Shown: positions 1 through 64,000 of the stretch, piece by piece
Numbering within the stretch: the stretch's first letter is position 1
Layout: each line of letters begins with the position of its first letter
NCBI GenBank assembly: GCA_965226585.1
Contig: OZ245366.1
Coordinates: 1,088,001 to 1,152,000 of the forward strand
Reading direction: 5' to 3'
Source: Thermodesulfobacteriota bacterium
GTDB lineage: Bacteria; Desulfobacterota_D; UBA1144; Nemesobacterales; Mycalebacteriaceae
Length of the DNA stretch: 64,000 bases
Position numbers and translations under genes: made by a program
Notes under the pieces: generated by a model
Database searches by the model: none
The model's input: only the letters and a program-made list of their open reading frames with translations
Told to the model about the DNA's origin: nothing

Positions 1-331
1 AGTCGCGTCATCACTGCCGTGGGCAATGGCGTTTCCAAACGGACAGCCGCCCGTTGATTTCACCGTTCACCCAACCCAGATATACGAAACGCTTCTGATG
101 CTTGCCGTGTTCGCCGTGCTGTGGAGATTGCGGAAAAAACCCGCGCCGGACGGATGGATGTTCGCCCTCTACCTTGTGCTTGCCGGAACGGAACGGTTTT
201 TCATTGAGTTTTTGCGCACAACAACACAAAGCCCGATTCCGGGGCTTTCAGTCGCCCAGCTGGTCGCCCTCACCCTTATCGTGTGGGGTGGGCTGTGGCT
301 GTTCAGGTTCAAACGGTTACGGAACCCGTGA
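1..331 (+). CDS. lgt: Prolipoprotein diacylglyceryl transferase, C-terminal part (truncated by window start)
   Basis: HPTQIYE and RFFIEFLR motifs with hydrophobic helices. Confidence 0.9.
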   Translation, partial: VASSLPWAMAFPNGQPPVDFTVHPTQIYETLLMLAVFAVLWRLRKKPAPDGWMFALYLVLAGTERFFIEFLRTTTQSPIPGLSVAQLVALTLIVWGGLWLFRFKRLRNP

Positions 332-1402
332 GAGCACGGAACGCAGAGCGGCTTCAAACTCGCGGTTTTCTTCGGCAAGCCCGGCTGTAACCCTGAGGCA
401 GTCCGCCACGCGACCGCCGGAAAATCCGCGCACAAGAATCCCTTTTTCCAGAAGCCCGGCGCGCGCGCGTTTTGCTGAGGCGGAGTCGGGAAAGCGGATG
501 AGAAAAAAGTTCGCATCGCTTGGGAAAACCTTTATCCCGTCTATTGAGGCGAGAGAGGCGCAGAGTTTTTCGCGCCCGGAGACAACGGCTTTTATGTTGT
601 CTTCAAAAATCGCGTTTTTGGTGAAGAAAATCCGCGCCGCCGCCTGAGTGAAAGAGTTTATGTTGTAGGGAAGCCGCGCCTTTTCCGCCTGCGCCGCCAG
701 TTCGGGACGCATAAAAAGAACACCGAGCCGTATCGCCGCGAACCCGGTTTTTGAAAATGTCCGCAAAACCGCGAGGTTTTCGTATTTATCCATAAGGGAG
801 ATGACACTCCGTCCGCAGAAACTGAAATACGCCTCGTCCACAACCACAATTCCGGGCGACGCCTCTATGACCTCTTCCACTCTTGAGGGCGACAGCAAAT
901 TGCCGGTCGGACTGTTTGGAGAGGCAAGAAAAACCGCATCGGGGTCGTGCGAGCGTATCGCTGAGAGCATCGCCGGAGTGTCAAGGTCAAAATCGCCGTC
1001 AAGGTTTTCCTCCACAACGTTTTTGCCGAGAGCGTTCGCCGTTATCCCGTACATGGAGAAAGTGGGCGAAGGCACAAGCACATTCCCGGATTTTCCGCAG
1101 AATGTCTCTATCAATATCTGTATCAGTTCATCGGAGCCGTTTCCGAACAGTATGCCGCCGGGCGGCGTTCCCGTTTGCTTTGAGACGAGTTTTCTCAACT
1201 CCGCGCAATCAGGGTCGGGATAGCGGTTGGTTTCAATTTTTGAGAAAAATTCAAGCATCTCCGCCCTCGCTTCGGGCGTGAGGTCAAAAGGGCTTTCGTT
1301 TCCGTCAAGTTTTATCCGGCACTGCGGTGTTTCCGCCCCGTACGGCTCCGAAGCGCGAATGGAAGGGGAAACCCTGCCGAGAAGCTCCTTTATTTCCGCC
1401 AT
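317..1402 (-). CDS. hisC: Histidinol-phosphate aminotransferase
   Basis: IKLDGNESP, NRYPDP, GNGSDELI, VVDEAY, LRTFSK (PLP lysine); follows hisD. Confidence 0.95.
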   Translation of the reverse strand: MAEIKELLGRVSPSIRASEPYGAETPQCRIKLDGNESPFDLTPEARAEMLEFFSKIETNRYPDPDCAELRKLVSKQTGTPPGGILFGNGSDELIQILIETFCGKSGNVLVPSPTFSMYGITANALGKNVVEENLDGDFDLDTPAMLSAIRSHDPDAVFLASPNSPTGNLLSPSRVEEVIEASPGIVVVDEAYFSFCGRSVISLMDKYENLAVLRTFSKTGFAAIRLGVLFMRPELAAQAEKARLPYNINSFTQAAARIFFTKNAIFEDNIKAVVSGREKLCASLASIDGIKVFPSDANFFLIRFPDSASAKRARAGLLEKGILVRGFSGGRVADCLRVTAGLAEENREFEAALRSVLSRVP

Positions 1403-2709
1403 CAGGCGCCCCGCTTTTTCTCTCCGCCCCTTCGCGTTGTAACGGAAAGAGCATGAGCGGTAAGCCCTTCCGAGCGGGCGAGATTTATCACCGTGTCCGC
1501 GAGTTTGTCAAAACCCTTCGCGGTGAGCTCCGCCGTGCTTGGAGTTTTGACAAAATCGGAAGCCGAGAGCGGAGACGAAAACCTCGCCGCCCCTCCGGTC
1601 GGAAGCACGTGGCTTGAGCCGCAAACATAGTCGCCAAAAGGCTCTGTCGAGCGGCTTCCGAGAAACACCGCGCCCGCGTGCCGTATCAGCGGCAGAAGAG
1701 AACGCGGCGATTTTACGCAGAGTTCAAGGTGCTCCGGGGCAACCGCGTTTGAAATCCGCACGGCTTGTTTCAGGCTTGAGGTGATAAATATTTTTCCTCT
1801 GCTCTTTATTGAGGCAGCCGCTATTTTGCTTCTCTCAATCCCGCGCGCCATCTCCATCAGTTCATCTTTCACTTGCCGGGCATAGGATGCGGATGTGACG
1901 GCAAGGGTTGGGGTCGCCATCTCGTCGTGTTCCGCCTGAGCGAGCAGGTCTGAAGCCACCCACTGTGCCGGGCATGAGCCGTCCGCTATCACAAAAACCT
2001 CGCTGGGTCCCGCCATCATGTCTATGTCAACTTCTCCGTAGACCAGTTTTTTCGCTATCGTTACGTATATGTTTCCGGGTCCCACAATTTTGTCGGCGCG
2101 GGGAACGGACTTTGTTCCGAACGCCAGAGCGGCAACCGCCTGCGCGCCGCCGATTTTGAAAATGCGGTCAACCCTCGCGACTGACGCGGCGGCAATCACT
2201 TCGGGATTCAGACGCCCTCCGGGGCACGGAGTTGTCATAACGGTTTCGCGCACACCGGCAACCTTTGCCGGAACCGCCGTCATAAGAACGGTTGACGGAT
2301 ACGCGGCTTTTCCTCCGGGAATGTAGATGCCCACCCTGTCAAGCGGACGGACAAGCCAGCCCAGCCGGTTGCCGTAGGCGTCTCTGTGCTCCGCCGCGCG
2401 GGGCATTTTTTTTCTCTGATAATCCTCTATGCGGCGGCGCGCGGTTTTCAGGTCTTTCATCACGCCCTTCGGCACTTTTGCCATCGCGGCTTTCGCCTCG
2501 GAACCTGAAACCTCAACCGTGCGCGCGGAAATTGAGGCGCGGTCAAACTTTTTCGTGAGAGAAAAAAGCGCGGAATCTCCCTTTTTTCTCACCTGCTCAA
2601 CAATTGCCGCCGTTGCCGCCACTGTTTCAGGGTCGAAAGGCGAAGCGGTTTTGTGTATGCGGGCAATCTCTCTGTCTATGTTCGCTGAGTTTATTTTGAC
2701 GGTTTTCAT
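1402..2709 (-). CDS. hisD: Histidinol dehydrogenase
   Basis: GIYIPGGKAAYPS, KIVGPGNIYV, DMMAGPSE, QAEHD, APEHLE; start placed at MKTVKIN. Confidence 0.95.
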   Translation of the reverse strand: MKTVKINSANIDREIARIHKTASPFDPETVAATAAIVEQVRKKGDSALFSLTKKFDRASISARTVEVSGSEAKAAMAKVPKGVMKDLKTARRRIEDYQRKKMPRAAEHRDAYGNRLGWLVRPLDRVGIYIPGGKAAYPSTVLMTAVPAKVAGVRETVMTTPCPGGRLNPEVIAAASVARVDRIFKIGGAQAVAALAFGTKSVPRADKIVGPGNIYVTIAKKLVYGEVDIDMMAGPSEVFVIADGSCPAQWVASDLLAQAEHDEMATPTLAVTSASYARQVKDELMEMARGIERSKIAAASIKSRGKIFITSSLKQAVRISNAVAPEHLELCVKSPRSLLPLIRHAGAVFLGSRSTEPFGDYVCGSSHVLPTGGAARFSSPLSASDFVKTPSTAELTAKGFDKLADTVINLARSEGLTAHALSVTTRRGGEKKRGA

Positions 2710-2725
2710 ACTTTCAGAGCCGCGC

Positions 2726-3031
2726 CTACTTGCCGTGCGCGCCCTCCCCGAAACCGCTTTCAACAAACTCCGATATCAGTTCGGCGGCGTTTTCCGCGTC
2801 AGAACCGCTAACCTCAATTTCAATCTCCGTTCCTCTCGCGGCGGCAAGGGAGAGAATTCCGAGGATGCTTTTGCCGTCAACCTCGTAGCCGCTTTTGATT
2901 ATTTTTACGTTTGATGAAAACTGGTTTGTCAGTTTTACAAAGCCCGCCGCCGCTCTCGCGTGCAGACCGAGAGTGTTGACGATTGTAAAAGTTTTTCTTA
3001 CTGAATCCACTAACCGGAAAACCTCCGCCAA
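2726..3031 (-). CDS. ptsH: HPr family phosphocarrier protein
   Basis: GLHARAA (phospho-His) and KSILGILSL (regulatory Ser) motifs; start uncertain (3031 or 3010). Confidence 0.9.
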   Translation of the reverse strand: MAEVFRLVDSVRKTFTIVNTLGLHARAAAGFVKLTNQFSSNVKIIKSGYEVDGKSILGILSLAAARGTEIEIEVSGSDAENAAELISEFVESGFGEGAHGK

Positions 3032-3119
3032 TGCGGAGACAAATCATAACACAATATAAACGGCAAAGGTTAAAGCTGCGCTGGAACGGCGGTGCGCGGG
3101 TGGTTAGAATTAGGCGGCG

Positions 3120-4196
3120 ATGAGCACCGGTGAGATATTTGAAAAAGTGGAGCGCGGAGAGCGGATTGACGGCTCAAGAGCGGCTGAGCTTCTTGAGAAC
3201 GCGACCCTCCCGCAACTGGGCGCGCTTGCGTCATTGTGCAGAGAGCGGAACAATCCGGGCAAAACCGTTACCTTCGTGCGAGACACAAACCCGAACTACA
3301 CCAATGTGTGCGACACGGAATGCCTTTTCTGCGCTTTCTGGAGACCGGCGGATGCGGCGGACGCTTACACGCTTGAGACGGACAAACTGATTGAGATGAT
3401 GAAAACCGCCTACCACAACGGAACCACAACGGTTCTGCTTCAGGGGGGGCACAACCCGGATATCGGGCTTGACTACTACACCGGGGTTGTTGAAAGAGCG
3501 CGGCGCGAGATACCTGACATACACCTTCACGCCTTCTCCGCGCCTGAGATAGCGGCGATAGCGAAATACGAAAAAATGGACACGCGTGAGGTTTTGCAAA
3601 GACTGTGGGACGCGGGGCTCAGAACCATTCCCGGCGGCGGAGCGGAGATATTGACGAACAAGGTCAGAAAGAAAATCAGCCCTCTGAAAATAGATGCGGA
3701 CAGATGGATTGAGATAACCCGGCAGGCGCATGAAACCGGTTTCAAAACCACCGCGACCATGATGTTCGGGCATGTTGAGGAAAACCGCGACATAGTTGAG
3801 CACCTTGAGAGAATAAGGTCTTTGCAGGACGAAACGGGCGGTTTTCTGGCTTTTATACCGTGGATTTTCAAGCCCTCAAACACTTTCCTTGAACGTAAAA
3901 TTCCTTCCGAGACGGGAGGCGAAAGGTATCTCCGCGTGCTCGCGGTGTGCAGAATTTTTCTGGATAATTTCCGTTTTATTCAGGGTTCGTGGTTCACTCA
4001 GGGTTTCAAAATCGGCTCCGCTTCAATGCACTTCGGAGCGGACGATCTTGGCGGAACGCTGTATGAGGAAAATGTTCTCAAATGCGCTGAGAACAGAATC
4101 AAGGCAAGCGCGGAAGATATTGCCGGCATGATACGAAGCGCGGGATTTGAACCGGCGCAGAGAAACACCTTTTACGAAGTCATAAGAAAATTCTGA
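3120..4196 (+). CDS. mqnC: Cyclic dehypoxanthinyl futalosine synthase (CofH/MqnC radical SAM family)
   Basis: NYTNVCDTECLFCAF (CxxxCxxC), LLQGGHNP, IPGGGAEIL, TATMMFGH, GADDLGGTLYEENV. Confidence 0.8.
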   Translation: MSTGEIFEKVERGERIDGSRAAELLENATLPQLGALASLCRERNNPGKTVTFVRDTNPNYTNVCDTECLFCAFWRPADAADAYTLETDKLIEMMKTAYHNGTTTVLLQGGHNPDIGLDYYTGVVERARREIPDIHLHAFSAPEIAAIAKYEKMDTREVLQRLWDAGLRTIPGGGAEILTNKVRKKISPLKIDADRWIEITRQAHETGFKTTATMMFGHVEENRDIVEHLERIRSLQDETGGFLAFIPWIFKPSNTFLERKIPSETGGERYLRVLAVCRIFLDNFRFIQGSWFTQGFKIGSASMHFGADDLGGTLYEENVLKCAENRIKASAEDIAGMIRSAGFEPAQRNTFYEVIRKF

Positions 4197-4951
4197 TGGC
4201 GGAACGTGTTCAGAAAATGCTTGCGGCGGCGGGCGCGGGCTCGCGGCGCAAAGTGGAGGAACTGATAAAGTCCGGCGAGGTTGCCGTAAACGGCGGGGTC
4301 TGCAAACTTGGAGACAAGGCGGAGCCGGAAGACACAATCACCGTTTCGGGAAAAGAGATTGACTGCCGGAGCGAAACGGGCGGAGTAATTCTGTATAACA
4401 AACCCATCGGCAAAATAGTGAGCCGGAGCGACCCGGGAAAACGCCCCACAGTTTTTGAAGACCTGCCTCCGGTAAAAACGCGCTGGGTTTCAGTCGGGCG
4501 GCTTGATATAAACAGTTCGGGTCTGCTGATATTCTGCACAGATGGCGCGCTTGCCCACGGGCTTACCCATCCGTCACGGGAGATTGAGCGGGAGTATCTG
4601 TCGCGGGTGCGGGGAGATACGGGAGAAAAAACGGTTGAGAAACTGCTCTCGGGAATCGTTCTTGACGGCAAGCGCGGGCGGTTTGAAAAGGTGGAGCGGG
4701 TTCCGGGAAAAGAGGGAAGCAACAAGTGGTTCAGGATAACCGTGAGGGAGGGAAGAAACCGCTTTGTGAGAAGGATGTGGGAGAGTTGCGGCTGTGAAAT
4801 CAGCCGTCTTGTGAGAGTCCGGTTCGGTCCGGTAAAACTGCCCGCGAAACTGCCTCCGGGCGCGTGTATTTTTCTTGGCGGCAGAGAGAGAGAGAGACTT
4901 TACAAGGCGGCGGGAGCGGAACCTCCGCCGGATTTGAGAAAGCGCGTTTAG
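4196..4951 (+). CDS. rluB: 23S rRNA pseudouridine synthase, RluB/RsuA family
   Basis: N-terminal S4 domain (ERVQKMLAAAG..SRR), VGRLDINSSGL catalytic motif, EGRNRFVRRM. Confidence 0.85.
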   Translation: MAERVQKMLAAAGAGSRRKVEELIKSGEVAVNGGVCKLGDKAEPEDTITVSGKEIDCRSETGGVILYNKPIGKIVSRSDPGKRPTVFEDLPPVKTRWVSVGRLDINSSGLLIFCTDGALAHGLTHPSREIEREYLSRVRGDTGEKTVEKLLSGIVLDGKRGRFEKVERVPGKEGSNKWFRITVREGRNRFVRRMWESCGCEISRLVRVRFGPVKLPAKLPPGACIFLGGRERERLYKAAGAEPPPDLRKRV

Positions 4952-5518
4952 TTATCTCACCCTTTCTATGTAGGCGCCGTCTCTTGTGTCAACCCTTATG
5001 ACATCTCCGGGGTTGACGAAAAGCGGAACGTTGACATTCGCGCCGGTTTCAAGGGTTGCGGGCTTTGTGGCGGATGTGGCGGTGTCTCCCTTAACGCCGG
5101 GCTCGGCTTCGGTAACTTTCAGTTCAACAACCGCCCTGGGAAACTCTATTCCGTACGCATCGCCGTTTATGAAGTTGACCTGAACCTCCTGATGCTCGCT
5201 CAAAAAATCCGCCGCGCGTCCAACCTGCTTGCCCGAAAGTTCATGCTGGTCGTAAGTTTCAGTGTCCATAAAGTGGTAGGCGCCGCCGTCTGTGTAGAGA
5301 AACTGCATCATCCGTTTTTTGATGTCGGGCGTGTCAAACTTGTCTCCGGCGCGAAACTTCTTTTCCTGCACGGCTCCGGTAACTATGTTGCGTATCTTCG
5401 CCGTAACAATCGGACTGCGTTGCGCCATCTTCGAGTGCTGATACTCGATGATTTCCCAGACGGCGCCGTCCATTTCTATTTTCATTCCTCTGTGGAAATT
5501 GCTTGTTTCAACAACCAT
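4952..5518 (-). CDS. efp: Elongation factor P
   Basis: PGVKGDTA, KPATLETGA, VPLFVNPGDVIRVDTR. Confidence 0.95.
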   Translation of the reverse strand: MVVETSNFHRGMKIEMDGAVWEIIEYQHSKMAQRSPIVTAKIRNIVTGAVQEKKFRAGDKFDTPDIKKRMMQFLYTDGGAYHFMDTETYDQHELSGKQVGRAADFLSEHQEVQVNFINGDAYGIEFPRAVVELKVTEAEPGVKGDTATSATKPATLETGANVNVPLFVNPGDVIRVDTRDGAYIERVR

Positions 5519-5541
5519 TTTTTTCTCCCGGACAGGTGAGG

Positions 5542-7335
5542 CTACTTTCTCCTGAACATTTTCTCAAGACCGCCGTATGTGAGGTTGACGGCAACGGGAC
5601 GCCCGTGCGGGCAGAAATGAGGCGATTCGCAGCCGTCCATCTCGGCAAGCAGAGACTTGATTTCCGTTTCCTCCATTGAGTATCCGGCGCGGATGGATTT
5701 GTGGCAGGCGATTGTGGCGAGTACGTTCTCGGTTTTTTTATCAAGTTCCCCGGCGGCTTCCGGGCACTGTGTTCCGCTCATCTCCTCAAGAATGTCAATA
5801 AACAGCGTTTTGCCGTCCGTGCATGAGATAATCGCGGGAAGAGATTCAAGCCGCACCGCGCTTTCCCCGAACATTTCCGCATTGAGTCCCATGCTTCTCA
5901 TCTTGCCCTCAAACCTGCCGAACAGAGCCATCTCTTCGGGGCGCATTTCTATAATTTCCGGTATCAGCAGTCTCTGCGCGCTCAGCGCGCCGTTTTCCCT
6001 GTACGCGTTTCTGAACCGCTCGAAATTGACTCTTTCGTGCGCCGCGTGCTGGTCAATCAGGACGATGCCGTCTCTGCTTTCGCAGATGATGTAGAACGCG
6101 CCCGCCTGCCCGACAATTTTCAGACGCGAGAAAAAACCGTTTTCGCGCTCAGGGGAAAGCGGAAGTTCCTGCTCTGCGGGCGGGAAGGCGGGAGCGGCTG
6201 ATTGAGGAATGTTGCCAAACGACTGCTGAGAGGGTTTTTGAGAAACGCCGTCTTCACCGAAAAAAGTTTCCGTTGTTCCGCCCTCCTCAGTTTGCGTGTA
6301 TCCGCCCTGCGGGGTTTTGCCTGAAGGCGCGCCCTCGCCGCCGGTAATCCAGGGGGCTTGAGAGAGAAACTCCTCAACCGCCGCACGGATGGCTCCGGCA
6401 ATCGCTCCCGTGGAGATAAAACGGACTTCGTGCTTTGTGGGATGGACGTTCACGTCAACACCTCCGGGAGGGACGGTGATAAAAACCGCGCCCTGCGGGT
6501 AGCGTCCTTTGTCAAAAGTGCGCTTGAAGCAGTCCATCAGAATTCTGTTCACAAATCTGTCGCGCACATATCTGCCGTTCACGTAGCAGTAAAGGCGGGC
6601 AAGCGATGAAAACCCGCCCTGCGGGGCGCAGAGAAAGCCGCTTATGCCGGTTTCGCCCTCAGGCGCGGCGGTTCCGAACGGGTAGAGTTTTACGTTTCCC
6701 GCCACATCTCTCACCCTGCTCTCAATGTCTCCCGGCGCGAAACGGAACATCACCCTGCCGTTGTGAGACACCTCAAAATCAACTTCGGGATTTGCCACCG
6801 CGAGGGAGCGGGCAACTGCGGCGCACCATGAGAGTTCGGTTTCGTCTGTCTTGAGAAACTTGAGGCGCGGGCGCGTGTTGAAGAAAAGGGAGCGGGCTTC
6901 AACCGTTGTTCCCGCAGGGCATCCGGCGTCTTTCACGCTTACAGCCTTTCCGCCCTCAACCTCAATCGCGGTTCCCGTGTCGCTTTCGCCCGTGCGTGTT
7001 GTGAGTGAGAATTTTGACACCGCCGCGATTGAAGGAAGCGCCTCGCCCCTGAACCCGAAAGTGCCGATGGAAGCGAGGTCGCTCTCGTCCGTTATCTTGC
7101 TTGTGGCGTGTCTCTCTATGCACAGAACTGCGTCATCACGCGACATTCCGCAGCCGTTGTCCGACACCCTCACAAGACGTTTGCCGCCCGAATCTATTTC
7201 AACCGATATTTTGTCCGCTCCGGCATCAAGCGAGTTTTCAAGAAACTCTTTCAGCACGGACGCGGGACGCTCAACCACCTCGCCGGCGGCTATTTTGGAA
7301 ATAAGAATGTCGTCAAGTACTTGTACTGAACTCAT
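5542..7335 (-). CDS. mutL: DNA mismatch repair endonuclease MutL
   Basis: KIAAGEVVERPASVLKE, GFRGEALPSI, DVNVHPTKHEV, DQHAAHER, ACH and CPHGRP endonuclease motifs. Confidence 0.97.
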   Translation of the reverse strand: MSSVQVLDDILISKIAAGEVVERPASVLKEFLENSLDAGADKISVEIDSGGKRLVRVSDNGCGMSRDDAVLCIERHATSKITDESDLASIGTFGFRGEALPSIAAVSKFSLTTRTGESDTGTAIEVEGGKAVSVKDAGCPAGTTVEARSLFFNTRPRLKFLKTDETELSWCAAVARSLAVANPEVDFEVSHNGRVMFRFAPGDIESRVRDVAGNVKLYPFGTAAPEGETGISGFLCAPQGGFSSLARLYCYVNGRYVRDRFVNRILMDCFKRTFDKGRYPQGAVFITVPPGGVDVNVHPTKHEVRFISTGAIAGAIRAAVEEFLSQAPWITGGEGAPSGKTPQGGYTQTEEGGTTETFFGEDGVSQKPSQQSFGNIPQSAAPAFPPAEQELPLSPERENGFFSRLKIVGQAGAFYIICESRDGIVLIDQHAAHERVNFERFRNAYRENGALSAQRLLIPEIIEMRPEEMALFGRFEGKMRSMGLNAEMFGESAVRLESLPAIISCTDGKTLFIDILEEMSGTQCPEAAGELDKKTENVLATIACHKSIRAGYSMEETEIKSLLAEMDGCESPHFCPHGRPVAVNLTYGGLEKMFRRK

Positions 7336-7523
7336 TGGACGATGAGCATTTTATAGAGCGCGATGCCCGCAAGCGCGGCAACCGGAATCACAACCGCGGC
7401 AAGGGCGAATACCACAAAGAAAAACAAAACGCCCGGCGCGTTACTGCCGTAAACATCAGCCGACTGCTCTTTTACCGAGCCGAAAAGCGAAGAAAAAAAT
7501 CCGCGACCTGAACCCGAACTCAT
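7332..7523 (-). CDS. Small membrane protein, unknown function
   Basis: 63-aa ORF with one long hydrophobic segment; 4-bp overlaps with both neighbours. Confidence 0.6.
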   Translation of the reverse strand: MSSGSGRGFFSSLFGSVKEQSADVYGSNAPGVLFFFVVFALAAVVIPVAALAGIALYKMLIVQ

Positions 7524-7837
7524 TTCCGCGCGCGCCCTCTCTCCGCCTTCGCCGCCGAAAGCGTTTCAATTATGGAGTCAATGGAAACGGCAACAAGCGT
7601 TATAATCTCAACGGTTCCGCGCGAACACAATTCAACCGAAACCTGCCCCACGGTTTCGTTGTCCGGCGCCTCCACTATGCTTACAAAATCGTAATGCCCG
7701 AGAGTCGCGTACTGCTCGAGAACACAAACGCCGAACTTCTCAAGCTCTTTGTCAACCTCTTTGATTCTCTCCGGTCTTTCCTTGACGGTTTTCCGCCCTT
7801 CCGGGGTAAGTCTGCTGAGTAGAATGTAGGTGCGCAT
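7520..7837 (-). CDS. GYD domain protein
   Basis: MRTYILLSRLTPEG...QYATLGHYDFVSIVEAPD matches the GYD family pattern; start moved to MRTYILL after AAGGAA. Confidence 0.8.
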   Translation of the reverse strand: MRTYILLSRLTPEGRKTVKERPERIKEVDKELEKFGVCVLEQYATLGHYDFVSIVEAPDNETVGQVSVELCSRGTVEIITLVAVSIDSIIETLSAAKAERGRARK

Positions 7838-7910
7838 TTCCTTCCGCCGCCGTGATATAATCCGGTTTCCGTAATTGTATAGTGTCTTTGCCGCATAACA
7901 AACACGTTCA

Positions 7911-9008
7911 ATGAAAACACGTTTCCTCATCATGCTTCTGGTTCCCCTTCTGTGGACGGGCGGGGCGGGCGCGCTTCCGTCTCTGGGGCTGTTCGGCGGC
8001 AAACAGTCGCCGGACATATCGGTTGAGGGCTTCAAATGGAGATCCGGCGGGGCGGGAAGAAGAGCCGTTTTTTCTGAAATTACCCTGAAAAACAGCGGAA
8101 ACAGAAACTACTCGGAAATAACGTTGAGGGCGCGGTTTTACACAAGAGACGACATACCGATGGGCGGCGTGCGCGGAACGATAAAAGACGGAATAAAAGC
8201 GGGCGAGACAAAAACCTTCAGAAACGTGCGGCTGGGAATGATGAACTCCGGAATGGACTACGTGAAAGTCGGCATCGTCAGCGCGAGGGCGGCTAAAGGC
8301 GAGAAAAAAAGCCATCCGCTTATCGTTACGGAGCGGAAGTGGACGCCTTCGGGGGGTGGAACGGGTGTCGGAACGCTCAAAAGCATTACGGTTAAAAACC
8401 CGTCTGCGGTTCCGTACGGAGCGGTAACATTTCACATAATTCAGAAACAGGGCGAGCGGATGCTGATATCAAACAAGTTGACGATGAAAAAAATCGCGGA
8501 GGCAAATTCGGAAACCGTTTACAGGGATGTCAATCCGGGGTTTTTCCATCCTTCGGCGGAAGAAATTATTGTCTCCGTTGTTTCAGCCCACCCCGTTTCG
8601 CGCAAACATGCGGCGGTTCTCGGACATAAAACGGCTGAGAAAACCGAAGCCGGAGAGAGCGCGGAAAGAGCGCGGGATGACAAAGACGAACCGGTTCCGG
8701 GCTACGATATTGAGATAAAAGAGTTTGAGTGGGGAAGCGGAATTGCGGGAGGAGCGGGAATCATAAAGCGTCTTGTTCTCAAAAACAGAAGCGGCACGGA
8801 ATACAAGGATGTAACGATGCTTGTGGAGTTTCTTTCATCAAGGGGAACCCCTGTAACGTCTGTGGACTTCAGGATTAAAAACCCGCCTGCGCCCGGCAAA
8901 ACAACCGACTACAAAAATCTGGTTACAGGCATTATGAGCGTGTCGCCCGATAAAAAATCCGTGAAAATCAGCGTGCGGAGCGGAACGCCCGCGCCGCGCG
9001 GAAAATAA
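7911..9008 (+). CDS. Exported protein with three tandem beta-rich (FxLYD-like) domains
   Basis: Signal peptide, then three roughly 110-aa units sharing W-x-S/T-G..G, a KN motif and a downstream Tyr. Confidence 0.7.
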   Translation: MKTRFLIMLLVPLLWTGGAGALPSLGLFGGKQSPDISVEGFKWRSGGAGRRAVFSEITLKNSGNRNYSEITLRARFYTRDDIPMGGVRGTIKDGIKAGETKTFRNVRLGMMNSGMDYVKVGIVSARAAKGEKKSHPLIVTERKWTPSGGGTGVGTLKSITVKNPSAVPYGAVTFHIIQKQGERMLISNKLTMKKIAEANSETVYRDVNPGFFHPSAEEIIVSVVSAHPVSRKHAAVLGHKTAEKTEAGESAERARDDKDEPVPGYDIEIKEFEWGSGIAGGAGIIKRLVLKNRSGTEYKDVTMLVEFLSSRGTPVTSVDFRIKNPPAPGKTTDYKNLVTGIMSVSPDKKSVKISVRSGTPAPRGK

Positions 9009-9011
9009 GGT

Positions 9012-9230
9012 TTATTCCAGAACCAGAGCTTCCTTCATAATGTCGGCGAGCCCTTCGCTGAAAGACTGAGCGCCGCTCAGAGGAATTACGATGCAGGAAC
9101 GCCCGCCGCTCACCTCGGTGATACGAACGTATTTGCCTTTGTGGTTTTCTTTCAGGTCAAAAAAGAACTTTTTCTGCTCTATATTCACCTGCTTACTGAC
9201 GTAGTCCTTGTCTAAATTATCGCCACTCAT
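9012..9230 (-). CDS. PUR-repeat (Pur-alpha-like) ssDNA/RNA-binding protein
   Basis: SKQVNIEQKKFFFDLKENHKGKYVRITE..RSCIVIP fits the PUR repeat pattern. Confidence 0.8.
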   Translation of the reverse strand: MSGDNLDKDYVSKQVNIEQKKFFFDLKENHKGKYVRITEVSGGRSCIVIPLSGAQSFSEGLADIMKEALVLE

Positions 9231-9305
9231 TTTGTTCACCCCCGAACTTTATGAAGGCGTTTATATTATCAAGCGGAAATTAAAAAATCAAACCCCCGCG
9301 CCGTT

Positions 9306-10886
9306 CTATTCCTTAACCCGCAAGACGACAAACATATTGCCCCCCGCTCTGCGCATAAGAAGACGCGCGCTTTTTTCCTTCTTTATTTTCTTCAGGGATT
9401 CCTCGCATTCGGCAACTGATTTTATCTCTTTGCCGTTCACTTTAACTATCACGTCTCCCTCTTTAACGCCCGCCGCTTGCGCCGGACTGCCGGGATCAAT
9501 GCCAACCACAACAACTCCGCTTGAGTAGTCCAGGCTGTAACGCCGCACGATGGCGGGGGTGATTTCCGCGATGTGCATTCCCGTGAGAGATTTCCGGGGC
9601 TCGCTCTTTTCCTTCCGTTTGTTCCGCTTCTGCGTGGCGGATTCTTTCAGAGTGTCTTTCATCCGCGCGATTTTGATTTTCAGGGTTTTCTTCGAGCCGT
9701 CTCTGAAAATCTTAACCTTCGCCTTTGTGCCGGGTTTCAAGTTGGCGACAATCCTCGGAAGGTCGGTCGCCTCTTCCACCTTTGAGCCCTGAAACTCAAG
9801 TATCACGTCTCCGGGTTTCATTCCCGCGCGCTCGGCGGGGCTGTCTTTGAACACCTCGTTCACAAGCGCGCCTTCGGGTTTTTTCAGACCGAAACTTTTG
9901 GCAATACCTTCGGTCAATATCTGAATGGAAACCCCTATCCATCCCCTTGTGACCGAGCCCTTTTTCTTCAACTGCCGCACGATGCTCTCAACCGTGGCGG
10001 ACGGGATTGAGAAACCTATGCCCTGCCCGCGAGACGCTATAGCCGTGTTGACCCCGATAACAAACCCCCGCAGATTGAACAGGGGGCCTCCGCTGTTGCC
10101 CGGATTCAGAGGGGCGTCTGTCTGGATAAAGTTGTCATACGCTCCCATGTTGAGAGACCTTCCCTTCGCGCTGACTATTCCGGCGGTTACCGTGTAGCCG
10201 AATCCAAGCGGGTTGCCGATGGCGAAAACCCACTCCCCTATTCTCAGTTTTTCAGAATCCCCGAAACGGACGGGAACCAGTTTTTCACGCGATGATTTGA
10301 TATCTATTTTTATCAGGGCGATGTCTGTTTTCGGGTCTGTGCCGACTACTTCGGCTATGTATTTCGAGCCGTTTGAAAGCGTTACCTCTATCTTTTCCGC
10401 GCTCGCGATAACGTGCTCGTTTGTTACGATATGCCCTTGAGAATCAAGTATAAAACCGGAGCCAACCCCTCTGTTTTTGAACTCCCGCTGTTCCGGTATG
10501 CGTCCGAAGAAGTTCCCGAAGAAATCCTCAAACATATCCCCCTGTCCGCCGCCGAACGGGAAAAGCCCTTGCCCGCCGCCTCCGAACTTTGAAACCGATA
10601 CCGTGCTTATGTTGACGACAGACGGTTTGTGCCTGTCAACAAGGTCTGCGAAAGATGGAAAAGCGTCGCCGCCGTTATTTTTGAAAACATGCCCGGGTTT
10701 TTCCGTCTTCAGAGGCGGTGAGAGAGTTTTTGCCTCGCCTTGCTCCATCTCCTCAACTTCTTCGTAGGATTCCTCCTGAAGCGGGGAGGGCATATACGCC
10801 TCACCGGTGAAAGAAAACCCCCGCGATATGAGGACGCCGAGGGCGACCGCGACTATGGCGAACAAAATCAGGTTTGTGTTTCTCAT
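9306..10886 (-). CDS. degP: DegP/HtrA (Do family) serine protease with two PDZ domains
   Basis: TNEHV, TDIALIK, NPGNSGGPL catalytic triad motifs; two PDZ domains; N-terminal anchor. Confidence 0.93.
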   Translation of the reverse strand: MRNTNLILFAIVAVALGVLISRGFSFTGEAYMPSPLQEESYEEVEEMEQGEAKTLSPPLKTEKPGHVFKNNGGDAFPSFADLVDRHKPSVVNISTVSVSKFGGGGQGLFPFGGGQGDMFEDFFGNFFGRIPEQREFKNRGVGSGFILDSQGHIVTNEHVIASAEKIEVTLSNGSKYIAEVVGTDPKTDIALIKIDIKSSREKLVPVRFGDSEKLRIGEWVFAIGNPLGFGYTVTAGIVSAKGRSLNMGAYDNFIQTDAPLNPGNSGGPLFNLRGFVIGVNTAIASRGQGIGFSIPSATVESIVRQLKKKGSVTRGWIGVSIQILTEGIAKSFGLKKPEGALVNEVFKDSPAERAGMKPGDVILEFQGSKVEEATDLPRIVANLKPGTKAKVKIFRDGSKKTLKIKIARMKDTLKESATQKRNKRKEKSEPRKSLTGMHIAEITPAIVRRYSLDYSSGVVVVGIDPGSPAQAAGVKEGDVIVKVNGKEIKSVAECEESLKKIKKEKSARLLMRRAGGNMFVVLRVKE

Positions 10887-11440
10887 TCAAACGCTCCTTT
10901 TATTTTTTCAAAATCCGTTTCCGCGCGAAGAAGGCGAACCGCTTCCGAAGCGACCTCATCAGGACACATACCGTCGGTTTCTATTGTGAAATCGGCGGCC
11001 TCATAGAAACGCTCGCGCTCTGAAAGCAGGCGCGCCGCCTCCGCCCCGGGATTGTCAACCTTGAGAAGGGGACGCGGGGCGTCCTGTGAAATTCTCCGCA
11101 TAAGGGTTTCGACCTTCGCCTTCAAGTATATAACAACTCCCGACTGCGCCATAACCGCGCGGTTGCTCTCTGAAATAACAACCCCGCCGCCGGTTGAGAC
11201 CACGCAAAAGCCGCCGCGGGCGCAGAGCGCGGCAAGGGCTTCGGTTTCAATTCTTCTGAACTCCGGCTCTCCAAGCGATGAGATTATATCGTCTATGCTT
11301 GCGGACTGTCTGTGACTTATAAACTCGTCAAGGTCGCAGAACTTCGCGCCCGTTGCCGAAGCAATCGCCCCGGCGGCGGTGGTTTTTCCGGCTCCCATGA
11401 AACCGGTAAGAAAGATTTTTTCAAGATTTTTTGACGCCAA
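10883..11440 (-). CDS. aroK: Shikimate kinase
   Basis: GFMGAGKTT, GEPEFRRIE, STGGG, RPLL; start (TTG) approximate. Confidence 0.93.
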   Translation of the reverse strand: MASKNLEKIFLTGFMGAGKTTAAGAIASATGAKFCDLDEFISHRQSASIDDIISSLGEPEFRRIETEALAALCARGGFCVVSTGGGVVISESNRAVMAQSGVVIYLKAKVETLMRRISQDAPRPLLKVDNPGAEAARLLSERERFYEAADFTIETDGMCPDEVASEAVRLLRAETDFEKIKGAFE

Positions 11441-12023
11441 AATCACCCAGCCTCTCAACGTATTTCGCAATAATATCGCATTCAAAATTAACCCCGTCTC
11501 CGGCTGATAAAGACGCAAAGGTCGTGTGCGACAGCGTGTAGGGTATCACGTTCACGGAGAAATCCACGCCGGTCGCCTCGTTAACAGTCAGGCTCACGCC
11601 GTCTATCGCTATGCAGCCCTTGGGCGCGACATATTTCATAAAACCGCCGGGAAGCGAAAAACGGAACTCAACGGAATCTCCGCGCTTCCCGGTTGACTCA
11701 ACCCTTCCGACCCCGTCTATGTGCCCCGTTACTATATGACCGCCCATCAGCCCTTCGGGAGTTACCGAACGCTCCAGATTGACGACCTTCCCTTCGGCAA
11801 CATCCGCCATCGTTGTTCGCGAAACCGTTTCCGATGACATCTGCGTTGTGAAGCCGCCATCTTCAGTGGAAACAACTGTCAGGCAGATTCCGCTTACCGA
11901 AACGCTGTCGCCGGGTTTGAACAGTTCGCCCCCCGCAGACAAAGGGCGTATACCGATAACGGTGTCGCCGCCCGGGCGGACAAAACTCACAACTCCTGTG
12001 TCTTCAACTATTCCCGTGAACAT
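11421..12023 (-). CDS. ribE: Riboflavin synthase (alpha chain)
   Basis: MFTGIVE start, VNLERS, GGHIVTGHIDG, IDGVSLTVN. Confidence 0.95.
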   Translation of the reverse strand: MFTGIVEDTGVVSFVRPGGDTVIGIRPLSAGGELFKPGDSVSVSGICLTVVSTEDGGFTTQMSSETVSRTTMADVAEGKVVNLERSVTPEGLMGGHIVTGHIDGVGRVESTGKRGDSVEFRFSLPGGFMKYVAPKGCIAIDGVSLTVNEATGVDFSVNVIPYTLSHTTFASLSAGDGVNFECDIIAKYVERLGDFGVKKS

Positions 12024-12501
12024 CTCTGCGACCGCCTACACCAAGCAAACTTATCACAAGCACCGCCACGCCCACAGTTATAAACATGTCCGCCATGTTG
12101 AACGCGGGCCAGCGCAGAGTTTCGCTTCCGAACCAGTGAATGTCTATAAAATCCGTAACGGAGCCCGCGCCGAACCTGTCAATGGAGTTCCCTATCGCGC
12201 CCCCCGTGATAAACGCAACGGGCAGAACTCTTCCGCCGCTCCTCAAGAAAAGCGCGGCAAAAAGAGCCGCCGCCGCAAGCGCGCCCGAGTATAAAATAAA
12301 TCGGGAAACGCCTCCCAAATCCCGCAACATTCCAAATGCTATGCCCGTGTTTTTGTAGTGAACTATGTCGAGAAAAGGCAGAACCTGATACTGCGCCCCG
12401 GGCGCGACCATTTCGGAAACGGCGGACTTTGTAACCCTGTCAAGGACGACAATCAGAACAACCGCCGCGGAAAAAACAACATATCTTCGGGATAACATCA
12501 A
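12004..12501 (-). CDS. lspA: Lipoprotein signal peptidase II
   Basis: NTGIAFG, GAIGNSIDR, VTDFID, WPAFNMAD. Confidence 0.95.
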   Translation of the reverse strand: MMLSRRYVVFSAAVVLIVVLDRVTKSAVSEMVAPGAQYQVLPFLDIVHYKNTGIAFGMLRDLGGVSRFILYSGALAAAALFAALFLRSGGRVLPVAFITGGAIGNSIDRFGAGSVTDFIDIHWFGSETLRWPAFNMADMFITVGVAVLVISLLGVGGRRDVHGNS

Positions 12502-13025
12502 AGCCCCCGCCCCGGTTTTTCATGGAAAAGGCAGATGGAGTTGACGCAATACCTTTTTCCGGTCGGCTTTGGACCGTCATTAAAAACGTGCCCCAGATGC
12601 GCGCCGCAACGCGAGCAGACTATCTCGGTGCGCGACATTCCGAATAAATTGTCAGGCTTGTACCCAACCGCGCCCTTTTTGATGGGACGCCAGAAACTGG
12701 GCCATCCGGTGCGCGAGTCGTATTTCTGTTCGGAGGAAAAAAGTTTAAGCCCGCAACTTGAACAGCGGTACACGCCTTTTTTGTAAAACTTGTTGTATTT
12801 GCCCGTGCCCGGATACTCGGTTCCGCCCTGCCTGCATATTCTGAAACGCTTGTTTGAGAGAGCCGAGCGCCAGTAAGAATTGCTCTTTGATCTCCAGTCA
12901 ACCTTGTCCGGGTTTATTCCTTCAAGGTGCGAAGGAGGTTTCTCCGCCGCCGCCCCAAGCGCGAAAAAGAGCGCGAGCAGGAAAAAAACTGCGGGCACAA
13001 ACGCCCGTGAAAAAAATTTCGGCAT
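12498..13025 (-). CDS. msrB: Peptide-methionine (R)-S-oxide reductase with signal peptide
   Basis: GTEYPGTG, GWPSF, RTEIVCSRCGAHLGHVFNDGP, RYCVNS; hydrophobic N-terminus. Confidence 0.93.
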   Translation of the reverse strand: MPKFFSRAFVPAVFFLLALFFALGAAAEKPPSHLEGINPDKVDWRSKSNSYWRSALSNKRFRICRQGGTEYPGTGKYNKFYKKGVYRCSSCGLKLFSSEQKYDSRTGWPSFWRPIKKGAVGYKPDNLFGMSRTEIVCSRCGAHLGHVFNDGPKPTGKRYCVNSICLFHEKPGRGL

Positions 13026-13039
13026 CTCGGCTGAAAGCC

Positions 13040-13513
13040 CTAGTCTATCCCGGCTATCACAAACTCCCTCAGTCCGCCGGGAACCATAACCTTGACCTCA
13101 TCACCCGTCTCCTTGCCGACAAAGGCTCTGCCGATGGGAGATGTGATGGAGATGAGTCCGTTGTCCGGGTCAGTCTCGTCCGGGCCTACGAGTTGATATT
13201 TTTTCGTGTCGCCGGTGTCGACATCTTCAACCGTAACGGTGAGACCGAAAACAACCTTGTCTTTGTTTTTTATCTGTTTGGGGTCTATCACCTCGGCAAG
13301 CCCTATTTTGGCTTCAAGGTCTTTTATCTTTCCCTCAACCATCGATTGCTTGTTTTTCGCGGTTTCATATTCGGCGTTCTCTGAAAGGTCGCCGAGACTG
13401 CGGGCGTACTCAATCTGCTTTATCACTTCGGGACGCTCAACATTTTTGAGATGAGTCAACTCCTTTTTGAGTTTCTCATATCCTCCCGGTGTCATTGGAA
13501 CTCTGTCACTCAT
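13040..13513 (-). CDS. greA: Transcription elongation factor GreA
   Basis: GDLSENAEYETAK, ISITSPIGRA. Confidence 0.96.
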   Translation of the reverse strand: MSDRVPMTPGGYEKLKKELTHLKNVERPEVIKQIEYARSLGDLSENAEYETAKNKQSMVEGKIKDLEAKIGLAEVIDPKQIKNKDKVVFGLTVTVEDVDTGDTKKYQLVGPDETDPDNGLISITSPIGRAFVGKETGDEVKVMVPGGLREFVIAGID

Positions 13514-13552
13514 TTGATTAATGGGAGCCTCCGCCCCGCGCAAGAAAAGATT

Positions 13553-16500
13553 CTATAGAATCGCCCCGGAATTCTCAAAGTCTTGAAGAGCCGTTACGGT
13601 CAATTTTTCGCCCGATATTTCCTCTATCGCCCCGGTCGCGGCTTTCGCGCCCTCTATGGTTGTGAAATATGGAATGGAGTTCACAAGCGAAGTGCGCCTT
13701 ATTGAAAACGACTGCAAAACCTGCTCTTTGCCGGTTGTGGTGTTGATTACAAGGTGTATGCCTTTGTTTTTAAGACTGTCAACCACGTTGGGTCTGCCCT
13801 CTTTCACTTTCTTGATGCGCTCGCACGGCACTCCGCCCTCAGAGAGAAACCGCGCCGTTCCCGTTGTGGCGACTATTTCAAAACCCGCCGCCTTCAACCG
13901 GCGCGCGATGTCTATGGCGGTTTCGGTTTTGTCTTCGTCCCGCACGCTTACAAAGGCGGTTCCGGAAACCGGAAGCGAGTTGCCCGCCGCGATTTGCGAC
14001 TTCGCAAAAGCGCGGTTGATGTCTGCGTCCATGCCCATAACCTCGCCGGTGGATTTCATTTCGGGCCCCAGTATTGTGTCTTCACCGGGAAAACGCAGGA
14101 ACGGAAAAACCGACTCTTTCACGCAAAACAGACGCGGCTCAACCTCTTTTGTGAATCCTATTTCCTCAAGCGTCATTCCGGACATAATGCGCGTTGCCAC
14201 CTTCGCAAGCGGAACGCCTATGGCTTTGCTTATAAACGGCACCGTTCTGCTTGCCCTCGGATTGACCTCAATGATGAACACCTCGCCGTCTTTCACGGCG
14301 AACTGCACGTTGATAAGACCGCGAACACCCAGCGCGAGCGCGAGCGATTTTGTCTGGGCGACTATTTCGTCAACCACCTTTTTCTCCATTGACACCGGCG
14401 GCGTTACCATCGCGCTGTCGCCCGAATGAACTCCCGCCTCCTCTATGTGCTCCATCACCGCCCCAACCACAACCGTTTTCCCGTCGCAAACGGCGTCAAC
14501 ATCAACCTCGCCGGCGTTTTTCATAAACTCGTCTATCAGTATCGGACGGTTGGGGGAAACCCTCACCGCCTCGTTTATGTAGCGCACAAGGTCGTCTTTT
14601 CTGTAAACAATCTCCATCGCCCTGCCGCCGAGAACATAAGAAGGACGCACCACAACCGGATACCCTATTTCTTCCGCCCTGCTCACCGCCTCATCCGCGC
14701 TTCGCGCTATCGCCCCGGCGGGCTGTTTAAGCCCCAGTTGCTCAACCAGTTTGTTGAATCTCTCCCTGTCTTCGGCAAGGTCTATGCTGTCGGGCGGAGT
14801 GCCCATTATCTTCACCCCGCGCTTCTCAAGCGGAAGCGCCAGATTGAGCGGCGTCTGTCCGCCGAAATTGACTATCACGCCTTCGGGCTTCTCTCTGTCC
14901 ACTATGGAGAGAACATCTTCAAGCGTAAGCGGCTCAAAGTAGAGACGGTCTGAAGTGTCGTAATCCGTGCTGACGGTTTCGGGGTTGCAGTTGACCATAA
15001 TTGTTTCATATCCCCGCTCCTTCATCGCGAAAGCGGCGTGAACACAGCAGTAGTCAAACTCTATGCCCTGCCCTATCCTGTTTGGACCGCCGCCGAGAAT
15101 AACCACCTTTTTGCCTTCAGAAACCGGCGCTTCGCTCTCAGGGTCGTACGAGGAATACAGATACGGCGTGTAAGACTCAAACTCCGCCGCGCAAGTGTCC
15201 ACCATTTTATATGATGGAACGATACCAAGCCGCGCCCTTGCCCGTCTGATATCTTCCTCCGTGTTTCCGGTCAGTTTCGCGATGGCAAGGTCTGAAAAAC
15301 CCATCTCCTTCGACCGCCTGATAACTTCGGAGCCCGGAAGAGAGCCCTTGCAGTTTCTTATCACCGCCTCGTGCTCCACTATCTGGCGTATGTTGCGGAT
15401 AAACCACGGGTCTATTGAGCTGAGGCCGTGTATCTCATCCTCGTCAAAGCCGAGGCGGAAAGCGTCTGCTATGAACCACAGCCTGTCGGGACCGGGTGTG
15501 CTCAGTTTCTGCCTGACCTCCTCTTTGTCATCTGTGATTTGCTCAAAAAATGGGTAATCCGCCTCAAGGGATCGGACTGCTTTTTGCAGAGATTCTTTGA
15601 AAGTTCTTCCCATCGCCATCGCCTCGCCAACGGATTTCATCTGCGTTGTAAGCGTGGAAGAGGTATTGCGGAACTTCTCAAACGCGAAGCGGGGAATCTT
15701 CACCACAACGTAGTCTATGGTGGGCTCAAACGATGCCGGTGTGTGGCGCGTTATGTCGTTTGATATCTCATCAAGCGTGTATCCCACGGCAAGTTTCGCG
15801 GCTATTTTGGCTATGGGGAAACCGGTTGCTTTTGATGCGAGCGCGGAACTGCGGGAAACTCGCGGGTTCATCTCAATCACAACAAACTCGCCGTTTTCGG
15901 GGTTCACGGCAAACTGTATGTTGGAGCCGCCCGTGTCCACGCCTATCTCCCTGATGATGGCAACCGAGGCGTCTCTGAGGCGTTGATATTCCACATCCGT
16001 GAGGGTTTGCGCCGGGGCAACCGTTATGCTGTCTCCCGTGTGAACGCCCATTGGGTCAAGGTTTTCAATGGAGCAGATGATAACCACGTTGTCTTTGAGG
16101 TCTCTCATGACCTCCAGTTCAAACTCTTTCCAGCCCAGAACCGACTCCTCTATCAGAATTTCCCGTGTGGGGCTTGAATCCAGCCCCGCTTCGGCGTAGA
16201 GGGGAAACTCCTCTTTGTTGTAGGCGATGCTTCCGCCGCTTCCGCCGAGGGTGAATGAAGACCGTATAATCGCCGGAAACCCTATTTTTTCAACCACTTT
16301 CCATGCTTCGTCCATGTTGTGCGCAAGCCCGCTTTTGGGGAGTTGGAGCCCGATTTTCAAAACGGCTTCCTTGAACAGTTCCCTGCTTTCCGCCTTTTTG
16401 ATTGCCTCAAGGTTGGCTCCTATGAGTTTAACGCCGAACTTTTCAAGCGTGCCGTCTTCGGCAAGGGCAACCGCCGTGTTAAGCGCCGTCTGTCCTCCGA

Positions 16501-16768
16501 GAGTGGGCAGAAGCGCGTCCGGACGCTCTTTTTCAATGATTTTCGCGACTGTTTTCGGCTCAATCGGCTCTATGTACGTGCGATCCGCCACCGAGGGGTC
16601 TGTCATTATGGTTGCCGGGTTGCTGTTTATGAGGATTGTTTTGTATCCGTCACTCCTCAGGGCTTTGCACGCCTGAGTTCCGGAATAGTCAAACTCGCAC
16701 GCCTGCCCGATAACTATCGGGCCGGAGCCGATAAGCAGAATGCTTTTGATATCAGTTCTTTTCGGCAT
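13553..16768 (-). CDS. carB: Carbamoyl-phosphate synthase large subunit
   Basis: [21 protein letters not shown], duplicated ATP-grasp domains, C-terminal MGS domain. Confidence 0.98.
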
Positions 16769-16959
16769 GGGAAATTTCGGTCTCAAGTTATACCGGAGAA
16801 ACACTTGAGGCGCAACAACGGAGCCGGACGGGAAAGCCGGAAAACCGCCCGCCGGACGGGAGAGAAAACGCAAAAAAGGTTAACAGAACCACTTAACAAA
16901 CAGAACATTAGAAACCATACAAACAATAACTTATAACTCCCTGTATATCCTGTATATTT

Positions 16960-18774
<1,815 letters not shown>

Positions 18775-18776
18775 CT

Positions 18777-19808
18777 ATGGGCGCGACAACCGTTCTCGGA
18801 ATAGAGTCTTCATGCGATGAAACCTCCGCGTCTGTGGTTGCGGACGGAAAAGAGATTCTCTCTAACGTTGTGTCATCGCAGATATCACAGCACAAGCCGT
18901 TTGGCGGAGTTGTGCCCGAACTGGCTTCCAGAAAGCATCTTGAAGCCATAATCCCCGTGATTGAGGAGGCACTTGATACCGCAGGGGCGGGGCTTGACGA
19001 TATAGACGCGGTAGCCGTAACTCAAGGTCCCGGGCTTCTGGGCTGTCTGATGATAGGGCTCACGGCGGCAAAGTCTCTTTGTGTCGCTCTTGGCAAACCG
19101 CTTGTCGCGGTCAACCACCTGCACGCCCACGCCGCCGCCGTAACCATAGAGCGGGAGATGGAACTGCCCTTTGTCGCCCTTGTTGTTTCCGGCGGACACA
19201 CAAGCCTCTACCTTGTTAAAACCCTCACAGACCTTGAGATTCTCAGCACAACCCGTGATGACGCCGCCGGAGAGGCGTTTGACAAAGCCGCCAAAGCGCT
19301 GGGGCTGGGTTATCCCGGAGGGGCGGAGATAGACCGCCTGGCAAAAAGCGGAGACCCTGACAAAATCGCCTTCCCGCGACCGCTTTCAGAAAGCGGCACC
19401 CTGTGGTTCAGTTTCAGCGGTCTTAAAACATCTCTTGTCTATTCCATACAGAAAAACGGCTCCCCGTCCGCCGCCGCTCTGCCAGATGTTTGCGCCGGTT
19501 ATCAGGAGGCGATTGTTGACTCGCTTATTGAAAAATCTCTTCTTGCGGTGAAAAAAACCGGTGTGAGAAACTTCGCCATAACGGGCGGGGTCGCGTGCAA
19601 TTCGCGGCTCAGGGAAAAATCAGCGCGGGCGTTTGAAAAAGAGAACATAAAACTCGCCATTCCGTCCGTCTCTCTGTGCACTGACAACGGCGCGATGATA
19701 GCCGCCCTCGGTTTCCATCTGTTGAAAGACGGGCAGACGGCGGCGCCGGATATTTCCGCATTTTCAACCTCGCGGATGAAAATAAAGCGCGGAAGCGCGG
19801 AGTTTTAA
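18777..19808 (+). CDS. tsaD: tRNA N6-threonylcarbamoyladenosine transferase
   Basis: LGIESSCDETS, GGVVPELASRKH, VSGGHT, DDAAGEAFDK, CTDNGAMIA. Confidence 0.97.
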   Translation: MGATTVLGIESSCDETSASVVADGKEILSNVVSSQISQHKPFGGVVPELASRKHLEAIIPVIEEALDTAGAGLDDIDAVAVTQGPGLLGCLMIGLTAAKSLCVALGKPLVAVNHLHAHAAAVTIEREMELPFVALVVSGGHTSLYLVKTLTDLEILSTTRDDAAGEAFDKAAKALGLGYPGGAEIDRLAKSGDPDKIAFPRPLSESGTLWFSFSGLKTSLVYSIQKNGSPSAAALPDVCAGYQEAIVDSLIEKSLLAVKKTGVRNFAITGGVACNSRLREKSARAFEKENIKLAIPSVSLCTDNGAMIAALGFHLLKDGQTAAPDISAFSTSRMKIKRGSAEF

Positions 19809-19811
19809 AAC

Positions 19812-21515
19812 CTAATCCACCCGTAGGGAAATTCCTTCGCGCCTCGGGTCTGCGCCGCCTCTGATGCCGCCGGGGGTGAACTCAATGCCGTGAAGACCGC
19901 TTGTGAGTTCGGTAATTTTCACTTTGTGCCCCAGTTTTTTAAGAGCCGGGGCGAGCCTTTCCGCTTTGGTTCCAAGTTCCAGCTCCGTTTCCCCGTTGCG
20001 GTTGACGTAGTGCGGAAGCCCTATGGCGGCTTGAACATCAAGCCCCCAGTCCAGAACCGCGACAACTGTGCGGGCAACGTAGTTGATTATCCTGCTTCCG
20101 CCCGGAGAGCCGATGAGAAGACGCAGGCGGCCGTCTTTGTCAAAAACAATGGTGGGAGACATTGAACTTCTCGGTCTTTTGCCGGACTCAACCCGGTTGG
20201 CTATCAGGCATCCGTTTTCTCCAAATTCGGAAAACGAAAAATCCGTCAGTTGGTTGTTAAGCAGAAATCCGCCCGTCATCAGCCCCGAACCAAACGCCTT
20301 CTCTATGCTTGTGGTCATTGAAACGGCGTTGCCATTTTTGTCAACGATGGACAGGTGAGTGGTTGAAGGATGCTCAACCGCTCCGCCGTTTTGCGCGAGC
20401 GGCGCGCACCCTTTTATTCCGGAAAACGCTCTGCCCATATCGGCGCGGGGGTTTATAAGCCGCGAACGTTCCGAAAGGTATGAGGAATCGGTCAGTTTTC
20501 TGATTGGGACATTGTAAAAATCGGGGTCGGCAATGTGAGAGTTTCTGTCTGCGTAGGCAAGGCGGGCGGCTTGAGTGAAAAGGTGCGCCGCTTTCGGGGA
20601 AAGGGGACGCAAAGACGCCATGTCAAACGGCTCAAGCAGTTTGAGAATTTGAATTACCGTCAGTCCGCCTGAGGTCGGGGGACCCATTCCGCAAACGGTG
20701 TACGAGCGGTATTTCGCGCAAACCGGTTCGCGCCGGGCGGCTTTATAGCGGCGGAAATCAGAAGCTTTAAGAAGCCCGCCCGCAGAGCGGGCCGCGCGGG
20801 AAATCTCTCTTGCGGGGCGTCCGCGGTAGAAAGCCCGCGCGCCTTTTTTTGCCACCGAAGAAAAGCTTTCCGCCATTTCGGGATTTTTCAAAACGGAGCC
20901 CGCGGCAAGAGGTTCGCCTGAGGGGGAAAAGAAATACGCCCGCGCTTTCCGGTATTTGCCGAGGTCTTTGCCGTCATATTTTTTAATCTGCGCGGCAAGA
21001 AGCGGAGAGATTTCAAAACCTTTTTCTGAAAGTTTTATCGCGGGTTCAAAAAGAGTTTTCCATTTCAGTTTGCCGTGTTTTTTGTGCGCTTTTTCAAGCA
21101 TCGCCAGCAAACCCGGAGTTCCAACCGCCCCGCCTTGTGAAGCGGCTTCGCTCCAATCCATCGGCTTTCCGTTTCTGACAAACAGCCCGCCGCCCGCAGA
21201 GCGCGGAGTGGTTTCGCGTCCGTCAAAAGTTGTGAGTTTTTTCGCGCCTTCGTCCCAGTGCAGTAAAAACCCTCCGCCTCCGATGCCGGCAGATTGAGGC
21301 TCAACAAGGTTCAAAACCATCTGCGCCGCTATTGCCGCGTCAAGGGCGGAGCCGCCCCCTCGGAGAATGTCAACCCCCGCGTTAACAGCGTGCGGGTTCG
21401 CCGCGCTCACCATCGCGCCTCCGCCTCCCGTTTTTTCCGCCGCCGCAACGGGCGCGGAAAAGACGGCGCAAACAAAAACGATTTTCAGAAAAACCCGGCG
21501 TGTTTCAAAACTCAT
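19812..21515 (-). CDS. ggt: Gamma-glutamyltransferase
   Basis: EPQSAGIGGGGF, TTHLSIVD (autocleavage Thr), LLNNQLTDF, KRPRSSMSP, GSPGGSRII. Confidence 0.95.
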   Translation of the reverse strand: MSFETRRVFLKIVFVCAVFSAPVAAAEKTGGGGAMVSAANPHAVNAGVDILRGGGSALDAAIAAQMVLNLVEPQSAGIGGGGFLLHWDEGAKKLTTFDGRETTPRSAGGGLFVRNGKPMDWSEAASQGGAVGTPGLLAMLEKAHKKHGKLKWKTLFEPAIKLSEKGFEISPLLAAQIKKYDGKDLGKYRKARAYFFSPSGEPLAAGSVLKNPEMAESFSSVAKKGARAFYRGRPAREISRAARSAGGLLKASDFRRYKAARREPVCAKYRSYTVCGMGPPTSGGLTVIQILKLLEPFDMASLRPLSPKAAHLFTQAARLAYADRNSHIADPDFYNVPIRKLTDSSYLSERSRLINPRADMGRAFSGIKGCAPLAQNGGAVEHPSTTHLSIVDKNGNAVSMTTSIEKAFGSGLMTGGFLLNNQLTDFSFSEFGENGCLIANRVESGKRPRSSMSPTIVFDKDGRLRLLIGSPGGSRIINYVARTVVAVLDWGLDVQAAIGLPHYVNRNGETELELGTKAERLAPALKKLGHKVKITELTSGLHGIEFTPGGIRGGADPRREGISLRVD

Positions 21516-21789
21516 AATCAACAACCCTTCTGTCGGTTGCCACATCTTTCAGAAATCCGGCGACCTTCACGTGGTCGGGGTGTTTCTGATAGGCGGCAAG
21601 GGAGTTTACGTCATCAAACTCTGAATACAGAACAACATCCGCCGAAGCGTCTGAGGGTTTTGAGTTGATTCCGGCTTCAATTTTCCGTATTTCGGGAATT
21701 TTGCCGGCAAGCGCTTCAAGCATCTCCTTCAAGGCGGGCGCGTTTTTCTCTCTGTCTTTCAGTCTCCACATAACTATGTGCTTTATCAT
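21505..21789 (-). CDS. Dabb family stress-responsive alpha/beta barrel protein
   Basis: MIKHIVMWRLK...LYSEF...YQKHPDH...VVDYE. Confidence 0.88.
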   Translation of the reverse strand: MIKHIVMWRLKDREKNAPALKEMLEALAGKIPEIRKIEAGINSKPSDASADVVLYSEFDDVNSLAAYQKHPDHVKVAGFLKDVATDRRVVDYEF

Positions 21790-22130
21790 TCCGTTCCTCC
21801 TTTTCTGCCGGATGATTTTACCATCAGCCACAGCGGTCTTTTTGTTCTCCTTCCCCACGACTGCAGAACAAAAACAAACCTGCCGTTCATAATCTCGCCG
21901 CTAGCGGTAAAATCAAATTTTCCTTTTTTATTTGTGCTGACAACAATGTCGCCGCTCTCAAGCGGGTTGTCTGCAAAACCGCTTGCGGCGGCGGAAGGTA
22001 TTTCAATCGCGAGGCGTTTCTTTGTCTCCTCAAAAGGTTGAAGAAACGGAACAATCCACGCTCTGCCGCAAGCGATCAGAACAAAATGCGGCTTCTCCGC
22101 TTCTTTTTTGTAGAGAAAAAACTTATTCAT
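21786..22130 (-). CDS. Hypothetical protein resembling a degenerate LigD 3'-phosphoesterase domain
   Basis: AWIVP, KRLAI, KGKFDF..GE.M.GRFV, WLMVK scaffold; overlaps both neighbours. Confidence 0.55.
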   Translation of the reverse strand: MNKFFLYKKEAEKPHFVLIACGRAWIVPFLQPFEETKKRLAIEIPSAAASGFADNPLESGDIVVSTNKKGKFDFTASGEIMNGRFVFVLQSWGRRTKRPLWLMVKSSGRKGGTE

Positions 22131-22911
22131 TTTTCTTGAGGATAACCGCAAGTCCTTTAAGAGTAAGCAGCGGGTCGGTTGAGGATACGGTTTCGCATTT
22201 GCCCGAAAGCAGTGATGAAAAGCCGCCGGTTGCGACAATCTCCGCTTCCTCCTTCATTTCTGACAACAGCGCGCGCGCCATAGCGTCAATCATTTTCGCG
22301 TAGCCGAACATTGTTCCGGACTTTATGCAATCTTCGGTGTTCGCGCCAATCACAGACGGCGGAAAACCCTGCGGAACTGGTGGCAGAGCCGGGGCGCAGT
22401 TTGCGAGGGCGTTGCGGAACGCTTCAATTCCCGCGCAGATTGAGCCGCCCAGATAGACGCCTTTTGAGGAAACGCAGTCAAAAGTGGTGGCTGTTCCGAG
22501 GTCAACCGCTATGCAGGCTTGTTTTGCGATGGCAAAAAGCGCGGCGGCGTTCGCAAGTCTGTCAATTCCGAGTGTATCCGGGGTTTCATAAGCGGTTTCA
22601 AGCCCGGTTTTCATTCCGCAGTGTGCGACAAGGGGTGAGATGCCAAAAGCGGATTCAACGGCTTTCGCGGCGTTTTCAGCGGTCTTTTGACCGGAGACGG
22701 AACCTATAACAGCCCCTTGCGGCACAGCGCGGAAGGCGTTTGAAAGTTCACCGGCAAGAGAGTCAGCGTTAGAGAGCGGAATTTCAAAATGGGCGTCAAC
22801 CTCCCAGTATGCGGGGTCTGCGCCGCAATTTTGAAAAACCGCCGCGTCAACACTTGTGTTGCCGATGTCAACCGCGAGCAGGGTGTCTTTTCTACTTTTA
22901 TCCTTTGGCAA
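22123..22911 (-). CDS. coaX: Type III pantothenate kinase
   Basis: AVDIGNT, LGIDR, VDLGTATTFD, GGSICAG, ATGG, LTLKGL. Confidence 0.94.
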   Translation of the reverse strand: MPKDKSRKDTLLAVDIGNTSVDAAVFQNCGADPAYWEVDAHFEIPLSNADSLAGELSNAFRAVPQGAVIGSVSGQKTAENAAKAVESAFGISPLVAHCGMKTGLETAYETPDTLGIDRLANAAALFAIAKQACIAVDLGTATTFDCVSSKGVYLGGSICAGIEAFRNALANCAPALPPVPQGFPPSVIGANTEDCIKSGTMFGYAKMIDAMARALLSEMKEEAEIVATGGFSSLLSGKCETVSSTDPLLTLKGLAVILKKNE

Positions 22912-22998
22912 AACCGTATAGATTTTAACATCATTACAACTTTGGCAAGTGGAGCAGGGGTGAGTTTTGCTGTTTGCCGTTTTTCACAGGAGAAATAA

Positions 22999-23187
22999 AT
23001 GTCTGACAAAGAATCAAAATTTGATGTGCGTATAGTGGAGAGAAACATAGCCGGCGGCATTGTCTCGGCGAATGATTACAAGAAGAAAATCAAAGACTTA
23101 AAGGACTCGGAAGACAACGCGGAGTTTGTGCCTATTGAAGAAGAAGAGAGAGACGGAGAAGACTCGGAGCAGGAAGAAGCGGAATGA
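22999..23187 (+). CDS. Small acidic hypothetical protein
   Basis: AGGAG ribosome-binding site, FDVRIVERNI start region, acidic tail. Confidence 0.7.
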   Translation: MSDKESKFDVRIVERNIAGGIVSANDYKKKIKDLKDSEDNAEFVPIEEEERDGEDSEQEEAE

Positions 23188-23393
23188 AAAAGTGGCAATA
23201 CAAGATTGTCCCCCTTCAAAGCATGGTGGAAACCCAGTCCAATCACGACATAGAAGTGTCCGTTGAGGAAGGAAAGTCCAGAAAGGAAGGTTCCCGCAAA
23301 AAGATGGAAACCGCCCTCAACAAACTCGGAGGCCAAGGCTGGGAGATGGTCGGCTCTTTTAGAGATTTTGTGTTGTTGAAGAAAGAGAAGTAG
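23184..23393 (+). CDS. DUF4177-like protein
   Basis: KWQYKIV...LNKLGGQGWEMV...LKK pattern; ATGA overlap. Confidence 0.75.
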   Translation: MKKWQYKIVPLQSMVETQSNHDIEVSVEEGKSRKEGSRKKMETALNKLGGQGWEMVGSFRDFVLLKKEK

Positions 23394-23411
23394 CGGAAAC
23401 TCAAATCAGAG

Positions 23412-23828
23412 TTATCTGCCGTCACCAATCGCCAGAATATTAATTCCGACCGCAAAGTCTGGTTTATTCACGCCTTCTTCAAACCTGAATCCGTCAACAA
23501 TCAACCATTTTGGTACTGACGGCTGATACTGTCTTACCCGCTTAACAGATGAGAAAAACTGAAGCGGAGAAAGGGAAGCACCTTCAATTTTCTCTATCTC
23601 TTCTTGCTCTTTATTTTCTGAATTACTGCTAACCACCCAAGCTATAAGTCCAACAACCGCAAGAACTCCAACAGCAACACCTATTGTAATAGCTACAGCA
23701 TCACCTTCGTCATACTTACATCCGTGACCTCTTTCCACAGTTGATGACGGACAGTGGTCAGCCCTCACTTTTCCAGTAAGACCTGAAGTGCACATACAAA
23801 CAGCCAGAATAAAAATTAACAATCTCAA
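23412..23828 (-). CDS. Hypothetical membrane protein
   Basis: Signal-like N-terminus plus one transmembrane segment; AT-richer than flanks; 4-bp overlap with upstream gene. Confidence 0.6.
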   Translation of the reverse strand: MRLLIFILAVCMCTSGLTGKVRADHCPSSTVERGHGCKYDEGDAVAITIGVAVGVLAVVGLIAWVVSSNSENKEQEEIEKIEGASLSPLQFFSSVKRVRQYQPSVPKWLIVDGFRFEEGVNKPDFAVGINILAIGDGR

Positions 23829-24385
23829 TTTTTGCCATCCAATTTCAGGTTTGATATTTCTTCAATTCCCTCTTTTATTGATTGTCTTGCCGCCCCCTCA
23901 TTTGCCTTTGCCAACCTTGTTGTTCCAATAAGGGCTTCCCCGAAGTTCGCCTTGTAAGTACTGGCGATGAAATTCTCCCATACTTTGTTTCCCTCTCTGT
24001 CGGATAAAGTCCAGTGTGTTGACATTCTCACTTCCATATTGATTCCAGCCAGTGGTTGGTCTAGTCCCAACAATTTGACTTGGAGTGTGTAGTCAGATTC
24101 CCCAACTTTCACTACACTGCTAAAGAGGCCGTATTTTTGTATTGACTTAATAATTGCCAGCTTCAGACCTTTGTCGCTTATCTGCGAACGCCCAAACAGT
24201 GCAGAGGTTCCCCTCCCTCCTTCTGTCAAAACATGAACTGTCGCCTTATGTTTGTTTTTCAGAGACGCACTCTCAGGCACCATTTTCTTAAAATCCGCAG
24301 GTCTGGCAAAACACCCACTCAAAAGAAGCGACAATAGAATTAAAATCCCAATAACTATAAGAATTGATAGACGGGAACGACTCAT
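23825..24385 (-). CDS. Putative lipoprotein
   Basis: GGAGG ribosome-binding site, hydrophobic stretch and LLSGC lipobox. Confidence 0.75.
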   Translation of the reverse strand: MSRSRLSILIVIGILILLSLLLSGCFARPADFKKMVPESASLKNKHKATVHVLTEGGRGTSALFGRSQISDKGLKLAIIKSIQKYGLFSSVVKVGESDYTLQVKLLGLDQPLAGINMEVRMSTHWTLSDREGNKVWENFIASTYKANFGEALIGTTRLAKANEGAARQSIKEGIEEISNLKLDGKN

Positions 24386-24431
24386 AGGAATAAACCTCCA
24401 TAAACTCCGATTGAACAAGGCGCCGGGCCTT

Positions 24432-24531
24432 GTTAGCTACCTAAACTGAGTTTAGAAGTCTGTTTATTTCCCGCAAGGGTCTTGTATTCACAGAGACCCG
24501 ACAGTGCGGGGTCTCAACTTAGGTAACTAAC
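24432..24531 (-). ncRNA. Candidate structured RNA or leader (family not recognised)
   Basis: 19-bp closing stem fully paired on the minus strand (16 Watson-Crick plus 3 G-U) enclosing nested CCCGCA/UGCGGG and GGGUCU/AGACCC stems. Confidence 0.5.
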
Positions 24532-24563
24532 GGTGTGGAGTTTATAAAGAAGGTTTCTTTGTG

Positions 24564-24857
24564 TCAAGAAACCAAAGACGATGCCAATTTGACTTTGGCT
24601 TTCAGTTTTTTCTTTTCTTTAGCCAGAGCGCGAAAAGTACATTCGGACTGAATCCCGTGCCAGAACTCTTCAGACTGCTCAAAGAATGCGCCAAAAAGAA
24701 TAGACATCTTGGGCGTAATGGAACGTTTGCCAAGAACTATCTCATTAACAGCCCTGGGCGCAACGCCAATAGCGCGAGCCATAGCATTCTGCGAAATCTT
24801 CATTGGCTTCAGATACTCCTCAAGAAGAATCTCGCCGGGTGTGATTGGTTTTCTCAT
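24564..24857 (-). CDS. higA: HigA family antitoxin (no adjacent toxin)
   Basis: [26 protein letters not shown]...[13 protein letters not shown]...FWHGIQ. Confidence 0.9.
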
Positions 24858-24893
24858 AGCAACACCCTATAACGTTACAGGGGTGAGGTCAAC

Positions 24894-26426
24894 TCACTCC
24901 CACTCAATAGTCCCCGGCGGTTTTGTGGAAATGTCATAAACCACGCGCCCTATTCCCTCAATCTCGTTGATTATGCGTGTTGAAGTTTTCTCAAGAACCT
25001 CAGGGGGGATTTTTGCCCAGTCTGCCGTCATTCCGTCTGTGCTTGTTACAGCCCTGAGCGCAATCACATTGTCATAGGTTCTGTTGTCTCCCATAACGCC
25101 AACCGTGCGCACGGGAAGAAAAACCGCAAACGCCTGCCATATCTCATCGTATATCCCGGCTTTCCGTATCTCCTCAATGTATATCGCGTCTGCGCGGCGG
25201 AGCATATCAAGAGCTTCCGGAGAAATCTCTCCAAGCACACGTATCGCAAGACCGGGACCGGGAAACGGATGACGCCCCAGAATATTGTCCGCAAGACCAA
25301 GATGACTGCCAACCCTTCTGACCTCATCCTTGAAAAGTTCGCAAAGCGGCTCCACAAGTTTAAGATTCATCTTCTCCGGCAACCCCCCAACATTGTGATG
25401 GGTTTTGATTGTTACCGCCGAACCATGCGCCGCCGCGCTCTCTATGACATCGGGATAGAGAGTTCCCTGAGCCAGAAACTCAGCGCCTTCTATCTTCTTC
25501 GCCTCACGCTCAAAAACCTCAATGAACTCGCGCCCTATGATTTTCCTCTTCTCCTCAGGGTCTGAAACACCTTTCAGTTTGCCGATAAAACGCTCCCCTT
25601 CATTCACCCTTCTGACCTCAATGCCCGATTTGTCAAACATCTCCACAACCTCATCACCCTCGCCCAGACGCAAAAGCCCGGTGTCAACAAAGATGCAGAC
25701 AAGAGACCTTCCCACCGCCTCGCGCACAAGAGCCGCCGTTACGGACGAATCAACACCGCCCGAAAGACCGCAGATAACCCGCGACTTTCCAACCCGCTTT
25801 TTCACCGCCTCAACCGCGCGGTCAATAAACGCCTCAGGCGTCCACGATTTTTCGCATCCGGCAATTTTGAAAAGAAAATTGGCAATTATCTCCCCGCCGC
25901 GCGGAGTGTGGGCAACTTCAGGATGAAACTGCGTTCCAAATATCCGCCTGCCTTCGTGCTTAACCGCCGCAAAAGGCGCGCTTTTTGTCCGGGCGGTGGA
26001 AACAAAACCATCGGGCAAACGCGAAACCCTGTCTCCGTGAGACATCCACACATCGGCGGATGAGGAAAACCCTCCGAACAAACCGCCAGAGTCAACTATC
26101 TCTATGGCCGCGGGACCAAACTCCCGCTCTTGAGACCGCTCAACCTCGCCGCCAAGCATACGGACAATCATCTGCATCCCGTAGCATATTCCCAAAACCG
26201 GAACGCCGGACTCAAGAATGGCGGCATCAAGCAAGGGCGCGCCCTCATCCCATACGCTTCGGGGACCTCCCGACAAAACTATCGCTGAGGGCGAAATCCC
26301 GCGCACCTCTTCCGCCGTAACCGTGTGCGGTTTAATCTCTGAAAAAACGCCCTGCTCGCGAATGCGGCGGGCTATAATCCGGGTGTATTGAGACCCGAAA
26401 TCGATGACAAGAACGGTTTGTTTCAT
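24894..26426 (-). CDS. guaA: GMP synthase
   Basis: DFGSQYT, GICYGMQ, QFHPEV, SGGVDS, KPPGTIEWE. Confidence 0.98.
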   Translation of the reverse strand: MKQTVLVIDFGSQYTRIIARRIREQGVFSEIKPHTVTAEEVRGISPSAIVLSGGPRSVWDEGAPLLDAAILESGVPVLGICYGMQMIVRMLGGEVERSQEREFGPAAIEIVDSGGLFGGFSSSADVWMSHGDRVSRLPDGFVSTARTKSAPFAAVKHEGRRIFGTQFHPEVAHTPRGGEIIANFLFKIAGCEKSWTPEAFIDRAVEAVKKRVGKSRVICGLSGGVDSSVTAALVREAVGRSLVCIFVDTGLLRLGEGDEVVEMFDKSGIEVRRVNEGERFIGKLKGVSDPEEKRKIIGREFIEVFEREAKKIEGAEFLAQGTLYPDVIESAAAHGSAVTIKTHHNVGGLPEKMNLKLVEPLCELFKDEVRRVGSHLGLADNILGRHPFPGPGLAIRVLGEISPEALDMLRRADAIYIEEIRKAGIYDEIWQAFAVFLPVRTVGVMGDNRTYDNVIALRAVTSTDGMTADWAKIPPEVLEKTSTRIINEIEGIGRVVYDISTKPPGTIEWE

Positions 26427-26457
26427 TGCGCGCGCCGTTTCCCGCAGTTGGAATTTT

Positions 26458-27933
26458 TCACTCTATTCTGTAGTTCGGAGCCTCGCGGGTGATGATAACG
26501 TCGTGAACGTGCCCTTCCCTGTGTCCCGCGTTTGTTATGCGGACGAAACTGTCGTATTTATTCAAATCTTTGACGGTTGAACAGCCAACATAACCCATTC
26601 CAGACCTCAAACCGCCGACCATTTGATACACGATGCCGCCAAGTGTGCCTCTGTATGGAACCCTTCCCTCTATGCCTTCGGGAACTAACTTTCCGGCTTC
26701 CTTTATGTTTTCCTGAGCGTAGCGGTCGCGGCTTTTTCCGTCTCGCATGGACTCTATTGAACCCATCCCTCTGTAAACCTTGTAGGTTCTGCCCTGAAAC
26801 AAAACAACCTCTCCGGGCGCCTCATCAGTGCCGGCAAACATGTTTCCAACCATCACGGAAGAAGCCCCGAATGCGATGGCTTTTACAACATCTCCCGAAA
26901 ACTTTACTCCGCCGTCCGCTATGACGGGAATTTTTTTCCGCGCCGCAACTGAATACACTTTTGAAATGGCGGTTATCTGAGGCATTCCCACTCCGGCGAC
27001 AACCCTTGTTGTGCATATTGAACCGGGACCGACCCCAACCTTCAGAGCATCCGCCCCCGCAGAGATAAGCGTTTGCGCGGCTTCGGAGGTTACGATGTTT
27101 CCCGCAACAACCTCAAGACCGGAAAAATTGGACTTAATCTCTTTGACGCTTTCTATGACTCTTTTTGAATGGGCATGAGCGGTGTCAACAAAAACCACAT
27201 CACAGCCGGCGGCTCTGAGGCTGTCAACCCTTGCGTCTCTGTCTGAATCCACACCAACTGCGGCGGCGCATCTGAGGCGTCCGAAACTGTCTTTTGAAGC
27301 GTCCGGGAACTTTCTTATCTTCTCTATGTCTTTCATCGTTATCATGCCCTTGAGACGGAAACGGGAATCAACAACGGGAAGCTTTTCTATGCGGAACTTG
27401 TGCAGAAGGTCTGTCGCCTTGTCGGTGGTAACCTTGCCCTCTCTGACTGTTACAAGACGGTCTTTCGGGGTCATGATGTCTCTGACGGATTTTGAAAGCC
27501 GCTTCTCAAACCTGAGGTCGCGGTTTGTTATTATGCCAACCAGAACGCCGTTATCTTCTGTTACGGGAAGCCCCGTTATGGCGTTTGAAGTCATGATGTC
27601 TAACGCCTCTTTCGCGGTGTGGGAGGGCTGAACGGTAAGCGGGTTGATTATCATTCCGCTTTCGTATTTTTTCACCTTCTCCACCTCTGCCGACTGGGAC
27701 TTGATGTCAAGGTTTCTGTGAATTACGCCAATCCCCCCTTCCTGCGCCATCGCTATGGCGGTTTTGGATTCCGTAACCGTGTCCATCGCCGCGCTGATAA
27801 GGGGAATTTTCAGTTTTATGGATTTTGTGAGATTTGTTGAGACATCAACATCTCCGGGCAGAACGGCGGAAAGAGCCGGAACAAGCAGTATGTCGTCAAA
27901 TGTGAATGCCTGTTCAATTTTTTTGTCCGGCAT
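26458..27933 (-). CDS. guaB: IMP dehydrogenase
   Basis: [21 protein letters not shown] pair, [15 protein letters not shown]. Confidence 0.98.
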
Positions 27934-27963
27934 ATCAGGACTCCGCGCGGAAATATGCGGCCA

Positions 27964-28659
27964 TTACTTCCTTTTTCTCCCTGAAGACGCGGAGCTTTTG
28001 CCTTTCGGTTTTGCCGGAGTTTTGGGCGCGGGTTTGGATTTTTTCGGAGCGGGTTTGGGCTTGGGAGCGGGTTTTGCCGCCTTCTTCACCTGTTTCTTCA
28101 CGGGCGCGGGAGCCGCCTTTTTTGGAGCGGGCTTTTTCTTCGGAGCCGGTTTCGCTGAAGGCTTGGGCTTTGCCGCAGGCTTGGGCTTTGCCACAGGTTT
28201 GGGCTTTGCCGCAGGTTTAGGCTTTGCCGCAGGCTTAGGCTTTGCCGCAGGCTTAGGCTTTGCCGCAGGTTTAGGCTTTGCCGCAGGTTTGGGCTTTGCC
28301 GCAGGCTTAGGTTTCGCGGCGGGTTTTGCCGTCGGTTTTGGCTTCGCTGAAGAGGCGGGTTTGGAAACCGGCTGGGCGGGCGGCTTGGAGGTGAAAATAT
28401 CCACTACCTTGTCGCGAAGTTCAGGGTGAGCAACCGTGAGCTCTATCTCTATCTCCTGCGTTTTCTCGCCAATAACAACGAATATCGGCACTATGCCTAT
28501 GAAAGTGGTTTGCTTTTTATCGCCGTCAACTCTTTCAAAGTCGAGAGCGGACATCAGTTTTTTCGGAAAACTCTGGAGCAAGGTTTCGCCAAGGTCAATG
28601 CTCTGCTGTGGAAGAAGCCCGTCCTGACTGATGCTAATCTTTATTGAAGTAGGTTTCAT
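27964..28659 (-). CDS. Protein with unknown N-terminal domain and histone H1-like Ala/Lys/Pro-rich tail
   Basis: AKPKPA repeats and basic C-terminus; start placed at MKPTSIK to avoid overlap with the divergent AAA gene. Confidence 0.75.
   Translation of the reverse strand: MKPTSIKISISQDGLLPQQSIDLGETLLQSFPKKLMSALDFERVDGDKKQTTFIGIVPIFVVIGEKTQEIEIELTVAHPELRDKVVDIFTSKPPAQPVSKPASSAKPKPTAKPAAKPKPAAKPKPAAKPKPAAKPKPAAKPKPAAKPKPAAKPKPVAKPKPAAKPKPSAKPAPKKKPAPKKAAPAPVKKQVKKAAKPAPKPKPAPKKSKPAPKTPAKPKGKSSASSGRKRK
28156..28317. repeat. Nine tandem 18-bp units encoding AKPKP(A/V/S)
   Basis: Units of the form CGCAGGYTTRGGCTTTGC with mostly synonymous variation. Confidence 0.95.
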
Positions 28660-28806
28660 CTGCGGGTGTAAGGGTTTTATGCTAACAAATATCCGTTCAC
28701 AAATCAAGAACTGAAAAAGCGCGGGCGGCGGACTGAAACCCTCGGAGAGTTTGCGAAAGTGGAATGTTGCCGTATAGTTATCTCCGGCTGGTATTTCTGC
28801 GGGAAG

Positions 28807-29757
28807 ATGAGCGATAAAATTTTTCAGCAAATCCGGAAGGAGCTCGACAGGCACATCATAGGCCACAGCGAGGTCAAGACCGCCCTGCTCCTCGGTCTTC
28901 TGTCAAGAGAACACATATACATAGAGGGAACTCCGGGAACCGCGAAAACGATGCTTTCCGAGATTGTGGCGGCGTGCGCGCAGTTGAAATTTTTCTTCTA
29001 TCAGCTCCACAGAGACACACGCCTTTCGGAACTTGTGGGCGATATGGTTATCTCCAAAGAGTCTGTGGATGAGGAAGAGATAATACGGCAGAAGATAGTG
29101 AAGGGAGGAATTCTCACCTCGGAAATTTGCCTGCTTGACGACATCTCAAGGGCTCCCGGAGAATCTTTGAACGTGCTTCTCCGCATACTTAACGAAAGGA
29201 AATTTTTTGAAGACCCTCTGCCCCTCATGACGGCGATTGCCACAAGCAACCCCACGGCGGACGAATACTACAACGAGCCGCTTGACCCCGCCAACCTCGA
29301 CAGATTTGTGCTTCAAATAAAGTCATTCGGCACGGCATACAAACGCGACTGGGATCTTGCGGGCGACATAATCTCCCTCTACTCGTCAAGAGACGAGGAA
29401 GTGGAAGTCCCCAAACTTCTGGAAAGAGGAGCATTGGACAAACTGCATGAGCAGGTCAAGGCGGCTCCCATACCCAAAGCGGTGCAGAACGGGCTTAAAG
29501 AGTTCATCCGCATACTTGTTGAGGATTTCGGGCTGGACGAAACCAACTCACTTATCTCAGACAGAACCTTCTTTGTGAAGGCGCTTAAAATAATCAGGGC
29601 TTACGCCGTGCTGAACGGAAGAAAATCCTGCACAATGCAAGACCTTGAAGTGCTGAAATACATAACCGTTTTCCGCATTCCGCCGGAAGTTTACGCTCAG
29701 ATTGACGCAATTCTTGAGCAGATAAAATCTAAAAAAAAAACCGTGACGAAGAGCTGA
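28807..29757 (+). CDS. MoxR/RavA-type AAA+ ATPase (upstream frame of a possible frameshifted AAA-VWA gene)
   Basis: GTPGTAKT Walker A, CLLDDISR Walker B, LNVLLRILNER, IATSN, LDRF. Confidence 0.9.
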   Translation: MSDKIFQQIRKELDRHIIGHSEVKTALLLGLLSREHIYIEGTPGTAKTMLSEIVAACAQLKFFFYQLHRDTRLSELVGDMVISKESVDEEEIIRQKIVKGGILTSEICLLDDISRAPGESLNVLLRILNERKFFEDPLPLMTAIATSNPTADEYYNEPLDPANLDRFVLQIKSFGTAYKRDWDLAGDIISLYSSRDEEVEVPKLLERGALDKLHEQVKAAPIPKAVQNGLKEFIRILVEDFGLDETNSLISDRTFFVKALKIIRAYAVLNGRKSCTMQDLEVLKYITVFRIPPEVYAQIDAILEQIKSKKKTVTKS

Positions 29758-31064
29758 ACCAGCCCCCTCCTGAACAGGAAAATCAAGAGCCGGAATCTCT
29801 GTCTGAGTTCGACAAAGACCTCCCCGAAGAAGGCGACAAAGAGGAACTTCCGGATGAAGATTCGGAAAAAGAAGCGGAAGAAGAGCACGACTCTGCGCGG
29901 GAAACTTTCTTTCAGGTTATGAAAGACATGCAGGATGAAAAGATGCAGCCGCCCGAAGGAATGGATATTCCTTCAGACCCCAAAGGACAGCCCGACCAGA
30001 ATGCGGGCGAAGACGAGCAGAAGGAGTTGTCTGAAAAGACGACTTCAAGCAAATCCGTGCGTCCGGGAGACATTGAGGAGAACGCGGCGGCGGCATACAG
30101 AAACCATGAGACGGCGAAAAACATCAAACGGATAATGAAAGTTCTTGAGGGAAGTTTCCAGAGAAGCATGGCGACAAAAACCAGTCACCCCGGCGGAATG
30201 CCGAGGCGGTGGAAAAAGATGAACACCCTTGAACTGGAAGACGCTGACCCTCTGGAGTTTTTCCTGTGGTCTGACACCACCTCGCCGACGCTTCCCCGGG
30301 TTCAGATGAGAGAAAAAGAGTCCACAGGCGGGGAGATAGCGATTTTGCGGGACGTGAGCACCTCAATGATGGGCATTTACAGCGAGTGGGCGTCATCGGT
30401 TGTGCGCGGCGTTATGGAACTTGCCAGAAAAAAGAACATGAGGGTCGGCTACCTTGAGTTCAACCACAAAGCAGACCCTTACCGCAGGCAGAAAGGCAGA
30501 AGAAGTTTCTTCACCAGAGAATACCCCTGGCTTCTGGACATAGCGTCAGAAACGGACTGCTCCGGCAACACGAATTACGAGGAAGCCCTGAAAAACACGG
30601 TTGAGGAGTTCAAGGGGCGCGGACGGAGAAACAAGCACATCCTTTTCTTAACAGACGGCATACCGACTTCGGGAGACATATCTTTCGGCGATGACAATTC
30701 TCATCAGGCGGGGCGTCCGAACAGCGATGAGAAACAGCTGATTGAGTACTTGAATGCGGGGCGGCTTGAGCCGGGGGAAAAACCGCGCCCCTTGCGTGAA
30801 ATAGTAAAAAGAACACAGCGGCTCGGCATCCGCATACACTCAATTTTTATCGGCTCTAAAACGTATCCAAAAATCCTGCAGAGAATTTCAGAGGAGACAA
30901 GCGGCACTCAGTTTGTCGCTTTCAGAAACGATGACAGAATTATGCAGGTTGAGCGCAGGGACAAGTTTATGTCCAAACTTCTGGGAAAAGATATTGACAG
31001 TTTCGACCCGATAAAAGCCGCGTTCACACAGCGCCGCATTCACACCGTAACGGGAAAACTTTAA
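29733..31064 (+). CDS. Acidic linker plus VWA (MIDAS) domain, ViaA-like; frame open from 29733, first ATG at 29919
   Basis: DVSTSM (DxSxS), SGNTNY, ILFLTDG; the frame opens inside the A10 run directly after a TAA at 29730. Confidence 0.85.
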   Translation, partial: KKNRDEELNQPPPEQENQEPESLSEFDKDLPEEGDKEELPDEDSEKEAEEEHDSARETFFQVMKDMQDEKMQPPEGMDIPSDPKGQPDQNAGEDEQKELSEKTTSSKSVRPGDIEENAAAAYRNHETAKNIKRIMKVLEGSFQRSMATKTSHPGGMPRRWKKMNTLELEDADPLEFFLWSDTTSPTLPRVQMREKESTGGEIAILRDVSTSMMGIYSEWASSVVRGVMELARKKNMRVGYLEFNHKADPYRRQKGRRSFFTREYPWLLDIASETDCSGNTNYEEALKNTVEEFKGRGRRNKHILFLTDGIPTSGDISFGDDNSHQAGRPNSDEKQLIEYLNAGRLEPGEKPRPLREIVKRTQRLGIRIHSIFIGSKTYPKILQRISEETSGTQFVAFRNDDRIMQVERRDKFMSKLLGKDIDSFDPIKAAFTQRRIHTVTGKL

Positions 31065-32200
31065 GGCGCGTCCGCCGTAACAACAAGGTTGTCGCGGTGT
31101 ATAACTTCATCGCCGTATTTGTAGCCGAGTATTTTTTCAATCTCTGAGGCTTTCGCCCCCATTATCCGCCGTGTTTCGTCTGACGAATACGAAGCGAGCC
31201 CGCGCGCTATTTCTTCGCCCTCAGGGCCCAGACACGATACGGGGTCTCCCCTGCCGAAATCGCCGCTTACTTTCGTAATTCCCGAAGGCAGAAGACTTTT
31301 GCCCGAACTGCCGACCGCTTTTGCCGCGCCTTCGTCAACGGTTATCTCGCCGCCGGATTTGAGCGTGTAGGCAATCCAGTGTTTGCGCGCCCCCAGTTTT
31401 TCCCCCGAACCGGAAATAAGGGTTCCCACCTCTTCGCCCCGGAAAATTCTGCCTATGTTTTCAAAATCCCGCCCGTCTGCTATAACCGAGGGAATGCCGG
31501 AAGCTGAAACCTTTTCCGCCGCCTGAAGTTTGGTTTTCATCCCTCCGGTTGTGGTTGCCCCCGAAGTTCCGCCCGCGCTTTTTTCAATCTCCCGGTCTAT
31601 TTTTTCTATCACCGGCAGAAGCTTCGCGCCTGAGTCTTTTTCGGGGTTTGAATCGTAAACACCCTCGGTGTTGGTGAGCATAAGCAGAACATCGGCTTCC
31701 ACAAGAACGGCGACAATGGCGGCAAGGTTGTCGTTGTCGCCGAACATTATTTCCTCAACCGCCACCGTGTCGTTTTCATTCACAACGGGAACAACGCCCA
31801 TCTCCATAAGTTCTTTGAAGGTGCCGCGCGCGTTGAGAAAGAAACGCCTGTCGGAAAGCCCCTCCTGCGTGAGAAGCACTTGCGCCGTGGACAAATCTTT
31901 TGCGGAAAACACCCGCTCGTAGTTCCACATAAGGTAGCTCTGCCCGCAGGCGGCAACCGCCTGTTTGGCGCGTACTGATTCAGGTCTGGAAGACATTTCG
32001 AGCTTTTTCATTCCCGCGGCAATCGCCCCCGAAGACACTATGATGACACGCGTTCCCTGCTCGCGCAGACGGGAAACCTCATCCGCGATGGAGCCGAACA
32101 CGTCTTCGTTCAAGCCGCCGTTTGAGACAAGAACACTGCTTCCTATCTTTATGACAGCGGTTTTAACCCGCGAAAAAAACTTTCTGTTTGTCTCCGGCAT
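31061..32200 (-). CDS. proB: Glutamate 5-kinase
   Basis: VIKIGSS, VSSGAIAAG, NENDTV, FGDNDNL, TGGMKTK, C-terminal PUA domain. Confidence 0.97.
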   Translation of the reverse strand: MPETNRKFFSRVKTAVIKIGSSVLVSNGGLNEDVFGSIADEVSRLREQGTRVIIVSSGAIAAGMKKLEMSSRPESVRAKQAVAACGQSYLMWNYERVFSAKDLSTAQVLLTQEGLSDRRFFLNARGTFKELMEMGVVPVVNENDTVAVEEIMFGDNDNLAAIVAVLVEADVLLMLTNTEGVYDSNPEKDSGAKLLPVIEKIDREIEKSAGGTSGATTTGGMKTKLQAAEKVSASGIPSVIADGRDFENIGRIFRGEEVGTLISGSGEKLGARKHWIAYTLKSGGEITVDEGAAKAVGSSGKSLLPSGITKVSGDFGRGDPVSCLGPEGEEIARGLASYSSDETRRIMGAKASEIEKILGYKYGDEVIHRDNLVVTADAP

Positions 32201-32285
32201 TTGCGTCTCCGGCGCGGCTTTGCGGGATGATTGACAGCCCCCGGCGCCGGTGGTATTTTCCCTCTTTGCGGTCAAAAGTAAAATC

Positions 32286-32359
32286 GCGGGAGTAGCTCAG
32301 TTGGTCAGAGCATTTGCTTCCCAAGCAAAGGGTCGCGGGTTCGAATCCCGTCTCCCGCT
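32286..32359 (+). tRNA. tRNA-Gly(CCC)
   Basis: Cloverleaf; anticodon arm TTTGC-TTCCCAA-GCAAA; GGTTCGAATCC T arm; CCA not encoded. Confidence 0.95.
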
Positions 32360-32415
32360 CGCCTTAAAACCTGTTGACATAAAAACTTGCGGGGGATAGC
32401 CTCATAGCCTTGAAT

Positions 32416-32489
32416 GCGGGAGTAGCTCAGCTGGCTAGAGCGTTTCCTTGCCAAGGAAAAGGTCGCGGGTTCGAATCCCGTCTCCCGCT
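32416..32489 (+). tRNA. tRNA-Gly(GCC)
   Basis: Cloverleaf; anticodon arm TTTCC-TTGCCAA-GGAAA; CCA not encoded. Confidence 0.95.
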
Positions 32490-32492
32490 CAC

Positions 32493-33092
32493 TTAACCGC
32501 TCATCGGAACAAATCCGGGTTGAGACTCAACCCTCTTCACCCATCCGGTAACCGCCGTGTATTGAGAAATGTCAACCTCGCCCTCATGCGCGAGCGCGAC
32601 GTACGGATAGCAGGCAATGTCTGCGATTGTGTAAGAGCCGGTGAGAAAATCCTTTCCCTCAAGGCAACCGTTTAGCACTTCAAGAGCCGCCCGCCCTTCC
32701 GCGCGTTTTTGTTCAAGCGCGGCTGTATCGATCTTTTTAGAGGGATATTTTGTCCAGAAACGCGAGAGCGCGAGTGGTGTGTCCAGAGTGGTTTTCCCGA
32801 AAACAACCCACTGGGCGGCTTTGCCGAAACCTTCCGGGTCTTCCGGCAGATACTTGTTCGGCGCAAACTTGCGTCCTATGTAGAACAGAAGCGCGTTTGA
32901 CTCCCACATAACAAAATCGCCGTCCACAAGAACGGGTATTTTGCAGTTCGGGTTCAGTTTCCTGAACTCATCCGTCTGATGCTCGCCGCTGAAAATATCA
33001 ACATTCACCTTCTCATACTCCGCGCCGAGATGAGAAAGCAGAAGTTCGGATTTGTAAGCGTTGCCCGAAAGGGGATGGGTATAAAGTTTCAC
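32493..33092 (-). CDS. Glutathione S-transferase family protein
   Basis: SGNAYK, LNPNCKIPVL, WESNALL, YTIADIACY. Confidence 0.92.
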   Translation of the reverse strand: MKLYTHPLSGNAYKSELLLSHLGAEYEKVNVDIFSGEHQTDEFRKLNPNCKIPVLVDGDFVMWESNALLFYIGRKFAPNKYLPEDPEGFGKAAQWVVFGKTTLDTPLALSRFWTKYPSKKIDTAALEQKRAEGRAALEVLNGCLEGKDFLTGSYTIADIACYPYVALAHEGEVDISQYTAVTGWVKRVESQPGFVPMSG

Positions 33093-33583
33093 TCCTTAAC
33101 ATACCTCTCAAACTTTCCTTTCAGCGTATCCTCTCCCAGAATGGCGTCCAGAGTTTTTCTGTCGGGCAGTCCGTAGGTTACAACCGCTTTCAGGGAGCTT
33201 CTGCCGTTTGCCCCCTTTATTGAAGCCGAAACGCGGACTGTTCTGCCCTTCTCTTCAAGCACCTTCGCGCGCGCTTCAAGAGGCCCGTCAAATCCCACCG
33301 GAGACAAGTAGCGCATATCTATCCTCGTTGTAACGCCCAGTTTTCCAACCTTGTCAAACATCGCCCAGAAAGCGAGTTCGTCTATAATCGCGCATTGAAT
33401 GCCGCCGTGAAGAATCCCCGGAAATCCGTTGAAATGCCTCTCAGGGCTCACGGTTGTGAACACCTCTTCTGTTTCATCATCAGCGTAGAATTTGAGTTTC
33501 AAACCGAACTCGTTGCCGGGGTGGCAGGCAAAACAGTTGTTGCCCGGAAGGTCTATAAAAACGTTTTCTATCTCTCGCGGCAC
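33089..33583 (-). CDS. PaaI family thioesterase (hotdog fold)
   Basis: CFACHPGNEFGLKL, GFPGILHGGIQCAIIDE; GTG start approximate. Confidence 0.85.
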   Translation of the reverse strand: MPREIENVFIDLPGNNCFACHPGNEFGLKLKFYADDETEEVFTTVSPERHFNGFPGILHGGIQCAIIDELAFWAMFDKVGKLGVTTRIDMRYLSPVGFDGPLEARAKVLEEKGRTVRVSASIKGANGRSSLKAVVTYGLPDRKTLDAILGEDTLKGKFERYVKE

Positions 33584-33590
33584 AGACGCC

Positions 33591-36152
33591 CTACTCTTCC
33601 TCTTCTCCGCCGTCCGGCTCTTCCGTGCCGGCGGGTTCGGCTCCGTTCGCGCCCTCAGGTTTGACATCTGATGCCCCGGAAGCGGCTTCTGTGCCGCTGC
33701 CCTCTTCGTCATCGTCCTCTCTCTCAACAACCCTTGCCGCCGCCGCTATGGTTTCGCCATCTTCAAGACGCACAATTCTCACGCCCTGCGCCACGCGCCC
33801 CGTGCTTCGTATCTCGCTCACGTTGACCCTTACAACCTTTCCGGCGGGCGTTGTGATGAGAATAAGCTGTGTTGCGTCCGTTACCTGAAAAGTGCCTATC
33901 ACCTTGCCGTTCTTCTGGGTTATATCAACGGTTTTCACGCCCTTGCCGCCGCGCCGTATCTGCCTGTAATTTGCCGCGCGCGTCCGCTTGCCGAAGCCCT
34001 TTTCCGTAACGGTAAGCATCTGCTGTGTTTCGGGGTCTTCCACAACTTCAAGGCTGACAAGATGGTCGCTCTGCTCCAGATTGAACCCTTTGACGCCCGC
34101 CGCCGCTCTTCCCATCGCGCGCACTTGAGACTCTTCAAAACGTATCGCCTTGCCTCCGTGAGACGACAGGAAAATCTCGCTCGACCCGTCTGTAACTCTC
34201 ACCGCGACAAGTTCATCGCCGTCTTTGATGTTGAGGGCGATTATCCCGCCCGAACGCGGACGCGAATACGCCATCAGGCTTGTTTTCTTCACAATGCCGC
34301 GCCGTGTTGCCATGAGGATAAATTTCCCCTCTTCAAACTTTTTCACCGGAAGCACGGCGGCAACCTTTTCGCCGTCACTCAGGTTGAGAAGGTTCACCAT
34401 CGCCCTGCCCTTTGCCGTTCTTCCCGCTTCGGGTATTTCGTAAACCTTCAGCCAGTGGCATCTGCCGTGATTTGTGAAGAAAAGAACATAGTTGTGGTTT
34501 GATGCCGTGAACAGGTCTTCAACAAAATCGCTCTCGCGGGTTGTCATTCCCTTTTTGCCTTTGCCGCCGCGCCGCTGGCTTCTGTAAATGCTGAGCGGCG
34601 TGGTTTTTATGTATCCCTCGTGCGAGATAGTTACCACCATATCCTCGTCTGAAATGAGGTCTTCAATTGATATTTCCTCAACGTTTCCAAGTATCTCCGT
34701 TCTTCTTTTGTCCGCGTATTTGCTTTTTATCTCAATCAGCTCTTCGCTGACGATTTTGAGAATCAGGTCTTCGTTGGCGAGAATCTTTTTGAGTTCCGCC
34801 ACGGTTTCAAGAAGTTCTTTTCTTTCTTCAAGGATTTTGTCTCTTTCAAGGGCGGTGAGACGCTGGAGCCTCATGTCAAGAATTGCCTGCGCCTGAATTT
34901 CGGAAAGAGAAAGTTTTTTCACAAGCCCGCCCTTTGCCTCTTCGGGGCTTTTGGATCCTCTTATCAGTTTGATAACTTCGTCCAGATTGTCGAGGGCTAT
35001 CTTCAGACCCTCAAGGATGTGGAGGCGCGCTTCGGCTTTTTGAAGTTCAAACAGCGTGCGGCGGATAACCACTTCCATGCGATGTTTTATAAACTCCGCA
35101 AGGGCGCGTTTGAGGCTCAGCACTTCGGGCTGGTTGCCGACAAGGGCAAGCATTATCACGCCGAAAGACGTGTCCATCTGCGTATTTTTGTAGAGTTGGT
35201 TGAGAATTACTTCCGCGTTTTCGCCCCTTTTGAGTTCAACCACAAGGCGTATTCCGTCTCTGTCTGATTCGTCTCTTATATCGCTTATGCCTTTGATTTT
35301 CTCTTCTTTGACAAGTTCCGCGATGCGTTCAATCAGTTTGACTTTATTAACCTGATAAGGGATTTCGCTTATCACAACGAGGCTTTTGTCGCCTTTTTTC
35401 TGTTTTTCTATCGCGGCGCGGGCGCGGATTTTGATTATCCCTCTGCCGGTTTCGTAAATCTCTTGCATGGGCGTACTGCCGTGGAGAAATCCGCCGGTCG
35501 GAAAGTCCGGACCGGGCATATGTTTTACGAGTTCAGCGGTTGTGATGTCCGGGTTTTTAATCTGCGCGGTAATGGCGTCAACAAGTTCGCCGAGGTTGTG
35601 CGGCGGTATGTTTGTTGACATTCCGACCGCGATACCTGCGGAGCCGTTCAGAAGCAGGTTGGGCAGTTTTGCCGGAAGCACGGCGGGTTCATGTTCTCCG
35701 CCGTCGTAGTTTGGAATGAAGTCAACGGTGTTTTTGTCAAGGTTGTCCAGAAGTTCGCCCGCTATTTTGTCAAGGCGGACTTCGGTGTATCTCATCGCGG
35801 CGGGCGGGTCTCCGTCCATTGAGCCGAAGTTGCCCTGTCCGTCAACAAGGGGGTAGCGCATGGAGAAATCCTGCGCCATTCTCACAAGTGTGTCGTAGAT
35901 TGCCGAATCGCCGTGAGGGTGAAATTTTCCCATCACTTCTCCGACTATTCTGGCGGATTTTTTGTAGGGTCTGTTCCAGGCGTTTCCGGCTTCGTGCATT
36001 CCGTAGAGAATACGTCTGTGAACGGGTTTCATTCCGTCTCTGACATCCGGCAACGCTCTGCCCACAATAACAGACATTGAGTAGGAGAGATAAGAGTCTT
36101 TCATCTCATCTTCGATGCTTGCGGGAAGGAAACGCGATTTGTCGTCTGCCAT
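33591..36152 (-). CDS. gyrA: DNA gyrase subunit A
   Basis: [17 protein letters not shown], GyrA box QRRGGKG, beta-pinwheel repeats, acidic tail. Confidence 0.98.
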
Positions 36153-36280
36153 ATGTAAAAGTTCTCCGGGGTTCCGCCTTTTTGAGATTGGGAAAGGCGT
36201 TAATCGATAGTGATTATATTACAAACGGGGCGCGTAATCAATCGCCACGCTGTTACTCTTTTTCCCTGTCAACTCCTCTA

Positions 36281-36355
36281 TGTCATTCCGTGCTTGACAC
36301 GGAATCCAGTATTGTTTGTTGTGTAATACCGGATTCCTGCTTTCGCAGGAATGAC
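36281..36355. repeat. REP/RPE-like palindromic element (two inverted hairpin units)
   Basis: GTCATTCCGTGCTTGACACGGAATCC ... GGATTCCTGCTTTCGCAGGAATGAC; outer ends GTCATTCC/GGAATGAC complementary. Confidence 0.75.
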
Positions 36356-36427
36356 GAGAGGGGGCAACGGAATGAGGGGTAGAACATAGGAATGACGGGA
36401 AACAAAAATGACGGGAGGGAATGAAAA

Positions 36428-36973
36428 TTGCGCATAATCACGGGTTCGGCTAAGGGCAGGAAACTTAAAACCGCTTCAAGCGGGGTGCGCCCTATGTCGG
36501 CACGGGTGAAAAAATCCGTCTTTGACACCCTTGGCAACTTGAACAATGCCGAAGTGCTGGACGTGTTTGCCGGTTCGGGCGCGCTTGGGATTGAGTGCGT
36601 CAGCAGAGGCGCAGGCTCGGCGGTGTTTGTTGAGAAAAACCAGAAAGTGGCAAACATTATCGGGCAAAACATCAAGGAATGCGGCTTTGAGGACAAATGC
36701 AAACTCATTCGCGCAGACTACAAAAAAGCGGCATCCATTCTGACTGAAAGCGGAAGAAAATTTGACATCATTTTTGTAATGCCCCCCTACGCCCTTTATA
36801 AAAAGGTTTCACGCGGGGAACTGGAAAAGTGTTTTTCGCCCCTGCTGTCGCAAAACGGCAGAATTGTAATAGAGTATGAAACAGACGGGGATGACGGAAA
36901 AGCGGAATCCGGCGTAAATCGCGTGACGAAAAAATACGGCGGAACAACCGTAAGCATCATTTCTGCGGGGTGA
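36428..36973 (+). CDS. rsmD: 16S rRNA m2G966 methyltransferase
   Basis: MRIITGSAKGRKL, LDVFAGSGALGIE, PPY; adjacent to coaD. Confidence 0.9.
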   Translation: MRIITGSAKGRKLKTASSGVRPMSARVKKSVFDTLGNLNNAEVLDVFAGSGALGIECVSRGAGSAVFVEKNQKVANIIGQNIKECGFEDKCKLIRADYKKAASILTESGRKFDIIFVMPPYALYKKVSRGELEKCFSPLLSQNGRIVIEYETDGDDGKAESGVNRVTKKYGGTTVSIISAG

Positions 36974-36975
36974 AA

Positions 36976-37467
36976 ATGAAAAGGACGGCTATATATCCGG
37001 GGTCTTTCGACCCGCTCACGCTCGGGCACATCAACATCATCGAGCGCGGCGCGGAGGTCTTTGACGAAATAACAGTCGCCGTGGCGCGGCAAATCTCCAA
37101 AAACGCAATCTTCTCGCCCGAAGAAAGAGTGGATATGGTTAAGCGTGCAACGAAAGGGAAAAAGAACATCAAGGTGGACAGTTTTGACGGTCTGCTTATG
37201 GATTACGCTTCATCAAAGGGAGCAAAAACGATACTCAGGGGAATGAGAAGCGTTTCGGATTTTGAATACGAGTTGCGCATGGCGACCGCGAACAAAGCAC
37301 TCAGCCCCGAAGTGGAAACGGTTTTTATGGTTACAGACGCAAAACACTCACACATAAGTTCATCGCTTATAAAAGAGATAGTTTCTCTGGGCGGCCCGGC
37401 AAAGGGATTTGTTTCCGGCTTCGTTGAGAAACGCTTGCGGGAAAAACTGCTGAAACAAAACGTTTGA
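36976..37467 (+). CDS. coaD: Phosphopantetheine adenylyltransferase
   Basis: IYPGSFDPLTLGH, RGMRSVSDFEYE, ISSSLIKE. Confidence 0.97.
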   Translation: MKRTAIYPGSFDPLTLGHINIIERGAEVFDEITVAVARQISKNAIFSPEERVDMVKRATKGKKNIKVDSFDGLLMDYASSKGAKTILRGMRSVSDFEYELRMATANKALSPEVETVFMVTDAKHSHISSSLIKEIVSLGGPAKGFVSGFVEKRLREKLLKQNV

Positions 37468-37477
37468 GGTTGGTAAA

Positions 37478-38674
37478 ATGGGCATAGAAGTCTCAAAAAA
37501 AGCGGCGGGAATAAAGCAATCCGCCACCCTCGCCATTACGGCGAAGGTGAAAGAGTTGAAAACTCAAGGCGTTGACGTCATCGGGTTCGGGGCGGGCGAG
37601 CCGGATTTCGACACGCCCGGAAACATCAAAGACGCCGGAATTGATTCCATCAAAGACGGATTTACCAAATACACCCCGGTCGGCGGAGTCGCGGAACTGA
37701 AAGACGCGATAATAGCGAGAATAAAGCAAGACTACGGAATTGAATACTCACAAAACGAAGTGATGGCATCGTGCGGGGCAAAACACACGCTCTACAACAT
37801 AGCGCAATCCGTTTTCAACCCGGGCGACGAAGTGATTGTGCCCGCGCCCTACTGGGTTTCCTATCCGGCGCAAATCGAACTTGCGGGAGCCGTTCCGGTG
37901 ATTGTTGAAACAAACATCAAAGAAGAGTTCAAACTCACGCCTCAGGCACTTGAAAAGAAAATCACCCCGAAAACACGCGCGCTGATACTGAACTACCCTT
38001 CCAATCCCACCGGGGCAACTTATGACGAAAAAGAGTTGAAAGCAATCGCCGAAACCGCCCTTGAAGCCGGAATGTGCGTTATATCGGATGAGATATACGA
38101 CAAAATTCTCTACGGCGGACGGACGCACACACCCGTTGCGGCGCTTGGCAAAAAGTTCAAAGAGAACTCCATTCTTGTCAACGGCGTTTCAAAAACCTAC
38201 TCAATGACGGGCTGGAGAATTGGCTACGCGGCGGGAGACAAAGACGTTATCGCGGCGATGTCCAGAATACAGGGGCAGAGCACCTCAAACCCGCCGTCAA
38301 TGGCTCAAGCGGCGGCAATTGAAGCCCTTTCGGGCAGTCAGGAAGTTACGGGCAGACGCGCTGAGGAGTTTGAACGCAGAAAAGATTTCATCACCTCAAG
38401 GGTGAAAGAGATGGGATTTGACTGCATGCCGCCTCACGGCGCGTTCTATATCTTCCCCTCAATAGAAAGCTTCATAGGGAAAAAATTCGGTGATAAAACA
38501 ATTACAGACAGCTTTGAGTTCACGGAGTTTCTGTTGAATCAGGCAAAAGTCGCAGTCGTTCCGGGCGTGGAGTTCGGGATGGAAAATCACGTCAGAATCT
38601 CCTACGCGACCTCAATGGAAAACATTGAGGAGGGAATGAACAGAGTGGAGAAGGCAGTCTCCGCCCTTTCCTGA
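37478..38674 (+). CDS. aspC: Aspartate aminotransferase (class I PLP enzyme)
   Basis: GAGEPDFDTP, PYWVSY, PSNPTG, SDEIY, SKTYSMTGWRIGY. Confidence 0.88.
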   Translation: MGIEVSKKAAGIKQSATLAITAKVKELKTQGVDVIGFGAGEPDFDTPGNIKDAGIDSIKDGFTKYTPVGGVAELKDAIIARIKQDYGIEYSQNEVMASCGAKHTLYNIAQSVFNPGDEVIVPAPYWVSYPAQIELAGAVPVIVETNIKEEFKLTPQALEKKITPKTRALILNYPSNPTGATYDEKELKAIAETALEAGMCVISDEIYDKILYGGRTHTPVAALGKKFKENSILVNGVSKTYSMTGWRIGYAAGDKDVIAAMSRIQGQSTSNPPSMAQAAAIEALSGSQEVTGRRAEEFERRKDFITSRVKEMGFDCMPPHGAFYIFPSIESFIGKKFGDKTITDSFEFTEFLLNQAKVAVVPGVEFGMENHVRISYATSMENIEEGMNRVEKAVSALS

Positions 38675-38676
38675 AA

Positions 38677-39720
38677 GTGTCTTTCTCCGCCGCCATACCA
38701 CTCAGCCTGTCGGGAGAGTTCTCGGCTCTCGGAAACAAAGCCCTTGAGGGCGTCCAACTTTGGAAACTGTATGCGTCATCGCTTTCCGGGTGTCCGGTTG
38801 AGTTGACGGTTGAAGACGACGAAAGTTCTGAGCGAAAAGCCGGGGAGATAACGGAAAAGTTTTGCGCCGACAAAACGGTTGATGCCGTTTTTGGTCCGTA
38901 TTCAAGCCGCCTCACACTTGCCGCCGCAAAAGCCGCCCGGAAGTCGGGAAGAACACTCTGGAATCACGGCGGAGCGTCTGACGAGACAGACAAATACCCC
39001 AATATCATAAGCGCCATAACCCCCGCGGGCGGCTATTTCGCCCCCGCTGTTGAAATGATCTCAGGCGGCAAATCCGGGCGCGCGGTGATTGTGAGCGCGA
39101 AGGGAAGCGGATTTTCAAAAGCGGTTACGGACGGAGCGGAAAAGCTTGCCGCAGAGGCGGGAATAAAAGTTGCGCGTGTTGAGTACGACCGCTCAGAGGG
39201 CGCGGAGCGTGTTGCCGGTGAGTTGAAAAAAACCGACTCTCTTCTGTGTGCCGGAAGAATGGAGGACGACATCGCGCTTGCTGAGAAAATTCTCTCAATG
39301 AGCGGAAAACCGGCATTTCTCTGTTTTGTCGCGGCGGGAATTGACGAGTTCGGCGCAATCTTCGGAGAACGGGCGGAAGGCGTTCATTCGGTAAGCCAGT
39401 GGGAGGAGAGCGCCGCGCCGCAAGAGCCGGACTTCGGGCCCTCTCCGGCTGTGTTTGCAGGGCTTTTCCGCAAGCGGTACGGACATCCGCCCGACTATCC
39501 CGCCGCGCAGGCGTTCAACATCGGGCTTGTGGCTCAGAAATGCGCCGCGAGCGCGGGAACAACAGATGACGAATTGATGAGAAAAGCGGCGCTTGAACTG
39601 GATTTCACAACATTCTACGGCAGGTTCAAAACCGACGGACGCGGAAAACAGATTGGACACAAAACGGTCGTTACCCTCTGGCGCGGCGGGAGGCGGGTTG
39701 TCTTGAACGATGGCGGGTAA
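38677..39720 (+). CDS. LivJ/LivK-type substrate-binding-fold protein without signal peptide
   Basis: PLSLSGEFSALG, VEDDES, VFGPYSS, PDYPAAQA, TFYGRFK. Confidence 0.78.
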   Translation: MSFSAAIPLSLSGEFSALGNKALEGVQLWKLYASSLSGCPVELTVEDDESSERKAGEITEKFCADKTVDAVFGPYSSRLTLAAAKAARKSGRTLWNHGGASDETDKYPNIISAITPAGGYFAPAVEMISGGKSGRAVIVSAKGSGFSKAVTDGAEKLAAEAGIKVARVEYDRSEGAERVAGELKKTDSLLCAGRMEDDIALAEKILSMSGKPAFLCFVAAGIDEFGAIFGERAEGVHSVSQWEESAAPQEPDFGPSPAVFAGLFRKRYGHPPDYPAAQAFNIGLVAQKCAASAGTTDDELMRKAALELDFTTFYGRFKTDGRGKQIGHKTVVTLWRGGRRVVLNDGG

Positions 39721-39759
39721 GGAGAAATCCTATCGCGGTGAAGGGGTTTTTCCGAAATA

Positions 39760-39835
<76 letters not shown>

Positions 39836-39862
39836 AAAAACCGGTGTCAATCTTTCCTCTAA

Positions 39863-39935
39863 TGGAGGTGAGCGGGCTCGAACCGCCGACCTCCGGCTTG
39901 CAAAGCCGGCGCTCTCCCAACTGAGCTACACCCCC
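39863..39935 (-). tRNA. tRNA-Ala(TGC)
   Basis: Reverse complement GGGGGTGTAGCTCAG...CCGGC-TTTGCAA-GCCGG. Confidence 0.95.
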
Positions 39936-39987
39936 TTTAAGAAAAGTGAAAATATTCACTCTCCCTGTAATTCCAAACCATTTTCAA

Positions 39988-40062
<75 letters not shown>

Positions 40063-40075
40063 CCGCAAAGGGCAA

Positions 40076-40104
40076 AGTGTATAAACAATCGGGGAGAGTG
40101 TCAA
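40076..40104 (-). promoter_or_regulatory. Sigma70-type promoter for the tRNA-Ile/Ala/Ala cluster
   Basis: TTGACA-17 nt-TACACT, 13 nt upstream of tRNA-Ile. Confidence 0.75.
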
Positions 40105-40123
40105 AAACGGGCGGCGGGCGTTT

Positions 40124-40465
40124 TCACTTCTTCGTCAAATGCCATCCGTTGCCCGCAGGGCACTTGTAAACATCCAGCACAACTCCCCTTTTCCCTTTCA
40201 TTTGGCATACCCGCCGCGCTTCACCCTCTGTTTCGTAGATGTCTTTGTTGACGCCTTCAGCGCTTGTGCAATGCTCGCAGGTTTTTCCCGGCGCCTGCCC
40301 GCCGGGCCCTATGTGAAAATAGCCGCAATCTTTGCACGCGTAGGGGAAAAGTTCATAGCCGTATTCCGCTTTTGCGTAGTCCGCCCCTTCCCGCGCTTCG
40401 CTCCGCGAGCCATATTCTGTGAGAGCTCCGTTTGCGCCGAAGCATGTCTTGCTTTTTCTTCTCAT
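40124..40465 (-). CDS. Small Cys/His protein with an internally duplicated motif
   Basis: Y.S/T..EA.R ... Y.C...G.F/WH occurs twice. Confidence 0.7.
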   Translation of the reverse strand: MRRKSKTCFGANGALTEYGSRSEAREGADYAKAEYGYELFPYACKDCGYFHIGPGGQAPGKTCEHCTSAEGVNKDIYETEGEARRVCQMKGKRGVVLDVYKCPAGNGWHLTKK

Positions 40466-40536
40466 CGCGTTCCATCCTCTGCGGAGAAACATTAAAACAA
40501 ATTGGATGGAGAGCCGTCAACTCTGAAACGGGGAAA

Positions 40537-42180
40537 TCAGGGATTTTGTTTGAAGCGCGAGGAAAGAATTTTCACTATCTCCGTCAGGCGGCTTTTAGCC
40601 GCGTAAATTGAATAGGAATAGACATGTCCGACTGGCGCGTAATTTTTCAGAAAAAAGGATTCGAAATCGTCTCTGAAAATCCGGTGAGAGGAAGGAAACA
40701 CTGATTCCATGGAAAACATCTCACCCTCTTTGTGGGCAAGGAGAAAAACATCAACTTTTTGCGATTCAAGAGCGGCAATCTGAACGGACATATAAGTTTC
40801 ATTCCAATCCTTGACGGGCTCCATCATAAAGTGGGGAAAATGCGAAAGCGCCCGCCCGTTTGGATAAATAAACGGTTGCCCCGCAATGTAGAGAGTATAG
40901 AGCGAAGAGTCGCTCGGCATGACTTCAACAACAAGCCCGTTAAGTAATTGTGATGTTTTCTTCATGTTTTTTTCAAAACTGTTCCAATACGTCCTTTCAC
41001 CAATAAATCGACCTCTCTGGTGCAGGGAAGTCTGCAAATAAGAAGGAGTGTCGTGAAAGGAAAAACATAAAGAGAGCGCCGAGGCGAAAATCCAGCCGCC
41101 GCAAATAAAAGCCGCGCGTTTCCCGATTCCCGCCAGAACCGCCCTCTGTCCGGCAAGAACCATAAGAGGCGGCATCATATAAAAAATATGATCATTTCCG
41201 CTTCCCCAGTCAGTTGCGGGACCTAAAAGAATAAACACGAAAGCAAAAGTCATGAGGGTTGCCGAAATAAAAACGGGTTTTTCCCGCCTTTCCCTTATTG
41301 CTCCGATAAGAACCGCAAGAACAACGGTTCCGCCAATCAGCGACCACGGAAGATGATTCCAGGATTTAACGCGGGTTCCCGAAAAAGCCTCAATCACTGC
41401 AAAGTACGCCTCAAGTGAAAAAGAGGGATGAAGGAAAGATACAAGAGCGAAAACAATGGAAAAACCCGCCGCTCCGGCAATCCAGAGAGTTCCGCGCTCA
41501 TAAATAACAAGGGGAATCAGCGCCATAACCCCTATCGCGCCGTGAGGTTTGCCAATGGCGCACATTGCGAGACCAAGCCCCGCCAAAAGCATTGAGACGG
41601 CGGAATTGCGTATTGAAAAAGCCGCAAACAGGGAAAGAGATATGCCGAACAAAAGAGACGCCTCTTTGAGTTCAAACCGGAGCGGAATCTGGAATAAAAT
41701 CAGGGCAAAAAGGCACAAAATTGCCGCAATGCCGGCGTTTGTTCCGAAACGCCTGAGGAATAAAATTGACATTAAAGCAATAAATCCCCAGAACATCAGA
41801 AGAGACGCCACGCCGTCTGCGGTAAACGGATTGTCAAAAAAAGGAATGAAAGCCGCGCCAATCAGAAAACTGTAAGGCCCGTACACCATCAGTTGCATAT
41901 CCCCCTGCGGTGAAGAAAAGAAAACCGGCTTCATCGCCGCAACTGCCTGAGAAAGCAGTGTTACGCTTGAGGGAGTGTGGTTGAGCCGGGTGGGAAATAT
42001 GGCATACCTTACGCTGTAATCAAGCATCCATATGGCGCAAACCGCAATCGCGATTATGGAAACAGTCCGGAAATTGTCAGATAAAAAACGCGGGAAAGAG
42101 TTTCGCGGGTCTGAGCGGAAAAGAAACCAGACACCCATAAAAAATGTAAAAACTGTAATCCAGACAAGCGACTGAGCCAT
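40537..42180 (-). CDS. Polytopic membrane protein (possible GT-C-type glycosyltransferase)
   Basis: Many hydrophobic segments, YGP motif in an early loop, soluble C-terminal domain; functional call is inference. Confidence 0.6.
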   Translation of the reverse strand: MAQSLVWITVFTFFMGVWFLFRSDPRNSFPRFLSDNFRTVSIIAIAVCAIWMLDYSVRYAIFPTRLNHTPSSVTLLSQAVAAMKPVFFSSPQGDMQLMVYGPYSFLIGAAFIPFFDNPFTADGVASLLMFWGFIALMSILFLRRFGTNAGIAAILCLFALILFQIPLRFELKEASLLFGISLSLFAAFSIRNSAVSMLLAGLGLAMCAIGKPHGAIGVMALIPLVIYERGTLWIAGAAGFSIVFALVSFLHPSFSLEAYFAVIEAFSGTRVKSWNHLPWSLIGGTVVLAVLIGAIRERREKPVFISATLMTFAFVFILLGPATDWGSGNDHIFYMMPPLMVLAGQRAVLAGIGKRAAFICGGWIFASALSLCFSFHDTPSYLQTSLHQRGRFIGERTYWNSFEKNMKKTSQLLNGLVVEVMPSDSSLYTLYIAGQPFIYPNGRALSHFPHFMMEPVKDWNETYMSVQIAALESQKVDVFLLAHKEGEMFSMESVFPSSHRIFRDDFESFFLKNYAPVGHVYSYSIYAAKSRLTEIVKILSSRFKQNP

Positions 42181-42182
42181 TC

Positions 42183-43694
42183 TCAACTCTCCCTGCGGGG
42201 TACGTAACGCTCGCCTGAAACTGAACTCGCAATCCGTGAGCCGCCCGAAGCGGATTCGCTGTATTCCGTGTCCTGATGCATAAGTTCCCACGGGTTTGCG
42301 GACTCGCCTGAAATAATTCCGTTAACGGTCAAAAGCGCGGTCATCATTGAGTGATCCTGATTGTTATAGAGGTGAAGACCGTTTCTGCCGACAGGATAAA
42401 AGCCCGGCGCTTTTTTCTCAAGCTCATCCCTTATTTTGCTGACGTGCAGTTTGTAATCGCCGTCATATACCGGATACGCCTTTGGCTGACGGACAACACA
42501 GCCGTCAATAATGTCTTCGGGGCGCAGAAGGCCGGTTTCAACAATTTCGCGTTTTGCGGTTTCAATAATTTCGTGGTCTGGCATGTTCCAGGTTCCGTCC
42601 CCTTCAAAGCAGAAATACTCAAGTCCCCAGCAATTTGTTCCGGGAACCGGCACAAGTTCGGGAGACCATGCGCGGTAGTTTTGCATACGGACAAAACTCA
42701 CGTTCGGGTCGTGAACATAGACCCAGTGGTCGGGCAGAATTTCGCGGTTTTCACGGAAAATCAGGGCGCAGATCAGGTAGTCGCGGTATTTGAGCGAGTT
42801 TGCCGAAGCGGTGGAATCAAGGGCGGGTTTGATAAGCGGCACTGTTTTGCCAAGCGGGGCGGAACAGATAATATTTTTTGAGATTATCTGCCCCCCCCCA
42901 GTCTGATTTTGCCCGCCTTCGCCATTTGCGGAGGTGTAAGTTGTATGCCACATTCCGTCTTTGAGTTCATATCCCTCCGCGCGGCGGCCCATAAGAATTT
43001 CCCCGCTCTCCATGGAGTTTATTTTCTCAGCCATTTTCTCCCACATCATTCCCGGACCCTTTCGCGGATAGCGGAATGTGTTCTGCAGGCTGGTTTGCGA
43101 GTTGCCGGACACAATATTTTTCAGCATTTCCAACACTGAGAACGGTTTTATGCGCTGAGACGCCCAGTCCCGGGAAATATCGCGACAGTCCATTCCCCAA
43201 ACTTTTTCGGTGTAGGTTTTGAAGAAGATTTCAAAAAAGCGTCTTCCGAACGCCCTCACAACCCATTCTTCAAAATTTTCGGGCTCTTTGCGGGAAAAGG
43301 ACAAACGCTCTTTCAAGTACGAAAGCGCGCAAAGCAATGACTCGCGAAGACCCAGTTTTGACAGAGCGTCAAAGGGGCTGAACGGATAGTTGAAAAAATG
43401 CCCTCTGTACAGAATTCTGCTCATTCGCGAGCAGGTGAGCATGTCGTCCGGGAGTATGTCGCTCCAGATATCCTCGGCTTCCTTCCATTTTGAAAAGAAT
43501 CGGTGTCCGCCGATGTCCAGCAGGTAGCCCTTGTATCTGTGGGAGCGTGAGATGCCTCCCACATAAACGGGGTCGGATTCAAGAACTACGCAGGAGAGAC
43601 CTTTTTTGAGCAGTAAATAAGCGGCCGTCAGCCCTGCGGGACCGCCGCCGACAATGCACACATCCACGTTTTTTGTCTGAGTTGAATCTCCCAT
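42183..43694 (-). CDS. FAD/NAD(P)-dependent oxidoreductase (HemY/UDP-galactopyranose mutase-like superfamily)
   Basis: GGGPAG dinucleotide motif, DIGGHRFFSK, YTEKVWG, AYPVYD, GRNGLHLYNNQDHSM. Confidence 0.85.
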   Translation of the reverse strand: MGDSTQTKNVDVCIVGGGPAGLTAAYLLLKKGLSCVVLESDPVYVGGISRSHRYKGYLLDIGGHRFFSKWKEAEDIWSDILPDDMLTCSRMSRILYRGHFFNYPFSPFDALSKLGLRESLLCALSYLKERLSFSRKEPENFEEWVVRAFGRRFFEIFFKTYTEKVWGMDCRDISRDWASQRIKPFSVLEMLKNIVSGNSQTSLQNTFRYPRKGPGMMWEKMAEKINSMESGEILMGRRAEGYELKDGMWHTTYTSANGEGGQNQTGGGQIISKNIICSAPLGKTVPLIKPALDSTASANSLKYRDYLICALIFRENREILPDHWVYVHDPNVSFVRMQNYRAWSPELVPVPGTNCWGLEYFCFEGDGTWNMPDHEIIETAKREIVETGLLRPEDIIDGCVVRQPKAYPVYDGDYKLHVSKIRDELEKKAPGFYPVGRNGLHLYNNQDHSMMTALLTVNGIISGESANPWELMHQDTEYSESASGGSRIASSVSGERYVPRRES

Positions 43695-43849
43695 GGCAGA
43701 AATATGAAGATGTAGTATAACAAACCTGCGGGGCGGGGAAAGTGCGGCTCCACAAGAGAGAAAAAATTGCGCGCGCAAGGGGGCGGCGCAGAAAATTGAA
43801 AAACGGATAACCCCTTGTATAATCAGGGCCTAAACGCATCATTTCCGTT

Positions 43850-44788
43850 ATGCCTTCAACTCAAATATCACGCGCCCGGGGCTGTCTGCTGGGACAACTG
43901 GCGGGAGATTCTCTTGGCAGTCTTGTTGAGTTCAGTTCTGCCGAAGAGATTGGAGGGCTTTATCCCGGCGGGGTGCGAAAACTCGCAGACGGCGGTTACT
44001 GGAACACAATTGCGGGACAGCCCACCGATGATTCTGAAATGGCTCTCGCGCTTGCGCGTTCGCTTGTGGATCTGGGGCGTTATGACGCAAAAGCCGTAAA
44101 GGCGGCGTATGTTGACTGGCTGGCGTCTGACCCGTTTGACGTTGGAAATACGGTTCGCGGGGGGCTTATTGGAGAACATAAACCGGACAGTCAGGCAAAC
44201 GGCGCGTTGATGAGAATCAGCCCTTTGGGAATTTTCGGGGTCAATTACACCGTCAGTGAGGTTGCCGAATGGGCGCGGCGGGACGCAGAGATCACGCATA
44301 TTCATAAGATATGCGCGCAATGCAACGACCTTTTCGCAACGGCAATCGCTTATTCCATAAAAAACTGTTGTAACGGCGGGGAGTTATACGAAAGCATAAA
44401 AAAGCGTGCCGGAGAAATTGACGCGGAACCGCAACTGTTGGACATCATAGCAAGAGCCGCCACTCAAAAGCCCAGTGACTACATGAAAACGCGGGGCTGG
44501 GTTTTAATCGCGTTTCAAAATGCCCTTTGGCAGTTGCTACACGCGCCGAACTTTGAGGAAGGCGTGGTTGACACCGTAATGCGCGGCGGCGACACGGACA
44601 CAAACGCCGCCATTTGCGGGGCTCTGCTTGGCTCTGTGTATGGAGAGGGTGCGATTCCCGAACAGTGGAAGAAATGCCTGAAAAACTGCCGCCCTTCTCA
44701 CGACAACCTGAAAGCGGAAAATCCCAGACCGGAATGCTACTGGCCCTGCGATGCGGTGGAACTTGCTGAGAAGTTGCTGGGGGTTTAG
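43850..44788 (+). CDS. ADP-ribosylglycohydrolase (DraG/ARH family)
   Basis: GDSLG, PTDDSEM, NGALMRISP, ITH, GGDTDTNAAICGALLG. Confidence 0.92.
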   Translation: MPSTQISRARGCLLGQLAGDSLGSLVEFSSAEEIGGLYPGGVRKLADGGYWNTIAGQPTDDSEMALALARSLVDLGRYDAKAVKAAYVDWLASDPFDVGNTVRGGLIGEHKPDSQANGALMRISPLGIFGVNYTVSEVAEWARRDAEITHIHKICAQCNDLFATAIAYSIKNCCNGGELYESIKKRAGEIDAEPQLLDIIARAATQKPSDYMKTRGWVLIAFQNALWQLLHAPNFEEGVVDTVMRGGDTDTNAAICGALLGSVYGEGAIPEQWKKCLKNCRPSHDNLKAENPRPECYWPCDAVELAEKLLGV

Positions 44789-44823
44789 AGGCGGCGCGTC
44801 CAGTGGTAAAACGTTGCAGCAAA

Positions 44824-44852
44824 TTGACGTTTTAGTGTCATAACGCTATGAT
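44824..44852 (+). promoter_or_regulatory. Sigma70-type promoter of the antitoxin-RelE operon with overlapping inverted repeat
   Basis: TTGACG-17 nt-TATGAT; TCATA-ACGC-TATGA overlaps the -10. Confidence 0.65.
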
Positions 44853-44869
44853 GTCATCGGGAGAAAAAA

Positions 44870-45109
44870 ATGGCAAAAAACATGGAAACAAGACGCACTA
44901 CCATCTACCTTGAGTCTGAGCTTGCGCGTCAGCTCCGTCTGATAGCCGCAGAAAACGACACATCGGTCTCGGCAGTAGTAAATGATTTTTTGAAAAATTG
45001 TCTTGAAGAAGATGCCGCAGACTACGCTGTAGTTAAACAGCGCGAAAACGAACCCGCTGTTCCGTTTGAAAAAGTCGTAAAAGACCTGAAGAAACGTGGA
45101 AAGTTATAA
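44870..45109 (+). CDS. CopG/ribbon-helix-helix antitoxin
   Basis: RTTIYL...LRLIAAE...SVSAVVN...EDAAD...[14 protein letters not shown]; overlaps a RelE-like ORF. Confidence 0.8.
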
Positions 45110-45398
45110 AATCGAATTAAGGAAGAGCGCGGTAAAAGAACTTGAGTCGCTTTCCAATGGCAAAACGAGGAGACAGGTGGCGGCAAGAATACAGTCTCTG
45201 TTGACTAATCCAAAATCCGCCCGTGGTGTGGAGAAACTTTCTGAAACCAACAAATTCAAGGATTGCTACAAAATAAGGCAGGGAAATTATAGGGTTGTTT
45301 ATACGGTTGATGACGAGAAGAAACTGGTTGTGATAGAGAGAATAAGGCACAGGAAAGACGCATTTGGGGAGCGATTAACTAAGGGATTGAGCAAAAAG
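45096..45398 (+). CDS. RelE/ParE family toxin; no stop codon, reads in frame into the downstream ATPase
   Basis: [37 protein letters not shown]. Confidence 0.8.
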
Positions 45399-45970
45399 AT
45401 GAACAATCAGCCGGTTTGCACAATTATAGCGGGGCCTAACGGCGCGGGGAAAACCACTTTTGCTATGGAGTTTCTGCCGCAGACAAATTGCGGAATTTTT
45501 CTGAACGCCGACATGATAGCCACAGCGCTTTCGCCGCTCGGGGAAAGTGAGAAACAACTGCTGAAAGCGGGGAAACTCTTCCTGCAAGAGGTTGAGGATT
45601 GTATTGAGAAAAGAGAGAACTTTGCTTTTGAAACAACCCTTTCCGGCAAGGCGCATTTGGGAGGGTTCACCGTATGCTGGCTGACGGCTGGCGCGTGAAT
45701 ATGATTTATTTGTGGATACCGAGTGCCGAGACTTCGCTAAACCGCGTCCGCGAGCGCGTCCGGCAAGGCGGGCATAATGTGCCGGAGAAGGATATACGCA
45801 GACGATATGGAAGAACTTTGCGGAACTTGTTTGAATATGCGGCGGTTTGCAGTGAGTTTGAGTGCATTGACAGTTCCAAAAGAGAGAAAAAACTCATCTT
45901 TAGGCAGAAGGGAGAAAGTGTTACAGTATTGAATCAGGAGTTATACAATAGACTGAAACGTGAGGCTAAG
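45399..45970 (+). pseudogene. Zeta-toxin-like P-loop kinase/ATPase split by a frameshift near 45660
   Basis: [24 protein letters not shown] in one frame; RVRERVRQGGHNVP..IRRRY in the -1 frame. Confidence 0.75.
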
Positions 45971-46216
45971 ATGAAAGAAACGAAAGCGAAAGAGAGCGCA
46001 AGGAAATACGAGGCGGATATGGGCAAGCCTGCAAAAGGCGCAAAACGCCATATAGGAGATGTTGACACAGAGTTTATTCTCGATTGCTGGGAGCGCGCGG
46101 TTTCCAAGGAACTGGAACGCAAACGCAAACTCGGCTATGACGCGATTATTGTTGAAGATAACATCATAATGAAGTTGCACCCGGATGGGAGTAAAACGGA
46201 GATTGGGCGGGTTTAA
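45971..46216 (+). CDS. Small protein (probable partner of the zeta-like ATPase), in frame with the ATPase C-terminus
   Basis: GAGG then ATG at 45971; AVSKELERKRKLG..IIVED..IMKLHPDG. Confidence 0.55.
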   Translation: MKETKAKESARKYEADMGKPAKGAKRHIGDVDTEFILDCWERAVSKELERKRKLGYDAIIVEDNIIMKLHPDGSKTEIGRV

Positions 46217-46340
46217 TTAAAAGGGGTTTTCCCGCAGACTGCGAAATTACGATGAACAAAGAGAAGCGCGTGGGAGTGTTTGATATTACACCTCAATGTA
46301 TTTGTACAAGTACAAAAATGACAGGTAGGAACGCCACAAA

Positions 46341-47468
46341 TTGGGTGCTTTTCAAGAAAACAAAAGATTCATTATTGTAAGTCTTATATCCGTAGTGGGG
46401 GTACTGTGTTTTATAGGGTATCTCCAGTGGGAATACGAGGAAAAGAAAGAAATTGAGATGTCCAGAACAGTTATGGACACACGTTATTTTTATTATTACA
46501 CCGAACTTGAGTTAATTCTGAAACAGTTCAAAGAGAATATATCAAAGGATAATGCTTTTTCTTTGATGGAACAATCTGTCAGTACCAGTAAAGACAAATT
46601 CACTAATGACATCAAGCAAATTGCACAAGAACTCCCAATAACCAGATCAAATAACTATTGCGACAGCAACGAATTTTACATATCCGTAAAACAGGCACAG
46701 GCACAGAAAGCACTTGAGGAATCGTTGTCCAGAGCTTACCAGACAATAGAGGATAGGATGACCACCACGCAGAAAGCTCAATATCTGGCAGAGGAAACTT
46801 GGGAAGGGTTTATTCTGAACTGCAAAAATCCTTACAGCAAAACAGCACGCAAGGCTTGTACCGTGGGCGGAGCAATGCGTCACACGGCTTTGGCAATGGG
46901 TGCTGGATATTTGACCCTCAAAACCGGAGGGATTGGCGGAGGATTAGTGTTCAGATTGGCACTATCCTCTCTGATTAGCGAGATAACACACAATTGGATT
47001 GAGGATGAATTTGCCAGTTCAGAATTCAAGTTGGCAATACAAAAGGAGTCGACACTCCACTTTACTACTAATCTGGTGGCGAGTATTTTTGCTGGTGGTA
47101 TGAACGCGAAAAAAATCAAAGACATGGTTTCCCTTATAAAAGGGTATGAATTTTCACACGCAATACCAGCAAGGACTTTCAACAAAATCGGTATTGAAGG
47201 AAGAAAAGGTCTGGCAAATTCAATCTGGAATGGTAATTTTGTCCCACAATTTTTTCACGGAGCAACTGATCCATTTGCCTACCATGCTCGTTTCGAGACT
47301 GGGGCAAAACTTTACCCCTCGGCGATAAGAATGCTGGGGCGTACTCCGGTAAGTTGGCACAATGCAATATCTACATCATTGGTCGATGGAGTTCCGGTTG
47401 CGATAGACAGCTTTGGACGCGCCGTAGCAGATAAATGCCACGAGCAAAAAATAGAACGCATTAACTGA
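46341..47468 (+). CDS. Membrane-anchored hypothetical protein with a possible toxin-like C-terminal domain
   Basis: N-terminal transmembrane helix, Gly/Ala-rich hydrophobic segment, EFSHAIP...SIWNGNFV...HGATDP; AT-rich. Confidence 0.6.
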   Translation: MGAFQENKRFIIVSLISVVGVLCFIGYLQWEYEEKKEIEMSRTVMDTRYFYYYTELELILKQFKENISKDNAFSLMEQSVSTSKDKFTNDIKQIAQELPITRSNNYCDSNEFYISVKQAQAQKALEESLSRAYQTIEDRMTTTQKAQYLAEETWEGFILNCKNPYSKTARKACTVGGAMRHTALAMGAGYLTLKTGGIGGGLVFRLALSSLISEITHNWIEDEFASSEFKLAIQKESTLHFTTNLVASIFAGGMNAKKIKDMVSLIKGYEFSHAIPARTFNKIGIEGRKGLANSIWNGNFVPQFFHGATDPFAYHARFETGAKLYPSAIRMLGRTPVSWHNAISTSLVDGVPVAIDSFGRAVADKCHEQKIERIN

Positions 47469-48114
47469 GTTCAGCGTACCTTTCAGCAATATTGACGATA
47501 CTTTCCTTAAACTCCGCAATCCTTTCAGGGTGTCTTGGTCCCCTGCGAGTTCCAGATTCTGGACGCTTCATGATGTATGAGTAATGTTGAATCTTCTCAG
47601 TGGCGGGAACTTGAAGCCCAAGAGACTCCATGTATTTCAAAATTCTGTCGGCTTGACCGCCAACAGCAATAAGGACTTTTGGCTTGCCAAAGTCAATTTG
47701 ACTCTGAAGAACAGGCATCCAAATCTCAGATTGACTTTTCCAGTATTGAGAATCACTACTCTTCTTCCGGTTTCTTTCTCCCACCACCTCAGGCTCTTTT
47801 ATCACATTTGTCATGTAGCACTTCCATCCCTCGTTTAGTGCTGGATTGCCGCTTTTGAGATTCGCTTCAGCAATTGCATCACGGAACAACTTGCATTCAT
47901 CGGCTCCATAATCCCACTGCAAGTTTTCTGTTTTTTCCGAATACCTGCTATCAACCTCTTTCACGGCATTGAGACTGGGATTTTCCGCAACAAACCACAC
48001 GGGCGAATTCACATCACCCAAACAACTGGTCAACCAGGGAAAATCGTTGAGCCAATTATATAAACCGTTGTCTTTTACAGTCATTCGAATAGAAGTCAGG
48101 GTATCCATAAACAA
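47461..48114 (-). CDS. Uracil-DNA glycosylase superfamily protein
   Basis: VWFVAENPS, YMTNVIK, KPKVLIAVGGQA, IQHYSY correspond to UDG-like motifs. Confidence 0.7.
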   Translation of the reverse strand: MFMDTLTSIRMTVKDNGLYNWLNDFPWLTSCLGDVNSPVWFVAENPSLNAVKEVDSRYSEKTENLQWDYGADECKLFRDAIAEANLKSGNPALNEGWKCYMTNVIKEPEVVGERNRKKSSDSQYWKSQSEIWMPVLQSQIDFGKPKVLIAVGGQADRILKYMESLGLQVPATEKIQHYSYIMKRPESGTRRGPRHPERIAEFKESIVNIAERYAELS

Positions 48115-48129
48115 AAACCCCTCACAACC

Positions 48130-48444
48130 TCACTCCGAACCCACTTGAATATCAATCCCTTCTCTTTTATGCAGGGATGCAAGGAGTGTGGAAATGTTAT
48201 TCAAACTCGGATTGCCGGAGGAACTGAGCATTCTCATTAGGCTTTCAGGTTTCTTGTCGGTCAGTTTTGCCAATCCCTTGAATCCAATGGTGGCGTTTAC
48301 ATAGTCGCGTAACAAACTTTTCGCGACATCCGCTTCGCCCATTGCAAGGCATTTTACCGCCTCATGGAGAAGCCCGACCCTGAACTCCGGGTCTCTTTGT
48401 GCTCTCGCTTTGACTGTTTCAGCAAAATCACGCGTCAATGCCAT
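48130..48444 (-). CDS. HTH antitoxin of an addiction module
   Basis: MALTRDF.ETV.AR..RDPEF...LRDYVNATIGF...KSLMRML-like segment and GNP. Confidence 0.85.
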   Translation of the reverse strand: MALTRDFAETVKARAQRDPEFRVGLLHEAVKCLAMGEADVAKSLLRDYVNATIGFKGLAKLTDKKPESLMRMLSSSGNPSLNNISTLLASLHKREGIDIQVGSE

Positions 48445-48794
48445 AGCGCTTCACCTTCTTTTTTTCTTGATTTGTATTCCATCCAAAGACCTTTGGCTTT
48501 CTCAATATCGCGACTCTGAGATTTTTTGGTTCCACCGCCAAGCAAAACAACCAGCTTGTCACCGTCTCTTCCAAAATAGACACGGTATCCGGGACCAATA
48601 TTCACCCGATATTCACTAACGCCCTGCCCCACTGACTTCACATTTGAAAAATTCCCTTGTTTCATACGGGCAACCACAGCATCAATCCTCAAAGCCGCCT
48701 GAACATCAAGACCGTCAAACCACTTACCAAAAGGACTGTTACCGTCTTTCCGCTCATACTCAACAACTTTAATCTCGCCCGTCGATACTAACAT
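48435..48794 (-). CDS. RelE/ParE-fold addiction module killer protein
   Basis: SPFGKWF, GNFSNVKSVGQGVSEYR, GPGYRVYFG, LLGGGTKKSQSRDIEKAK. Confidence 0.9.
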   Translation of the reverse strand: MLVSTGEIKVVEYERKDGNSPFGKWFDGLDVQAALRIDAVVARMKQGNFSNVKSVGQGVSEYRVNIGPGYRVYFGRDGDKLVVLLGGGTKKSQSRDIEKAKGLWMEYKSRKKEGEALWH

Positions 48795-48812
48795 ATATGT
48801 TACACGAACTCA

Positions 48813-48851
48813 AAAATCCATTCTTCCAAAACTGAAAAGCACAAAGACAGA
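48813..48851. repeat. 39-bp direct repeat, copy 1 (duplicate of the 16S trailer stem arm)
   Basis: AAAATCCATTCTTCCAAAACTGAAAAGCACAAAGACAGA, identical to 50952-50990. Confidence 0.95.
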
Positions 48852-48881
48852 TGAACAATCTACAGTTCACCTATCTTCTGG

Positions 48882-49901
48882 CTACCCTTTTAACCATTTG
48901 TTAAGTCTATCTTCACCATCTGGAGGTGGCAAAATTGATTCTACTTCAGCATTAGGCCAAATCTTTCTGGCTCCAGACTGTACTTGATTGGGATTCACAT
49001 CCACAACCAACACTTGCTGAATATCACGGCCATTACTTTGAAGGTGGTCGAGAAAACACCGATCATAAGCGTTGAAAGCAAAACCAAAGACAATCATATG
49101 TGAAGTTTCTTTTAAGATTTGAGCAGATAATTCCCATTCATACTTGAGAGTGTCTGGCGGTTTCTTGTATTGTGTGGGAGGAACAATAAGTGGCTTCCTC
49201 CTAGTAATAGTAAGCTTGCAGTCAGTATATTTTGTACCATATTCGTCCCAAGACAAACTTCCATGAACTTTGGCTATGGAGATGTTTCCTCCTAGTTTCA
49301 CTGGGTTCTTATTGCTATTTGCAGCAGGATAAGGGCCACGCCCCTTCAAAGGTTCTCCGTATTTTCCATAGTTAAACAACTTTGTACCCAATGCATATTC
49401 TATTAAAGTATCGTAATTAGTAGTGATAATACCATTCCCGCGAGGGTTAGAGTTCAGGATAAATTGCCGAGCAGTCTGGATTCCGGATACTTGAAATTTT
49501 CTCTCTTCATCAAACATTAAAACACGCCTGTTAATACGTCTCTGATACCCTCCCTCTTTCCAGATACAATTATCCACAAGCCTTCTTTGTAAGTACCAAA
49601 CGAGGGCATTTGTCACTATTTCGTTCTTGTTAGCAGAGGAAAATACATACTCTATAAATTGCTCGGCATTAGCCCTATGTTGTTTTTCCTTGTCCCAACC
49701 TTCTTTAAAAGATTTCAGTATTTGAGATTTTCTTTCTTCATCACGCGTATCAAGTTCCATTTGAAAGTCAAACAACTCAGACGCGACAGGCAACCCCGCC
49801 GCCCACTTTGAAAAACCTGCCCCTAGAAGCAATCCGACCATATTCTTACTCTTCCGTTCAACCGTACTAGTTTCCGGAAACAGCAGGCTAGTTTGGCTCA
49901 A
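48882..49901 (-). CDS. SIR2-like domain protein
   Basis: LLLGAGFS, IITTNYDTLIE, KVHGSLSW, IVPPT..K, VFGFAF..YD; AT-rich. Confidence 0.85.
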   Translation of the reverse strand: MSQTSLLFPETSTVERKSKNMVGLLLGAGFSKWAAGLPVASELFDFQMELDTRDEERKSQILKSFKEGWDKEKQHRANAEQFIEYVFSSANKNEIVTNALVWYLQRRLVDNCIWKEGGYQRRINRRVLMFDEERKFQVSGIQTARQFILNSNPRGNGIITTNYDTLIEYALGTKLFNYGKYGEPLKGRGPYPAANSNKNPVKLGGNISIAKVHGSLSWDEYGTKYTDCKLTITRRKPLIVPPTQYKKPPDTLKYEWELSAQILKETSHMIVFGFAFNAYDRCFLDHLQSNGRDIQQVLVVDVNPNQVQSGARKIWPNAEVESILPPPDGEDRLNKWLKG

Positions 49902-50881
49902 GATACACCCTCCAACATCCTCTTTATATCCTTAATAGTCCACCTCTCCCCTTGCAACTTGCGTATCTTCTTCACCCTTTTCGCGGAATCTGCGGCATAT
50001 ATCTGATAACCGGATTTTGTAACCTCCGCCGGTTTCAATAAGCCCTCTTTTGTCCAATGGCGTATTGTGGGAACCGTTTCACCCGTTTGAGCGGCGAGTT
50101 CGCCTATTTTCAGCAGTTTTCCGGGCTTTTTCGGTGTGCCGGACTTGCCTTTTGCCGCATTCAGCAAAGTATCAAGCGAACGGTCTGCGGCTTTGAATAT
50201 CAACTTTTCATAACTGTTCTTTGAACCGCCGAGTTGCGCCTCTTCCAAAGCGCCGATGTATGCCGCGCGGTCACGTTTGCGAACTATCGCCGGGGGATAG
50301 CCGTTTTTGAGCAAAATCAGGGTCATAAGCAAACGCGCCGTTCTGCCGTTGCCGTCCACAAACGGATGGATTGTTACCAAACGGTAATGAGCCTCGGATG
50401 CCAGAGCAACGGGATGAAGTGATTTTTCCGCTCTCAGCCACTTGAAAAAATCTCTCATCAAATCCGGCACTTTTCGCGGATTTGGCAACACAACCGGAGA
50501 ACCGGCAATTCTGACAGGCACACTTCTGTAAATCCCTGCATTTAAGTCGTCAATCCCCTTCATTATCATCCTGTGAATACTGAGAACATCCTTCTCCCCT
50601 GCTCGCGAGTTTCCACTTTCCGCCCGCTTTGCAACCCAGTCCACAGCGCGGGCGTGGTTTGTCGCCTCCAAATGCTCAACCAGACTCTTTCCGCCAATGG
50701 TCAGCCCTTTTTCAACAACCATGGCGGTTTCGCGCCGCGTGAGAGTATTGCCCTCAATCGCGTTGCTGTTATAAGTCAACTCCACACGGAACCAATCTCT
50801 GAGATTGTCCGAAAGCCCCGCCGACAAAGGACGAAACTTGTCCAGCAAGTTCTTCTTTCCTGTCAACTCATCAAACTTCAT
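49898..50881 (-). CDS. Fic family protein with C-terminal MerR-type HTH
   Basis: SNAIEGN inhibitory motif, HPFVDGNGRTAR Fic motif, LKIGELAAQTGETVPTIRHWTKEGLL...SGYQIY. Confidence 0.92.
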   Translation of the reverse strand: MKFDELTGKKNLLDKFRPLSAGLSDNLRDWFRVELTYNSNAIEGNTLTRRETAMVVEKGLTIGGKSLVEHLEATNHARAVDWVAKRAESGNSRAGEKDVLSIHRMIMKGIDDLNAGIYRSVPVRIAGSPVVLPNPRKVPDLMRDFFKWLRAEKSLHPVALASEAHYRLVTIHPFVDGNGRTARLLMTLILLKNGYPPAIVRKRDRAAYIGALEEAQLGGSKNSYEKLIFKAADRSLDTLLNAAKGKSGTPKKPGKLLKIGELAAQTGETVPTIRHWTKEGLLKPAEVTKSGYQIYAADSAKRVKKIRKLQGERWTIKDIKRMLEGVS

Positions 50882-50884
50882 AGC

Positions 50885-50917
50885 GTAAAGTGTAAAGTAT
50901 CACCTTACGCTTTACAA
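50885..50917 (-). promoter_or_regulatory. Putative leaderless promoter of fic overlapped by an inverted repeat
   Basis: Minus strand TTGTAA-17 nt-TACACT-7 nt-ATG; arms GTAAAGCGTAA / TTACACTTTAC (one mismatch). Confidence 0.55.
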
Positions 50918-50951
50918 ACAGATATGACTAACCGATGGAAACCTAAACGGG

Positions 50952-50990
50952 AAAATCCATTCTTCCAAAACTGAAAAGCACAAAGACAGA
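50952..50990. repeat. 39-bp direct repeat, copy 2; 3' arm of the 16S processing stem
   Basis: Identical to 48813-48851; complementary on the transcript to the leader at 52674-52704. Confidence 0.95.
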
Positions 50991-51075
50991 CAGACATAAT
51001 AAAACCACTTCATTCAAACGATTTGGTTTGTTTCGTTTGTTGTTTACTCGCTGTGAGTAAAAATTACTCCGTGAG

Positions 51076-52635
<1,560 letters not shown>

Positions 52636-52673
52636 AATTGTAATCGTCTGGAAATGGCTCTACTGTTTGTCCG

Positions 52674-52704
52674 CTGTCTATGTGCTATTCAGTTTTCAAA
52701 GAAC
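52674..52704 (-). promoter_or_regulatory. rRNA leader: boxA-like sequence and 5' arm of the 16S processing stem
   Basis: Minus strand GTTCTTTGAAAACTGAATAGCACATAGACAG pairs with trailer CTGTCTTTGTGCTTTTCAGTTTTGGAAGAAT. Confidence 0.8.
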
Positions 52705-52741
52705 TCTAAACGCCCCGCGCTTGGAAGCATCGGGGAACTCA

Positions 52742-52770
52742 ACTCTAATGAGGCGGAATGAGCTTGTCAA
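52742..52770 (-). promoter_or_regulatory. rRNA promoter
   Basis: TTGACA-17 nt-TAGAGT upstream of the 16S leader. Confidence 0.75.
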
Positions 52771-52799
52771 TACCGCGCCGGGGAAAAACCGGAAATAAT

Positions 52800-52839
52800 A
52801 AAAAAACTCCGGACAAACCCTCGTCAGATTTGCCCGGAG
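52800..52839 (-). terminator. Intrinsic terminator of the beta-barrel gene
   Basis: Minus strand CTCCGGGCAAAT-loop-GTTTGTCCGGAG followed by a T7 run. Confidence 0.75.
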
Positions 52840-52865
52840 CAATATCAGGAAACACAGTAAAGGTT

Positions 52866-53507
52866 TCAGTAAGTAAAGGAAAGTCTGGCAACACCCGAGA
52901 AGCCGAGGAGATCCTCAACTGCTCCGGCGGGGTTGTTCAGAAGGTAGTGCCCTCTAACCTCAACGCCCATCTTCAGTCTGTCATTTCTTACGTAGTCAAC
53001 TGAGAACTTGCCGATAGCAGGCATGGTTTTCTCGCTGCTAATCTTGTCTCCAACATCGTAAAGGAACAGTCCGGTTCCAACTGCGGCGGAAACCTCCATC
53101 GGTACCGAAGCGGTTTCTGCGGGAATGGGAAAGTCAGCCTGTATGTAGACGGGAACGAAGAAGTGATGAAGGGTATGGTCTGCGGCGTCTGTAAACCCGA
53201 TCATAAAGTCAGGCTCAATTCTGAACGTTGTCCGGAAGCCCGCTCCGAAAAGTTCAACGTTCTTGAAGAAACGCGACAGCCCGAATCCCATAAGAAAACC
53301 TTGCTCGGTGGCGTCTTCGCCGTCTCTGATGGTTGCCTTCTGGTAGTAGTAGCCGGAGCGGAGAATAAGTTCATTGTCGCCCGCCTCCACTTTGTATATG
53401 GATGACTCCATCGCGCTGTCTCCGTCCATTTCCCCGGCTTTTACTCCGGAACTTAATGAAAATGCGAGCGCCGCGACAAGCGCGAAAAGTATAGACTTCC
53501 TGAACAT
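52866..53507 (-). CDS. Outer-membrane beta-barrel protein
   Basis: Signal peptide, alternating amphipathic strands, C-terminal LSFTY. Confidence 0.7.
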   Translation of the reverse strand: MFRKSILFALVAALAFSLSSGVKAGEMDGDSAMESSIYKVEAGDNELILRSGYYYQKATIRDGEDATEQGFLMGFGLSRFFKNVELFGAGFRTTFRIEPDFMIGFTDAADHTLHHFFVPVYIQADFPIPAETASVPMEVSAAVGTGLFLYDVGDKISSEKTMPAIGKFSVDYVRNDRLKMGVEVRGHYLLNNPAGAVEDLLGFSGVARLSFTY

Positions 53508-53721
53508 AATGGTATTTCCCCCTTTGCTGCTGTGCATATTATATCGCAGATTTAATGTAAGGCGTCCCTATTCTACAAAGCAGACCCGCAGTTTGTCAAG
53601 CCTATCTGTAACAGATATGTAATAAGTCTCCAATTTGAAATTTTCCCTCTTTGCTGTGAGTATTATGTCGCGACCGCGGCGTTCAAGCGCGGGCGTAAAC
53701 TACTAAGGAAAGGCGGTTCAA

Positions 53722-54510
53722 ATGACAACAAAAGATAAATGGGCTTTGGTTTTGGGGGCTTCGAGCGGTTTCGGAGAAGCGGCGGCGGTTGAGTTTGCGA
53801 AAAACGGGATGAACATTTGCGGTGTCCACATGGACAGAAAAGCCGGGATGGAAAACGTGGAGAAGATAAAAGGCGCGATTGAAGCGGCGGGCGCGAAAGC
53901 CCTTTTCTTCAACGTGAACGCGGCGGACGGGGAGAAACGCAAACATGTTCTGGATGAACTCACGAAGGTTGCCGGGGCGGAAGGTTCGGTAAAGGTTCTG
54001 CTCCACTCTCTCGCGTTTGGAACCCTGAAGCACTACATTTCCGACAATCCGTCTGAGATGCTCACAAACAAGAACATTGACATGACGCTTGATGTTATGG
54101 CGCACAGTCTTGTGTACTGGTCGCAGGATGTTGTAACGCGCGGGCTGATGGGCGAAGGCGGAAGGATTTTTGCGATGACGAGTTCGGGAAGCCACAGAGT
54201 GTGGCCCACCTACGGGGCGGTTTCTGCGGCAAAGGCGGCGCTTGAGCACCACATCCGCCAGCTCGCGGTTGAACTCGCGCCGAAGAAAATCACGGCAAAT
54301 TCCATCAGGGCCGGAGTAACGGACACTCCCGCGCTCAGGAAGATTCCCGGAAACGAGGCGCTTGTTGAGAATGCCATGCGCGTCAATCCGGCGGGGCGTT
54401 TGACCACAACGGAAGATGTCGCGAAATCCATCGCCCTTCTCACACAGAGCGGAGCGGACTGGATAACCGGCAACGTAATAGGCGTTGACGGCGGCGAAGA
54501 TTTGATATGA
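53722..54510 (+). CDS. SDR family oxidoreductase, enoyl-ACP reductase (FabL-like)
   Basis: LGASSGFG, YGAVSAAK (YxxxxxxK), TDTPAL, GNVIGVDGG. Confidence 0.8.
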   Translation: MTTKDKWALVLGASSGFGEAAAVEFAKNGMNICGVHMDRKAGMENVEKIKGAIEAAGAKALFFNVNAADGEKRKHVLDELTKVAGAEGSVKVLLHSLAFGTLKHYISDNPSEMLTNKNIDMTLDVMAHSLVYWSQDVVTRGLMGEGGRIFAMTSSGSHRVWPTYGAVSAAKAALEHHIRQLAVELAPKKITANSIRAGVTDTPALRKIPGNEALVENAMRVNPAGRLTTTEDVAKSIALLTQSGADWITGNVIGVDGGEDLI

Positions 54511-54573
54511 GAAAACTCAGATGTTTTGCCCGGAACGATTCTCCCGGGGCAACGGCACAACCGTAACACAGCA

Positions 54574-55998
54574 ATGAAACAACTCCCTGAAATCAAACTG
54601 TATAACACCGTCTCGCGGACAAAAGAGCCGCTTGAGACAAAGGAGCCGGGAAAGGTCGGCATCTATGTTTGCGGGCCCACGGTTTATGACTCCGCCCATC
54701 TGGGGCACGCCCGGAGCGCGGTGTCGTTTGACTTCATCCGCAGGTTTCTCATCCACGCGGGCTATAAAGTTTCATTCGTCAGAAACTACACCGATGTGGA
54801 CGACAAAATTATAAACCGCGCGAACGAAACCGGACAAACTTCCGAACAAATAGCCGAGACCTACATAAAGGATTACAGCGAAGACATGGATGCGCTCGGT
54901 GTTCTGACGCCGGACGTTGAGCCGAGGGTAACAACTCACATGGCGCAAATCATCTCGCTTGTTGAGAAAATTGTTGAAAGCGGAATCGCCTACGAATCGG
55001 GCGGGGATGTTTTCTTCTCCGTCAGAAAGTTCAACGAATACGGAAGCCTTTCGCGCAGGTCAGTTGACTCCATGCTTGAAGCCGTCCGCATAGACCTGAA
55101 TGAAAAAAAGGACGACTCGCTCGACTTCGCCTTGTGGAAGGCGGCAAAGCCCGGCGAGCCAAGCTGGGAAAGCCCGTGGGGAAAAGGCAGACCCGGCTGG
55201 CATATAGAGTGCAGCGCGATGAGCACCGAATATCTGGGAAGCAGTTTTGACATACACGGCGGCGGAAAGGATTTGATATTTCCCCATCATGAAAATGAAA
55301 TCGCGCAGTCTTGCGCGGCGGGCGGAAAGTTTGCGAAATACTGGATGCACAACGGGCTGATACAGATAAACAGAGAAAAGATGAGCAAATCGCTCGACAA
55401 CTTTCTCACCGTCAAACAGGCGCTTGAAAGATGGTCGCCCGAAGCCATACGGCTTTTCTTTCTGCTTCACCACTACCGCAATCCGGCGGACTTTTCAGAA
55501 CAGGCGCTTGATGAAGCCGAGGCATCTCTCGGTCGGATTTACAAAACAGTCGGCCGCGCAAAAGCCGCCGGCACAAGCAGAGGAAGCGACCCTGAACTCG
55601 CTGAGGCGGCAAAGGGTTTTGAAGAAAAAAGTTTCAGGGCGATGACTGATGATTTCAACTCCGCCGAAGCTCTCGGGCATCTGTTTGACCTGATAAGGGA
55701 AATCAACCGCTCGCTTGATTCTCGCGGAGGCACGGCGGATATCGCGCCCGCGCTGGAAGCGATAGAAAAGTTCGCGGATGTGGCGGGAATTCTGTCGCAA
55801 GACCCGGAGAGTTATCTCAAAAGCGCGCCGGACGCAGAGATATCGGAAATCGAGATAACAAAACTTATAGAGGAAAGAGAGACGGCGCGGAAGGAAAAGA
55901 ACTGGAACAGAGCGGATGAGATTAGAAACTCTCTCGCGGAAAAAGGCGTTGTGCTTGAAGACACCGCAGACGGAACAAAATGGAGTTTCCGGAAGTAG
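54574..55998 (+). CDS. cysS: Cysteine-tRNA ligase
   Basis: CGPTVYD, HLGH, PGWHIECSAM, FPHHENE, KMSKS. Confidence 0.98.
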   Translation: MKQLPEIKLYNTVSRTKEPLETKEPGKVGIYVCGPTVYDSAHLGHARSAVSFDFIRRFLIHAGYKVSFVRNYTDVDDKIINRANETGQTSEQIAETYIKDYSEDMDALGVLTPDVEPRVTTHMAQIISLVEKIVESGIAYESGGDVFFSVRKFNEYGSLSRRSVDSMLEAVRIDLNEKKDDSLDFALWKAAKPGEPSWESPWGKGRPGWHIECSAMSTEYLGSSFDIHGGGKDLIFPHHENEIAQSCAAGGKFAKYWMHNGLIQINREKMSKSLDNFLTVKQALERWSPEAIRLFFLLHHYRNPADFSEQALDEAEASLGRIYKTVGRAKAAGTSRGSDPELAEAAKGFEEKSFRAMTDDFNSAEALGHLFDLIREINRSLDSRGGTADIAPALEAIEKFADVAGILSQDPESYLKSAPDAEISEIEITKLIEERETARKEKNWNRADEIRNSLAEKGVVLEDTADGTKWSFRK

Positions 55999-56014
55999 GC
56001 GCGGATTCTCCGCC

Positions 56015-57262
56015 CTACCCCGCGATGGCGACAACCGCGCCCGTCATGCAGGTTGCGAGAGTGCCGGGAATAAGAGAGCGCAAACCAAGCGCGGTAATCT
56101 CAGACCGGCGGCTTGGGGCGATGGCGGAAAGACCGCCAACCATAATTCCCACTGAACCGAAATTGGCAAAACCGCTCATCGCGTAAACCATAATCAACTT
56201 ACTGCGTTCGCTGAGCTCCGCTCCGCCGTCACCCGCGAGAGCAATGTACGCGATAAACTCGTTGAGAGCCGTCTTTGTTCCCATCAGCGCGCCCGCCGCG
56301 TGCGCTTCGCTCCACGGAATTCCTATAAGCCACATAAGCGGCTTGAAAATCACGCCGAATATCGCTTGAAGCGTTACGGGACCGCCGCCAAAGTGCGGAA
56401 GAAAAGACAAAAACGCATTGCATAAATATACAAGCGCGAGAAGCACAATCAGCATGAAAAGAATGTTGAAATACGGAGACATCGCCTGCTGTGTCCCTTG
56501 AGTAAGAGCATCCATTCCTCCCGAATATTCTGAACGCGGAACACGCGTGTCTCCGCTTGCTGAGGATTCGGGAGACGGAATCATAATGCGCGCGAAAATT
56601 ATGGCGGCGGGAACGGAGATAACCGAAGCCGTAAGCAGATGCTCAAGAGGGTCTGCCATTATGGGGGTGAGAAACTGCGAGTAGAGAACAAGAACGGTTC
56701 CCGCGATAGTCGCCATTCCACACGACATTATCAGGAAAATATCGGCGCGGGAAAGGGACGCGAAAATGGGCCTTATTATAAGCGGCGAATCTACCATGCC
56801 GAAAAATACGTTTGCCGCAGACGCGACTCCCACACCACCTCTGAGAGAAAATATCCGGTTCAGGGAAATGGAAAACACCTTTATAACGGCGGGCAGAATT
56901 CTCCAGTGCCAGAAAAGCGCGGACAGAGCGGAGATGACAAAAATAAGCGGAAGCAGCCCGAAAGCCAGAATAAAAGACGCCCCGGGAGCGTTCTCTTCAA
57001 ACGGCAGAGGCGCGCCGCCCAAATAGCCGAAAACAAAACCCGTTCCCTCTTGAGTCGCGGCGGCAAGAGCCTGCGCCCCCCGGTTGATTTGCAGAAAAAA
57101 GTCGTGCGCGATGTCAAACCTTACAAGGGCGACAACAAAAACTATCTGTATAAGCAGACCGGCGGCGGCTATAAACCACGGAAACGCCCGGCGGTTTTCG
57201 CTCATAAGCCAGGCAATTGCCGGAAGAGCCAGTATTCCCAGAAGAGGTTGAATTGTTTCCAT
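56015..57262 (-). CDS. NupC family concentrative nucleoside transporter
   Basis: GTGFVFG, AANVFFG, GMATIAG, GTKTALNEFIAY, GFANFGSVGI. Confidence 0.92.
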   Translation of the reverse strand: METIQPLLGILALPAIAWLMSENRRAFPWFIAAAGLLIQIVFVVALVRFDIAHDFFLQINRGAQALAAATQEGTGFVFGYLGGAPLPFEENAPGASFILAFGLLPLIFVISALSALFWHWRILPAVIKVFSISLNRIFSLRGGVGVASAANVFFGMVDSPLIIRPIFASLSRADIFLIMSCGMATIAGTVLVLYSQFLTPIMADPLEHLLTASVISVPAAIIFARIMIPSPESSASGDTRVPRSEYSGGMDALTQGTQQAMSPYFNILFMLIVLLALVYLCNAFLSFLPHFGGGPVTLQAIFGVIFKPLMWLIGIPWSEAHAAGALMGTKTALNEFIAYIALAGDGGAELSERSKLIMVYAMSGFANFGSVGIMVGGLSAIAPSRRSEITALGLRSLIPGTLATCMTGAVVAIAG

Positions 57263-57293
57263 GTTTTTCTCTAATCGGGATGGAAAGCCCGAT

Positions 57294-58271
57294 TCAAATC
57301 CAAACGCCCATATACTCAAGCGCCCTTTTCACGGTCGGCGGCGCCTGCGTTTCGCCCCGGCAACTGAACCAGCACGCTTCGCATTTTGTGGGCTGAAACA
57401 TTCCCGGTTCATACTCAGACCAGTGCGCCACAACGGGCATCTCACTGCACCGCTTGATGTGTCCGCTCGGAGTTATCTGAATATGCTCAATACCCGCCGT
57501 GCAGTCCGGCACGCCTCCGCGCTCGAAATACGCGGGAATCTCTTTAAGGTAATACTCGCTTGAAAGCACGGTTCCCTTCCATTTGCGGCGGCGTTCTATA
57601 ATCGCGTCAACAACGGAGCGCACGCGCCCTATGTGGCCAGAATCAATAAAGTGGGAAGTGTTGTTCGTCTTCATAACGGAATACGAACTGAAAGATATGC
57701 CGATTCCCCACTCCCTTGCCTTGTCGGCTATGTTCAAAACCTCGTCCAGATTGTCTTCCATTATCACGGTGTTCACGATTATGCTTTTGTCGGGAAACTC
57801 TTTCGCCATCTGCGGCATAAGTTCCGAGATGTGTTTCCACAGCCCTTTTATTCCCCTGTAACTGTCGTGCTTTTCGCCCGGAAAATCGAGCGAGATGGCT
57901 ATCTGATCCATGCCTGAATCAAAAAGTTCGCGCGCTTTGCCAATGTCGAGCAGGTCGCCTTTGGTAACCATTGAGGTAAAGATGTATGAGGATGACTCTT
58001 TTATCTGCGCGAAAATATCGGGCAGGTCTTTTCTGAGCATCGGCTCGCCGCCGGTAACAACCGTAACAAGCGGGTTTATCTTTTTTATAACGGGGCGGTA
58101 GTCGTCAAGACGCTCTTCGTGGCGGGTTTGCCAGTAGTCGCAGAAATCGCAGGTGGCGTTGCAAAGTTTTGTAACTTCAAGATTGGCAAGCACCGGTGTG
58201 CCGGAAATTCTGGAATATGCGTATTTGGCAATCCCGGCGGCGCCCTCTTTAACTGTAAGCATCGGGGGCAT
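57294..58271 (-). CDS. Radical SAM protein with C-terminal SPASM/twitch-like cysteines
   Basis: CNATCDFC, TGGEPMLR, CTAG...G.IKRC, CEACWFSC; start approximate. Confidence 0.85.
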   Translation of the reverse strand: MPPMLTVKEGAAGIAKYAYSRISGTPVLANLEVTKLCNATCDFCDYWQTRHEERLDDYRPVIKKINPLVTVVTGGEPMLRKDLPDIFAQIKESSSYIFTSMVTKGDLLDIGKARELFDSGMDQIAISLDFPGEKHDSYRGIKGLWKHISELMPQMAKEFPDKSIIVNTVIMEDNLDEVLNIADKAREWGIGISFSSYSVMKTNNTSHFIDSGHIGRVRSVVDAIIERRRKWKGTVLSSEYYLKEIPAYFERGGVPDCTAGIEHIQITPSGHIKRCSEMPVVAHWSEYEPGMFQPTKCEACWFSCRGETQAPPTVKRALEYMGVWI

Positions 58272-58366
58272 TTTATCACGCAGACGCGGCGGTTTCAATC
58301 AATGTTTTAACGGGAAAACCGGCGGGCGGTTGCGGGCAGGCTCGCGCGCCTGTTAAAGTTACCCGA

Positions 58367-59914
58367 ATGAAAGCCGCAACACGTGAAGAGATACGGGAGA
58401 TTGACCGCGCCTGTGTTGAAGAGCACGGAATCTCCGTGAATGTGCTTATGGAAAACGCCGGTCGTGCCGTGTGCGCGGCGGCGGAAAGGAAGTTTCCCGA
58501 AGCACGGAAAATCGCCGTCATCTGCGGCGGCGGAAACAACGGCGGAGACGGTTTTGTTTCCGCGCGTCATCTGGCGGCAAAAGGGAAAGAGGTTTCCGTC
58601 TACACTTCAAGGAAAATCGGGGAGTACACAGGGCAGCCGCTTGAAAACCTGAACTCCGCGCGCGGAAGCGGCATAGCGGTTGTTGAGATTGACGGAGACT
58701 CATCAAAAATCGCCCCGTGCGACCTTATGGTGGACGCCCTGCTCGGCATCGGGCTTGAGTCTGCCGTGCGAGAGGCGGACTCAAAACTGATTGACTTCAT
58801 AAACGGCGCGAACATTCCCGTGCTGTCGGTTGACATACCTTCGGGAATTGACTCAAACACGGGCGCGGTTTTTGGAAACGCCGTGAGCGCGGACGCAACC
58901 GTAACGTTTGTCGCGCCGAAACTGGGAATCTCCGTCTATCCCGGAGCCGGACACGCCGGAGAGATATTTGTCGCGGGGATAACAAGCCCAAAAATGCTTG
59001 AAGAAAAAATACGGTGCGAGATAGCCACTTTTGAAACCTGCGCCGGAATTGTGCGCCCGCGCGCGGAGGATTCGCACAAGGGAACATACGGGCACACCCT
59101 TGTTCTTGCCGGTTCAACGGGAAAATCAGGAGCGGCGATTCTTGCCTCCGAAGCGGCGGTTCGCTCAGGGGCGGGGCTTGTAACTCTCGGCGTTCCGGAA
59201 GGCATACACCACGTTGCAGAACAAAAGACTTCCGAAGCGATGACGGAACCGCTGGGAGAAACAGACGGCTGTTTCGGAGCGGCATCCGCTGAGAGGGCGA
59301 TAGAAATTCTGAACGGGAAAAGTTCGCTTGTAATCGGTCCGGGGCTGTCTGTTTCTGAAAACACGGCGGAATTCTTCAAACGCGTAACGGCCGCCTGTGA
59401 AGTTCCGCTCGTGATAGACGCGGACGGACTGAACATCCTTGCGGAAAACCAAGACATTTTTGACACCATACGCGCAGACGCGGTTCTAACGCCCCACCCC
59501 GCAGAAATGGCGCGGCTTTGCGGCAAAACCACAGCCGGTGTTCAGGCGGACAGAATCACGGCGGCGGGCGAGTTCGCTTCAAAAACCGGATGCTTTGTTG
59601 TTCTCAAAGGCGCGAGAACCGTAACCGCCCTGCCCGGCGGCGGGATATACATCAACCCGACCGGCAACCCGGCGATGGCTTCGGGAGGCATGGGGGATGT
59701 GCTTGCGGGAATCATCGGAGGCTTGCTCGCTCAAGGGTACTCCCCGCGTGAAGCGTGCGTGGCGGGAGTTTTTGTACACGGGCTTTCGGGCGACATGATG
59801 GCGGAACAGTCCGGCGGGATGGCGGTGAGAGCGGGCGAGGTGTCTGAAGGGCTTGCCGCCGCGTTTGCGAAAATCAGAACTTCGGAAAACAAGTTCGCAA
59901 CAGTAATTGATTAG
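58367..59914 (+). CDS. nnr: Bifunctional NAD(P)H-hydrate epimerase/dehydratase
   Basis: LMENAG, GGGNNGGDG, VDIPSG, HKGTYG, DADGLN, LTPHPAEM, GGMGDVLAG. Confidence 0.95.
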   Translation: MKAATREEIREIDRACVEEHGISVNVLMENAGRAVCAAAERKFPEARKIAVICGGGNNGGDGFVSARHLAAKGKEVSVYTSRKIGEYTGQPLENLNSARGSGIAVVEIDGDSSKIAPCDLMVDALLGIGLESAVREADSKLIDFINGANIPVLSVDIPSGIDSNTGAVFGNAVSADATVTFVAPKLGISVYPGAGHAGEIFVAGITSPKMLEEKIRCEIATFETCAGIVRPRAEDSHKGTYGHTLVLAGSTGKSGAAILASEAAVRSGAGLVTLGVPEGIHHVAEQKTSEAMTEPLGETDGCFGAASAERAIEILNGKSSLVIGPGLSVSENTAEFFKRVTAACEVPLVIDADGLNILAENQDIFDTIRADAVLTPHPAEMARLCGKTTAGVQADRITAAGEFASKTGCFVVLKGARTVTALPGGGIYINPTGNPAMASGGMGDVLAGIIGGLLAQGYSPREACVAGVFVHGLSGDMMAEQSGGMAVRAGEVSEGLAAAFAKIRTSENKFATVID

Positions 59915-59932
59915 TTTTCCGGGCTTAACAGA

Positions 59933-60424
59933 GTGAAAACCGAAATCGTTATAAAAACCTCATCAGAGAATGAAACCGCGCGGCTTGGAGCGGCGGTGGC
60001 GCAAGCCCTTGAGCCCGGAGATGTTGTCTGCTTGCGCGGAAATCTGGGCGCGGGAAAAACCGTTATGGCAAGGGCGATAGCTCGCGGGCTCGGAGTTGAT
60101 GAAAACATAACAAGCCCCACTTTTGTGATAATGAACCGGTACGACACGCCTCGCGGAGACGGGCTTTTCCATTTTGACCTTTACAGAAATCCGGACGCGC
60201 AAGAGTACGAAGATCTGGGATTTGCCGAAATCCTGCGCGGCGGCGGCTTCTGTGTGGTTGAGTGGGCGGAAAACCTGCCGGAAGGGATGGCGGAAAGCGC
60301 GGCGGAGATTGAGATAACCGCAAGCGGGGAAGATGAAAACGCCAGAGAAATACAAATATCCGTGAATGAGAAAAAAGCGGCGGTTATAACGGGCGCGATG
60401 CCTGAAAAAACGCGCTCACATTGA
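59933..60424 (+). CDS. tsaE: tRNA threonylcarbamoyladenosine biosynthesis ATPase
   Basis: GNLGAGKT, ITSPTF, HFDLYR, VEWAE. Confidence 0.95.
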   Translation: MKTEIVIKTSSENETARLGAAVAQALEPGDVVCLRGNLGAGKTVMARAIARGLGVDENITSPTFVIMNRYDTPRGDGLFHFDLYRNPDAQEYEDLGFAEILRGGGFCVVEWAENLPEGMAESAAEIEITASGEDENAREIQISVNEKKAAVITGAMPEKTRSH

Positions 60425-60552
60425 GAAAGCCATGGAAACGCCGCCGAGGGAGTGGCGAGCACAAGGACGCCCGCGAGAAGTAAAACTCTTTCCGCTGACA
60501 AACGGCGCGCGGTTGCTGTTATAATAGCCCGCTTAAACAGAGGGCGGACAAC

Positions 60553-61779
60553 TTGAGTCTTACAGTTCAAAAATACGGCGGGACAAGCGTTTCAGACATC
60601 GCGTCCATCGGGCGCGTGGCGGAGAACATAGTCTCGCGGGCGAAGGCGGGAGGCGGAATAGTCGCGGTTGTGTCTGCGATGGCGGGCGAAACCGACCGCC
60701 TCACAAACCTTGCGCGGAAGGTTATGGACCCACCCGACAGGCGTGAGCTTGACGTTATCATCTCAAGCGGCGAGCAGGTGTCATCGGGGCTGTTGTGCAT
60801 GAGCATAAAATCTCTGGGGGTTGAAGCGGTTTCCTTTCAGGGGCATCAGGTTCGCGTTACAACCGACAACTCTTTTTCAGGGGCAAAGATAAAGAGCATT
60901 GACGACACAAAAATCAGAGAATCTCTCAGGCGCGGAATGGTGGTTGTTATCGCCGGGTTTCAAGGGGTTGACGATCAGGGCAACGTTACGACTCTCGGCA
61001 GGGGCGGCTCGGATTTGACTGCGGTTGCCATAGCGTCTGTTCTCGGCGCAGACAGTTGCGAACTGTATAAGGATGTGGACGGAATATTTTCCGCCGACCC
61101 GTCTTTGTGCAAAAACGCCTTAAAGCTGGATAAAATCTGCTACGAAGAGATGCTGGAAATGGCAAGCGCGGGCTCAAAAGTGCTTCAGGCAAGAGCCGTT
61201 GAGCACGCGAGCAAGTTCTCAATCCCCCTTCACGTGCGCCCTATAAGCGCGCCGGACAGAGAGGGAACCTGGGTTATGGAGGAAGAAGCAATGGAATCTA
61301 TGGAAGAAGCGATAATATCGGGCGTGAGCTCCGACAAAAATCAGGCAAAGCTCACAATCGCGCGCGTTCCCGACCAGCCGGGAGTGGCGGCAACAATATT
61401 TTCGGAACTGGCGCGGGAAGACATCTCGGTTGACATGATAGTTCAGAACATCAGCCATGAAGGATTCAATGACGTAACCTTCACGGTTCCGCGCGGGGAG
61501 TTCAAAAGGGCAACCGCGATAACGGGCAAACTGGCGGAAAAAATCGGCGCGGAGCATATGGAATCAGAGGAAAGCATTGCGAAAATCTCTCTGGTGGGCA
61601 TCGGAATGAAAAGCCATTCGGGGGTCGCTTCCAGAATGTTTGAAACGCTCGCGCGCGAGAAAATCAACATAATGATGATAGGCACTTCCGAGATAAAAAT
61701 ATCGTGTATAGTGCGCGAGACCGAGACCGAACTCGCCGTGCGCGCCCTTCACGATGAATTTTTCGGCGGAAAATCATGA
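60553..61779 (+). CDS. lysC: Aspartate kinase
   Basis: VQKYGGTSV, VVSAMAGETD, TTLGRGGSD, two ACT domains. Confidence 0.96.
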   Translation: MSLTVQKYGGTSVSDIASIGRVAENIVSRAKAGGGIVAVVSAMAGETDRLTNLARKVMDPPDRRELDVIISSGEQVSSGLLCMSIKSLGVEAVSFQGHQVRVTTDNSFSGAKIKSIDDTKIRESLRRGMVVVIAGFQGVDDQGNVTTLGRGGSDLTAVAIASVLGADSCELYKDVDGIFSADPSLCKNALKLDKICYEEMLEMASAGSKVLQARAVEHASKFSIPLHVRPISAPDREGTWVMEEEAMESMEEAIISGVSSDKNQAKLTIARVPDQPGVAATIFSELAREDISVDMIVQNISHEGFNDVTFTVPRGEFKRATAITGKLAEKIGAEHMESEESIAKISLVGIGMKSHSGVASRMFETLAREKINIMMIGTSEIKISCIVRETETELAVRALHDEFFGGKS

Positions 61780-63365
61780 GTGAAACTGTCGAAATCTACG
61801 ACGTAACCCTGAGAGACGGAACTCAGGGCGAAGACATATCTTTCTCGGTGGAGGAGAAACTCCGCATAACGCGGAAACTCGCAGACCTTGGAGTGAGTTA
61901 TGTTGAAGGCGGATGGCCCGGCTCCAACGACCGCGACCGCGAATACTTTGACCGCGCCCTTAAAGAGAATTTCGGAAAATTAAAAGTCAGCGCGTTTTCA
62001 AGCACTCGCCGTCCGGGAGTAAAGTGCGATGACGATGTGATTTTACAGACGCTTCTGAAAACCGGCGTCTCAACCGCCGCAATTGTGGGCAAGGGCTGGG
62101 ATTTCCACGTAACCGCCGTTCTTGAAACAACACTTGAGGAAAACCTCGCGATGATAAACGAATCGGTCAGGTATCTGAAAGAGAGGATAGACACCGTGTT
62201 TTTTGACGCGGAGCATTTTTTTGACGGATTCAAAACAAGCCCGGACTACACAATGGAAGTGGCGCGCTCCGCGCTTGACTCCGGGGCAGACGCCGTTGTT
62301 CTGTGCGACACAAACGGCGGCTCAATGCCGTGGGAGATTGAGAGCGCGGTGGCGGAAACAAGAAAGCGGCTCGGAGGAAACCCGCCGCTTGGAATTCACG
62401 CGCACAACGACACGGAGCAGGGAGTTGCCAACACCCTTTACGCCGTCAGGGGGGGAGTGCGGCAGGTTCAGGGAACTGTGAACGGATACGGGGAAAGATG
62501 CGGAAACGCCAACCTTTGCTCCATCATACCGAACCTGTCTCTGAAACTTGGCGTTGAGTGCATTGGCGAGGGAAAGATGGACAAACTGTACGAAGTTGCG
62601 CATTTCATAAACAACCTCGCGAACTTCAACCCGCTTAAGAAAAAAGCGTTTGTGGGCAAAAGCGCGTTCGCGCACAAGGGGGGAATTCACGCGAGCGCGG
62701 TGATGAAAAACTCAGACACCTACGAGCACATAAACCCCGAACTTGTGGGCAACCGCAGACGCGTTCTCGTGTCAGACCTTTCTGGCAGGGCGAACATAAT
62801 CTCAAAAGCCGCTGAAATGGGCATAAAGATAGAACCGGCAGACAAAAGGGTTCAGGCAATTCTGAAGGAGTTGAAAAATCTGGAGAACAAGGGATACGAA
62901 TTTGAGGGCGCGGACGCTTCCTTTGAACTTCTCGTGAGAAAACAGCTTGGTCTTTATGAAAAACGGTTTTTTGTGGAAGACATCAAAACATCGGTTGAGA
63001 GAAGAGGAAAAGACGGCGAGGCGGTGTCATCGGCTGAAGTGTCCGTAAAAGTGGACGGTACGGTTGAAAAATCTTCAGCGGTGGGCAACGGTCCCGTCAA
63101 CGCGCTTGACAACGCGCTCAGGCAGTCGCTTGAGGGGTTTTTTCCGTCAATACGCGAAGTGAGTTTGAAAGATTACAAAGTGCGAGTGGTATCATCGGCA
63201 AAGGGAACGGACTCCGTTGTGCGTGTTCTGGTGGAATCGGGCGACAGCAAATCGGTCTGGAACACTGTGGGCGTTTCTGAAAACATCGTTGAGGCGAGTT
63301 GGAGAGCGCTTACCGACAGCATTGACTACAAACTGCTGAAAGAAAAACTCGCGGAAAACGCCTGA
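61776..63365 (+). CDS. cimA: Citramalate synthase
   Basis: YDVTLRDGTQGE, EGGWPGSN, DAEHFFDG, HAHND, AFAHKGGIH. Confidence 0.9.
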   Translation: MSETVEIYDVTLRDGTQGEDISFSVEEKLRITRKLADLGVSYVEGGWPGSNDRDREYFDRALKENFGKLKVSAFSSTRRPGVKCDDDVILQTLLKTGVSTAAIVGKGWDFHVTAVLETTLEENLAMINESVRYLKERIDTVFFDAEHFFDGFKTSPDYTMEVARSALDSGADAVVLCDTNGGSMPWEIESAVAETRKRLGGNPPLGIHAHNDTEQGVANTLYAVRGGVRQVQGTVNGYGERCGNANLCSIIPNLSLKLGVECIGEGKMDKLYEVAHFINNLANFNPLKKKAFVGKSAFAHKGGIHASAVMKNSDTYEHINPELVGNRRRVLVSDLSGRANIISKAAEMGIKIEPADKRVQAILKELKNLENKGYEFEGADASFELLVRKQLGLYEKRFFVEDIKTSVERRGKDGEAVSSAEVSVKVDGTVEKSSAVGNGPVNALDNALRQSLEGFFPSIREVSLKDYKVRVVSSAKGTDSVVRVLVESGDSKSVWNTVGVSENIVEASWRALTDSIDYKLLKEKLAENA

Positions 63366-63377
63366 GTGTTTTCAGGG

Positions 63378-64000
63378 CTAACTGTTTTGCAGCAGGGCTT
63401 TTTGAAGCCGTTCCCATTCTTTCATATATTCGGCAAGATGAGACCGCCCTTTCGCGATCTCCTCTTCTATCATGTTCTTTACCAACTGCTGTTCTTTTAC
63501 GTAATCCCCTTTGTCAAAAAAGCCGCCGAAGTGGGCAAATCTCAGCCACAGCAGATAAGTCGTAAGGGCGTCAAACTCGTTGTATCTCACGATGTCGTCA
63601 ATTCTGCCTTCAAGCCACATGGGGGCAACCTCGTTGCCGCTAACGCCGCCCATCTTTCCGGGAACGCCGGACAGCCGCGCCAGTTCGTTAAGTGATGGCG
63701 TTGACCTGCCGCCGCCCACGATTTGCATCATATCCACGTTCCATTCGCTTGCGCTTGAGAAGTAGTCTGCGCCGTCCCATGGTTTGTCAGGTCTCCGGGC
63801 AAAATCGGGAATGGAAAGACCGTTCACAATCGCTCTCTGCACAAGGATTTTCAAATCCGCGCGGACGGAGTTATATCCAACCACCTGCGGTTTTTTCTCT
63901 CCCACGCCCCTGAGAAAAACGCCGACTATGTGAGACTCGCGCCTGTTTTCTTCGGACTGTTCACCGATGCTGGGAATTGAGTGCAGAGAGACGGAAGCGT
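63378..64000 (-). CDS. PolB-like 3'-5' exonuclease domain protein (5' end beyond window)
   Basis: VVGYNS..ADL, SLNELA...G.PGK, IVRYNEFDALTTY. Confidence 0.8.
   Translation of the reverse strand, partial: ASVSLHSIPSIGEQSEENRRESHIVGVFLRGVGEKKPQVVGYNSVRADLKILVQRAIVNGLSIPDFARRPDKPWDGADYFSSASEWNVDMMQIVGGGRSTPSLNELARLSGVPGKMGGVSGNEVAPMWLEGRIDDIVRYNEFDALTTYLLWLRFAHFGGFFDKGDYVKEQQLVKNMIEEEIAKGRSHLAEYMKEWERLQKALLQNS

Follow-up and report, generated by a model that had tools for sequence, protein, structure and literature searches.

The window, the whole stretch of DNA analysed here, spans 64,000 nucleotides of a bacterial genome. At positions 28807–31064 of the plus strand it carries an ATPase frame and a VWA frame that meet at a homopolymer of ten adenines (A10), in the sequence context TCT AAA AAA AAA ACC. 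The features of the locus are listed here, with the evidence for each in brackets.

28751..28778, plus strand: weak sigma-70-like promoter match, TTGCGA-16-TATAGT, 9/12 (just 5' of the gene)
28807..29757, plus strand: zero-frame ORF of a 316-residue MoxR-type AAA+ ATPase, the predicted short product (ORF list, Pfam, PDB, motifs)
29730..29732, plus strand: TAA shutting the −1 frame just ahead of the A10 run (sequence; same place in 55 of the 94 −1 orthologs)
29731..29740, plus strand: A10 slippery run, the predicted recoding site (A9–A12 in orthologs, codon-usage test)
29733..30100, plus strand: acidic low-complexity linker in the −1 frame, with conserved SEF and ARxxFF motifs (alignment, codon-position pattern)
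29755..29757, plus strand: zero-frame TGA ending the short product, 4 codons past the run (2–8 codons past the run in 94/94 −1 copies)
30101..31064, plus strand: finger-like segment and VWA domain in the −1 frame, end of the predicted 752-residue long product (Pfam, MIDAS; the linker/VWA boundary at about 30100 is approximate)

The zero-frame ORF terminates in the residues IKSKKKTVTKS. The −1 frame is open from 29733 to 31064, over 443 codons, and its first ATG, at 29919, lies 62 codons in. The TAA at 29730–29732 blocks this frame, so that a shift is possible only on or after the A10 run. The run is flanked by stops in the unproductive frames, 4 and 1 codons past it. The original prediction had described the A10 run, the −1 frame closed before it and open after it, the zero-frame stop and the ATG at 29919, and all of these are confirmed in the letters. 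It had also held that this ATG has no good Shine–Dalgarno sequence; indeed, no Shine–Dalgarno-like pairing is found ahead of it (duplex energy +0.4 kcal/mol). The methionine is unconserved and is replaced by leucine or lysine in relatives. The promoter match does not rise above chance, with 2 such sites against 1.6 expected in shuffles.

The gene is flanked by genes on the opposite strand, with a convergent proB downstream and variable genes upstream. No operon partner is found at the locus or in the neighbourhoods of the relatives compared. The divergent upstream gene (27964–28428, minus strand) ends in a long, histone-like Ala/Lys/Pro repeat tail, a part for which Pfam gives no match.

Only three A or T runs of at least ten occur in the 1.48-Mb genome. 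The chance that a run of eight extends to nine is 0.10 for A and 0.06 for T, against about 0.39 in short runs. Judged against the trend of the shorter runs, the genome is depleted in runs of at least nine. Two of the three A10 runs lie at the AAA/linker junctions of unrelated AAA-VWA genes. The third (G000:C1:113067-113076) lies in frame within a minus-strand gene that we take to be murD-like.

The first frame matches the Pfam families bpMoxR (5e-19), AAA_5 (6e-18) and AAA_lid_8, and its AAA part matches the PDB sequences of 2r44 (7e-16) and RavA (2e-10). The ATPase motifs comprise Walker A GTPGTAKT, Walker B LLDD, sensor-1 ATSNP and the arginine finger LDRF. The −1 frame matches VWA, VWA_2 and VWA_3. 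The MIDAS residues of the VWA domain (DVSTS, T and TDG) occupy columns that are invariant in 20 family members, and the VWA part has no match among PDB sequences. Both by sequence and by the fold of a modelled natural fusion, the nearest solved relatives of the AAA domain are the Cytophaga MoxR protein 2r44 and RavA. Residues 315–380 of the modelled fusion have low pLDDT, and the linker is predicted to be disordered apart from one helix.

The locus had been assigned to a MoxR/RavA–ViaA-type chaperone. The MoxR-type AAA domain with its lid stands, whereas membership in RavA/ViaA is rejected: the NCBIfam RavA profile scores 52.5 bits where 681 are required, the match stops at profile position 284 of 498, and the C-terminal domains of RavA are missing. 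In a quick tree with long branches and composition bias, the family groups as a separate clade (62 rows, SH-aLRT 94). By its sequence, the gene represents a separate MoxR-type subfamily, neither RavA nor ChlD.

The length of the run is reproduced in independent data. Contigs of four sequencing runs from three studies align to the stretch with 0 gaps and 0 inserted letters. Two of them, X1 and X4, each span it as one piece; X4 comes from another study and carries 17 substitutions, and X1 is possibly the source data of the assembly itself. Record 6 of X3 and record 11 of X5 also cross the A10 run. Contigs lose rare variants, and minor run-length variants could be hidden in them. The choice between A10 and A11 had been set beforehand as a check, and contigs of all three studies read A10. 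A homopolymer assembly error within a plain fused gene, raised as a caveat in the original prediction, had in its favour that the genome is a single contig and that a second frame break lies near 45660. It falls on the gapless contigs of three studies and on the same offset in 94 genomes, which leave it a negligible probability. The apparent base loss near 45660 is a real frame break in the window, but it lies outside any homopolymer. The affected gene (45398–45970) encodes a small P-loop ATPase that we take to belong to a zeta-toxin-like family, and it is probably either a pseudogene or the site of an isolated error.

The gene is found in 117 of the 120 genomes of the phylum (Dadabacteria), including 19/19 genomes of about 1 Mb, with one match in each genome, so that no separate short paralog was found. 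In two of the 117 copies the contig ends ahead of the junction, leaving 115 that can be scored. A run of A9–A12 is present at the AAA/linker junction in 115/115. The VWA frame is offset by −1 in 94 copies and by +1 in three; 17 copies are in-frame fusions and one is degraded (G060, which accounts for the eighteenth copy scored in frame). In all 94 −1 copies the −1 frame is open for at least 300 codons. The in-frame copies, in turn, have a −1-frame stop 0–14 codons past the run. The −1 state prevails in clades f8 (36/37), f9 (17/18) and f2 (28/31), and split copies also occur in f3, f6 and f1; the in-frame clades are f7 (13/14) and f5 (2/2). The three +1 copies are singletons, each with one A fewer than its relatives, and could reflect errors in the consensus. 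The phase of the run varies (0, 1 and 2), and copies of f2 and f9 have an in-frame A_AAA_AAG at its end. The original prediction had turned on whether orthologs keep the run, the frame offset and the nearby zero-frame stop. They do so in 115/115, 94/115 and 94/94 copies, respectively, and the set mixes fused with split genes.

The linker has the substitution pattern of a coding sequence. Over the 60 codons past the run, the third codon position of the VWA frame is the most variable in 5/5 families tested (0.07, 0.05 and 0.33 for the three positions in f8). The first ATG past the run wanders from codon 11 to codon 131 across families; in f8 it lies 11 codons past the run in 27/36 copies. The natural fusions align through the linker. 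These comparisons indicate that protein-level selection acts on the −1 frame of the linker, ahead of any start codon that is conserved. Given the codon pattern and the wandering first ATG, the linker is likely translated from the run onward.

The 17 in-frame copies reach the VWA domain without any shift, yet their junction lysines are encoded by AAA only. Among 23 conserved lysine columns, the three that are always AAA constitute the junction KKK, while the copies differ at four-fold sites with a median of 0.69, synonymous positions being saturated. One in-frame copy uses AAA at 4 of its 50 other lysines, yet has three in succession at the junction. This codon choice argues that the A-run is selected as DNA. 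Seven fused genes termed Tectomicrobia-like, being close to proteins named Tectomicrobia, display a related feature. The arginine before their KKK is always CGA or AGA, which extends the run to 10, and these codons serve for 0–4 of the 45–50 other arginines; stops lie near the run in both shifted frames. Within Dadabacteria, 16/17 in-frame copies contain a +1-frame TAG 7–8 codons past the run (background for such codons 0.28). In gene-by-gene shuffles, the early stops in the +1 frame of the in-frame copies are not significant (P 0.12–1.0), and the copies are kin.

Among 45 metagenome loci compared, a run of at least nine is present in 24 and absent from 14; the other 7 break off before that point. 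Of the 120 short relatives listed from the protein database, 110 terminate in KK and a short tail. Nineteen loci, chosen from 79 fetched, were inspected for a partner gene. In eight of them (L160, L172, L174–L178 and L188), a fused AAA-VWA gene without the A-run is directly followed by an ATPase-only gene of the same family. The sensor-1 asparagine is lost and the arginine finger kept in the five complete aligned long subunits and in L194, whose long gene is cut off. The same sensor-1 decay is seen in 11 similar long proteins from a representative search. In the quick tree the AAA domains of the two-gene long subunits sit on long branches; the stand-alone ATPase genes keep all motifs. In the same tree the stand-alone ATPase from L160 does not cluster with the rest, so that the two-gene state may have more than one origin. 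Lineages without the run thus add an ATPase-only gene, in the manner of chlD plus chlI, which suggests that a short and a long subunit are both required by the machine. L182–L185, which are fused or intact-looking and have no run, run counter to a universal rule. Longer fused relatives without a run (650–1000 residues; L182, L184, L185, P0244, P0249 and P0250) are possibly eukaryotic, and some of the longer run-less relatives have N-terminal extensions or split frames.

We infer the following mechanism. The AAA and VWA frames belong to a single gene whose ATPase/linker junction holds the conserved A10 run, and RNA polymerase likely slips there. The unslipped message would yield the 316-residue ATPase, and a message with one extra A would yield the 752-residue ATPase-linker-VWA protein. 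The two products would likely assemble together as a MoxR-type ring in which short subunits predominate and long ones are few, and the MIDAS of the long subunit would hold a client during its remodelling by the ring. NorQD is reported to contain one VWA partner per AAA hexamer (PMC9976466, PMC13036017), and by analogy the adaptor would here be provided by long subunits that are in the minority. A complex prediction for the short and long subunits of L174 gave no informative model (score 0.02). That two functional products arise by either slipping route is highly probable, and we put the polymerase-slippage form at about an even chance. The reading of the locus as a recoded two-product gene, advanced in the original prediction, gains support from the A10 run in three studies, its presence in 115/115 copies and the selection on the linker, the products themselves being predicted.

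The locus might instead comprise two ordinary genes, with the VWA protein starting internally at ATG 29919 or a later methionine and no fusion made. An in-frame ATG does exist, a methionine in an M-x-P-P motif is common but not universal, and most f8 copies have an ATG shortly past the run. However, the position of the first ATG shifts among families, the one at 29919 lacks a Shine–Dalgarno sequence, the conserved 60 codons lie upstream of the starts, and natural fusions align across the linker, which together make this reading very improbable; an added internal start may exist beside the fusion. Somewhat less remote, though still unlikely, is that the long protein alone matters, with slippage setting its level or rescuing an old frameshift and the short product being waste. 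The 17 Dadabacteria copies and many outside relatives fused in frame would fit this, and the short product is known here from sequence alone. On the other hand, the run is kept against codon usage in the in-frame copies, run-less lineages add a separate ATPase-only gene, and the KK ending with a short tail recurs in the great majority of the short relatives listed. Phase variation, in which the DNA run length would toggle cells between split and fused states, has the slimmest chance among these three. Single-A variants do occur within genera (L006, L034, L079, L092 and L121), and the chlD gene of the genus exists in both states; but the frame state follows clades, which argues against DNA phase variation, and no length variant is present in the contigs of the three studies.

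Ribosomes shifting by −1 on A_AAA_AAA(/G), the mechanism put forward for chlD, could also yield the same two products; this is a serious possibility, though we hold it below an even chance, and both routes may combine. A −1 shift is what 94 of the 97 offset copies need. It would by itself account for all stable lineages, giving the long product in the −1 copies and, through the −1-frame stop close to the run, the short product in the in-frame copies. One conserved shift direction is a criterion for ribosomal frameshifting, and chlD cassettes shifted by 10–63%, more with a longer run (both PMC3711429). The in-frame A_AAA_AAG of f2 and f9 is a strong ribosomal motif. The polymerase route is further weakened by the rarity of +1 copies (3/115, singletons, perhaps consensus errors), by the non-significance, gene by gene, of the early stops in in-frame copies, and by the intact-looking AAA domains of L182–L185 without a run. 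Moreover, the third A10 run is tolerated in frame in the murD-like, presumably essential gene. Against the ribosomal route, the run is never shorter than nine in 115 genomes, although a heptamer would serve the ribosome, and its phase varies. No conserved downstream hairpin is found (mean z −0.45; 8/58 below −2; +0.9 for the copy in the window), nor is an upstream Shine–Dalgarno stimulator enriched across the copies examined. Efficient slippage is reported for runs of nine As (PMC5009743, PMC1088944), and the depletion of runs of at least nine in the genome also speaks for the polymerase. Since the run never falls below nine and neither a hairpin nor a Shine–Dalgarno stimulator is conserved, polymerase slippage is slightly favoured over ribosomal frameshifting.

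Two candidate clients of the proposed slippage-made machine were considered. This genome contains cobN, and a true chlD-type gene lies in its cob operon (G000:C1:76404-78149, L229). That gene is in frame and has an A10 run (77302–77311) at its AAA/linker junction; no separate chlI was found. A cobaltochelatase motor is unlikely as the main role of the window gene on account of this separate chlD. Across the phylum, chlD was found in 6/120 genomes, all of this genus, and its junction has A8–A10 in 6/6, four of these copies being −1 and two in frame. A molybdenum hydroxylase was suggested by the coxS/coxL-like genes that follow four two-gene loci (L172, L174, L175 and L188; ndk follows at L176). 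As a Dadabacteria client it is dismissed, MoCoBD_1 being present in 0/120 phylum genomes. The genome also encodes an AAA and VWA pair, presumably CoxD/CoxE-like (G000:C1:950665-954813), though no molybdenum hydroxylase domain was found in either genome or phylum. A further pair, at G000:C1:226792-230157 and adjoining a Fic-like gene, we take to be McrB/McrC-like.

Programmed recoding is rare in chromosomal, non-mobile genes, and the predicted recoding site described here sits in a single-copy gene of 117/120 phylum genomes. Databases list an ATPase and a truncated hypothetical gene, so that predicted proteomes lack the long protein. Three states occur naturally (−1 split, in frame with the run, and two genes without it) and offer a ready comparison of how AAA+/VWA stoichiometry is set, and a short cassette makes polymerase and ribosome slippage directly testable in a laboratory strain. 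The recoding strategy is known from chlD and dnaX and was not found in print for this MoxR family. In the literature searched on frameshifting or slippage in MoxR, VWA or Dadabacteria genes the family is undescribed; the supplement of PMC3711429, possibly listing GeneTack clusters, lay outside this scope. This analysis adds the two-gene form of the family, the test of codon use in fused copies and a second slippery gene in the same genome. A broader picture, which we offer tentatively and rate a little under an even chance, is that a MoxR subfamily sets its motor/adaptor ratio by polymerase slippage, independently of chlD. Slippage would have been replaced at least twice by duplication with decay of the long-subunit ATPase, the two being interchangeable routes to one hetero-hexamer. 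The machine would be core to the phylum down to 1-Mb marine genomes, have spread to Tectomicrobia and others, and serve an essential client, and two unrelated AAA-VWA genes of the genus would share the A-run device.

The MoxR AAA+/VWA chaperones, including RavA–ViaA, NorQD, CbbQO, CobST and CoxDE (PMC9976466, PMC13036017, bioRxiv 10.64898/2026.10.09.757910), resemble the window gene in their MoxR AAA domain with lid and in a VWA partner with a MIDAS. Here, however, the VWA partner carries an AAA domain as well and is encoded together with the ATPase in one gene. In RavA–ViaA the VWA partner is separate and lacks an AAA domain, whereas the present family has natural fusions and long subunits that keep theirs. 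The window protein also lacks the C-terminal domains of RavA, a 498-residue protein, and its Walker B motif is LLDD, as throughout the family, in place of the usual DE of MoxR and RavA.

The closest parallel in gene layout is fs-chlD of Mg- and Co-chelatases, an AAA-linker-VWA gene frameshifted at poly-A (PMC3711429, PMC9227772; Antonov 2020 as cited in PMC9227772). As originally predicted, the window gene has the ChlD/BchD arrangement of AAA, acidic linker and VWA split at poly-A, with the site at the junction. In both cases −1 predominates and in-frame fusions occur, and a two-gene form (chlD plus chlI) is found where the signal is lost. Unlike fs-chlD, the window gene shows no significant match to the ChlD of the same genome (BLASTP best E 0.014). 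The Mg_chelatase family PF01078 gives no match in the window protein, and none of its six PDB matches is ChlI or ChlD. Its family occurs in 117/120 phylum genomes, against six for chlD, no conserved downstream RNA structure is seen here, and its client is probably no known large chelatase subunit.

In mechanism, the proposed slippage resembles that of Thermus thermophilus dnaX, where slippage on nine As gives two products (PMC1088944, PMC5009743). Both genes combine a run of at least nine As with near stops in both unproductive frames, and in both a short AAA+ subunit and a long one, gamma and tau in dnaX, would come from one gene. The dnaX gene of this genome is one 611-codon frame with no run above six. 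The T. thermophilus protein belongs to another AAA+ clade and does another job, and in the window family most genomes would make the short product by default.

Follow-up and report, generated by a model that had tools for sequence, protein, structure and literature searches.

A 39-bp repeat of the 16S rRNA processing arm brackets a fic-merR and a SIR2-like gene, probably as a scar of recombination anchored in the 16S gene

Results

The window analyzed here is a stretch of 64,000 nucleotides from the genome under study (G000), a single contig of 1,484,247 bp that is 94.6% complete by markers; five congeners (G001 to G005) served for comparison. At the locus, a stand-alone 16S rRNA gene is followed by two copies of one 39-bp sequence with two genes between them, and then by further genes down to a group of tRNAs. 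All features lie on the minus strand and are given in transcript direction:

52742..52770, minus: sigma-70-like promoter TTGACA-17-TAGAGT of the stand-alone 16S gene (10/12 consensus positions; a consensus match only)
52674..52703, minus: leader-side (5') arm of the 16S processing stem; over 30 nt it is 87% complementary to both repeat copies
51076..52635, minus: 16S rRNA gene, single copy, unlinked from 23S, ~95% identical across the five congeners; putative homology anchor
50952..50990, minus: proximal copy of the 39-bp 3' arm, the working processing arm; putative donor-side copy
50883..50910, minus: palindrome just 5' of the fic start codon, predicted to fold as a hairpin
49898..50881, minus: fic-merR fusion, 327 aa, GC 0.50, with an intact Fic motif, HPFVDGNGRTAR
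48882..49901, minus: SIR2_2-family gene, GC 0.41, 339 aa from a TTG start (319 aa in the database call)
48843..48878, minus: 14-bp terminator-like hairpin, 4 nt past the sir2 stop codon (z -5.7)
48813..48851, minus: distal copy of the 39-bp arm; putative displaced original
48803..48815, minus: 13-mer leaving the distal copy; putative older junction
48130..48794, minus: RelE/ParE-type toxin and putative antitoxin (TIGR02683 over cut-off); probably older downstream content
47461..48114, minus: UDG-superfamily gene
39760..40062, minus: tRNA-Ile(GAT), tRNA-Ala(TGC) and tRNA-Ala(GGC), tRNAs of the former spacer, which bound the variable region on its far side

The two copies agree at all 39 positions, are spaced by 2139 bp and start in a short GTCT tandem run; the proximal one begins 87 nt past the 16S tail. 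Genome-wide, no further copy exists at up to 12 mismatches, the next matches having 13, one of them being the leader arm, and among the 44 two-copy repeats of G000 this is the sole isolated exact one of such length that lies fully outside open reading frames. The enclosed genes are both on the 16S strand and have domain matches (PF02661, E 6e-24, and the MerR-HTH PF13411 in fic-merR; PF13289, E 1e-7, in the SIR2_2 gene, whose closest database relatives are 53% identical), so that the preliminary description of an exact 39-bp repeat around exactly two genes, Fic-MerR and SIR2-like, stands. One correction concerns the toxin-antitoxin (TA) and UDG block, which has no further copy at its far end: when the 11 kb as far as tRNA-Ile were scanned with a profile, only the two appeared.

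A 70% identical fic-merR gene is present in G005, elsewhere in the genome and 32 kb from 16S. Because a palindrome similar to that at 50883..50910 precedes this homologue too, away from 16S, fic-merR probably has its own promoter, and the palindrome is likely to be its operator/promoter. No sir2 homologue was found in the five congeners, and the search for a donor close at the DNA level gave a single distant match (33% over 96 aa). Any defence role of the cargo is a guess from domain matches. PADLOC SIR2 models match partially (best E 1e-13), and whereas Thoeris, SIR2-HerA and short pAgo-SIR2 systems carry a partner gene beside SIR2, no TIR, HerA or pAgo partner lies next to the gene here, its neighbors being fic-merR and the TA pair.

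The complementarity with the leader arm, which we take to contain a boxA-like motif, identifies the repeat as the trailer arm of the 16S processing stem, as had been proposed, and the stem stays intact through the insertion, with the proximal arm pairing with the leader. The additional suggestion that the leader could pair with either arm is disfavored. In G000 the leader duplex is stronger with the proximal than with the distal arm (-47.2 versus -42.2 kcal/mol), the first 9 nt of the distal arm are caught in the 14-bp hairpin, and the proximal arm is made first. In G002, where the arm is also doubled, the energies are -49.9 versus -31.7 kcal/mol, and both changes in the distal copy break leader pairs (by reading of the alignment), so that the distal arm does not look maintained. 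Downstream of the stem, we found no terminator-like site between 16S and fic, in agreement with the preliminary description. Since, in addition, the first gene after the arm is co-oriented with 16S in five of the six genomes, read-through from the rRNA promoter, whose TTGACA is kept in position in all six, into the cargo is plausible. The region has no excess of promoters or terminators over shuffled sequence (counts of 7 versus 6.5 and 10 versus 7.1, respectively).

A doubled arm could also come from an assembler joining, at the shared 39-mer, the haplotypes of two strains or the chromosome with a free circle. Contigs assembled independently from three runs break exactly at the repeat (X1 and X2 contigs: 43000-48842 and 48813-50981), which implies that the flank-repeat, repeat-cargo and cargo-repeat joints exist in reads. 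All three runs derive from a single sample, from which the assembly itself may have been made, and such short contigs cannot separate an integrated copy from an empty site plus a circle. Among the contig joints listed, none represents an empty site or a circle, which says little, since the contigs end at the repeat. Against an artefact, the genome is one 1.48-Mb contig, the joints recur in an independent assembly with even depth, and a second species, G002, has the same layout with a decayed copy, which an assembler could not create. We therefore consider this explanation highly improbable. Contig depth, a rough measure, is similar for cassette and flanks (X1, 14.2 versus 13.9 and 12.5; X2, 17.4 versus 23.4 and 17.9), which argues against an abundant circle.

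The region behind the arm is variable throughout the genus. In G000, 23S lies at C1:745172, 390 kb from 16S, and it does not follow 16S in any of the five congeners; in other families of the order, tRNA-Ile, tRNA-Ala and 23S are found within 1.5 kb of 16S in 23 of 24 loci, the remaining one being without the 16S end. The distance from 16S to tRNA-Ile is 1011, 1490, 7440 and 11015 bp in the four of six genus genomes that have both together; the G004 contig ends early, with 2.4 kb left, and G005 has no tRNA-Ile in the 17 kb read. The cassette variation that the preliminary description expected among relatives is indeed seen: the trailer is conserved up to the arm end, and immediately beyond it each of the six genomes has a different sequence. 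Part of the variable content comes from a common set of genes (UDG, zeta-like kinase, exonuclease, RHH antitoxin and an ORF of 115 to 122 aa), to which private genes are added. This suggests that, once 16S had lost its link to 23S, the content after the arm was free to change. A scan of metagenomes for more strains gave one match, probably from the organism of G003, and an empty allele from the species of G000 itself was not found. The 23S trailer arm is not doubled in any of the six genomes.

One congener carries a second, independent duplication of the arm. In G002 the copies lie at +83..113 and +2169..2199 and are identical at 29 of 31 positions. They flank a gene for a UvrD-like protein of 667 aa, the last base of its stop codon being the first of the distal copy; the order is arm, UvrD-like gene, decayed arm and a deleted fic-merR remnant. 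The units at the arm are of similar size (2139 bp in G000, 2086 bp in G002), the 5' edges of the repeats in the two species lie no more than 1 bp apart, the 3' extent is 39 and 31 bp, respectively, and inverted symmetry is found at both distal joints, as a 14-bp stem in G000 and a 12-bp palindrome in G002. The other four congeners are without a duplication, and further arm copies were found neither in G000, G001, G003 and G005 nor in the 2.4 kb of contig in G004. A candidate for a third, degenerate copy in G002 (~+2442) was rejected as not significant (profile E 0.33). The order of neighbors is informative as well. In G005 a single arm is followed by a 13-mer and then directly by a UDG gene (66% identical to that of G000), and in G000 the distal copy runs into the same 13-mer (12/13 positions; seven such sites in the whole genome), then TA and UDG. 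G000 thus carries in tandem the arm-fic and arm-UDG arrangements that are seen singly elsewhere, which points to the distal copy as the displaced original and suggests that the newest genes sit nearest 16S.

At the far joint, the 3' arm of the hairpin behind sir2 includes the first 9 nt of the distal repeat. When 1262 post-stop 30-mers were folded with the repeat start, three were as stable, and only that of sir2 pairs all 9 bases. The terminator of the cargo itself is therefore a likely candidate for having supplied a 9-bp microhomology at this joint, its donor sequence not having been found; the alternative is a terminator selected after insertion.

The layout of intact end, insert and orphan end is not limited to the 16S arm. 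Seven of the 44 two-copy direct repeats of G000 mark five loci of this kind, the other 37 being paralogues or intragenic repeats as judged by eye. The protein-gene ends concerned are the following:

tyrS end, 56 bp, around a DUF488 pair
serS end, 159 bp, around a methyltransferase block
end of a 438-aa gene, 47 bp, around a DUF3800 gene
end of a 112-aa gene, 116 bp, in a tRNA-Ser region

The serS block is absent in G002, which has 335 bp in place of 3758. In 393 kb of G002, 7 of 10 repeats are of the scar type and three are paralogues. Five of these seven affect the ends of genes that have an orthologue in G000 (for example folD, gdhA, heme o synthase and a radC-like gene), and the other two are an hsdR-like piece (labeled by eye) and the start of an accessory gene; in two of the seven, the insert is gene-free or made of shared genes. 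G002 further doubles the 5' part of an rsmD-like gene (labeled by eye) around homologues of the TA pair found behind the distal arm of G000. G005 doubles its tyrS end around other cargo, with an edge ~18 nt from that in G000, and in G003 a Fic gene lies between two copies of an amidohydrolase end. Other scans speak against generality: another 395 kb of G002 yielded three repeats, none at a core-gene end, and 400 kb of G005 yielded four, all paralogues and none a scar; these scans, in separate 20-kb pieces, covered ~0.8 of 1.4 Mb in G002 and <0.5 of 1.5 Mb in G005. Stop codons of the cargo fall inside the repeat at serS in G000, tyrS in G005 and the arm of G002, as expected of joints made within donor DNA.

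These loci also bear on in-place tandem duplication, in which slippage at the GTCT run would have doubled the arm and cargo would later have replaced the DNA between the copies. The repeat does begin in that run, and the codon differences between intact and orphan coding copies are compatible with it: 49 of 107 are synonymous (pN/pS 0.35; ~0.5 expected even for in-place duplication, and with transition bias outside the model), which leans toward two coding alleles and leaves room for duplication in place. Yet both neighbor arrangements pre-exist in other species, the 39-bp copies are still identical although a foreign-looking gene (GC 0.41) lies between them, and two rare steps would be needed at each of many loci, so we regard slippage as very unlikely.

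The enzymes encoded in these genomes speak to a further alternative, in which the arm is the attB of a site-specific recombinase acting in trans, from a phage or helper, and the copies are attL and attR of minimal islands without an integrase. The geometry is that of tRNA-type att sites, with a 5' edge fixed within 1 bp in two species and a variable 3' extent, and the inverted symmetry at both distal joints fits as well. However, the symmetry is centered outside the repeat and at a different place for the two copies, and a separate integrase would be required for each of a dozen unrelated gene ends. As the preliminary description had stated, no integrase or transposase is visible in the cassette or region, and none lies near the site in any of the six genomes. 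The only two tyrosine recombinases of G000 are full-length, of the XerC/XerD type and set among housekeeping neighbors; the congeners have two each, G001 having a third, an integron integrase located elsewhere in its genome. Large serine recombinases (PF07508) are absent from all six genomes, G000 has no match to PF00239 (resolvase) or PF02371 (IS110), and its one HUH gene (PF01797) is 255 kb from the site. The arm has no match in the viral contigs scanned, among which the phages of this host may not be represented. On balance, we judge a dedicated recombinase quite unlikely. The earlier claim that the trailer is a site where cassettes stack consequently survives in part: the different sequences after the arm in six genomes, the independent duplication in G002 and the older fic-merR remnant pushed behind it agree with stacking, whereas the same scar with movable edges at protein-gene ends, and the finding of no integrase in G000 beyond XerC/XerD-type genes, argue against a dedicated attachment site.

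As for uptake and host recombination, ComEC is present in all six genomes (split in G002), and G000 has DprA, a ComM-type ATPase (TIGR00368) and RecA. Competence genes do not prove competence.

Discussion

In this study, we used genome comparison to ask what a repeated stretch of rRNA trailer means behind a solitary 16S gene. The explanation that we favor, with a probability of about 0.6, is that the 39-bp repeat is the 16S arm doubled around an insert and thus the scar of homology-facilitated illegitimate recombination with 16S as the anchor. The primary papers on this process are reportedly those of de Vries and Wackernagel (2002) and Prudhomme (2002). Later work describes it as the combination of an anchor with microhomology (PMC2884548, PMC4437187). 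DNA of a close relative would have been taken up, probably by natural transformation, and would have paired through the conserved 16S gene; a crossover would then have brought in the relative's arm together with fic-merR and sir2, and at the far end a short microhomology would have made the joint with the beginning of the resident arm. Each such event would place the newest genes nearest 16S, and the distal copy could from then on act as a second short homology, through which host recombination may spread the unit or delete it. The roles of donor and recipient, the transformation route, the microhomology and the dependence on RecA are what we infer from the arrangement of the sequences.

Several observations agree with this scheme, the uptake and recombination genes among them. 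The anchor is long, with 16S and leader ~95% identical over 1.74 kb in all five congeners, and the older neighbor is displaced downstream in both species: a 13-mer and UDG of the G005 type lie behind the distal copy in G000, and a fic-merR remnant lies behind that in G002. Across the genus, the scar is recurrent and most likely reflects ordinary recombination rather than a dedicated integrase site. The main point against our favored reading is the 5' edge shared within 1 bp, an agreement that would be rare among random joints (by our own estimate ~3 in 100 for a trailer of 100 nt, from two cases). Since this edge is what recombination anchored in 16S explains least well, it keeps the attachment-site alternative alive.

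A related route leads to the same end product. The cassette could loop out between the 39-bp copies as a small circle and re-enter another arm by a single crossover of host recombination, so that cassettes circulate and stack. The exact identity over 39 bp, including species-specific bases, the similar unit sizes and the presence of uptake and RecA genes would all fit. On the other hand, the depth of the cassette, roughly measured, resembles that of its flanks, the origin of the first joint is left unexplained, and 39 bp is short for RecA. A homology threshold of 30 bp is cited in PMC2884548. We consider such circulation unlikely. In a bolder and rather unlikely version, the 3' arm of the unlinked 16S gene would be favored as a place of entry, either through its sequence or through breaks that come with rRNA transcription and processing. 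Host recombination would there insert promoter-poor cassettes downstream of the strongest promoter of the cell and regenerate the stem each time, giving an integrase-free cassette system, anchored in rRNA, that would have arisen in this genus.

Returning to recombination anchored in 16S, its broader meaning would be that breaking the rRNA operon turns the most conserved gene into an anchor for gene gain. The old spacer comes to hold toxin-antitoxin, SIR2, helicase and nuclease genes, in genomes of 1.2 to 1.6 Mb that are nearly devoid of mobile-element enzymes. The region can readily be amplified starting from 16S, which would allow a field test of capture frequency and of joint clustering in uncultured bacteria; if the joints prove fixed, this would be a new kind of cassette system.

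Several known systems resemble the locus in part. Islands inserted by integrases at the 3' ends of tRNA, tmRNA and other genes restore the end of their target, leave the displaced end as a direct repeat and stack with the newest element nearest the target. Restored end, displaced repeat and tandem stacking are all found here; unlike in those islands, there is no cognate integrase, the edges at tyrS move and the target is an rRNA trailer. An integron cassette array was considered and rejected, because G000 has no IntI and the repeat is an rRNA arm that pairs with the leader; attC-like repeats with IntI occur at another locus in G001. By eye, the 39-bp repeat is without the symmetric 11-6-11 layout of dif-like sites, which elements exploiting Xer/dif (IMEX) would have at their joints. 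In narrow word searches of the open-access literature, we found no described doubled 16S processing arm. Unlinked rRNA operons are described as common in symbionts in passages of PMC7761764; what is shared is a 16S gene apart from 23S in a small genome, but those passages, unlike our reading, do not consider gene capture in the opened spacer. In Ca. Heimdallarchaeum, the elements HeimM2 and HeimV2 occupy one site between the sole 16S and a tRNA gene (Wu et al. 2022, PMC8813620). These are different elements of 8 to 44 kb with homing-endonuclease-like or viral/transposon genes, and the passages that describe them mention no doubled processing arm. Similar in logic are the arrays of T6SS effector-immunity loci in Vibrio cholerae, for which sequential displacement has been proposed (Kirchberger et al. 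2017, PMC5361080): there, a conserved upstream anchor is followed first by the new module, older genes are shifted downstream, and no integrase is involved. Compared with these arrays and with the scars of homology-facilitated recombination as described in the work cited, the present locus stands apart in having a single-copy rRNA gene for an anchor, a non-coding processing arm for the displaced piece and nearly the same joint in two events.

Genes in and around the opened spacer

Within the opened spacer, the variable region between the unlinked 16S gene and tRNA-Ile, the reading frame of a ParE-like toxin of the source genome (G000) continues into a zeta-like kinase (window 45096-46216), covering the N-terminal portion of that protein; the remainder of the kinase lies in a different frame. 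Because this kinase is a single 273-aa ORF in two congeners (G002 and G005), the G000 copy looks both fused and frameshifted. The same spacer carries two genes private to G000 (window 40537-43778): one encodes a flavin-dependent oxidoreductase, the other a membrane protein of 584 aa without a Pfam match.

The former spacer tRNAs (window 39760-40062; loci L032 and L035) differ between genomes: G003 has three copies of tRNA-Ala, in 151-bp tandem units, and a dehydrogenase gene separates tRNA-Ile from tRNA-Ala in G002. The 23S gene is followed by a processing arm of its own and then by species-variable genes (L036, G000 C1:745172-748700; L075-L079), and in G002 this downstream stretch holds several 50-105-bp repeats; inspection by eye revealed no 5S-like stretch right behind 23S.

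In the linker between fic and the proximal arm, the copy of the 39-bp repeat nearer 16S, one low-depth contig (2.8 of 9.5) from sequencing run X3 has four substitutions (window 50932-50946); it may represent this junction in a minor strain, or it may be an error.

Insertions at tyrS and repeats elsewhere

In G000 the DUF488 gene pair precedes the orphan tyrS end, whereas in G005 it follows that end (L045:4182-5905; L060), a second clear example of stacking order. Downstream of tyrS, G001 carries an integron integrase, attC-like repeats and a cassette array (L064:6965-18450); this integrase matches TIGR02249 above the cut-off, and none of the six genomes has any other extra tyrosine recombinase.

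G002, which bears more insertion scars than any other congener, has a comEC that appears split into two frames (C1:162074-162909), which may reflect an assembly error or a recent loss. In G000, palindromic REP/dRS3-like repeats are plentiful at C1:29000-64000 and 1351000-1372000, alongside repetitive autotransporter genes, and together these make up the bulk of its repeat list.
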